Positions 1 through 47,047 of a stretch of 47,047 nucleotides of DNA are shown one piece after another (position 1 is the first letter of the stretch; every line of letters starts with the position of its first letter). The position numbers and the translations under genes were made by a program. Location: NCBI RefSeq assembly GCF_001194135.2, contig NC_068989.1, positions 54,904,136 to 54,951,182 of the forward strand, given 5' to 3'. Origin of the DNA: Octopus bimaculoides. Taxonomy: Eukaryota. A model generated the notes under the pieces. It worked only from the letters and a program-made list of their open reading frames with translations. It was not told where the DNA came from and did no database searches.

Positions 1-184
1 TATATATACACACACACACATGCAAAGCATCGATTAAAGTAAAGAGTAAAGAAGCAAAACAGTTGACATTACTGGAGAAAAAACATTTAATTTAGATAGA
101 GAATATAAACAGAAGGTCAATATTCCGAAGCATTAGGCCTCTTATTCAATACCTATTCAAGATTAAGCAAAATCTTTTTTCATC

Positions 185-530
185 GCTATTACCACTGAAG
201 TCTGGTAAATTTGGGGGTGGGGAAGTGGCACCAACAAAAGGCGATTAGTTGATTATGACTTTCTTGATTAAATTAACCGAAATATCTATTTTTCCGTACC
301 GAAAGCGCGATTAATACTTGCTCAGCGGGAATTTATATTGTATGAATCATTATTTCTAAGAAAGTTGATTATGTGGCTGGGTTACTAGAGCAACAATGGA
401 TATTTATTGCGATATCTAGATGCGGCTCTTTACGTTCTGAGTTCAAATCATTCGTGGACTGATTTTGATTTCATCCTTCCATGGGTCGATACAATAATGT
501 TATCTAGCATAGACAGACAGTCACAATAAG
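185..530 (-). mobile_element. Decayed tRNA-derived SINE fragments
   Basis: Partial matches to the SINE family at 16729-16940 and 41221-41450 (AAATTTGGGGG...GATTA; TTTACGTTCTGAGTTCAAAT...TTTCATCCTTCC..GGGTCGATA). The second piece reads in the opposite orientation to the first. Confidence 0.45.
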
Positions 531-1604
531 TGACCTTGTGTCTATGACAGTGAACATTATTTCTAATTCAGTGTGACGGAAAATAGGCGCAGCTGTTTAT
601 ACAGCATTAAAGAAAAACTAAAGTCGCGCTCTAAATCATTTAATGCTCACCAGAGCATAACGGTTTATCATATGACGCATGTCTGAGATACGTCCGCTTG
701 CTAGATTGTATAGGTATGTATGTATGTAGGAATGTAGCTATGTAGGTGTTATGTATGTTTATGTACGTGACTGTGAGTGATATGTGTGTGTGCAATATTG
801 TAAGCGTATATTTATATCAAGATTCAATTTAAGAACTCACACAGATGAAAAATCCTTTCTGATTCAAAGGATAAAACGGGAAGTTCTGTGTTTTGACGTG
901 CACGCTTTTTCCTTGAGTAGAGGTGACGTAAGTGAAACAGTTCACGCTGCGAATAAATAAATAATAAATATGTTAGAATCATCTGATTGTGGGGTTGGAT
1001 ATAGGTCATGGACTCGGTTCACCAAGAACTTACTAGTTAAACCCGCAATACACCACACCTAAAGTAATTTTCTTGTGAGAATACGTGTCTTTGTATATAA
1101 TTTAATATACAAAGATACTGAGAAATTATTCAGAAAATTACGTATATAACCGAGTTTTTATCAATAAGCTCTTACGCTTTGCTAGTTTTTCTGCTTAAAC
1201 AAATTTCATTTTTGTTTGGTGAGTTTGTTGTTTTTAAGGACAAAAAAAAAGAACCTTGATTTTTAATTCACATCTGCAAACGTAAAGAAACATTTGCTTT
1301 TAATTTGGTTTAAATTATAAAATAACGATTTTGAAACAAAGTTTTGCTCTTTATCCCCTCTCTCCCTCTGTCTATCTCTCTCTCTGTCTACTTATTTTAT
1401 AACATAATTATCCAGTTATAAATGTGTAGTGCTAGTTTTCAGACGGCATGAAATTAAACGACTTTTTTAAACATATTTATTGCGTTTGGATATAAAATGT
1501 TTACTTTAGAATTGAGAGGAAAGCATTTATCAACTATCATTGCTCTAAGCTAAACAGCAATACTTCCAGTGACTACTATTACATCTTTAATTAAACATCC
1601 TCTA

Positions 1605-1707
1605 CTATTGCTGCTACTATTAATACTACTGCTACAACTACTACTACTACTACTACTAGTACTACTACTACCACTACTACTATTATTAATACTACTACTA
1701 ATAATAA
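1605..1707. repeat. (CTA)n then (AAT)n microsatellite
   Basis: Read directly; it produces the poly-Leu ORF 1569-1793. Confidence 0.95.
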
Positions 1708-1919
1708 TGGTTTCAAATTTTGCCACAAGAACAGCGATTTGTGTGGAGAGAATAAGTCAATTACATCGATTCCAGTGTTTCCCGGGTACTTAATTTATCG
1801 ACCCCGAAAGGATCAAAGGCAAATTCGACCCCGGTGGAATTTGAACTCAGAACATGAAGACGAAGTACAGCTAACAATTTCGTCTGGCGAGCTAACGATT
1901 CTGCCAGTTCGCCGCCTTA
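1708..1919 (-). mobile_element. tRNA-derived SINE (Meta-core-like), flanked by (AAT)n
   Basis: Minus strand starts TAAGGCGGCGAACTGGCAGAATCGTTAGC, with a B-box-like GAGTTCAAATTCC and a core TTTGCCTTTGATCCTTTCGGGGTCGATAAATTAAGTACC. The Meta-core assignment is from memory, not a database match. Confidence 0.85.
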
Positions 1920-1943
1920 ATTATAATAATAATTGTAATAATA

Positions 1944-1990
<47 letters not shown>

Positions 1991-1991
<1 letters not shown>

Positions 1992-2203
1992 GCTTCAAAT
2001 TTTGCCACTAGGACAGCAATTTGTGGGGAGGGGATGAGTTGATTACATCGACGCCTGTGTTCAAACGGTACTTAATTTATCGACCTCCAAAGGATGCAAG
2101 GCAAAGACAACCTCGGCAGAATTTGGACTCAAAATGTGGTGACAGGTGAAATACCGCTAAGCATTTCGTCCAGCGCGCAAGCGATTCTGCGAGCTCGCCG
2201 CCT

Positions 2204-2205
<2 letters not shown>
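1991..2205 (-). mobile_element. Second copy of the same SINE, tandem with the first
   Basis: Collinear with 1708-1919 and separated from it by (AAT)n. Confidence 0.85.
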
Positions 2206-2255
<50 letters not shown>

Positions 2256-2260
<5 letters not shown>

Positions 2261-2513
2261 TATTTATATCTAGATTCATTTTAAGGGACCTTTTGAGCGG
2301 GATGGGCTACTCGACCTGAAGAAAATTCTAACTAGGCCCCACCTGCGAGGTCATGCGCTGTTTATCTTGATATGAGATCACCATGTCGCGCACATATGGT
2401 TGTGATACATGTGCTTGGTGTACCCTTATCGGTTTGGTAGTCATGATGAGTATATTGGGCTTCGTATATTTTACCCCAGTGTCACTTCGTTGGCATGCAC
2501 TGCTCTCTCACTC
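2256..2513 (+). repeat. Non-coding AAT-tailed interspersed repeat, probably a LINE 3' UTR
   Basis: Bounded by (AAT)n on both sides and ends ...CTCTCTCACTC(AAT)n, like the neighbouring LINE tails. Family identity is inferred. Confidence 0.45.
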
Positions 2514-2555
<42 letters not shown>

Positions 2556-2576
2556 CATCATAATAATAATAATAAT

Positions 2577-2917
2577 AGAAAGACACTCGGCAAGAAATGG
2601 AAACAGAATTGAAAGAAAATTATAAGGAAACTGATAATAATTAATAATAGAAGCAACTAAAAGACAGAATTGCATGTACATGGGTAATGAAGAGAGTTAC
2701 TGTCATACCAGTTGTTAGGGGTATAGAGAGCATTAACAACCAGGTTTGAGAAATATGTAAGGGATATTGGAATTGACATGAGGATAGAGCATGCTCATAA
2801 AAATGTTCTATTGGTGACAGCGAGGATTTTGAGATTAGCACTTGAGCAAGAAACACTGTGAGGCCTTTGACAACAGGTTGTTGTCCACACTTACAGAATT
2901 AACCGGAGCAAACTGGG
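2577..2917 (+). mobile_element. 3' end of an R4/Dong-like RLE non-LTR retrotransposon
   Basis: Decayed C-terminus (VTVIPVV..G; IEHAHKNVLLVTARILRLALE) followed by a short 3' UTR and an (AAT)n tail. Confidence 0.7.
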
Positions 2918-2940
2918 AATAATAATAATAATGATGATGA

Positions 2941-3772
2941 TCAGTTTACAAGAGATGTGAACGCGAAGACAGATACAGAGGACCGATGGTTATGGATAAG
3001 GAGGTGTGATCTGAAGATAGAGACAGAAGCACTCATATGCGCAGCTCAGGAACAAGCATTAAGGACCAATTATATGAAGTGCAGAATAGACAACACTACC
3101 GATAGCAACAAACGCAGAATGTGTGGTGAGAGGGTTGAAACGATATGGCACATCGTTAGCGATTGACCGAAATTGGCACAACGTGGATACAAAAGATGCC
3201 ATGACAATATGGCAAGAATGATTCATTGGGAGCTCTATGGAAATCACGACCTGCAAAGAGCAAAGACGTGGTATGAGTCAAGCCCAGAAGGAGTCACCGA
3301 GAATGAGAATTGCAAGATCCTGTGGGTTGGAATGGTCCGGTCTGATTACCTCACCAGACATCCGTAAACGGACATTGTTGTGGTAAATAAAGAAGAAAAA
3401 ACATGCATGATAATCGATATGGCATGCTTCAATGACAACAAGATCAATGGGAAAGAAGAAGAAAAAAATAAACTATGACGATTTAAAGTGCGAAATACGA
3501 AGGTTGTGGTCAATGAGGAGAGTAGACGTTATACTAATAGTAATTGGTACACTTGGAAGTATCAGCACTCAATTCCCAACATGGCTGAAAAAGATTGGTG
3601 CAAGTGTGAAGGTAGAACACCTACGAAAATCAGCATTGCTTGGAACTGCAAGAATTCCTCGCAGGGTTCTTGAAGCATGACCAGTAAACAAGTCTCACCT
3701 TAGTCTGCTGGTTGTGGAAAGCTGGCAATTTTTCCGTCATGCCCAGCAAAATAAGCTGTGGGTTTTCATCAC
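2941..3772 (+). mobile_element. 5'-truncated R4/Dong-like LINE (zinc knuckle and restriction-like endonuclease)
   Basis: ETEALICAAQEQALRTNY, degenerate CCHC RMCGERVETIWHIVS, YKRCHDNMARMIHW and SALLGTARIPRRVLEA*; disrupted by stops and frameshifts. Confidence 0.9.
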
Positions 3773-3872
<100 letters not shown>

Positions 3873-3884
3873 AAATAATAATAA

Positions 3885-5160
3885 ATGGATAAATTGATGG
3901 AGAAAGAAATGACAGAAAAATTTAAGGTGGAGTATTTGCGCTGACAGACTGACCGAAATTAGTGGAAATTAAACGGATGGAATAAGATCGAAGCTACCAA
4001 CACCTGGGCCGTTTCACTCGTTAGATATGGAGCAGGAATAATCGCATGGACAGTAGACGAACTAACATCTTAGATAGAAAGACAAGGAAGTTGCTAACTA
4101 GATATGGGTCACTCCACCTCAAAAGTGACACAAACAGACTGTATGTACCAGAAAAAGAGGGGGAAGAGGACTTATTGGATGTGAACACAGCATTAGAGCA
4201 GAAGAAAACAACATAGCATGGTATGTAAAAAATGCCACAGAACCGCTATTATTAGAAGCAAGAAGGTCAGGCTTGTGTAGGATGAAAAATTGCAAATACA
4301 AAGCACTATACAAGAAATTGAAAATGAATGAAACTGAAAATTGGTGGGTAAAGAAAAGAATGCATGGTCAATTTCATAGGGATGTTGAAGATAAGACAGA
4401 CAGAGAAAAAAGATGACTGTGGATGACTAAAAGTGATTTAAAACCGGAAACGGAGGCTCTTATCTCTGCTGCCCAAGAGCAAGCACTAAGAACAAACTAC
4501 ATAAAATACAGAATAGACAACACATCAGAAAGTGATAAGTGCAGAATCTGTGGACAAAATGGTGAAACCGTATGGCATATTACCAGCCAATGTACGCCAC
4601 TAGTCCAGACAATATAGACAGGCTTGTTCATTGGTCGCTTTGCAACAAGTATGGACTTGACAGAGCAAAAAATTAGTATGACCACAAACCTGAAGACATC
4701 GTCGAAAATAGAAATGCAAAGATTATGTGGGATTTTATGATTCAGTGCATCCATGAGATAGAGAAAAGGAAGCTAGAAATAGTCTTAATTGAGAAAGAAA
4801 GCAAACTATTCTGGGTCATAGATATATCATGCCTAGCTGACAACAAGGTATGCGATAAGAAAGAAAGAAAAGTTGAGAGATATGACAGGTTAGCTTGGGA
4901 AGCAGTTGTTGTCGATGAAAAAGTTCGCAGTTGTACCAATAATTGTCGGAGCCCTGAGAACAGTAAGCAAAAATCTCGAGAAGTACGTGGAACAAATAGG
5001 GTCTGCAATAACGGTGAAGCACTTGCAGAAAACAGCACGGCTTGGAACCGCTCGAATACTCCGGAAGATGCTCGAAAAATAAGGGGTGTTACCTTAGTTC
5101 ACTGATAGTGAACAGCTGACACTGTAGTACATCTCCAGCGTTAGAAGCTGTGCAAAAGCA
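3885..5160 (+). mobile_element. 5'-truncated R4/Dong-like LINE, same subfamily as 17800-19276
   Basis: Intact CCHC knuckle CRICGQNGETVWHITSQC (4540-4593), RLE region (EKRKLEIVLIEKESKLFWVIDISC), a 3' UTR shared with the other copies, and AAT/AAC repeat flanks. Confidence 0.9.
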
Positions 5161-5174
5161 ATGATGATAATAAT

Positions 5175-5260
<86 letters not shown>

Positions 5261-5299
5261 ATGCCCTGATGCAGTGCCAGGCAGTGGTTCTCATGGCTT

Positions 5300-5462
5300 C
5301 GCATCTTGATTGGAAGTTTTACCATGGCGACTGCCCGTCCCCACTGATCTTTGTACTGCGCATGATACCACCAATGCTGATTCTGAGGAAAGCAAAGGCT
5401 GGATATGTGCTCAAGAAGCGCCAACAAATAGTCAACCTCTGATTATTCATGGATAAACTCAA
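5300..5462 (+). mobile_element. Reverse transcriptase core fragment of an R4/Dong-like LINE
   Basis: FYHGDCPSPLIFVLRMIP...L*LFMDKLK matches the family motifs QGDxLSPLLF and HLLFMDDLK. It is cut off by the minisatellite. Confidence 0.8.
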
Positions 5463-6320
5463 ACATTTTATCGATCTCAATTGACGAACCGCCAAGTTAC
5501 GGAGACATTTTTTTCGATATCCATTGCCGAACCCCTAAGTTACGGGGACATTTTATCGAATTCCATTGCCGAACCGCTGTTGTTACGGGGACATTTCATC
5601 GATCGCTATTGGCGAACCGCTAAGTTACGAGACATTTTATCGATCTCTATTCCCGAACCGCTATGTTACCGGGACATTTTATCGGTCCCTATTTCCGAAC
5701 CGCTAAGTTACGGGTACATTTTATCGATCACCATTGCCGAACCGCTATGTTACGGGGACATTTTATCTATCGCTATTGCGGACCGCCAAGTTACGGGTAC
5801 ATATTATCGATCCATGTTGCCGAACCGCTTGCTTACAAGGACATTTTATCGACGTCTATTGCCGAACCGCTAAGTTAGGGGGACATTTTATCGATTCCCA
5901 TTGCCGAACCGCTAGATGACGCGGACATTTTATCGAAGTCTATTGCTGAACTGCTAAGTTACCAGGACATTTTATCGAAGTCTATTGCTGAACTGCTAAG
6001 TTACCAGGACATTTTATCGAACACTATTGCCGAAACGCAATGTTACGAGGACATTTTATCGATCTCTATTTCCGAACCGCTAGGTTAGGGGGACATTTTA
6101 TCAATCTCCATAACCGAACCCCTTAGTTACGGGGACATTTTATCGATATCTATTGCAGAACCGCTAAGTTACGGGACATTTTATCGATCTCTATTTCCGA
6201 ACCGCTAAGTTACGGGGACATTTTATAGATCTTAATTGCCGAACCGCTAAGTTACGGGGACATTTTATCAATCTCCATAACCGAACCCCTTAGTTACGGG
6301 GACATTTTATCGATCTCTAT
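5463..6320. repeat. 42-bp minisatellite, about 20 copies, derived from a SINE segment
   Basis: Consensus CATTTTATCGATCTCTATTGCCGAACCGCTAAGTTACGGGGA. It explains the 14-aa repeat ORFs at 5481-5919. Confidence 0.95.
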
Positions 6321-6339
6321 CCTAAGATAATTATTTTCC

Positions 6340-6480
6340 GAGTTACAGGCAAGGGCTGAAATTTGGGGCGAGGGTATTGTCGATACTAAGAACTTCGCTA
6401 CTTGGCTGGTACTCTATTTTATCGACCGTGAAAAGAGGAAAGACAAAGTTGACTCACGGTGAGATTTGAACTCACAACAA
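6340..6480 (-). mobile_element. Decayed Meta-core-like SINE
   Basis: GCTGAAATTTGGGG...GGTACTCTATTTTATCGACC...GATTTGAACTCACAAC, similar to 16729-16940. Confidence 0.65.
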
Positions 6481-6489
6481 AACTAGATT

Positions 6490-6830
6490 TCTTTTTATCT
6501 TTTATCTTTTATCTTTTACTGGTTTCAGTCATTTGACTGCGGCCATGCTGGAGCACCGACTTGAAGGGTTTTAATCGAGCAGATCGAGCCAAAGGTTAAT
6601 TACTTTTTTAGGCCTAGTACTTATTCTAATGGTCTTTTTTTTCGAAACGCTTAGTTACGTGGACGTAAACACACTACCACCGGTTGTTAAGCGGTGGTGG
6701 GGGACAAACACAGAATTAGAGACACACGCATATATATATATATATATATATATATAGATATATATACTGCAGGCGTCTTTCAGTTTCCGTTTCGCAAATC
6801 TACTCACATAGGTTTGATCGTATGTGTTCA
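6490..6830 (-). mobile_element. CORE-type tRNA SINE with internal microsatellite, head truncated
   Basis: Collinear with 9720-10094: tail TTTCAGTCATTTGACTGCGGCCATGCTGGAGCACC, internal (TA)n, and part of the core. Confidence 0.85.
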
Positions 6831-7532
6831 TTATCCTATTATCCTACGGTGCCTTACAACCTAACCCTTCACAATCACATAATGAAAAAAAAATAAATAA
6901 CAATAAAAGTTAAAAAATTGAATAAAGAAATAATTTTAAACAAATTTTAAAAAGTCAAGGGGGAACAAAAAAGATTTTGTTTTTTAAATTACATGAAGCA
7001 ACAAGATTTTGCCAAGAACCTTAGATTAGAAAATCAAACCGAATAATTGGGAACCAATGAAATCGTTTGTTCTCGGATGAGGATTTGTTTTATCGCGTCA
7101 CGGGTTTCATACAACGTGGTGTGGTGGTACATGTCGAGAACTGGATAAATGTGCAAACTGCAGTTAACGGTTTCTCACCGTTCTCGGGTTACAGAGTCTT
7201 TGTTCAGAGCTTCAGCAATAATAAATAGAACCACGCTACTTGCACACAGCAGTCTTGGTTAGCGTGAGTCCTCGGTGGTAGAGGGCCTTTAATATCGGGA
7301 AAAGACACTATTTTGGAGAAGAATGAAAATGTGTTAGAATTCGGCAATGTTTAGTTTGTTTACTGGTATAGTACATGACTTCAGCTTCATTAGTCTTCAT
7401 TCTGTCATTCATTCACTTTCTTTTTTATTTTTTATTCTTTTTATACTGTTTGGGACCAATTGCGCATACAGAAAAAGTAGCAATTATATTTATATTCAAT
7501 TCAAAATTTCAGAATGCGTATGTATATATATA

Positions 7533-7575
<43 letters not shown>

Positions 7576-9195
7576 TGTGTATGTGTGTATGTGTGTAGTC
7601 ACGGATAACCAAATTTTTCTAAATTTATCATTTATAGAGCTCGTCTCTCGTTGTCTTTGTGATTCTCTCTCTACATCTATCTTCGCCCCTTTTTTTCATA
7701 AAATCTCTCTTTCACCACATCTCTCTGTCATTATCTATGTCTTCCTCTTTTCTCTCTATCTCTCTCCCTCTCCCCCCCTCTCTCTCTCTTTCTTTCTCAA
7801 ATACAATGTAAATGAAAAACTAATTCTTAAAACTGATCAGAATCGGAGCATTCATGTCTTTCAAGTTTGTCCGATCGTTTGAGTTTTCAGTTTGTCTCCC
7901 TTCGTTATCTCTGTCCTATTCTTTCTCCCTCTCTCTTTATCTGTTTGTTTATGTCAGTCTCTTTCATCTCCTTTCTTTCTCTTTCACACACTCTCACTCT
8001 CACGCTCTCACTCTCACTCTTTCAGACATATTCTGTACTATAACAGAGAAGTAATTCTCGAATTTATGAAGGAGTCAGACGTTTCTTACTACATAAAGCT
8101 GTGTGTGTGTATGAGTGTGTGCGCAAGAATGCGCGTGTGTGTATATACATGTGCATATGTGTGTGTGCCTGTGAGTGTATCTCGTTTCAAACATTTCCAT
8201 TCTCTTTGCATATTTCTCTTTCACTCTAACTCTAACATTCTTTTTTACTATATCCCTATGGAAACTGTTTACACGGTCGAGTGATCTTCTAGAAATAGAA
8301 ACCAAATCTCCCACAATTTACAACTTGACTTCTTAAAATATAAATGTTATTTTTTAATGTAGATCCTAAAATAAAGAAATAAGAAAAAAAATTAAATAAA
8401 AACAAAGATAAAAAATATAGAGAGAGGCGATTAGAAAACTTCTAAATATATAAATTTCCTTGATCAGGAGTGAATTGGAGCTAAAGCAAGCTCCGAGAAA
8501 TAGCAACCATATTTATCAAAAATCACAGACTACTATTTTATAAAAAAAAAAAAATAACGTGATTGGATGAAGTGATCTCAGAAATACAGTCTGACAGAAA
8601 AAAAGCGGGCTGTCACGACTGGAAAGCCTTTCACAATGAATTGTTAGACCAAGGTGTACCTGACACGAAACAACAACACAGGAATATGCCAAATAATTTT
8701 CTCCCATATTTATGCTTCATTATTTTTCTTTCTCTTCTCTTTCTTTTTCACACTATTTTCCAGATTTCGTATTCTCGTTAATTTTCATTAACTTTTGTGT
8801 TCTGTCTTCCATTTCCTGCTCCGTATACTTCTGCTCCACTCACTTTCTGTCTCCTGCAAATTTGTCTATCTATCTATCTATCTATCTATCTAGCCATCTA
8901 TCTATCCATCTATCTATCTATCTATCTATCTGTATGTATGTATATATGTATGTATGTATGTATGTATATCACATTAAGGGCATTACAATACATAAATGCC
9001 TCACGCTATAAGGGACTCTTAAAGTCAAAACTACCATAATAAATATAGTGTACCGAACGTGAGGGAATGCAACTCTAGATGTATGTTTCTTACCACACAG
9101 CCATGCCTGCGCCTATATTATGTATGTATGTATGTATGTATGTATGTATGTATGCATGTATGTATGTGTGCGTGTATGTATGTATTTATGTACAT

Positions 9196-9540
9196 ATGCG
9201 AGATCTGTTTGAAAAGTAACGGGACTAGTGTCACAAAAAGTTTATTTCAATTTCAAACAACAAACAGCGTAATTTCCCCTTCAAAGTAATCCCCCACGAG
9301 TCTAATGCATTTTACCATCCTTCTCTGCTACGCTTCTATGCACTGCTGGAAGGATTCATCTGGGACGCCCCTCAGCTCCGTCGTTACCGCCCTCTTGATG
9401 GTCTCCACGCCTTTCAAATGGGTCCCCTTGATGATTCCCTTTAGCTTAGGGAAAAGGTAAAAGGCACACGGAGCAAGATCAGGTGAACAAGGAGTTTGTT
9501 CTAATATGGCGATGTTCTCGTCCAGGAATTGCCTGTGTTT
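9196..9540 (-). mobile_element. Mariner transposase C-terminal relic with one TIR
   Basis: Minus-strand translation ILEQTPCSPDLAPCAFYLFPKLK...FQQCIEA*QRRMVKCIRLVGDYFEGE (YSPDLAP and GDYFEG motifs). TIR-like GCGAGATCTGTTTGAAAAGTAACGGGA near 9198-9225. Confidence 0.9.
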
Positions 9541-9719
9541 ATACGCTCATTTGCTACCACGGGATGGCGTCCGAAGTAAGGTCCCTACACAATGTCGAGA
9601 GCTAGAGAACAACGAATGTCCCAAACCAGGTGAGATAACTCGTCTCTAGATGACCGAGAATGGTAGTTATTGATATTTCGTCATTATTGTGCCGAAATAT
9701 CGATATATATATATAATTT

Positions 9720-10094
9720 TATTCTTTTATTCTTTTACTTGTTTCAGTCATTTGACTGCGGCCATGCTGAAGCACCACCTTGAAGGGTGTTAGTCGAGGA
9801 AATCGACCCCAGGACTTATTCTTTGTAAGCCTGGTATTTATTCTATCGGGGGCATAAGCACACCAGCATCGGTTGTCAAGTGACGGTGAGAGGGTAACTA
9901 CAGACACACACAAATACACACAAACACACACACATACACACATATATATACGACGGGCTTCTTCCAGTTCCCGTCTACCAAAGCTACTCACAAAGCTTTA
10001 GTGGGCCCGAGGCTATAGAAGACACGTAGTGGGACTGAACCCGGAGCCATGCGGTTGGGAAGCAAGTTTCTTAGCACACAGCCACGCCTGCGCC
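9720..10094 (-). mobile_element. Near-full-length CORE-type tRNA SINE (octopus OR-like)
   Basis: Minus-strand head GGCGCAGGCGTGGCTGTGTG, B-box-like GGTTCAGTCCC, CORE-like TATAGCCTCGGGCCC...GCTTTGTGAG, internal (TG)n, and a tail ending AAAAGAATAAAAGAA. Confidence 0.9.
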
Positions 10095-11771
10095 TATATT
10101 ATTTATGCATGTATGTATGTATGTATGTATGTATGTATGTATATGTAGGCGGGTATGTATATTTATATACATTTATATATAAATATGTATATATACATAC
10201 ATAGTTTCGGCTATCGTCGGATGATGGCTTAGCCGGTCGAATCTTCGAAGTCACTGTCAGCAATATTCTTATTTAAGAATAATAAATTTATATTCTTCAG
10301 AAGTATAGGGGAACCCATCAGATTAATGTAGAATTGTTTTTATTATAACTGAACATGGAAATAAATATTCATTCATATATGTGAGTGCGTATGTGTGTGC
10401 GCGCGTGTATGTATACATTTATATATGCATATACATCAATATGTTCATATACATATATAGCTTCGAGTGTGAGTGCGTGTGCGAGTGCGTCTGTGTGTGT
10501 GCGTGTGTGTATATATGTGTATTTCCGTGTGTGTGTGTGTGTGTGTGCGTGTGTGAGTGTGTGTGTGTGTGTGTGTGTAAATACGATCCAAGGATCCGAG
10601 AAATTTTGTTAAGCTTCAAGCAATAGGCGGCTAGAATATAGAACAAAAATAAAGAGTACAAGATAAGGCATAATAACAATTCATTGCCGTTTTAAGTTAC
10701 ACACTTTTTCCCATACCGAAGTTACAACGAATTTTGATAAGCCGATAGTTTGTTTACAACTCGCTGTTAACTTATACTGTAAAAATGCACCTAATTTTCG
10801 ATTATATATACACATACATATATGCATATATACAAATGCATACATGCATGCATGCATGCATACATACATGTACGTATACATGTATGTATTATGTGTATGT
10901 ATGCATGGGTGTATGTGTGTATGTATGTGGCTAAGCTACCGTCATTACTCTTGCGTTTCTGCATTTTCAAGCATCCTTTGCTAATCACCATAGCGAAACA
11001 AAAACAATGAACATCACTGATGAAAATATAAGATGTCTGAAGAACACACACTCCCCAGTTGGTGGTCGGGTTTCACATTAATCACGTCTGAAATAAACAG
11101 AAAAAGAAAAAAATCGGCAAAAACTAAAGCGATGTGACAGAAAAGATAGCTCATAGGATAGTGTCGGAAAGAGGTAATAATTGTTGGTAAATAGATAAAC
11201 GTTTAATTATATAGACATGTTCACGCATATATTCGTACGTACATATATGCACATATATACCCATATAGAAAACCATATGTGTATCTATGTACATATACAT
11301 ATATGTGCGTACCTACCTACATAAACACATAAAGTCACGTACATTCACTTACGTACATACGCACATACAGAAGTAAGAACAATCATGCTGCATATATGCA
11401 TTCATGCATATATGCATACTTACATTCATATATGCTTGTATGCATACATACACACTTACATAATAATATACACAAGCATACATACGCGCATACATACATA
11501 CATGTAACTAAAAAAAAACACACTTTTAGGACTTATAAATAACAAACTAATGAAAAATATGCCGTTACCCCATCTGGATTATAGCTTTACGTTAATGGCT
11601 ATCGGACGCTTCGATACTTATCTAACGACCTTTGCCGTAATCTTGAGAACTTGGGTTTCACAGTAGCCGTAAGAACACGAATAATTAGAAAATTACAGCT
11701 ACAATCCATTAGAAGCACGNNNNNNNNNNTACAGAGAGAGAAAGAGAAAGAGAAACAGACAGACACACAGG

Positions 11772-11818
<47 letters not shown>

Positions 11819-12204
11819 CTATAGATATAGATATATACACACACACACACGTGTACACAGGCGTGCATTTGTATGCGGAGATATAATTGAATCAAAACAG
11901 AGAATCACACATGCTGTAACATGCTTGCTGTGTCTTGATGTTATGGCATGCGTGATTCCACATCCGCATGTATGAGATTTCATATATGAATGCGGTCATA
12001 CAAACATGCATAAGTATATGTATATATGTGTACACGCAGATGTATATGCGTGTATATATTCGTAGATACAAGCCTGCATACACGAGTTCCTGCTTGTATA
12101 CATATCCTGTTAAATGTTATTGTAATTTATATGAAGGAGTTTTGTTTTGGTTTAAAAATTGACTCCTTCTCTATTGAAGGAAGTCATTTGAAGACTAAAA
12201 TAAA

Positions 12205-12690
12205 AATTACATACAAATATACATACATAAATACATACATATACGCATATATACATACATGCATGTGTGCATACATACATGCATGCATACATAAACACAC
12301 ATACATACATACATACATACATACATACATGCATACATACGTACGTACGTACATGCATGCGTACATACATGCATGCCAGTACGAACGCACACACACATAC
12401 ATACATACATACATACATACATGCATACATACATACATACATACATAAATACATACATATACGCATATATACATACATGTGTGCATACATACACGCATGC
12501 ATACATAAACACACATACATACATACATACATGCATACATACGTACGTACGTACGTACATGCATGCACGTACGAACGCACACACACACACATACATACAT
12601 ACATACATGCATACATACATACATACATACATACATACATACATACATACATACATACATACATACATGGGTACGTACGTACATACATAG
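12205..12690. repeat. Compound (ATAC)n microsatellite with an internal ~218-bp duplication
   Basis: The same interruption pattern recurs at 12241 and 12459. Confidence 0.9.
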
Positions 12691-14348
12691 AATAGATGGG
12701 AAAATAATAAGTGGGCGGAAGCATTTTTACTAGTCGTATTTCGAAATTATTGTCTTACTTTGAGCTTCTTGTTAACCTAATATAACAGTAGAAACTTCAG
12801 AAGCGGTTAAACAATGCTATTCACAAATACAAACAATGAGAATTGAAATATTGCATATCTGACTTGGCAGAAGTACTGTAAACGATTGAGAGAAAAGATA
12901 ATGCAAATATATGCATATATATATAAACACTCAAGCGCATATTCGTGTATGCATGCAGATATGTATACATAAATGTGTGTGCGTTTATATATATATATAT
13001 ATATATATATACATACATACATACAATACACTGGGGAGTTAAGTGTGAAATGCCTAATGAGAATGTATAGTGCAGATAGGTGGATGTGTAGTGTTATATG
13101 CTTGATCCAAGAGCAGCAAGCTTGACTGATTTCGTACATGTTTAGCATCAAGGACACTTCAACGACAACCGCAGAGAAAAGTAAGCTGGTGTTTCAGATA
13201 TCGTAGCCAATACGTTGTTTATATAATATAATGTGGGGCGGTACGGTAGAAATCATTGAAGCATGAAGTATTGATGGCTTAGTTCAAAGGAGTGTTTGTT
13301 GGCTCTTTATGATAAAGGCGTGTCGTGTAGTTACCAATAATGTAATAACCATGCCACTAACGATAATAGGCGTGGTTTTGTTTTTTATTTCATTTTCAGA
13401 TATTTCATTGTAAGGCACATTAATACACCCACTGGGGTGGCGTAGTATAAAATAACCAATAACTGTGTGATGTCTGTATTGATGTTAGTAGAAGCGTTAC
13501 ATAATGTCCGTCTTCATAGATCAATCTGCAGAGCATCCTATTCTTATATGTTGACCTTGGAGGTAATGTGAGGGTCGAGGGTTCGAGACCCTCTGTAGGT
13601 TTATGTTTCTTTCATCTTGCTACTTCACCAGAAACAGTTCCTGGGAGAAAGCTGGGAAATGAGTGTGAAATAAAAAAAAATCGATCACACTTAAAGCGGT
13701 TTCCCAAGATAACCATAGTCTCTGACTAAAATCAGTAAAAGTAAAAGTAAGGTAAATGGAGAAAATAATAGTTTCTTGTGGAGAGAGATATGTCCTTTGG
13801 TCAGCAGTTTGAAGAGAGGGGGGGGGGGCTGCCGGTTAAATCGACCATAATTCATTACTGGTACTTAACTGGTTGAACCTGGAAGGATGAACCTACAAAT
13901 AAATAAACATTTGTCCCATTAATACAAGAACTGGAGAATTTGGACTGGAGTTGATTGGATCGCCTATCCCCATCCCAGAGCATGATCTGATGCTTGATTT
14001 CTTAGGACAGGTTCGAACTCAGAATGTAGAATATCAAAACTAAATTGTATTAGAGCTTAAATCAACTATTCTACTACTTTATATTACCCTGTCTTCCTGT
14101 TTACAATACTTTCTTACTTTGACACAAGAATCCTGATTTATAGAAAACACACCTGAGTATATCGATTATCAGTTTATTACGGATAAATTGTCAATCTAAG
14201 CCTTGTGTAAATGAAAGCCAAAGTGAACACCTTTGGGATTTGAACTCAGGACATAGCACAACTTAACTAGATACTGCAGCATTGTACTTTGCTCAGTACC
14301 TTTCCAATTTTATCACCACTCCGTTGCCTGCTAGTGTATTATTTGTCA

Positions 14349-14494
14349 CAATCATGGGCAAACTGCGGCCCGGGTGACTTTCCGAATGGCAAGCCTAATG
14401 AAAAATTACCTTGAATTTTCTTAGTAGTGCGGCCTCCCTGATAATGAGCCATGCCTTATGCGACCAGCTTCTCGAAAAATGTTTCTCATGCCTG
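14349..14494. mobile_element. Old hAT (Charlie-like) MITE
   Basis: Left end CAATCATGGGCAAACTGCGGCCC; right end reverse-complements to CAGGCATGAGAAAC. The 8-bp flanks ATTTGTCA and ATCAATCA match at 5 of 8 positions. Confidence 0.65.
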
Positions 14495-14639
14495 ATCAAT
14501 CATATAAGGTGTGACAACAGAATTTAAGAGTAAGAGAAAAAGTACTGAAGAAATACTGACGTAGAGTGATGGACAATGCAGAGTAAAAGAGAGCATTCCT
14601 GTCAAATGAAGGTCACCATTCGATCACGATTCTCTGCTT

Positions 14640-15091
14640 CGGGGCTTCGTTTTATGTAAAACCAAACTCTAAATCTCCTTCAAATCACACACAACTGTTT
14701 TTAAAAATGAAAGAACATTTTGGATAATACAGTCCGAGAGACTTATGCAGGAAAAAGATGGAAATTACTGGAATGGTTTTACTAACAATCTGCTGATTAA
14801 GGAACTGTCTTTGGTTAAACAACAACAGCAACAACAATTAAATGGTTGTTTCTAATATAGGTACAAGGCTTAAATTTGTGACAAGAGCATAGTCGATTAT
14901 TTTGACCCTAGTATTTTACTTTATTCCAGATGGATGAAGAGCAAAGATTTTAGTCGGCGGGATCCTTAGTTCAAATACAAACGTCGTAAACAGGAAGACG
15001 ATGGTATCGACTCACTGCTTTTGCTAGCCCTCAGCAAAAATTAATTTGGAACCCATTATTATTACTACTATTGCTGCTGCTGCTGCTGCTG

Positions 15092-15135
<44 letters not shown>

Positions 15136-16165
15136 GCTACTACTACTACAATTCAGATAGCGAGCTAGAAGTATCGTTAGCACGCCAGACAAAATTTGTC
15201 AAAAAGCCGAAACAATGCAAAGTGAAAATAAAGACTAGCAGTTAATGATTTACATAGTATTTCTTCGATATTTCAGAGTTAGAGCCTTTTCATCAGGACA
15301 AGTAGAGAAACTGGAGATGGTGTAGAGTTCTTATTTTCGCTCAGATGTGTGAGAAATGATATTAACATTTGCAGACTGGTATTGTAATAGTAACCATGCT
15401 ACCGCATGTTGTTCTTGTCTGTTATTTAATGGCCGCAACATAAGCAATCTTAGAATCAAGAAGGCTATCATAATTATTAAGTCTAAACCTTCATTAGTAA
15501 ACAGACAAGAACTAGGCTATCGCCTAGACAAGAACTAGGCTATTGTCACTATTGTAAAACCAGTATGCACAAGTCATTACCACATCTTACATATTTGAGC
15601 ACGCATAACAACTCTAAACCATCGACCATTCATTTATCAATGTATCCTGATAAAAGAATTTTAACACTAAAATATCGAAGAAAACAAAGGTAAAACTAAA
15701 ACTGTTGTTCTCTTTTCACTTTTGTATTTTTTCCATTTTGCATTGTTTCGGCCTAGGAAAAAGTTTTAATCTAATTTGATATCACAGAATGCTTCACCTA
15801 AACTACTTTATACTACTTCAGTTTCATATTCCTATGTTCCAGATTCAGACACGCCAGAGCAAACGTTGCCATGCATCATACAGAAGTCGATAAGGTTATT
15901 AGTTATTTGATAGTGTTGTTGCTGCTGCTACTCTCGCAGCTGTTATCGTGGGTGGTGTTGTTGTGGCTCAACCTCTGGTCAGCCCTTCTCTAGCAGACCT
16001 ACCATTCCAGGTACCCAGCCATGACCCACCTGCTTCAAAGGTATTTCTTGGATATTATCCAACGTCACCTTGGAGACTATCCAACGTGTAAGGAGTTATT
16101 TGATGGAGATTTAGCCGTAATTTTGTAGCAGTTCAAGAAACAATGTAGATGTTTTCTCGTAATGG
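14640..16165. repeat. Two old copies of one unclassified repeat in opposite orientation (~14640-14835 and ~15955-16165)
   Basis: Shared blocks in register: GTTGTTGT..AACC, AGCAGA, ATTCCAG, ATTATCCAA, ATTTGA.GGAGATTTAG. Confidence 0.45.
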
Positions 16166-16644
16166 ATAGCGGTTAAAGCTATCGACAATCCACTGCAAAA
16201 CTGGCCGTATGCTTAAAGAAATTATCATTATTATTATTATTATTGATAGAAATAACACCTGTCACTTATATCAACTATATATCTTTACCTTGTGTTCATA
16301 TCGTTTCTATTTCAGCTGAGAACAAGGTGTGTGGAGTGGGGTACACGATGAAGCAGCTTTAAAATTTAAGCTCAGTTCCACTTAGTCAACAACCAGCCAG
16401 CCAGTAAGCTAGGCAGTCAGCCAGACGGTCTAGTTTTAAATATTTACATCTCAGTAGGGGACGCTTTTAAAATTTCTTACTTTAGCAACAGTCATGGAGT
16501 TTTGCAGACAAGTGGGGTTCAGCATAATATCATATTGTACCAGCTTACGTCTGTTACTGCTGTAAGTACAACAACAACAACTACCACCACATTACTGTTA
16601 ATACAGCTGCTGCTGGTACAGTGGATTATGTAACAATTTCCAAC

Positions 16645-16684
<40 letters not shown>

Positions 16685-16728
16685 CAACAACAACAACAAC
16701 AACAACAATAATAATGATGATAATGATA

Positions 16729-16937
16729 CTTTCTACTATAGGCATAAGGCCTGAAATTTGGTGGAGGAGTAAGTTGATTACATCGATCCCTGTGGTGAAA
16801 TGGTACTTAATTCATCGAACCCGAAAGGATGAAAGAGTAAGTCAACCTCGGCGGAATTTGAACTCAGAACGTAGCGACGGGCAAAATACCGCTAAGCATT
16901 TCGCCCGGCGTGCTAACGATTCTGCCAGCTCGCCGCC

Positions 16938-16940
<3 letters not shown>
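16729..16940 (-). mobile_element. Full-length Meta-core-like tRNA SINE in (AAT)n
   Basis: Well-preserved copy, collinear with 1708-1919 and 41221-41450. Confidence 0.9.
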
Positions 16941-17029
<89 letters not shown>

Positions 17030-17251
17030 CCTTTCTACTAAAGGCACAAGGCTTTAAATTTTGTAGGAGGAGACTAGTCGTTTACATCGGCCTCAGCGTT
17101 TTCACTGGTACTTAATCTATCGATCCCGAAAGGATAAAAGGATAAAAAGCAAAGACCCCCAACGGAATCTGAACTCAGAACGTTAAAACAGATGAAATGC
17201 TGCTAAGCTTTTTGTCCGGCATGCTAGCGATTCTGCCAGCGCACCGCCGTG
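17030..17251 (-). mobile_element. Second tandem SINE copy in (AAT)n
   Basis: Collinear with 16729-16940. Confidence 0.85.
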
Positions 17252-17307
<56 letters not shown>

Positions 17308-17310
<3 letters not shown>

Positions 17311-17712
17311 ATCGAGAATAGGAAACCAGACATAGTATTAATTGAGAAAGAAAGCAAACGATGTTCTATCATAGAAATAGTATGCACAGCTGACAACAAG
17401 GTATGCGATAAGGAAGAAAGAAAAGTCGATAGATGCGACAGGTTAGCTTGGGAGGTTTAGCAATGAAAAGGGTAGTAGGAGCACCAATAATTGCCAGAGC
17501 CCTGGGAACAGTGAGTAAAAATGTTGAGAAGTACATGGAACAAATAGGGTCTACAATAAGGGTGGAGCACTTGCAGAAAACAGCACTGCTTGGAACCGTT
17601 CCAATACACCGGATGATGCTCGAAAAATAGGGGGTGTTATCTTAGTTCACTGGTAGTGAACAAACAGCTGGCACCGTAGTACATCTCCAGCGTTAGCAGC
17701 TGTCCAAATCCA
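17308..17712 (+). mobile_element. 3' end of an R4/Dong-like LINE (RLE domain)
   Basis: EIENRKPDIVLIEKESKRCSIIEIVC (RLE PD motif) and EHLQKTALLGT; flanked by (AAT)n on both sides. Confidence 0.9.
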
Positions 17713-17715
17713 ATA

Positions 17716-17796
<81 letters not shown>

Positions 17797-17799
17797 TTA

Positions 17800-19276
17800 T
17801 GGTAATGATGAATCCCAAGTCAGTTCCCTCGTTGATTCAGTGTATACTTTCAGTGCTGACATCACAATGGAGTTCGGATTGAGAAAGTGTGGTGTGTTGG
17901 TCTTGAAGAGAGGCAAAATCAAATGTATGGACGGGCTAACAATATGGTCGGGGGAGGTTATGAAGCAGATAGAAGAGACGGGTTATAAGTACTGGGGAAT
18001 ATTAGAAATGGATAAATTGGAGAAAGAAATGACAGAAAAATTTAAGGTGGAGTACTTGCGCAGACTGAGACTGATCGAAATTAGTCGAAATTAAACGGAC
18101 GGAATAAGATTGAAGCTATCAACACCTGGGCCGTTTAACTTCTTAGATATGGAGCAGGAGTAATCGCATGGACAATAGACGAACTAACACGTTAGACAGA
18201 AAGACAAGGAAGTTACCAACTAGATGTGGGACACTCCACCCAAAAAGTGACACAGACAGATTGTATGTACCAAGAAAAAGAGGGGGATGAGGACTTATTG
18301 GATGCGAACACAGTATTAGGGCAGAAGAAAACAACATAGCATGGGATGTAAAAAATGCCGCAGAGCCGCTATTATTAGAAGTAAGACGGTCGGGCTTGTG
18401 TAGGATGAAAGATTGCAAAGATAAAGCACTGTACAAGCAATTGAAAACGAATGAAACTGAAAATAGGTGGGTAAAGAAAAGAATGCATGGACAATTTCAT
18501 AGAGATGTTGAAGATAAGACAGACAGAGAAAAAAGATCGTTGTGGATGACTAAAAGTGATTTAAAACCGGAAACGTTGGCTCTAATCTCTACTGCGTAAG
18601 AGCAAACGCTAAGAACAAACTACATAAAATGCAGAATAGACAACACATCAGAAAGTGATAAGTGCAGAATTTGTGGACAAAATGGTGAAACTGTATGGCA
18701 TATTACCAGCCAATGTACGTCACTAGCCTAGAAGGAATATAAGAGACGCCACGAAAATATAGCAAGGCTTGTCTATTGGACACTTTGCAACAAGTATGGA
18801 CTTGACAGAGCAAACAATTGGTATGACCATAAACCCGAAGGCATCATCGAAAATGATAATGGAAAGATCCTGTGAGATTTTATGATTCAGTGCGACCATG
18901 AGATAGAGAATAGGAAGCCAGACATAGTCTTAATGGGGAAAGAAAGCAAACTATGTTGGGTCATAGATGTAGCATGCCCAGCTAACAACAAGGTATGCGA
19001 TAAGGAAGAAAGAAAAGTCGAGAGATATGACAGGTTAGCTTGGGAGGTTAAGCAGTTGTGATCGATGAAAAAGATGGTAGTAGTACTAATAATTATCGGA
19101 GTCCTGGGAACAGTGAGTAAAGTCTTGAGAAGTATATGGAACAAATAGGGTCTGCAATAAGGGTGGAGTACTGCTTGGAACCTCTCGAATACTTCGGAAG
19201 GTGCTCGAAAAATAAGGGGTGTTACCCTAGTTCACTGAATAGCTGACACCGTAGTACATCTCCAGTGTTAGAAGCA
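17800..19276 (+). mobile_element. 5'-truncated R4/Dong-like LINE (late RT, CCHC, RLE)
   Basis: FSADITMEFGLRKC, YKYWGILE, CCHC at 18663-18716, and ENRKPDIVLMGKESKLCWVIDVACP; several stops; (AAT)n on both sides. Confidence 0.92.
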
Positions 19277-19287
19277 ATAATAATAAC

Positions 19288-19358
<71 letters not shown>

Positions 19359-19367
19359 TGATAATAA

Positions 19368-19875
19368 TAAGTCTGTCGCATCAAAAGAAGTGCAGGAATT
19401 TTGGAAAATAATTTGGGCAAAAGAAAAATCACTCAAGGAAAAGGCTCCTTGGTTTGATAGAATATCTACACACTTCGACTCCTTAGAAGAGCAAAAGTGG
19501 GAGTGTATCAAGGTAGAGGATGTAAGATCTGCTCTCAGGAAGTCAAGCAAATGGAACCCATCTGGTTGAATGCTTTCCCAGCTTAGCAACAATGTATAAA
19601 ATGCTAACATCTGTCTTGACTGAATATACCTATAGCTTTTTAATAGAAAGTGGCATATTCCCTGAGCAAAAAGGATGTAAACAAGGGTCCTATGGTTGTA
19701 ATGATCAGCTACTCATCAATAAGATGGTCTTGGAAGATTGTCACAAACGACACAAAAACTTGTCGATAGCCTGGATAGACTATAAAAAAGCTTTTGATAG
19801 TCTACCACATAGCTGAATTAAGAAATGTCTGGAAATGTATAAAATAGCACCTACTCTGCGAGACTTCTCGACTGT
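19368..19875 (+). mobile_element. N-terminal RT fragment of an R4/Dong-like LINE
   Basis: YKMLTS...PEQKGCKQGSYGCNDQLLIN...AWIDYKKAFDSLPHS. Confidence 0.9.
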
Positions 19876-20273
19876 TAGTATGAGAATAGAGAAAGAGTCG
19901 GATTCTAACCTAGATCCAAGGTCCCTTCAGTGGAATTTCAACATTAACAGGGCAATTTTCTGTATGTGTGTATGAACGTATGATTTTTCTTTGAGTTTTA
20001 TTTAAGTTCTTGATAAAGTTCGAGTCGATCGCTAACAAAGCAACAAGTCTTGTTGAGTTGAGAGATTTCCCATTGTTTGTAAATATGTGACTGAGTTAAT
20101 GTGCTGGTTGAACTTTCAATGCATACACCAAAGTTTAGGCATCTATTCACACAATAATCTCACGTTTTTTTTTTTTTGTAATGAGAATTTTTGTAATATC
20201 TTACTAAGACATTTTGGGTAAACGTTCAGAGATTGTTGATTGACCCTGTTGATTGATGTCTTTCCTCACTCTA

Positions 20274-20588
20274 AATGGCACTTCGTTGGTTACGACGGCG
20301 AGAGTTCCAGCCAATAGTACAACCTGCTCATGAAATTAACGTGCAAGTATCGGAGCACTCCATAGACAGACGTATTCTTAACGGAATTCTCAGGATGATT
20401 CAGCATGACATAGAATGTGACAAGGCTGCCCTACTGGAATACCGGTACTACTCATTTTTGCCAAGTGAGTGGACTGGAGCAATGTGAAATAAAGTATCTT
20501 GCTGGAGAACACAACGCACTTCTGGGAATCGAACTCAAATCCTTACGATCGTGAGCCGAATACCCTAACCACTAAGCCACGCGCCTTG
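20274..20588 (-). mobile_element. tRNA-derived SINE, third family
   Basis: Minus-strand head GGCGCGTGGCTTAGTGGTTAGG (A-box) and GAGTTCGATTCC (B-box), then a body AGCAAGATACTTTATTTCACATTGCTCCAGTCCACTC. A related fragment lies at 32030-32175. Confidence 0.85.
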
Positions 20589-20799
20589 AAAAAAACTTCA
20601 ACACAAGCATCGTTTGATTTTTAGCATCTGTGTTAACCTCTGTTATATGTGTTGCACATTACGGCTGATTCTAATCGAAAGAGTCAAGACACTGAATGAA
20701 AAATTATAATTGAAAGACTTATAGTAATAAGGGCTTTGGAATGTATGGTGAAAAGGGGTGACTGGGCATATGTCCCAGAGCACCGTAGCCTTAGACTCA

Positions 20800-23700
20800 A
20801 CTGTCATCTTGCAACTTCAACAAAGTTTGATTGCTGGAATATTAACACCTTACTTGATTATGAATCCTCTAGAAGGTGCCCGAAAGAATAACAGCGTGGT
20901 AGTAAAGGAGTTACAGTGATACAACATGGATGTGATGGCCTTGTCTGAAACGAGACTCTCTGAAAGCGGTCACTTCACAAAGTAATCATGTGGTTATTCG
21001 TTTTATTGGAGTGAGAGAAGGAAAAGGTACGAGGGGAAGCCTAGTGCAGCGTCTGCAGTAATGAAATTCATTGTTTCTTGGCTGGAAGATTTACGTGAAT
21101 TTATTGATCGCTTGATACCAGTAAGGATGCCATTGTTAAATAACAGATTTGTTACCCGAGTGAGCACCTACACTCCAACCATGCGTTCTTCTGAAGATGA
21201 AAAACTATCGTTTTATTTGTTGCTAAAGGAGCTTGTCCGGAAGATTCCTTGTGCTGATAAAATTGTCATACATTATGATTTCAACGCTAAAGTTGGCAAG
21301 GATTACGAAACCTAGCATGTAATCGGAAAACATGGAATCGGAAAGTGCAATAGAATTGGCTTGTTACTGCTACAAATGTGTCAGGAACTAGATTTGCGCA
21401 TAGTAAGCACCATATTCCAGTAGAAACATTAATAGAATACAACCTGGATGCATTCAGACTCGAAGCATTAAAAGAGAATTGATTTTCTTCTTGTTTGCGT
21501 GTGTGATGTTCGTAATGTGTGTAGTCTCTGCATTACGCAAGTAGATGAATATTGAACTGATTATCGTCTTGTTCGTGCGAAGATGAAGTTTATTATAAAA
21601 CTGAAAGAACCCAGGATGTGACCATTCCAAAGAAATTAAATGTAATTTGTCTGAAAGTTGATATTATTAAGGAATTTTGGTGGAGAAAATGGACAGCGTT
21701 CAGTTCAATGATTCATGGGATGTGCTCAAAACGTTTTTGTATGGCGTTTGTAATGATGTTCTATGTTTAGTGGAAAGAGAGCTTGAAGAATTGCGGGATG
21801 AAAATGATGAAACTCAGATATTTTTAGATGGAAAGAGGGTCCTTGATGGAGAGCCAGAAATGCATAGGAATGAAACGGCGTACAAGGTGTTGAAGTGTAA
21901 GATCAAGCATAGATTTCGTAGCTACAAGATGGTGGAAGAATAAACAGATGAGATTCAATCTATATCTGACTCCAACACTAGGAAGCTTCAGTATAATTTG
22001 TTGTGAGAGGTTTATAGGCCATATTCTCCTCATATTACTCCTTTATGTACCCTAGATGGCAAATAATGGCTCAGAGATCCTGAAGATATTCTTGTCGGGA
22101 AGCAAAAACACTTTTAAATATGTCTACTCAATTTGATGAGTTTGTTGGCTTCATTCGCTGCATAGCCAAAACAAAAACAAAACGAACACCTTGTAGATCC
22201 TGCTACTCTTATTGAATTTGAAAATGATATAAAAAGCTAGATGGAGGTAAGTAGAATCTCTTTGTATTAAGATCTTGAAATGTGGAAGTGAAAACTTCCT
22301 TCAACATTTAATTTAATGCCGAAGATTTGAATTGAAGAGATTATCTCAAGAGACTGGAAAGATCGCTAATGGTGGATTTTTGTTGCAATTACCTTGCAAT
22401 ATTTTTTCTTCCTGCTGTTGGAATAGTGTTGTATAAAATCATGCTATACAGACTTAACAATACCTTTTACACAATCTTCTCTGAGCCTCAGTGTCGTTTC
22501 AGAAGTGAGCAGAGAGAACATGATTTTTTCTGTCAGGCAATTTCAGAGAAAATGCATTGAACAAAAGATGGGCATAAATCAAATCTTTGTTTATTTGGCT
22601 AAAGCTTCTGATACTATGAGTAGAAATGCCTTGCGGAAGATTTTGAAGAAGATTGTATGTTTTGATTTGTTTCAGAACTGAGATGTTTCCATAATTGAAT
22701 AAGAGCATGCGACAACGAAGGTGGAAAGCTCAATGATCTAATTTTGGTTGAAAATGGTGTCAAACAAGGGGACATCCCAAAGCCAAAGCTGTTTGAATTG
22801 TACTTGCTATGGTTCTCTTGCATAGACAGAAATTGTAGGTTGTGGGTAATTTCGTGCGTTTAGACAGTGGGAAAGGCAATGACAAACCAGCCCAATATCC
22901 TTGCCAAGAAAACACAATGAGAAAGAGAACTCGCGCTTCATCCGATGGAAGAACTCGCGCTTCATCCAGTGGAAGAAATCACGCTTAATCCGGTGGGAGA
23001 ACTTGTGCATGATCGGAAAGAATTTCCTTGCAGTGTCACGAATGCTTTGCAAAAGCATACGATACATTAACGACGATCTAGGCAGTACTGTGAGACAAAT
23101 ACTCTTGATGATGAATTTCTCCAAATACAGAAAGCCGGTGATGCATTCTGAAAATTGAATAACCGTTTATGGTATCGGTATGGATCTGAGACGAATTTGA
23201 AGATGCACAATACTCGTGTTTTGTCTTCGTGGCTATATGCACGTAAGAACTGGATTACTTACTGGATGAATATGAAGAGGCAGGAGCGATTTCACCAACA
23301 GTGTCTCCACCGTATACTGGATATTTGATAGAAAGTGTATGTAAGAGACGTTGAAGTCCTTAAATGCAGTCAGTCTACTATTATAGAGCCTCTCTAGCAT
23401 TTCAGTACCGACTACAACGGAGTGGTTCTGTGGTCAGAATAAAAGACGATCGGATCCCTAAGCGATTTCTATAGTGAGTTAGTCAAGGGTAAAAGACCAA
23501 TGCATAAACCAGAATTAAGGTATAAAGACTGCATCGAGTATAGACTGGAGAGCGTCAAGATCTTGGGAATTGGGTGAGAAAACCTTGCTCTAGAACAGTG
23601 CTCCGCAACCGCTATGTCGCAGCACACTGATGAGCCACGAGACGATGCTGGGTGTGTCACAGTGTAACTTGAATTAATTTTTTCCTCTATACTTTTTGTT

Positions 23701-24110
23701 ATAGTTTTAGTTCAGGTGTGCCGCCGAATTCTGAAAAGAATATAAGTGCACCACAAGTGAAAAACGGTTGCGGAACACTGCTCTAGAATGTGTCTCGAGA
23801 AGGAGAGCAGTGTATGATGGGAAAACAAGAATTCGAACGAATTCGTGTCGAGCGCGAAGAGCTGAAGAGATATTTAAGGTGTTGATGTGTATTTTCCAAT
23901 GTATGTTGTCGCACAACCTGATTTAACACGTAGCAAGTGTAGTCGTTTCTGTCTAAGTAATGCAGGCCTTAGAAATCATCAGTGAACCCACACATATTGG
24001 GAAGTTGTTATCTATGCACTATACATCATCTTTCCTTGCAAGGAGTGTGGAGTAATATGCAGCAGGAGGCGGACTGAAACATAATACGAAGCTTTGCCAC
24101 AACAACATTG
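20800..24110 (+). mobile_element. Decayed near-full-length RTE-clade LINE (APE + RT + C-terminal C2H2 fingers)
   Basis: APE motifs WNINTL, MDVMALSETR and YDFNAKVG; RT motif GVKQG; degenerate fingers at 23917-24095; short (CAA) tail; many stops and frameshifts. Confidence 0.9.
23596..23780. mobile_element. 185-bp hAT (Charlie/Buster-like) MITE inserted in the RTE LINE
   Basis: 16-bp TIRs CAGTGCTCCGCAACCG and CAGTGTTCCGCAACCG (1 mismatch); perfect 8-bp TSD CTCTAGAA at 23588-23595 and 23781-23788. Confidence 0.95.
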
Positions 24111-24849
24111 TAACAACTACTACAAGAGGTGACTATCGTTGCTGCACCAGCTCAAAAGAGGGTAAAATCCTAACAGCAACGAAAGACTGTTTCCGTGCTG
24201 TTCGTGATTGACAGAACAATCAAACGACGGCATTACGAAAATTGAATTGCCGTCATTATGTACGTATATAAAGTTTAGAAGTTCATTTGCGTTGACCAGG
24301 GTACCCATGATTCTAATTATGCAGTCCGTCTATGTACTGCCTATGTCCTGCATAGTTGGTGACGGTAAAATTTTCTCTGAAGATGCCTTTGGTTGCAGTG
24401 TGTAGGACGAGACCCACATTCTGTCAATTTCAGATATGTAACAAGTTATAATGTCTGCCAGAAATTTGTACTTATATCCTGTCCTTTTTATATTGTTTGA
24501 AATGTGATCATATTTCTTTCCCGATCGGTACTATGTCTGAAAATTGCTAGTTTATTTCGTACGTGTGGGGGAGAGGAGAGAGAGAGAGAGAAAAGAGGGA
24601 GAGAGAAAGAGATTCTTGTTAGTATACCGAAGGTCTGTAAATTTCCATTCATTTCATTCAAGGAAGAGGTTGATCTTTACTTTACGCGAGATAGGCTCTT
24701 TTCTATAAAAGAGTTCTGCGTCAGAGAGCACCTTCTATTCACATAAGATATATCCCTCCTCGTGATTTCCTATTATTTTTCCTCTTTTTTTCTAATTACA
24801 ACCTTTAGATTCTCTCTTCTTTCTTTCCCGAAAGAGGCCTTGCATCCTT

Positions 24850-25300
24850 TTCGGAGTAGAGCATATGGAAAAACATATCTGGTTTTTAAGACCGACGAAG
24901 AAACTAGTACATGGATAAAACTTATGATATACATATGAGTCACAAGTTGGCATCACAGTGCATGAGTTTTAGGAACCCTTCGACCATAACTGGAGATATT
25001 GACCAGAAACTCAATTTTTAGTTGGGTGTCAGTATTGTGCAAAAGTTAGGATATATAGTTAGCACAAAATTGAATTGCAATATGGGGTCTAGTATAATTT
25101 GTATATCATAAGGATCTAGAAGTCAAGAAATCTATCCGAGAGCTCTATCCTACTGACGAAGTGGATGGTAGGTCAATAAGATATGTTGTGTGAAACATAA
25201 GGCCCAGTTGCTACACATGTGGTAGTAAAGTCATTTGAGGAACATATATCCACAAGAAAAGAGAAAGTAATGGGAAAATCAACGGGGTGGAGAGTAGCTG
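24850..25300 (+). pseudogene. L1/Tx1-like ORF1 (gag-like) relic with a zinc knuckle
   Basis: DGRSIRYVV*NIRPSCYTCGSK-HLRNIYPQ (one frameshift) is a degenerate CX2CX4HX4C in the context typical of L1/Tx1 ORF1. Confidence 0.55.
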
Positions 25301-27112
25301 AAGCACTAGTGCTACTATCGGTTGGTTCCAAGATTGTAAAATTTGGCTGCTGACGCTTTTGTATGAGTACCACCACTGCAGATCTGAGATCAAGCGTTGC
25401 CATGCATGAGAAGCCTAGGCAACTTCTACAGCGGGAGATCGGCTAAAAGATATCAACTACATTGCTACTCCCATCATCTTGTGGCGATGAGAAGGTGAAG
25501 ATTGGAGAAAAGTAGAAACTAATGAAGAAAATAAAGAGGAGTAAGAAAATGTTTCACCAGACACAAGGCAAGCTAAAAGTCGCTAACAAAGAGAGGACAG
25601 CTCTACGGGGAAACCGAACTTTACTGTGACCCGAGGAAAAAGAATATAACCAAAATGGAATTGTTGTAGTAGAAAATAAATGTACGAAAGCACTTACTGG
25701 AGATAACCATAAAGTTACACAGCTGATGAAAACACATCTTTGATATTATGCAAAAGTGTTGTAAGTTTAAAACGTTGCTTTTTCAGAAAACTAAAAAATA
25801 GTTTCGCCATTCCATAGCAAAACTGTTGAACTACACTTTGACAATTTTTTAGATCTTGGCATCCGAAGCAAGTGGAGATAAGATAGTTTGACCAAAAGAA
25901 CCGGCTGTTGCGAGCAAAAACAAATACTGAAAAACAAAACACTTTTGGCCAAAATTGGACATACGACAGTTTAACATAACAGCAACTACATGAACTGTCA
26001 ACTATAGAACAAATGCAGCACTATGTGGAGGAAAGAGGGGCTGAATCTAAGTTTCGACTGCATTTACTTATGTCTGAATTCAGAAGGCCAGGGTCGCAAT
26101 TAGGTGAGACGAATCGTCCGGTGGTCTCTTACTCTACCAACGTGGGGATTTCTTACTTTTGCGTAGGTGTGTAGTGCATCTGAACTCATATTACAAGAGG
26201 TGTCTTTGTTGTCACATTTGTGCAAATTATCTTTAAGCGAACAATCAATGGATGGCATTTCCCGATATTCATTTGCCCCCATAACACACACATACATGTA
26301 TATATATATATATATATATNNNNNNNNNNNNNNNNNNNNNNNNNNNNNNNNNNNNNNNNNNNNNNNNNNNNNNNNNNNNNNNNNNNNNNNNNNNNNNNNN
26401 NNNNNNNNNNNNNNNNNNNNNNNNNNNNNNNNNNNNNNNNNNNNNNNNNNNNNNNNNNNNNNNNNNNNNNNNNNNNNNNNNNNNNNNNNNNNNNNNNNNN
26501 NNNNNNNNNNNNNNNNNNNNNNNNNNNNNNNNNNNNNNNNNNNNNNNNNNNNNNNNNNNNNNNNNNNNNNNNNNNNNNNNNNNNNNNNNNNNNNNNNNNN
26601 NNNNNNNNNNNNNNNNNNNNNNNNNNNNNNNNNNNNNNNNNNNNNNNNNNNNNNNNNNNNNNNNNNNNNNNNNNNNNNNNNNNNNNNNNNNNNNNNNNNN
26701 NNNNNNNNNNNNNNNNNNNNNNNNNNNNNNNNNNNNNNNNNNNNNNNNNNNNNNNNNNNNNNNNNNNNNNNNNNNNNNNNNNNNNNNNNNNNNNNNNNNN
26801 NNNNNNNNNNNNNNNNNNNNNNNNNNNNNNNNNNNNNNNNNNNNNNNNNNNNNNNNNNNNNNNNNNNNNNNNNNNNNNNNNNNNNNNNNNNNNNNNNNNN
26901 NNNNNNNNNNNNNNNNNNNNNNNNNNNNNNNNNNNNNNNNNNNNNNNNNNNNNNNNNNNNNNNNNNNNNNNNNNNNNNNNNNNNNNNNNNNNNATATATA
27001 TATATACATATATATAATTAATCGAAAAATACTAAGGAAGAACACAAGAAAAAACAACAATGTGAGAACGTGGTACATGGAAAGTATTAAAAGACGCTCA
27101 GGAAGGAAATAA

Positions 27113-27153
27113 TGAGGGTCTTACGTTTTGAGCAAAGCCCTTCTTCAGAAACA
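27113..27153 (-). ncRNA. Minimal type I hammerhead relic (G12-to-A substitution)
   Basis: Minus strand UGUUU-CUGAAGA-A-GGGC(UUU)GCUC-AAAA-C-GUA-AGAC. Confidence 0.55.
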
Positions 27154-27239
27154 GAAGAAAGAAAGAAGAAAGTCCAAGAGAAAAATAAATACGGAGGTGA
27201 AAAATGGCCAACAATCCACATGAAATATTCTCTCATTCT

Positions 27240-27665
27240 TTTATCGTTTTGCTTGTTTCAGGCATTTGATGTGCGAACACGTTGGTGCATCGTCTTAAAG
27301 AATTTTTAGTCAAAGAAATCAGTCCAGTATTTACTCTATTTTAGCCTGCTACTTATTCCATATGATTTGTCTCTTTTGCCGAACTGCTAACTTACGGGGT
27401 CTTACACACACCAATACCAGTTGTCAAGTGGCGGTGGAGGACAAACAGTCAGACACACGCACGCACGCGCACGCGCACGCGCGCGCACATACACACGCGC
27501 ACAAACAAACACACACACACACACATATGTGTATATAATATATAAATATACCAGAGACTTCTTTCAGTTCCACATCTACTCGCGATGCCTTGGTCAGCCC
27601 GAGGCTAATGTAGAAGACACTTGCCCCCAGGTGCCACGTAGAAGGACTGAATTTGGAATCACACA
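27240..27665 (-). mobile_element. Decayed CORE-type SINE
   Basis: Collinear with 9720-10094; includes CTCTTTTGCCGAACTGCTAACTTACGGGG and AGAAGACACTTGCCCCCAGGTGCCAC. Confidence 0.85.
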
Positions 27666-27858
27666 CCCACGGTCACTCAAAATCTAGCTAATTGCAAGTG
27701 AATATGGTTTCGCTGATAAGGCCTAACAAAATCGAAACATGTCCACTCATCAGTTGACAACAAAAACAAGTTCAGCTCACGACTGCATTGTTTGAATTTT
27801 CCAAAACTGCAGAACGAGTCCAAGAAGAAAAGAGAAGATATTTGGCGCCTTCTGTCAA

Positions 27859-27898
<40 letters not shown>

Positions 27899-29371
27899 NN
27901 NNNNNNNNNNNNNNNNNNNNNNNNNNNNNNNNNNNNNNNNNNNNNNNNNNNNNNNNNNNNNNNNNNNNNNNNNNNNNNNNNNNNNNNNNNNNNNNNNNNN
28001 NNNNNNNNNNNNNNNNNNNNNNNNNNNNNNNNNNNNNNNNNNNNNNNNNNNNNNNNNNNNNNNNNNNNNNNNNNNNNNNNNNNNNNNNNNNNNNNNNNNN
28101 NNNNNNNNNNNNNNNNNNNNNNNNNNNNNNNNNNNNNNNNNNNNNNNNNNNNNNNNNNNNNNNNNNNNNNNNNNNNNNNNNNNNNNNNNNNNNNNNNNNN
28201 NNNNNNNNNNNNNNNNNNNNNNNNNNNNNNNNNNNNNNNNNNNNNNNNNNNNNNNNNNNNNNNNNNNNNNNNNNNNNNNNNNNNNNNNNNNNNNNNNNNN
28301 NNNNNNNNNNNNNNNNNNNNNNNNNNNNNNNNNNNNNNNNNNNNNNNNNNNNNNNNNNNNNNNNNNNNNNNNNNNNNNNNNNNNNNNNNNNNNNNNNNNN
28401 NNNNNNNNNNNNNNNNNNNNNNNNNNNNNNNNNNNNNNNNNNNNNNNNNNNCACACATACCCTGTATGGTTATATATATACACACATACACACATCTGTA
28501 TGTCTGTCTATCTGTCTGTCTGTATGTATGTATGTATGTATGTATGTGTGTATGCATCGTGTGTGCATGCTGTTTGTATGTATATTTCATTTCAATATGC
28601 ATAATTAGTAGCGCCCAGAGAACGCATAAATATTTACATATATATTTATACATACTTGCATACATACTATGCATATAAAAATGCACGGAGCCAGCTCATA
28701 CATATATGTACGTATGCATGAATGTATGTATATCTGCATGCATGTATGTATATATGTATGTATGTATATATGTATGTATGTATGCATGTATGTATATATT
28801 ATGTGCAAGCGTACGTGCGTACTAATAAATGTACGTGCACACTCACGCACACAGTTACCCCTCGGACAAGCTTGTACACTTACATATACGTGTGTACACT
28901 TGCACACGCTTACATACACATACGCACATATTTGCATACATACACACACACATATAAATACGTGTGGGTGTGTTCGTGAGTTTGTTCGTATGTGCGTGTG
29001 TGTGTGTGTGTGTGTGTATGTGTGTGTGTGCGCGCGCATACACACAAATATTCAGTGTTTATTCCTGTTTGGTATAGGATTTATTTTTATTCTCTAGCCT
29101 CTCAGTAATTTGTATCTTGGTTGCCAATTAAAAAGAAGCATATATGACAAGTGATTCTGTTTGACACGGCTGCGCAATCCCAGACGCCGGCTGATCTGTC
29201 ATCACGGAACAATGAAATACTGAGACTTGTCTTGGCTTCTGTAAAACCAGTCTCCCGGGAATTCCATAATAACTTCGTTTGAACAGATTTGCTTCAGAAG
29301 TTTCCTGTGATAGACATAACAGACTTGGCCAGCACCTGCAGACATATTATAATGGTTTGAAGACGGAAGAT

Positions 29372-29685
<314 letters not shown>

Positions 29686-29854
29686 GAGAGTAAAGAAATA
29701 GACAAACAAACAAAAAAAGACAAAGTAGAGGTGGCGAGGCATAGTGAAAGGCGGTCGGGACTGAGAGTGTGGAAGAGACCAGAATGAAAGAATTTCGCGA
29801 AATACAGAAGAAAAACCAAATGATGGAAGGACTTTTGGTGAATTTAAGAGAGAG

Positions 29855-29895
<41 letters not shown>

Positions 29896-30100
29896 GATAA
29901 GCAGACATAAAGAGAGAGAAAGATCAAAGTACTGAAATAAATAGACAAATAGATGGATGACAGAGGTAAGATGTGATGTCTGTGTATGTTTGTGTGGATG
30001 TTTGCGTGTTTGTACGTAGGTGTGTGTGTCTGTGTGTCGCAACTTATTTCGTTGTAGTTTTTTTTAATGTCTGTGTCTATATATTTACACGCATACACAC

Positions 30101-30133
<33 letters not shown>

Positions 30134-30714
30134 TTCTATATACAACTAGCTNNNNNNNNNNNNNNNNNNNNNNNNNNNNNNNNNNNNNNNNNNNNNNNNN
30201 NNNNNNNNNNNNNNNNNNNNNNNNNNNNNNNNNNNNNNNNNNNNNNNNNNNNNNNNNNNNNNNNNNNNNNNNNNNNNNNNNNNNNNNNNNNNNNNNNNNN
30301 NNNNNNNNNNNNNNNNNNNNNNNNNNNNNNNNNNNNNNNNNNNNNNNNNNNNNNNNNNNNNNNNNNNNNNNNNNNNNNNNNNNNNNNNNNNNNNNNNNNN
30401 NNNNNNNNNNNNNNNNNNNNNNNNNNNNNNNNNNNNNNNNNNNNNNNNNNNNNNNNNNNNNNNNNNNNNNNNNNNNNNNNNNNNNNNNNNNNNNNNNNNN
30501 NNNNNNNNNNNNNNNNNNNNNNNNNNNNNNNNNNNNNNNNNNNNNNNNNNNNNNNNNNNNNNNNNNNNNNNNNNNNNNNNNNNNNNNNNNNNNNNNNNNN
30601 NNNNNNNNNNNNNNNNNNNNNNNNNNNNNNNNNNNNNNNNNNNNNNNNNATAGATAGATAGATACATACATACATACATATATAGGTATGTAGATAGATA
30701 GCTAGCTAGCTAGC

Positions 30715-30770
<56 letters not shown>

Positions 30771-30772
<2 letters not shown>

Positions 30773-31055
30773 TTCTATCAGACTCTTTCACCGAACCGCT
30801 AGGTTATGGGGACGTAAACACACCAACATCGGTTGTCAAGTGATGGTGGGGCACAGACACGCACGCGCACACACACACACACACACATATGTATACGACG
30901 GGCTTCTTTCAGTTTCCGTCTACCAAATCCACTCACAAAGCTTTGGTCGGCTTGAGGCTATAGTAGACACTTACCCAAGGTTCCATACAGTGGGTCTGAA
31001 CTCGGAACCATGTGGTTAGGTACCATGCTTCTTACCACACTGCCACTTCTGCGCC
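30771..31055 (-). mobile_element. CORE-type SINE, tail truncated
   Basis: Head and core are well preserved; the 3' part is replaced by (GATA)n. Confidence 0.9.
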
Positions 31056-31166
31056 TATAGCAGTAATTCATAAAGAACTTTGTCAGTTTGCAGTGGATTC
31101 CCTTCACTCATGTTAGTTAATGACCATGAAATTAATAAAAAAAATTTTTTATAAGATATAAGTTAT

Positions 31167-31474
31167 AAATAAGATGATAATCTATTTTCAAACGCATGAC
31201 TGCTGATATAACAGCAGGAATATTCGATATGATGTCCTTACAAAGCGGAAAAATTTGTCAGCAACTAGCCCTGAGACTCGAACTCACATCCCTCGAAGTT
31301 TCCAGCCAAGTGCTTTACCAGTTAAGCTAAACTGCCCGGAAACTTCAAGCGATGTGAGTTCGGGTCTCATGGCTGGCTGCTGACAAATTTTTCCGCTTTG
31401 TAAGGTTATCATATCCAATATTCCTGGAGTTACATCAGCGGTCATGCGTTTGGGAATAAATCATCATCTTATTT
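31167..31474. repeat. Fold-back element: 137-bp inverted arms and a 34-nt loop, containing a tRNA-like Pol III unit on the minus strand
   Basis: Arms 31167-31303 and 31338-31474 align without gaps, with about 17 mismatches by eye. Minus strand carries A-box TAGCTTAACTGG, B-box GTTCGAGTC and a T5 run. Confidence 0.92.
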
Positions 31475-32184
31475 GTATCTTGCAGTACACATTTCAACGC
31501 TTATAAAATAACAAACGTTAGTTTGTTTACATTTATAGTCATATGTGTGTGTATGTGTATGTGTGTGTGCGTACACACACATACACACACATATACAAAC
31601 CTTTGTTAGTTGACCAGGCAAGCTTAACTAAATATATTAATCTGATGTCGTTAATAAACCGAAACATACGTCCATAGTTATCTTTTGCCCCGTAGCAATG
31701 ATGAATCACCCCTCTAAGCTAAAAAACTAACTTTGAGAAATTAATTTTCTAAAATTATCTTTCCTTATTTTGGGAGCTGCATATACAATTCTAAGTAGGG
31801 TTTTGTTTCCTTTCTCCAAGGTGGAACATTAAATGAATTAAGAACTTCCTTGTATGGTACTCAGTACATTATTCCTTAACTTTCTAATGCACAGAGTAAG
31901 ATTAACTGGAGAGGGAGAGAGAGAGTGACGAAGAATAGAAGAGGAAAAGAGAGAAAGATAGAAAATTAGTAAGAGAAACGAGGGAGAGAGGGAGAGGGTA
32001 AAAATGTTGTTGACTCTGCTGCGCTAAAATGACGCTGGACAGGTGCTCTGTCACTCTTGTAATACTCAGTTTTGCCGGTGAAGTGAAATGGAGCAACGTG
32101 ATATACAGTGCCTTGTCAAAGAGCACAGAATACCCTTCGGACTGGGAATCGAACCGACGACCTTATTATCGAGTAGCCAATATA

Positions 32185-32286
32185 GTATTTTCTACTATAG
32201 CCACAAGACGACTAAAGCCTTGTGAGTGGATTCGGTGGACGGAAACTGAAAGGAATCAATATATGTATAAATATGCATGTGTGTGT

Positions 32287-32343
<57 letters not shown>

Positions 32344-32451
32344 TGAGTGTGTGAGTGAGTGTGTATGTGTGTGTGTATACTTTTGTGTAAATATATATAT
32401 ATAGAGATAGATAGATAGATTTGTGTGTATGTGTGTATATGTGTGTGCGTG

Positions 32452-32494
<43 letters not shown>

Positions 32495-32700
32495 TTGTGT
32501 TTGTGTTTGTCCCCTACCACCGCTTCACAACAAGTGGTGGTTTGTTTACGTCCCTGTAACGTATCAGTTCGGCAAAACAAAAAGAAAAGAGAAAATCCAC
32601 AGAATAAGTACCAGACTAAACACCGGGTTACATTTGATCGACTAAAACCCTTCAAGCCGGTGCTCCAGCATGGTCACTATCCAGTGACTGAAACAACTAA
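32185..32700 (+). mobile_element. CORE-type SINE with expanded internal (TG)n
   Basis: TTCTACTATAGCC...AAAGCCTTGTGAGTGGATT...GGAAACTGAAAG core, and tail CCGGTGCTCCAGCATGG...GACTGAAACAA. Confidence 0.85.
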
Positions 32701-33713
32701 GAAGGGAAAGACAAAAGAGCAAAAACAGCAACAAAAATATCCAACAGGGCCGACGAGAGAGCAAGAGATTGAAAAGGAAGATTTTGAGACATATAAATAT
32801 AACGCTTATGTAACAATACAGAATAGTCTATAGCCGTTCTTTAAATGTTTGTGGTCTTGTGTCATCCTAATAAATCAATAAAGGTATTTATCTATATTCT
32901 TTTTTTTTCCTCTTGTACTTGAGTATAAAGCGTGAAATATATAAAATTCGTAACAAAAGTGTTTCGTTATTTTGATGTATNNNNNNNNNNNNNNNNNNNN
33001 NNNNNNNNNNNNNNNNNNNNNNNNNNNNNNNNNNNNNNNNNNNNNNNNNNNNNNNNNNNNNNNNNNNNNNNNNNNNNNNNNNNNNNNNNNNNNNNNNNNN
33101 NNNNNNNNNNNNNNNNNNNNNNNNNNNNNNNNNNNNNNNNNNNNNNNNNNNNNNNNNNNNNNNNNNNNNNNNNNNNNNNNNNNNNNNNNNNNNNNNNNNN
33201 NNNNNNNNNNNNNNNNNNNNNNNNNNNNNNNNNNNNNNNNNNNNNNNNNNNNNNNNNNNNNNNNNNNNNNNNNNNNNNNNNNNNNNNNNNNNNNNNNNNN
33301 NNNNNNNNNNNNNNNNNNNNNNNNNNNNNNNNNNNNNNNNNNNNNNNNNNNNNNNNNNNNNNNNNNNNNNNNNNNNNNNNNNNNNNNNNNNNNNNNNNNN
33401 NNNNNNNNNNNNNNNNNNNNNNNNNNNNNNNNNNNNNNNNNNNNNNNNNNNNNNNNNNNNNNNNNNNNNNNNNNNNNNNNNNNNNNNNNNNNNNNNNNNN
33501 NNNNNNNNNNNNNNNNNNNNNNNNNNNNNNNNNNNNNNNNNNNNNNNNNNNNNNNNNNNNNNNNNNNNNNNNNNNNNNNNNNNNNNNNNNNNNNNNNNNN
33601 NNNNNNNNNNNNNNNNNNNNNNNNNNNNNNNNNNNNNNNNNNNNNNNNNNNNNNNNNNNNNNNNNNNNNNNNATATACATATATATGTATATATATATAT
33701 ATACATATATATG

Positions 33714-33745
<32 letters not shown>

Positions 33746-34626
33746 CGTGTGTGTGTGTGAGTGTGTGAGTGTATACATATATATATATGCGTACGTGTGT
33801 ATGCTTGCATATATGTACTATGTATGTATACATAAATGCATGAATTTATATAAATGTATGTAGAGAGAGAAATGGAGGCACAGTAAATGCGTGAGGGTGT
33901 GTGTACATATGTATATTTGTGTATATCTGTGTGTGTGTGCGTATGTGTATGTATGTGTGTGCATGCGTGTGTTCGTGTAGGTGCGTGCATGTGTGCATTT
34001 CTGTGTTCGCGTGTGTGCGTGCGTGCGTGTGTGTGTATGTGTGTGTGTGCCTGTCTCTTACGTGTTGACGTGTTTGCATTGCATTGCACCGATGAATCTA
34101 CCTATATTGCATCGTTCAAAAGGAAGTTACATATCATTAGATGTGTCGCTTCGTTGCTTTCAAAAGACCGTTTTATACAAGACACAGTGAGTGACTGCGC
34201 CTGTCGTATATCCCTATATGTTTTAGAAATTACATATACACACACACAGACACACACACACGTATATATATATATATATATGCAAACATACATATATACT
34301 TCCATGTATACGCACATACATATGCGCTTAAAATGTTTCTGTGTGTGTGTGTGCCGGTGTAATGCAGAATATATGTGCATTGACGAGTGTGAATGCAAGA
34401 GAGTGTGCGCGTGTCTGAGAGAAAGAGCGGGATAAGAAACTGGGAATTGTAGCAGTTATGACGTAAAAGCATCGATTCCAAAATGGTCATAGACAATGCC
34501 CTAGTGTGTATGAGCGTTGCCTTTAATTCTCTATGGCCTATTCTCTCGGTTTCAATGGTCAGCTGAAACCATTCCACCAACAATGATAATGGTCTTGGAG
34601 AAGGTCAAAAGATGACAATTTTTTCT

Positions 34627-34664
<38 letters not shown>

Positions 34665-34999
34665 CACATATATGCATATGAGAATNNNNNNNNNNNNNNN
34701 NNNNNNNNNNNNNNNNNNNNNNNNNNNNNNNNNNNNNNNNNNNNNNNNNNNNNNNNNNNNNNNNNNNNNNNNNNNNNNNNNNNNNNNNNNNNNNNNNNNN
34801 NNNNNNNNNNNNNNNNNNNNNNNNNNNNNNNNNNNNNNNNNNNNNNNNNNNNNNNNNNNNNNNNNNNNNNNNNNNNNNNNNNNNNNNNNNNNNNNNNNNN
34901 NNNNNNNNNNNNNNNNNNNNNNNNNNNNNNNNNNNNNNNNNNNNNNNNNNNNNNNNNNNNNNNNNNNNNNNNNNNNNNNNNNNNNNNNNNNNNNNNNNN

Positions 35000-35078
<79 letters not shown>

Positions 35079-35631
35079 CACATATATGCATATGAGAATT
35101 TCTGTAGCGATAAATGCGCGTAAATAAACACACACGTATAATGATATACACATATACATGCACGCACAAGCACGAACGCGCACGCACACACGCAAACATA
35201 TACTCACAAGCGCACGAAGAAGTCTGCGCAAATACAAACACATACATTTATACATGTATGAACTAAGCGTGTGTTTCTATGTGTAATATGGTAAAATATA
35301 TATTAGGTGTATACATGGTGTGTTTACGCGTGTGTGTGTCTGTGGAGGTGTATATATATGTATATATACATACATATGTATATACATTCCTACACATATG
35401 CATACCAACGTTCGTCTAGGTAAAATATGTATGTACATGTGTGTGTGCGAGTGTGTGTATGTACGTGTACGTGTGTGCGTGTGTGCGTGCTTATGTGTGT
35501 GAATGTATGTATGTATGTATGTACATCATATTGTACTTTATCAAAAATATCAGAACAGCAAAGAACATTCGCTATAGAAAAGTATGTGTGCGTACATACA
35601 TACATACATACATACATACATNNNNNNNNNN

Positions 35632-35669
<38 letters not shown>

Positions 35670-37006
35670 TACATTTATGTATATATGTATGTATGTATGT
35701 ATATTCGTATACATACATACATTTATACATCCTTCTTATAGACATACATATATAAAGAATTCCTGCAGGAAGCTATGTTTCACTGAACTCGCAGAGTCTA
35801 AAAGCCCGTGACTGTGGACCACTGAAGCGATGAAGTAAATCAATGATGCGTTAAAAATTGCTTTGAAGTTGTATATCATTGAAGCAAAGATTCCAGTATC
35901 GCTTGCTGGTGTTACATTATATATATTTTGTTCTGGTTGAAATAACTGCGAGTTGTAGAGCCATCTGTGCCACTGCTGATGCAAAATATACAAAGGTACA
36001 AAGATAAAGCAATATAATAATACAAACACGAACATTTGTGAGATTTTGGTTAGGATTTCAATTACACGCACTTACGCACGCACGCATGCACGCAAAAGTG
36101 TTTGTATGCGTTTGTATGTGTATATATATATATNNNNNNNNNNNNNNNNNNNNNNNNNNNNNNNNNNNNNNNNNNNNNNNNNNNNNNNNNNNNNNNNNNN
36201 NNNNNNNNNNNNNNNNNNNNNNNNNNNNNNNNNNNNNNNNNNNNNNNNNNNNNNNNNNNNNNNNNNNNNNNNNNNNNNNNNNNNNNNNNNNNNNNNNNNN
36301 NNNNNNNNNNNNNNNNNNNNNNNNNNNNNNNNNNNNNNNNNNNNNNNNNNNNNNNNNNNNNNNNNNNNNNNNNNNNNNNNNNNNNNNNNNNNNNNNNNNN
36401 NNNNNNNNNNNNNNNNNNNNNNNNNNNNNNNNNNNNNNNNNNNNNNNNNNNNNNNNNNNNNNNNNNNNNNNNNNNNNNNNNNNNNNNNNNNNNNNNNNNN
36501 NNNNNNNNNNNNNNNNNNNNNNNNNNNNNNNNNNNNNNNNNNNNNNNNNNNNNNNNNNNNNNNNNNNNNNNNNNNNNNNNNNNNNNNNNNNNNNNNNNNN
36601 NNNNNNNNNNNNNNNNNNNNNNNNNNNNNNNNNNNNNNNNNNNNNNNNNNNNNNNNNNNNNNNNNNNNNNNNNNNNNNNNNNNNNNNNNNNNNNNNNNNN
36701 NNNNNNNNNNNNNNNNNNNNNNNNNNNNNNNNNNNNNNNNNNNNNNNNNNNNNNNNNNNNNNNNNNNNNNNNNNNNNNNNNNNNNNNNNNNNNNNNNNNN
36801 NNNNNNNNNNNNNNNNNNNNNNNNNNNNNNNNNNNNNNNNNNNNNNNNNNNNNNNNNNNNNNNNNNNNNNNNNNNNNNNNNNNNNNNNNNNNNNNNNNNN
36901 NNNNNNNNNNNNNNNNNNNNNNNNNNNNNNNNNNNNNNNNNNNNNNNNNNNNNNNNNNNNNNNNNNNNNNNNNNNNNNNNNNNNNNNNNNNNNNNNNNNN
37001 NNNNNN

Positions 37007-37375
37007 TATAGAATGCTTTTGATTGATCCAAATTGATCAGAGCACTCCCGAAGCCAGTTTTGGTTCCAGCCCTCTCTATGATGTATCGCATAAGGTAGAG
37101 GTTGTCGTGTATAGACCTGCTCGGGATTGCGCACATTTGCGCTTCTCCGACCAGGCTACCGATGATTAGCGCCAACATTTTCGTTAACACCTTGGCCAAA
37201 ATCTTAAACTCTGTGTTTAGCAGAGTTATAGGCCGAAAATTCTCTAGTACGTCACCATTGTCGGTGTCCTTCCTCAGCAGTGTCACCACACCTCTGCTAA
37301 CAGCACTAAGAGTTTTCCCGTTCTGTTACCAGTTTCGGTAGACGTCTGTCAAGAGGTCGCCAAACAAATCTAGCA
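37007..37375 (-). mobile_element. L1/Tx1-clade LINE RT fragment, running into an assembly gap
   Basis: GVVTLLRKD...ENFRPITLLNTEFKILAKVL...IPSRSIHDNL...LINLDQSKAF. Confidence 0.9.
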
Positions 37376-38787
37376 TGCATATATAGAATTCATAGGGTAG
37401 ACTTTCCAATAAGAATTAACATTAATATGTATGAGAGAATTAATCTTTTAGAAAGCAGTATCTCTTGATGTATATCCGTAGCCTTGGTAAATGCTTAGAA
37501 AGTGGGGGGAAAGAGATTCAAGAATACTTCCAGATTCTGTGGATACTTTGGAAAGAACATAACAGCCTAGACGTCTTTAATTTTCTTTACATAGAGACAG
37601 CTTAAACAATAACAGATTTTGACGACTTTATCCATATCATATGCAATATCGTAGATCACCATTGTCTTTTTAAATTTAATCCCGAAATATACTTTCTTGC
37701 AGAGAATTAGATTAATCTGTTTGTCTTTGTTTCCTTCGAAGTATTTATCTACTTATAATATGTACGTCCTGGATATATTTTATCTCTGACTGTCCTAATC
37801 TACATACCATTGCAAGCGTTTGACTTTGTGTTTTGCATAAATTGACAGAAGCAATACACAACAGAGTCAATTTAAAAGAGTTTCAATTAAGAGCGGTGAA
37901 ATAACACAATTGTTATAGACTCACACGAGTAGGATGACTTTGGTTCTATACTATCTGTCAACAACGCCTGCGATGAAACTGATGAGAAATTGTATTGGCC
38001 CACGTCTGTAGCCTTTATCTTGGATAAATACCAGTGCATGGGCAGCTAACTCTTCCATTCTGCCTCAAAAAATATTATCTTGAAAAGATCAAGAAAATCA
38101 TTTCAATTGAGCTCACGGCCCCGTGAAAATAGGGATGTGATGAGGCCTAAGAATTAAAAGGTACAAAATATGAGAGCCCTCTGCAGGATTGCAGGGAGAA
38201 GTTATAGCTTTTCCCAGTCGATTTTGGGTGTAAGGGGTTCCCTGTTCAATCGACATGGAAGATACTTACAGTCATTGGAATAAGAGGAAAAGAACGAAGG
38301 GTAGCTGTACGCAGGATATGAGAGGCAGCTGAAAGAGCTTCTTGTTGGCTTTGGAGCAAGAGAGAGGAGTTAAGCTGGAAGCTAGGATGAGATGGGAAGC
38401 AGTGATTTGGTCACCTCTGTTGACCCACCAACGGGAGGGTGTGACGGTTCAAGGTCGAAGCATCCGTTGAACTGATGACATCAGTTCCTCCTGGCGAAAT
38501 TTGGTAAGTGGAAAAAGCACCTTTTTCTGAATGTTATCAACACACACACGCACACGTACACACACACACACACACACATGCATGAAACATCGATGTCTAG
38601 GATACCTAATAGATGGTAATACCGAACGAACCGGGCGTTTTCACACCATTTTACCATTAGACAGATATATTCTCCACAGTAACTGCAGTATAGTTGCCTT
38701 TTCGCAGTTGAAATATGTCACAAACATATTTCAACTAACCTAAATTTTGCTTATGCCTAAACACTGCTTAGCGCTAACATTTTGATT

Positions 38788-38840
<53 letters not shown>

Positions 38841-39259
38841 AAATGTAGATATACATATAAACATACATATAAACATATAATTATATAAATAATATATAAA
38901 TATATGCATATATACATACATATATGTATATACCTACATATATGTATATACCTACATATATATGTATATATACATGCATATATGGGTACAGGACATCAAA
39001 AAACGTAGACATAATGAGAAAACGAAAACATGAAAACAAAAACGTAGAAAACGAACTTTTTCGAACAACAAAAAAAAACATACATACATACATACATAGC
39101 TACTGAAACAGTATCAATACGAAATGGTAATCCTGTTCTCTAACTTAATGTGGAAGTTGTGTTAGAACACAAAATACTGCGTAATTTACCTTGAGAGGAT
39201 CTCTCATGTGGACTCATAGCACATAAAAACACTCGTAATTATATCATTGACAGATGATA

Positions 39260-40010
39260 ACCGTCTGCTATGGCCGCCTGAACTGTCAGATCACGTGATT
39301 TCTCTATGATTTTGCTAACAAGTGAGGTTAGATAGACAGTCCTATAATTTTTAGCTTCCGCTCTGTTACCTCCTTTATAGAAAGAACATATTGTCTTCGT
39401 TCAACTTTCTAAGAAGTATACCATTTACAAAGAAACTTTGGAAAAAGATCAGCAGTGATCTTGCTAGAGCTCCTTAGCATTTCTTTGGGAGGATTGCTAG
39501 GAATCCATCATTGTCTGTGACTGAGTTTAAATGCATTTCATCAATGGCTGATAGTACATCAGGTTCTTCTATTTCAGTGTGATCGGTAATCCCTTTGTAT
39601 AGAGCTGTGGTGCCGAAGACCTGATAAGGTATGGCTATTTGCAAGCGTTCCATCGAAGTTGTGGAAACACTTTTGTATTGCACATTCAGAATTTCACTTA
39701 TCTTCTTCGGTTCTGCAGTTAATGAGTCACTTTCTTCGAACAGCGGCTCTATTTTGTACCGTATCGAAGCAGACTCTTTTGAAAATCTATGGAAGGCTTT
39801 AGGGATTGCTTACATTTTTTACAACCCTGCCTGCTTTTTCTGCTCTGTCCTGTTCATGGGAATGTTTAAGTTCACTTTCAATCGCAAGCAGTGTTTGTTT
39901 GAGATAAGATTCTTTCCTATCTTTTAGTGGCCCATTCAGATGATTTAAGGTTTTAGCTTGTCGTCTCATTAAAATCTTCATATCCCTGAGGATTAATTTT
40001 TGTTGATTTG
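39260..40010 (-). mobile_element. CR1/L2/Jockey-group LINE relic (pre-RT and early RT)
   Basis: EPKKISEILN, DVLSAIDEMHLNSVTDNDGFLAILPKKC and YKGGNRAEAKNYRTVYLTSLVSKIIEK. Confidence 0.8.
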
Positions 40011-40315
40011 ACATATTCCCCGACGTAAACTTACTACGTATGTCATGCATGACTATCACAAATATTTGTTTTTATATCGAGTTATAATACGAAAATATCA
40101 ATATTAAACTGAAAAATTACTCAAAATACTTTTTAGTGTACATGTTCATTGTTCATTATAAATGATCGTTATTTCCACCGCCTACAGCGAGATCTGGAAT
40201 GAATATTTGCATATTTATTCATAACGCGCAGTAGTGTATCTCTTTGGAAAATAACTTCACCTTTTAACGACAATATGTTCAATATGTTCAACACAATCGT
40301 CTCATTGGTGCACGG

Positions 40316-40364
40316 CATTCTCCGACACTGGTGTTTCGACATATTGTGTCTCATCAGTCAGAAG
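40316..40364 (-). ncRNA. Type I hammerhead ribozyme with an intact catalytic core
   Basis: UUCUGA-CUGAUGA-GACA(CAAUA)UGUC-GAA-ACA(CCAG)UGU-C-GGAGAA; stem I has two proximal mismatches. Confidence 0.7.
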
Positions 40365-40562
40365 TAACTGGAGACTAACCAAATCCGATGGCTTCCTTTA
40401 TAGTTTGAGTGGACTAATTGTTTTCTGAAAAGTGTTCTTTATAGTTTTAGTAGAATGACAGTGACATTGAAGTTTCGGCCTGATGGTCTTCGAAACTTCG
40501 AAGTCACTGTCCCTCTTCTCCTTGCAAAGGTATAATCTATATAATACTAAAAGTCTGTGATA

Positions 40563-41720
40563 GCTTGCTTGCGTGCTTGTTTGTAATTTAATGCAGCCAC
40601 ACCGGCGCATATTGGAAAAATATTCTGAAAGTAAGGAACCCCTGAAATGTGAATACAAACAGAATAAAACAAGTTTCGCGTAAATTGGGCCACGGATTCC
40701 CAAGATACGCGGTCTTTTTAGGTTGGTTTCCACAAATTTAAGCAGTGAAAAATCTGGGGTTATTGACCTTTACTCTGAACAACTGGATAGTTTTGTTCCA
40801 ATGCTTCCCTGCGTGCGTGCTTGTTTGTCATTTAATACGGTCAAACCGGCGGATAATGGGGAAAAAAACACTGAAAGTAAAGTACTACTGAAATAGGAAT
40901 ACAAACGGAACAAGAGAAGTTTCGCATAAATCGGACCATGGGTTCCCGGGATACGCGGTTTTTTGGTGGGTACCCTTATGACTGCCGGTTTGCGTGCTTG
41001 TTTGTAATTTAATACAGCGATACGGGCGCATAATGGGAAAATACTTTGAAAGTAATAACCATTGAAATGTGAATACATACGGAATGAAACAAGTTTCGCC
41101 TAAATCGGAACATGTGCTCCCGAGATACGCGGTTTTTCAGGCACCTTTTTAAATAGCCAAACCGGCGTGTAGTGGGGAAAATGCTTTGTAATGGTGAAAA
41201 TGAAATGTCAATACATCAGTTAAGGCGGCGAGCTGGCAGAAACGTTAGCACACCGGGCGAAATGCTTAGCGGTATTTCGTCTGCCGCTACGTTCTGAGTT
41301 CAAATTCCGCCGAGATCGACTTTGCCTTTCATCATTTTGGGGTCGGTTAATTAGTACCAGTTACGCACTGGCGTCGATATAATCGACTTAATCCGTTTGT
41401 CTGTCCTTGTTTGTTCCCTCTGTGTGTAGCCCCTTGCGGGCAGTGAAGAAATCAGAAACGTTAGTATGTCGGGCGAAATGCTGAACGGTGTTTCGACTGT
41501 CTTTACGTTCTGAGTTCAAATTCCGTCGAGCTCGACTTTGCCTTTCATCCTTTCAGGGTCGATAAATTAAGTACCAATTGCGTACTGGAGTCGATGTAAT
41601 CGACTTACCCCCTCCCCAAAAATGTTGGGCCTTGTGTTTAGAGTAGAAGAGAATACAAACGAAATAAAACAAGTTCCAAGTGAATCAGACCACGGGATCT
41701 CGAGATACGCGGTTTTTCCT
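40563..41720. repeat. Diverged tandem repeat (~150-bp core, 4 copies), Helentron/DINE-like
   Basis: GCGTGCTTGTTTGT at 40571, 40815 and 40992; GATACGCGG at 40704, 40950, 41124 and 41704. Confidence 0.85.
41221..41650 (+). mobile_element. Head-to-tail SINE dimer inserted in the fourth satellite unit
   Basis: Copy 1 spans 41221-41451 and copy 2 (5'-trimmed) spans 41452-41650. AATACA is present near both ends (41210-41215 and 41652-41657). Confidence 0.9.
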
Positions 41721-42040
41721 AATACCTTGAACTAATGGTAACCCAATGGGTCTGGGGTGGTCTAGCATATATGATTTTTTTCTTTCTTGTTCGTTCCTGT
41801 CTGGGCTATGAAAGGTCTGTTTATATTTTTGTTTGTCGTAATTATTCATACCAATATGTAATTCCTGACGAAAAATCTAATTTTTATTTCAAGAGGAGTT
41901 TTTCGTGTTTGTCTTTGAAATTAATTAGACTCCGAAACAATTTGTACAATTTATATTAGAACTGTACCAACCTGGATTATGAATTATAGATCGTCTACAC
42001 CTACAATTTTTTTCCTTTTCTTATACTTCATTTATATATA

Positions 42041-42575
42041 CTAAGTTGCGGGAAAAGTTCGTGCGCCATGTTAAATAATGATTTTTTTGGCAAAAATTTA
42101 TTCAAAAACAACAACTATTTTTCAATATAAAGACCATCGTTTTCCACGACCTTCTGCCAACGATCTACAAGCCTTCGGATTTGGTCAAAGTACCAATCCT
42201 TCGGCTTTGAATCGAAACATTCTTGACAGGTTTCTTCAACTTCATCGAATGACTCAAATCGGTGACTTTTTATAACGTGCAGCACTGATCGGGAAAGACA
42301 GTAGGCAGATGGAACAACGTCTGGACTATAGACTGAATGCGGCAGAACTTCAACACCGTCCAGTTCTTCAATCTTGTTGCTGGTCTTTCTGGCGGTATGC
42401 AGCTTTGTATTTTTTTGTTGAAACAAAGCGCGTGTTTGACGAACCAGTCTTGGGTACTTTTCAACAGTGAGTCATCAATGAACATGACATGAACTGAATG
42501 AACACACACCGCAAAAAAATATATATAAAAAAAACATGATTCTAACACGGTGCACGAACTTTTTCCTCAACCTAC
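42041..42575 (-). mobile_element. Internally deleted mariner (535 bp) with both TIRs and TA TSDs
   Basis: TIRs of about 32 bp (CTAAGTTGCGGGAAAAGTTCGTGCGCC and GTAGGTTGAGGAAAAAGTTCGTGCACC). ORF 42115-42426 encodes HTARK...LPHSVYSPDVVPSAY...RWQKVVENDGLYIEK. Confidence 0.92.
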
Positions 42576-42899
42576 TATATCATTGTATCGAGCAAATATT
42601 CTCATGTACTGCTGGTCACAGTGCGCTTCCTCACATTGCAGGCAGGCCAACATTACTCCTGAAAGGAAAGCTAGTCCGCCGCTGAATTACTGTTGTAACG
42701 TAATTTGCCACATACGACAACCAGACATCTACTGTGAGAAAGCGTAATTTCTTTCATATTTTTTCTTTCCACCACCGCACCCTCTTTTTTTATTTTAGTT
42801 GTTGTATCTTAATTGTTGCCCGACTTTTAAGGTAGTCTTGTTTGCACAGCACTTTTTCTTTTCGTTGAACAAAGCACTCTTTTTTTTTCTCTCTCTTTT

Positions 42900-44029
42900 T
42901 GTTTCTTTTTCAAAAATAAATATCTTGTACGTTTACGTATTACTTCCAGATATTCAGTCTGTTTTCGTTTTCTGAAGCTAGTTCTACGGGGTTTAATATC
43001 TCTCGGTGCTAGCACTTCAAACATCATAGAAGACTTCCATTGGTATTAACCTTCGTTCTTGTGTATGTGTTATCTTTAACTGGTTAAGGTGTCTCTTATG
43101 TTCCGAACGTTGTCCTTTAATCAAATACATCATGTTAACTAATCTTTTGATTACGCAGCCATCCTCCCAACCTTTGCCTTATAATATTTCTTGTATTTCC
43201 TTCAAATGTATTTTTTTGTCTTTCCTTTATATGTATTTTTCCCTGGCAATAATTTATTGAAGATCAATTTTATTTTACGCGCGAACACTAACTCTGCTGG
43301 TTACTTTCCTGAATTCGTATTTGGATTTGTAGTTATTCTATACGCTCTCAAAAATTTTGTTAGTACCTCGTCATTATCTAGCTCTTTCCGTGATTTTCTT
43401 AGAGCTCTTTTGAACGTGTCGACAAATCTTTCTGCTTGCTCATTTCTCCTCGGGTGGTAGAGCGGCGTAAAGATGTTCTTTATAGCATGTATTTTGCAGA
43501 AATTTCTTATTTCATATCCCGTGAATTGTGTTCCATTATCTGAAACTAACGTATCTGGATCACCGTATAGACAAATAAATAGCTCGAGTAAGTAGTTTAT
43601 TGTTGTCTTTGCTGTGGGTTTATTACATCTGCACACCTCTGACCACTTTGTATAACTATCCACAACGATTGGATAGTATGCAGCGTTCACTGGTCTAGCG
43701 TGGTCGATATGTATCCTGGACCATGGGCTCTCAGTCTCCGACCACGATTGGTATTTTACTGGTGGTACTTTGGTTGCCAATGCGCAACCTTTACATGCTT
43801 TTATCAATTCCTCGATGTCCCTGCCCATAGTCGGCCAGTAAACAAAGCTCCTCATTAAAGATTTCATTCTGAATATTCCCGGGTGCCTACGGTAGAATTG
43901 TTGCCATACTCGTTTCTGTAATGCATTTGGTACTACTACTTTCTGCGCGCATTTTAAGACTTCGTCGCAAAGTGAGAAATTATTTCTTTCGTTCTTGCAA
44001 TGTAAATATCCTCTATCGATTACACACAA
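42900..44029 (-). pseudogene. pol: Gypsy integrase
   Basis: HPGIFRMKSLMRSFVYWP...CKGC zinc-binding region; DDE motifs WSRIHIDHA, LVSDNGTQF and QAERFVDTFK. Confidence 0.93.
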
Positions 44030-44049
44030 TAATTCTTACATCATTTTTT

Positions 44050-45600
44050 GACTGCAATTGCGCTATCACGGTCTCTTCTAGCGATTCCATGCTCTTGGGA
44101 ATTGGCCTCAATAAGCAGTCTGCATGATCAATTTTCTTCGACGGAATATACTGCATCTTAAAATTGTAGTTCAGCAATATTGTACCCCAGCGTTGTAGTC
44201 GGTTCGCTGTATGGGCAGGGAATCACTTCTTTGATCCAAAAATTGATAGGTCGGTTTGTAACAAAGGTCGGTTTGTAACAAAGAAATTCTACCATGGAGA
44301 AATTTGTGAAATTTTTTTACCGCAAAAATAATCGACAGAGCTTCCTTCTCTATCTGACTATACTTTTTTCCGCTACTATCAGGGAACGTGAAGCATGAAC
44401 TATTGGCTTCTTAATTCCATCTTTATACTTGAGTAGCAAGACTGCTCCTATGCCATAATCCGAAGTATCTAACGCTACAACAATGTCCATTCTAGGATCG
44501 AAATGTGCTAGTGACAAGTCAGGAATTCGAATTTTCTTTATGTCTTCAAATGCGGTTTGGCACTTTACTGAGCGATTCCATTTTACTTCTTCTTGTAGTA
44601 AATCGTTCAATGGTGCTCTCAATTTATGTATATTTGGAATGTACTGTTGATAGTAAATATCTAGGCCAAGGAAAGCTTGTAATGTCCGTATATTCGTTGG
44701 GGGAGGCATATTCTTGATTGCGTCTACCCTCGACAGGTCAGGATGGCTTCCATTCATATCTATGATTTGACCTAGGCATTTGATTTTAGGTAAAACAAAT
44801 TTACACTTCTCTTCTCTGTGTGTGAAACCATAATCCTTAAATTTTTTAAAGACACAGTTCACGTGTTCAATATGTTCATTCCGCGATTCGCTTTTGATTA
44901 AGACGTTATCAAGGTAAGGAATAGCAAATTGACAGTCTGCCAACATCACGTCCGTCACCTGTTGAAATATTGCAGGTGCTACCTTCTGTCAAAAAAGTAG
45001 TCTATTGTATAGACCTCTGTGCGTATCGGCCGTTAACAGCTTTGATTATGTTTTATCTACTTTGATTAGTAGATATACGTCTGACAGATCGAGTTTTAAC
45101 AATATTTTACCTCCGTTTAATTTTGCAAAAATATCTTCTGGGTTTGCTAGTGGATGATGGTTAATTTTTAAACAGTCATTTAAACCGGTCGAAAAATCGG
45201 CACAACCTAATTTTGTTATTTTTCTTTTCTATGCTTACAGTCGGAGCTACCCATTTCGCGTAATCCACTTTTTCAATGATTGCTTTTTTTTTTTTCAATC
45301 TGTCCAACTCATCGTCCACTTGTTTTATTGCCGCAAAAGACACTTTCTTCTTAGGCTTGAACACAGATGTAATGTTATCATCTAATTCAAAACACGCTTC
45401 AATCTTTGTGCATAGAGCTAGTTTGTCCGAGAGTTCATGCGGAAACATTTTTACCATTTTCTCTTTTACTCTTCAGAAGAATTATTTTCAGAGGGACAAC
45501 CATTAATGTTTTTACAGAAGAGATTTATGGGCAAATTTCACTGTTTTTCTCAACATAAGTCTCCCTATTTTCTTCTATGTTTCCATATTTATTATTGAAA
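44050..45600 (-). pseudogene. pol: Gypsy pol: protease, RT and RNase H (disrupted)
   Basis: WVAPTVSIEKKNNKIRLC, PYLDNVLI, LQAFLGL and LDTSDYGIGAVL...HASRSL; a 17-bp tandem duplication at 44248-44281. Confidence 0.9.
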
Positions 45601-46650
45601 TATCACTCAGTCTCCACTTGAAGTAAAATATGTATTCCATTTATTTTTACGTGTACGAAATTTCTTATTTGGGAGTCGATTTTTGTTTCTGCTGAGAGCA
45701 CTCTAGTATTTTTAACGTTTGACCTTCGTAATTTTGTTCTGTAGTGTGAATTCTTGTGACGAATTATTTTGCAACTGTAACATTTTAGATTTTTAAATGG
45801 AAAGTTTTTTTCTGGAATGTATGCCCCCACATCCATTACTTGGATTGGGACGCGGCACTCTTTTTGGTTGTACTTCTTCGGTTAGCATATCTATATTTTT
45901 GAGGGATCCTTTTCTTAAATTTTTCTACATTGCGTTTCAGATTTACCATCCTTTGGCATTCTTCTGCCACGGACTGTAAGGTTAGATCTTGGTTCGCTTG
46001 TTCCAATTCAGAAAGAATTCTTACCCGAATTACTGTATCTTCGCTTGCTGTAAGGCCTTGTAAGAAAATTAGACACTTGACCATCTCAGGGGTAAGATTT
46101 TTGAGTTTAAAACTTTCACACATTCTGTTGACTGTTCCTGTATATGTGATAAAATCACCATTCTCTTTTTTAGTTATATTCCAACACTCCATTCTAGTGT
46201 TAAATAGAGAATTTTTATCACAGAATATGTTAGTAATTCTATTGTTTCCTTAAAACAAATTTCTTTGTTTTTTTTTGTTTTTTTTTTTGGTGTGGGGAAT
46301 ATGAAATTACAGTAACGTTCATGCTCTAACGGAACTAATTTTCGCAATAAAAATATCCCTTTTTGTTCGTCCGACCATGATTTGCAATCTTGCTTTAATA
46401 TCTCCTCGTACCTTCTGTAGTACGATGCAAAAGTTATACTCTTCTCTGGGTTATAACAGAATTCATTAATCGAGTTCGAAACGCCGTCTGGCGAAAACGA
46501 ACTTCCCTCATTTTTGAACTTCTTTGAATATAGCTCGAATAATTGTTGTTGTAGTTGTTGCTCCAGTACTTGCTTCTGCAATTCCTGTTGCTGTTCTTGT
46601 TGCTTTTACAACTGTACTAAGGAAACTAATAGGTCTTCCATTATTTAACA
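45600..46650 (-). pseudogene. gag: Gypsy gag (frameshifted)
   Basis: FASYYRRYEEIL, EHERYCNFIFP, KCLIFLQGL, and a degenerate knuckle CYSCKIIRHKNSHY. Confidence 0.85.
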
Positions 46651-46711
46651 AGTTGTATCACAAACAAATTGTTAAATAACCTACGTGAGCTTCGAAACCT
46701 TCGTCGGCAGA

Positions 46712-46973
46712 TGTTGTAACGTAATTTTTTACGTACAATAAATAAGACAACCAGACAACTGTAAAAACAACGTAACGAACAAACGAATCTCTTTATGAAC
46801 CAACAATCAATATTCCTTTTGAAATAACCAACCTTCCGACTTCACTGCGAATTAACACGAACTTCATCCAACTCCGAACTCTGAAACTCGAACTCACTTG
46901 GATCGTTACTATTTATACTTTACTCGAACCAGTCTCTCTCTTGCAAGGGGGCGTCATAACTGTTATCACAACA
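46712..46973 (-). repeat. 5' LTR (262 bp)
   Basis: TG...CA ends with a 6-bp terminal inverted repeat, a TATAAAT on the minus strand, and an adjacent PBS-like sequence. Confidence 0.8.
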
Positions 46974-47047
46974 GGTATCCAGTTACAGCAGAGTGTGCTC
47001 AAGACACAAGGTACTGCCGGTCTGGGAGTCGAAACAATTATCTTGCG

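What the first reader, a model, noticed from the sequence alone, without database searches (positions are those of the whole stretch)
31167..31474. Fold-back element whose loop completes a tRNA-like Pol III transcription unit
Seen: 137-bp arms (31167-31303 and 31338-31474) pair without gaps, about 88% identical by eye, around a 34-nt loop. Read on the minus strand from 31337, loop plus left arm give GGGCAGUUUAGCUUAACUGGUAAAGC...GUGAGUUCGAGUCUCAGGGCUAGUUGCUGACAAAUUUUU. This has a consensus A-box (31329-31318), B-box (31283-31275), D and T hairpins, an acceptor-like stem (GGCAGUU/AGUUGCU) offset by 4 extra nt, and a T5 terminator. The A-box occurs only in the loop, so only one strand has a complete promoter. 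Inference: this is either a non-autonomous palindromic transposon that captured a tRNA or SINE head, or a unit that yields a ~90-nt Pol III RNA, with any read-through transcript folding into a long dsRNA (endo-siRNA or ADAR substrate, relevant given extensive A-to-I editing in coleoids). It matches none of the three SINE families in this window. I recall similar tRNA-cored palindromes in other marine invertebrate genomes but cannot verify this.
Basis: partly seen in the sequence, partly recalled or inferred. Interest (0 to 1): 0.78.

Follow-up and report, generated by a model that had tools for sequence, protein, structure and literature searches.

The report
Head-to-head pair of tRNA-headed repeats
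The fold-back is real, but it is an old, silent, one-off head-to-head pair of two copies of a tRNA-headed interspersed repeat, so it is an ordinary transposon remnant; the repeat family itself has an unusual palindromic insertion habit.

Summary
The inverted repeat is real. Arms 31160-31308 and 31333-31481 are 149 nt, gapless, 86% complementary, with a 24-nt spacer. Contigs from three independent DNA runs tile it. The minus strand of the spacer plus left arm is a degenerate tRNA-like sequence (Rfam tRNA 24.3 bits, below the 29-bit cut-off) followed by T5.

Each arm is a copy of one ~290-nt repeat: a tRNA-like head, T5, and a ~200-nt tail ending near 31537. The left copy is full length. The right copy is 5'-truncated in the anticodon loop, which is why the A box is unique.

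The head occurs about 200-300 times per genome in five related species. This particular junction is single-copy (0, 2 and 2 spanning DNA reads at about 0.7x). It is present at the orthologous locus in three other species and has no RNA-seq reads in three runs.

Most other copies also carry an inverted, 5'-truncated partner against the head, but at other breakpoints. The commonest breakpoint is right after the acceptor stem. A few copies show head-to-tail joints.

This is the tandem/inverted insertion pattern described for Penelope-like retroelements. The most likely origin is self-primed or dual-primed reverse transcription at insertion, followed by apparently neutral decay. A fold-back DNA transposon remains a rival. 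I found no support for a working Pol III gene or an editing substrate.

The parts
31259..31337 (-). Degenerate tRNA-like head of the full-length (left) copy. Homology to other family copies stops at 31337, one G upstream of tRNA position 1.
   Evidence: Rfam tRNA 24.3 bits, below the 29-bit cut-off. 55-65 of about 85 reads per run leave the locus at 31337. The family consensus is called a 75-nt cloverleaf by ARAGORN.
31309..31332 (-). Spacer ('loop') of the inverted repeat. It holds the D arm with the A-box-like TAGCTTAACTGG and carries a locus-specific 1-nt insertion at 31321.
   Evidence: the repeat finder. The 31321 base is left out in about 97% of family contig depth.
31160..31308 (-). Left arm: anticodon 3' side, T arm (B-box-like 31284-31274), acceptor 3' strand, T5 (31253-31249) and the tail of the full-length copy.
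   Evidence: and direct reading of the sequence.
31333..31481 (+). Right arm: a 5'-truncated copy of the same repeat, starting in the anticodon loop. It has a B-box-like sequence (31357-31367) and T5 (31388-31392) but no D arm or A box.
   Evidence: At 31370 and 31375 it keeps the family consensus where the left arm has mutated.
31482..31537 (+). Continuation of the right copy's tail beyond the gapless inverted repeat, ending ...AACAAACGTTAGTTTGTTTACATTTATA. Similarity of other copies stops at 31534-31537.
   Evidence: Depth and loose ends. The flanks beyond this point differ between copies.
31120..31159 (-). Probable degenerate continuation of the left copy's tail (CTTATAAAAAATTTTTTTTATTAATTTCATGGTCAT). 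It lacks about 18-23 nt that the right copy and other copies have.
   Evidence: Gapped alignment only; weak, AT-rich.
31541..31600 (.). (TG)n/(CA)n microsatellite abutting the right copy's end. It may be the insertion target or a tail.
   Evidence: Several other copies also abut CA/TG repeats, in either orientation.

Best explanation
The locus is a head-to-head pair of two copies of one ~290-nt interspersed repeat. The repeat has a ~75-nt tRNA-like head, a T5 run and a ~200-nt tail. The left copy (minus strand, 31337 down to about 31120) has the whole head. The right copy (plus strand, 31338 to about 31537) is 5'-truncated in the anticodon loop. The D arm/A box is therefore present only once and forms the 'loop'. 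That much is shown. What follows is inferred. Both copies were laid down in one insertion event by a reverse transcriptase that self-primes or primes from both target strands, as proposed for Penelope-like elements. The cDNA that reached the RNA's 5' end was continued as, or joined to, an inverted 5'-truncated copy. In most family members the join sits right behind the acceptor stem, where the tRNA-like cDNA folds on itself. Here it fell in the anticodon loop. The arms would then have started identical roughly 20 My ago, before this species split from three relatives, and have decayed without visible constraint. The locus is not detectably transcribed and is not a mobile unit as a fold-back.
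For: The structure is real and the junction is single-copy. The head is repeated about 200-300 times per genome in five species: read depth is 170-250 against about 0.7-1 for unique flanks, and contig depth is 7,000-16,000 against 25-58 for single-copy sequence. The tail is also repeated, and the similarity of other copies ends at 31534-31537. Both arms share a 34-nt tail segment (31400-31433) that other copies lack (joint 31399->31434); the surrounding stretch (31412-31443) has depth of about 1-5% of the core, so the arms are sister copies. An inverted partner against the head is the rule in the family. After 31337, 65-72% of reads continue with AGTAACAAATTCTTCTGCAAT, a 16/17 match to the 3' trailer ACAAATTTTTCTGCAAT (0 of 2000 shuffles reach this score). 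In species B the continuation is GCTGACAAATT, an 11/11 match. Other breakpoints occur in the T stem (7 RNA reads) and at 31457 and 31466 (species D contigs). Head-to-tail joints (31337 joined to 31530 on opposite strands) occur in species B and D. Orthologous contigs in species B, C and E span the fold-back colinearly at about 92% identity. The Jukes-Cantor distance between the arms is 0.156, against 0.079-0.088 between orthologues. Five arm mismatches are private to this lineage and uncompensated. Three RNA-seq runs give no reads on unique parts of the locus. [quoted passage not shown] Penelope elements are abundant and recently active in Octopus vulgaris (PMC13282606).
Against: No autonomous partner was identified, and the tail could not be compared with any Penelope or LINE 3' end. 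No target-site duplication is visible. No hammerhead ribozyme was found. There is no direct partial tandem (pLTR) at this locus. The T5 run directly behind the head means a Pol III transcript could not carry the tail, so the template RNA would need another promoter. The commonest family junction is so uniform that it could be inherited from a palindromic master rather than re-made at each insertion; that would favour DNA-level mobility. Other copies were seen only through read and contig summaries (30-nt loose-end consensus sequences), never as full sequences. One arm position pair (31217/31424) shows a pairing-preserving double change in species B.
Confidence: 0.55

Rival explanations
1. The family is a fold-back or MITE-type DNA transposon whose long terminal inverted repeats flank a captured tRNA gene with its T5 terminator. 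This locus is a copy whose palindrome centre was remodelled, for example by hairpin-templated repair, so that the arms swallowed the 3' half of the tRNA.
For: Family members are palindromic around the tRNA-like core in at least species A and B. The outer ends are constant while the centres vary. The T5 directly after the head looks like a genomic tRNA gene, not a SINE head. The commonest junction is uniform across species.
Against: No target-site duplication or recognisable terminal motif is present at this locus. Head-to-tail joints and partners truncated at many different points fit 5'-truncation of a retroelement better. The inner part of the arms is not younger than the outer part: 8/45 against 13/104 mismatches. 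The fold-back as it stands here never amplified.
Confidence: 0.2
2. A single ordinary copy of the repeat was locally duplicated in inverted orientation by a replication template switch or fold-back repair. The event would be unrelated to the element's own mobility.
For: The junction is unique in the genome. Both arms carry the same rare 34-nt tail segment. Divergence is uniform along the arms.
Against: Inverted 5'-truncated partners abutting the head recur across the family at several breakpoints and in several species, so the arrangement is tied to the element. The breakpoint coincides within 1 nt with the 5' end of the head, and both copies run to their own tail ends.
Confidence: 0.12
3. The locus is a working unit. 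Pol III makes a ~90-nt tRNA-like RNA from the minus strand, or read-through transcripts fold into a ~150-bp dsRNA that feeds siRNA or A-to-I editing pathways.
For: A- and B-box-like motifs with a T5 run lie at the right spacing on the minus strand. A 322-nt transcript would fold at about -200 to -210 kcal/mol. The locus has been retained in four species. There is one pairing-preserving double change at 31217/31424.
Against: The tRNA score is below the Rfam cut-off and the fold is no better than shuffles. This copy's A box has an extra base and its acceptor stem is degraded relative to the family consensus. Three RNA-seq runs give zero reads on the junction or unique arm parts. Between-species divergence of the locus (about 7.5-8%) includes at least 5 uncompensated arm changes. 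Retention over about 8% divergence is what neutral DNA does.
Confidence: 0.05
4. Two independent insertions of the same repeat landed back to back by chance.
For: Each arm looks like a separate copy with its own tail end.
Against: There is zero distance between the copies. Both belong to the same rare 34-nt-bearing variant. The arrangement recurs in the family.
Confidence: 0.03

Closest known systems
Insertion architecture of Penelope-like elements (PLEs): pseudo-LTRs plus an inverted 5'-truncated copy at the 5' end
   Same: A full-length unit has an inverted, 5'-truncated copy immediately adjacent to its 5' end, in head-to-head orientation. The junction is palindromic. The family also has occasional partial head-to-tail tandems, and copy ends often abut microsatellites (PMC8557442, PMC3846280).
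   Different: There is no RT/GIY-YIG ORF and no hammerhead ribozyme. There is no direct pLTR at this locus. The unit is only ~290 nt and starts with a tRNA-like sequence. No sequence link to a PLE 3' end could be tested.
tRNA-derived SINEs (for example the octopus OK/OR families and CORE-SINEs)
   Same: A tRNA-related head with A- and B-box-like motifs is followed by an unrelated ~200-nt body. The repeat is dispersed at a few hundred copies, and a 5'-truncated copy is present.
   Different: A T5 Pol III terminator sits 10 nt behind the head. Most copies have conserved sequence (an inverted partner) upstream of the head. Copy number is about 500 times lower than that of the neighbouring SINE at 30893-31058. 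No target-site duplication or LINE-type tail was shown.
Fold-back elements and palindromic MITEs
   Same: Long inverted arms surround a short centre, there is no coding capacity, and the family-level centres vary.
   Different: No target-site duplication or transposase-type termini were found. This fold-back is single-copy. The arms behave as 5'-truncated copies of a polar unit, and the family also has tandem joints.
Helenus / TRIMp3 (tRNA-like sequence inside the LTRs of non-autonomous LTR retrotransposons; PMC10886601)
   Same: A tRNA-like sequence is embedded in a repeat with conserved flanks on both sides. Helenus is known from molluscs (bivalves).
   Different: Helenus has direct LTRs with a primer-binding site and polypurine tract between them and 4-5 bp target-site duplications. 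Here the copies are inverted and abut each other, with no internal region.
Twin priming of L1/Alu
   Same: A second priming event during target-primed reverse transcription gives an inverted 5' segment joined by microhomology.
   Different: Twin priming inverts a different, upstream part of the same RNA. Here both arms cover the same 3' part, which makes it an inverted duplication.

Membership tests
Functional tRNA gene | Cloverleaf scoring above curated thresholds, with U33 and an intact acceptor stem | tested here: not met
   Rfam scores are 22.5 and 24.3 bits against a 29-bit cut-off. ARAGORN finds nothing at default settings. The anticodon region is irregular, and the acceptor pairs only with a 4-nt offset.
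tRNA-derived SINE | tRNA-related head with internal A and B boxes | tested here: met
   TAGCTTAACTGG is present here; the family form TAGCTTAATGG matches 10 of 11 positions of TRGCNNAGTGG. AGTTCGAGTCT compares with GGTTCGANNCC. This is sequence resemblance only.
tRNA-derived SINE | The whole unit can be transcribed by Pol III (no internal T4+ terminator) | tested here: not met
   A T5 run lies at 31253-31249, 10 nt behind the head. It is conserved in the family (high depth at 31380-31395).
tRNA-derived SINE | Copies begin at the head, with unrelated flanks upstream | tested here: not met
   65-72% of the reads that reach the head's 5' end continue into a conserved sequence, which is an inverted copy of the 3' trailer.
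tRNA-derived SINE | Target-site duplications and a 3' end shared with a partner LINE | tested here: inconclusive
   No direct repeat flanks 31120/31160 to 31481/31543. No LINE library was available. The window's LINE RT fragment (37007-37289) shows no similarity.
Penelope-like element (non-autonomous derivative) | Inverted 5'-truncated copy immediately adjacent to the 5' end of a full-length unit | tested here: met
   This is seen at this locus and recurs in the family at other breakpoints.
Penelope-like element (non-autonomous derivative) | Partial direct tandem (pLTR) | tested here: inconclusive
   There is none at this locus. One contig each in species B and D joins a tail end to a head (31337 to 31530 on opposite strands).
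Penelope-like element (non-autonomous derivative) | Hammerhead ribozyme in the repeat (canonical clades; absent in Naiad/Chlamys) | tested here: not met
   The Rfam scan of 30800-31800 at E up to 10 lists no hammerhead family.
Penelope-like element (non-autonomous derivative) | 3' end homologous to an autonomous PLE with RT and GIY-YIG endonuclease | not testable with these tools
   No cephalopod genome or repeat library could be searched. Scans of the three contig collections found nothing.
Fold-back / MITE DNA transposon | Terminal inverted repeats flanked by a fixed-length target-site duplication | tested here: not met
   The inverted repeat is present, but no target-site duplication is found at any plausible terminus. 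This is one old copy, so the test is weak.
Fold-back / MITE DNA transposon | The same structure is present at many loci | tested here: not met
   The junction 31337|31338 is single-copy: 0, 2 and 2 spanning reads at 80% likeness, and one contig at 95%. Palindromic relatives have other junctions.
Helenus / TRIM | Two direct LTRs with a primer-binding site and polypurine tract between them | tested here: not met
   The copies are inverted and abut each other, with no internal region. The defining features are taken from PMC10886601.
Hairpin source of small RNAs / ADAR substrate | Transcription across both arms | tested here: not met
   RNA runs X24-X26 give zero reads on the junction or the unique arm parts. 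Each run was sampled at about 6% and is poly(A)-type cDNA. No small-RNA data were tested.

The most novel reading that the evidence does not exclude
The family may be a previously undescribed kind of non-autonomous retroelement: a tRNA-headed unit mobilised by Penelope-type reverse transcriptase, not by a LINE. On this reading the tRNA-like cloverleaf nucleates self-priming of the cDNA through its acceptor stem. It may also define the RNA's 5' end through RNase P, standing in for the hammerhead ribozyme of canonical PLEs. Insertions would then be born as long hairpins with a tRNA-like tip. The window's locus would be one such birth with a shifted fold point.
Probability: 0.25. Interest if true: 0.6.

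Novelty: new member of a known kind. Interest (0 to 1): 0.3.

Why it matters
For this locus the result is a clean negative. A striking 150-bp hairpin with a complete Pol III-like unit turns out to be an old, fixed transposon remnant. It is untranscribed in the three poly(A)-type RNA-seq runs examined (small RNAs and Pol III products were not tested). It should not be annotated as a tRNA gene, a hairpin RNA gene or an editing substrate without direct evidence. The family is of modest wider interest. About 200-300 tRNA-like sequences per octopus genome sit at the tip of inverted repeats and will be miscalled as tRNA pseudogenes, SINEs or MITEs by automated pipelines. If the link to Penelope-type mobilisation holds, it would add a tRNA-headed class to the known small-RNA-derived non-autonomous elements (LINE-dependent SINEs; LTR-dependent Cassandra, Helenus and Ajax). 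It would also give a natural system for studying the self-priming step of PLE integration.

Tried and rejected
1. I looked for other copies in the window by blastn with word size 7 and by searching for the two family flank consensus sequences. There were none.
2. I scanned the metagenome, viral and prokaryote-genome contig collections for the family core GTGAGTTCGAGTCTCATGGCTGG. There were 0 hits, so no other copy could be fetched as sequence.
3. I translated the open antisense frame of the family consensus and searched the 5.8-billion protein set, hoping for spurious ORFs on octopus contigs. No candidate was found.
4. I considered the Helenus/TRIM reading (tRNA-like sequence in LTRs) and rejected it: the copies are inverted, abut each other and have no primer-binding site or polypurine tract region.
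5. I considered a possible empty-site allele (joints 31154->31572 and 31150->31545) and rejected it. Both sides lie in low-complexity sequence, the shorter side is only 21-22 nt, and in X3 the filled contigs are at full single-copy depth.
6. I ignored the mir-297/mir-466 Rfam hits at 31534-31605. They are sub-threshold matches to a TG/CA microsatellite.
7. I looked for a younger inner part of the arms, which palindrome-centre extension would predict. It is not seen: 8/45 inner against 13/104 outer mismatches.
8. A full compensatory-change test on the orthologues could not be completed.

Full report
**Observation**

The arms are 31160-31308 and 31333-31481: 149 nt, gapless, 86% complementary, with a 24-nt spacer. 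There are 21 mismatches, 13 of them transitions, spread evenly along the arms: 8 in the inner 45 nt and 13 in the outer 104 nt.

The structure is not an assembly artefact. Logan contigs of three independent DNA runs from 2015, 2022 and 2025 tile 31050-31336, 31308-31380 and 31367-31568 with 0-1 differences at single-copy depth.

Read on the minus strand, the spacer plus left arm gives a tRNA-like sequence. Rfam RF00005 matches 31259-31336 at 24.3 bits (E=0.0017 in a 91-nt search; 22.5 bits in the 1-kb search). This is below the 29-bit gathering score.

ARAGORN calls nothing at default settings. The 91-nt RNA folds no better than shuffled sequence (z=+0.32).

The A-box-like motif lies only in the spacer. 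B-box-like motifs and T5 runs lie in both arms. No other copy is in the window.

**What each arm is**

I laid reads of three genomic runs of the same species on the region at 80% likeness. About 1.9 Gb of each run is read, and unique flanks have depth of about 0-1.

- The tRNA-like core and the T5 region have depth of about 170-250.
- The outer arms have depth of only about 3-15.
- A tail-end module at 31445-31508 has depth of about 25-50.

Contig depths agree. At 95% identity the D-arm region has about 12,700 against about 45 for single-copy sequence, and the T-arm region about 7,100.

The head therefore belongs to a family of roughly 200-300 copies. The same holds in four other species, coded B to E.

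The similarity of other copies continues past the end of the inverted repeat at 31481, through ...CTTATAAAA..AACAAACGTTAGTTTGTTTACATTTATA, and stops at 31534-31537. Beyond that the flanks differ from copy to copy.

Species D contigs show that the middle of the arms is also homologous to other copies...CCAATATTTCTGCTGTTCTAACAGCGTTTCTGCATTCGAA|AATAAATC.

A gapped alignment suggests that the left copy has the same tail end in degenerate form, down to about 31120. It is missing about 18-23 nt.

Each arm is thus a copy of one ~290-nt unit: head, T5, and a ~200-nt tail. The left copy (minus strand) is complete at its head. Its homology to the family stops at 31337, one G upstream of tRNA position 1. 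The right copy (plus strand) starts in the anticodon loop. This explains why the A box is unique and sits in the 'loop'.

Both arms carry a 34-nt tail segment (31400-31433). A species C contig lacks exactly this segment (joint 31399->31434), and depth over 31412-31443 is only about 1-5% of the core. The two arms are therefore sister copies and not two random family members.

**The head**

I rebuilt a family consensus from the majority letters and loose-end consensus sequences:

GGGCAGTTTAGCTTAATGGTAAAGCACTTGACCGG(A/T)AATCA(A/C)AGGGATGTGAGTTCGAGTCTCATGGCTGGCT

ARAGORN calls it a 75-nt cloverleaf, at default settings for one variant. The acceptor strands pair in the normal position.

The window's copy has an extra base at 31321. 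It also has mutations at 31271 and 31266 that damage the T stem and acceptor stem.

From memory, the D arm and the CCGGA in the anticodon loop resemble tRNA-Arg(CCG). I did not test this.

**Is the fold-back a family trait?**

The answer is both yes and no.

*This junction is unique.* On a 56-nt stretch centred on 31337|31338, only 0, 2 and 2 genomic reads span it in the three runs. That is the single-copy expectation. Only one contig per run spans it at 95% identity.

*An inverted partner against the head is nevertheless usual in the family.*
- 55-65 of about 85 reads per run leave the locus at 31337 and continue with AGTAACAAATTCTTCTGCAAT. This is a 16/17 match to the element's own 3' trailer ACAAATTTTTCTGCAAT (0 of 2000 shuffles reach this score).
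- In species B the continuation is GCTGACAAATT, an exact 11/11 copy of the trailer.
- Species D gives a weaker match and species C an insignificant one.

In the commonest form the partner therefore starts right behind the acceptor stem, and the whole tRNA-like part is the loop of a long hairpin.

Other breakpoints also occur:
- in the T stem (7 RNA reads of a paralogue);
- at 31457 and 31466 (species D contigs).

One contig each in species B and D joins a tail end directly to a head, which is a head-to-tail tandem.

**Age and constraint**

Contigs of species B, C and E align colinearly across the flanks and the whole fold-back at single-copy depth:
- 31063-31530, with 35 differences and 4 gaps;
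- 31063-31473, with 34 differences;
- 31063-31410.

The structure therefore predates these species splits. The Jukes-Cantor distance between the arms is 0.156. Between orthologues it is 0.079-0.088.

On the octopus TE clock used in PMC13282606 (JC 0.09 is about 25 My), the arms would have been identical roughly 20 My ago.

At 31163, 31166, 31182, 31201 and 31225 the three orthologues carry the base complementary to this species' right arm. At least 5 of the 21 arm mismatches therefore arose here after the split, and none is compensated.

One pair, 31217/31424, shows a pairing-preserving double change in species B. I cannot tell chance, arm-to-arm gene conversion and selection apart from one site.

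**Expression**

Three RNA-seq runs were each sampled at about 6%. They give no read on the junction or on the unique parts of the arms. The reads that fall on the core carry 6-11 or more differences and come from paralogues.

These libraries would not capture a 90-nt Pol III product, so that possibility is untested, not excluded. No read-through dsRNA was seen. With no reads on the locus, editing could not be scored.

**Mechanism**

The family pattern has four parts:
- a polar unit whose 5' end is joined to an inverted, variably 5'-truncated copy of itself;
- a palindrome at the junction;
- occasional partial tandems;
- ends that often abut CA/TG microsatellites in either orientation.

This is the pattern described for Penelope-like elements. 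[quoted passage not shown] Arkhipova et al. interpret palindromes at head-to-head junctions as self-priming (PMC3846280). Penelope families are numerous and recently active in Octopus vulgaris (PMC13282606).

I therefore favour origin in a single retro-insertion, with self-priming or priming from both strands. The tRNA-like acceptor stem would be the usual fold-back point, and the anticodon loop an unusual one used at this locus.

These steps are inferred. No partner element, target-site duplication or hammerhead was found. The T5 behind the head means the template RNA cannot be the Pol III transcript of the head.

The main rival is a fold-back or MITE-type DNA transposon that captured a tRNA gene with its terminator. 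It explains the T5 and the uniform commonest junction better. It explains the tandem joints and the many breakpoints worse. Local replication-based inverted duplication and a working RNA gene are less likely.

**Comparison and verdict**

The locus is not a tRNA gene; it falls below the thresholds. It is not a canonical SINE, because it has an internal T5 and conserved upstream sequence. It is not a Helenus-type TRIM, because there are no direct LTRs. It is not a transposing fold-back as it stands, because the junction is single-copy.

It behaves like a PLE-type complex insertion of a small non-autonomous unit. Membership could not be tested for the defining feature, which is a shared 3' end with an RT/GIY-YIG element.

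For the locus itself the result is ordinary: an old, fixed transposon remnant that is silent as far as the data go. The family is mildly interesting and worth a proper genome-wide curation.

Noticed in passing
window 30893-31058 (minus strand), with a (TG)n/(CA)n tail at 30852-30892: A tRNA-derived SINE with a CORE-like CTTGGGTAAGT motif lies directly next to the fold-back. Read depth is about 120,000 against about 1 for unique sequence, so it has well over 10^5 copies per genome. It is also abundant in RNA reads.
   Followed up: partly
window 31217 and 31424 (pairing partners in the two arms): Species B's orthologue has A and T where this species has G and C, a pairing-preserving double change. 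Species C has only the 31424 change, and species E has the 31217 change. This could be arm-to-arm gene conversion, chance or constraint.
   Followed up: partly
reads and contigs abutting relatives of 31480-31501 (run X22): A perfect 30-nt palindrome, AGGTTCGTCCATCGATCGATGGACGAACCT (agreement 0.99), interrupts the tail-end module in at least one other copy. It is presumably the end of another mobile element.
   Followed up: no
window 31205-31294, RNA run X24: About 35 RNA reads cover this stretch, but all carry at least 11 differences (31225 G, 31230 A, 31231 A, 31232 T, 31234 A). They come from one expressed paralogue elsewhere in the genome, not from this locus.
   Followed up: partly
window 31534-31605: A TG/CA microsatellite hairpin gives sub-threshold Rfam hits to mir-297 and mir-466 (42-45 bits against cut-offs of 85-90). 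This is a low-complexity artefact.
   Followed up: yes
window 43301-44958 and 46174-46581 (minus strand): There is a Ty3/Gypsy-type pol remnant. Integrase H2C2 and rve domains lie at 43301-44029, RT and RNase H at 44350-44958, and a DUF7083 ORF lies upstream.
   Followed up: partly
window 37007-37289 (minus strand): A non-LTR (LINE-type) reverse transcriptase fragment (RVT_1) runs into an assembly gap. It shows no similarity to the fold-back's tail.
   Followed up: partly
window 11720-37006: Eight runs of N total 3,624 nt, most of them next to microsatellites. Two (30152-30649 and 32981-33672) bracket the region studied, so the assembly around it is fragmented. The fold-back itself is well supported.
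   Followed up: yes
window 31133-31151 and 31505-31540: Both copies' tails pass through an A-run followed by a T-run (A8T6 on the left; the degenerate AAAATAACAAAC-G-TTAGTTTGTTTACATTTAT on the right). Other copies have A6-11 followed by T8-15. This is a small palindrome inside the tail whose meaning is unknown.
   Followed up: partly
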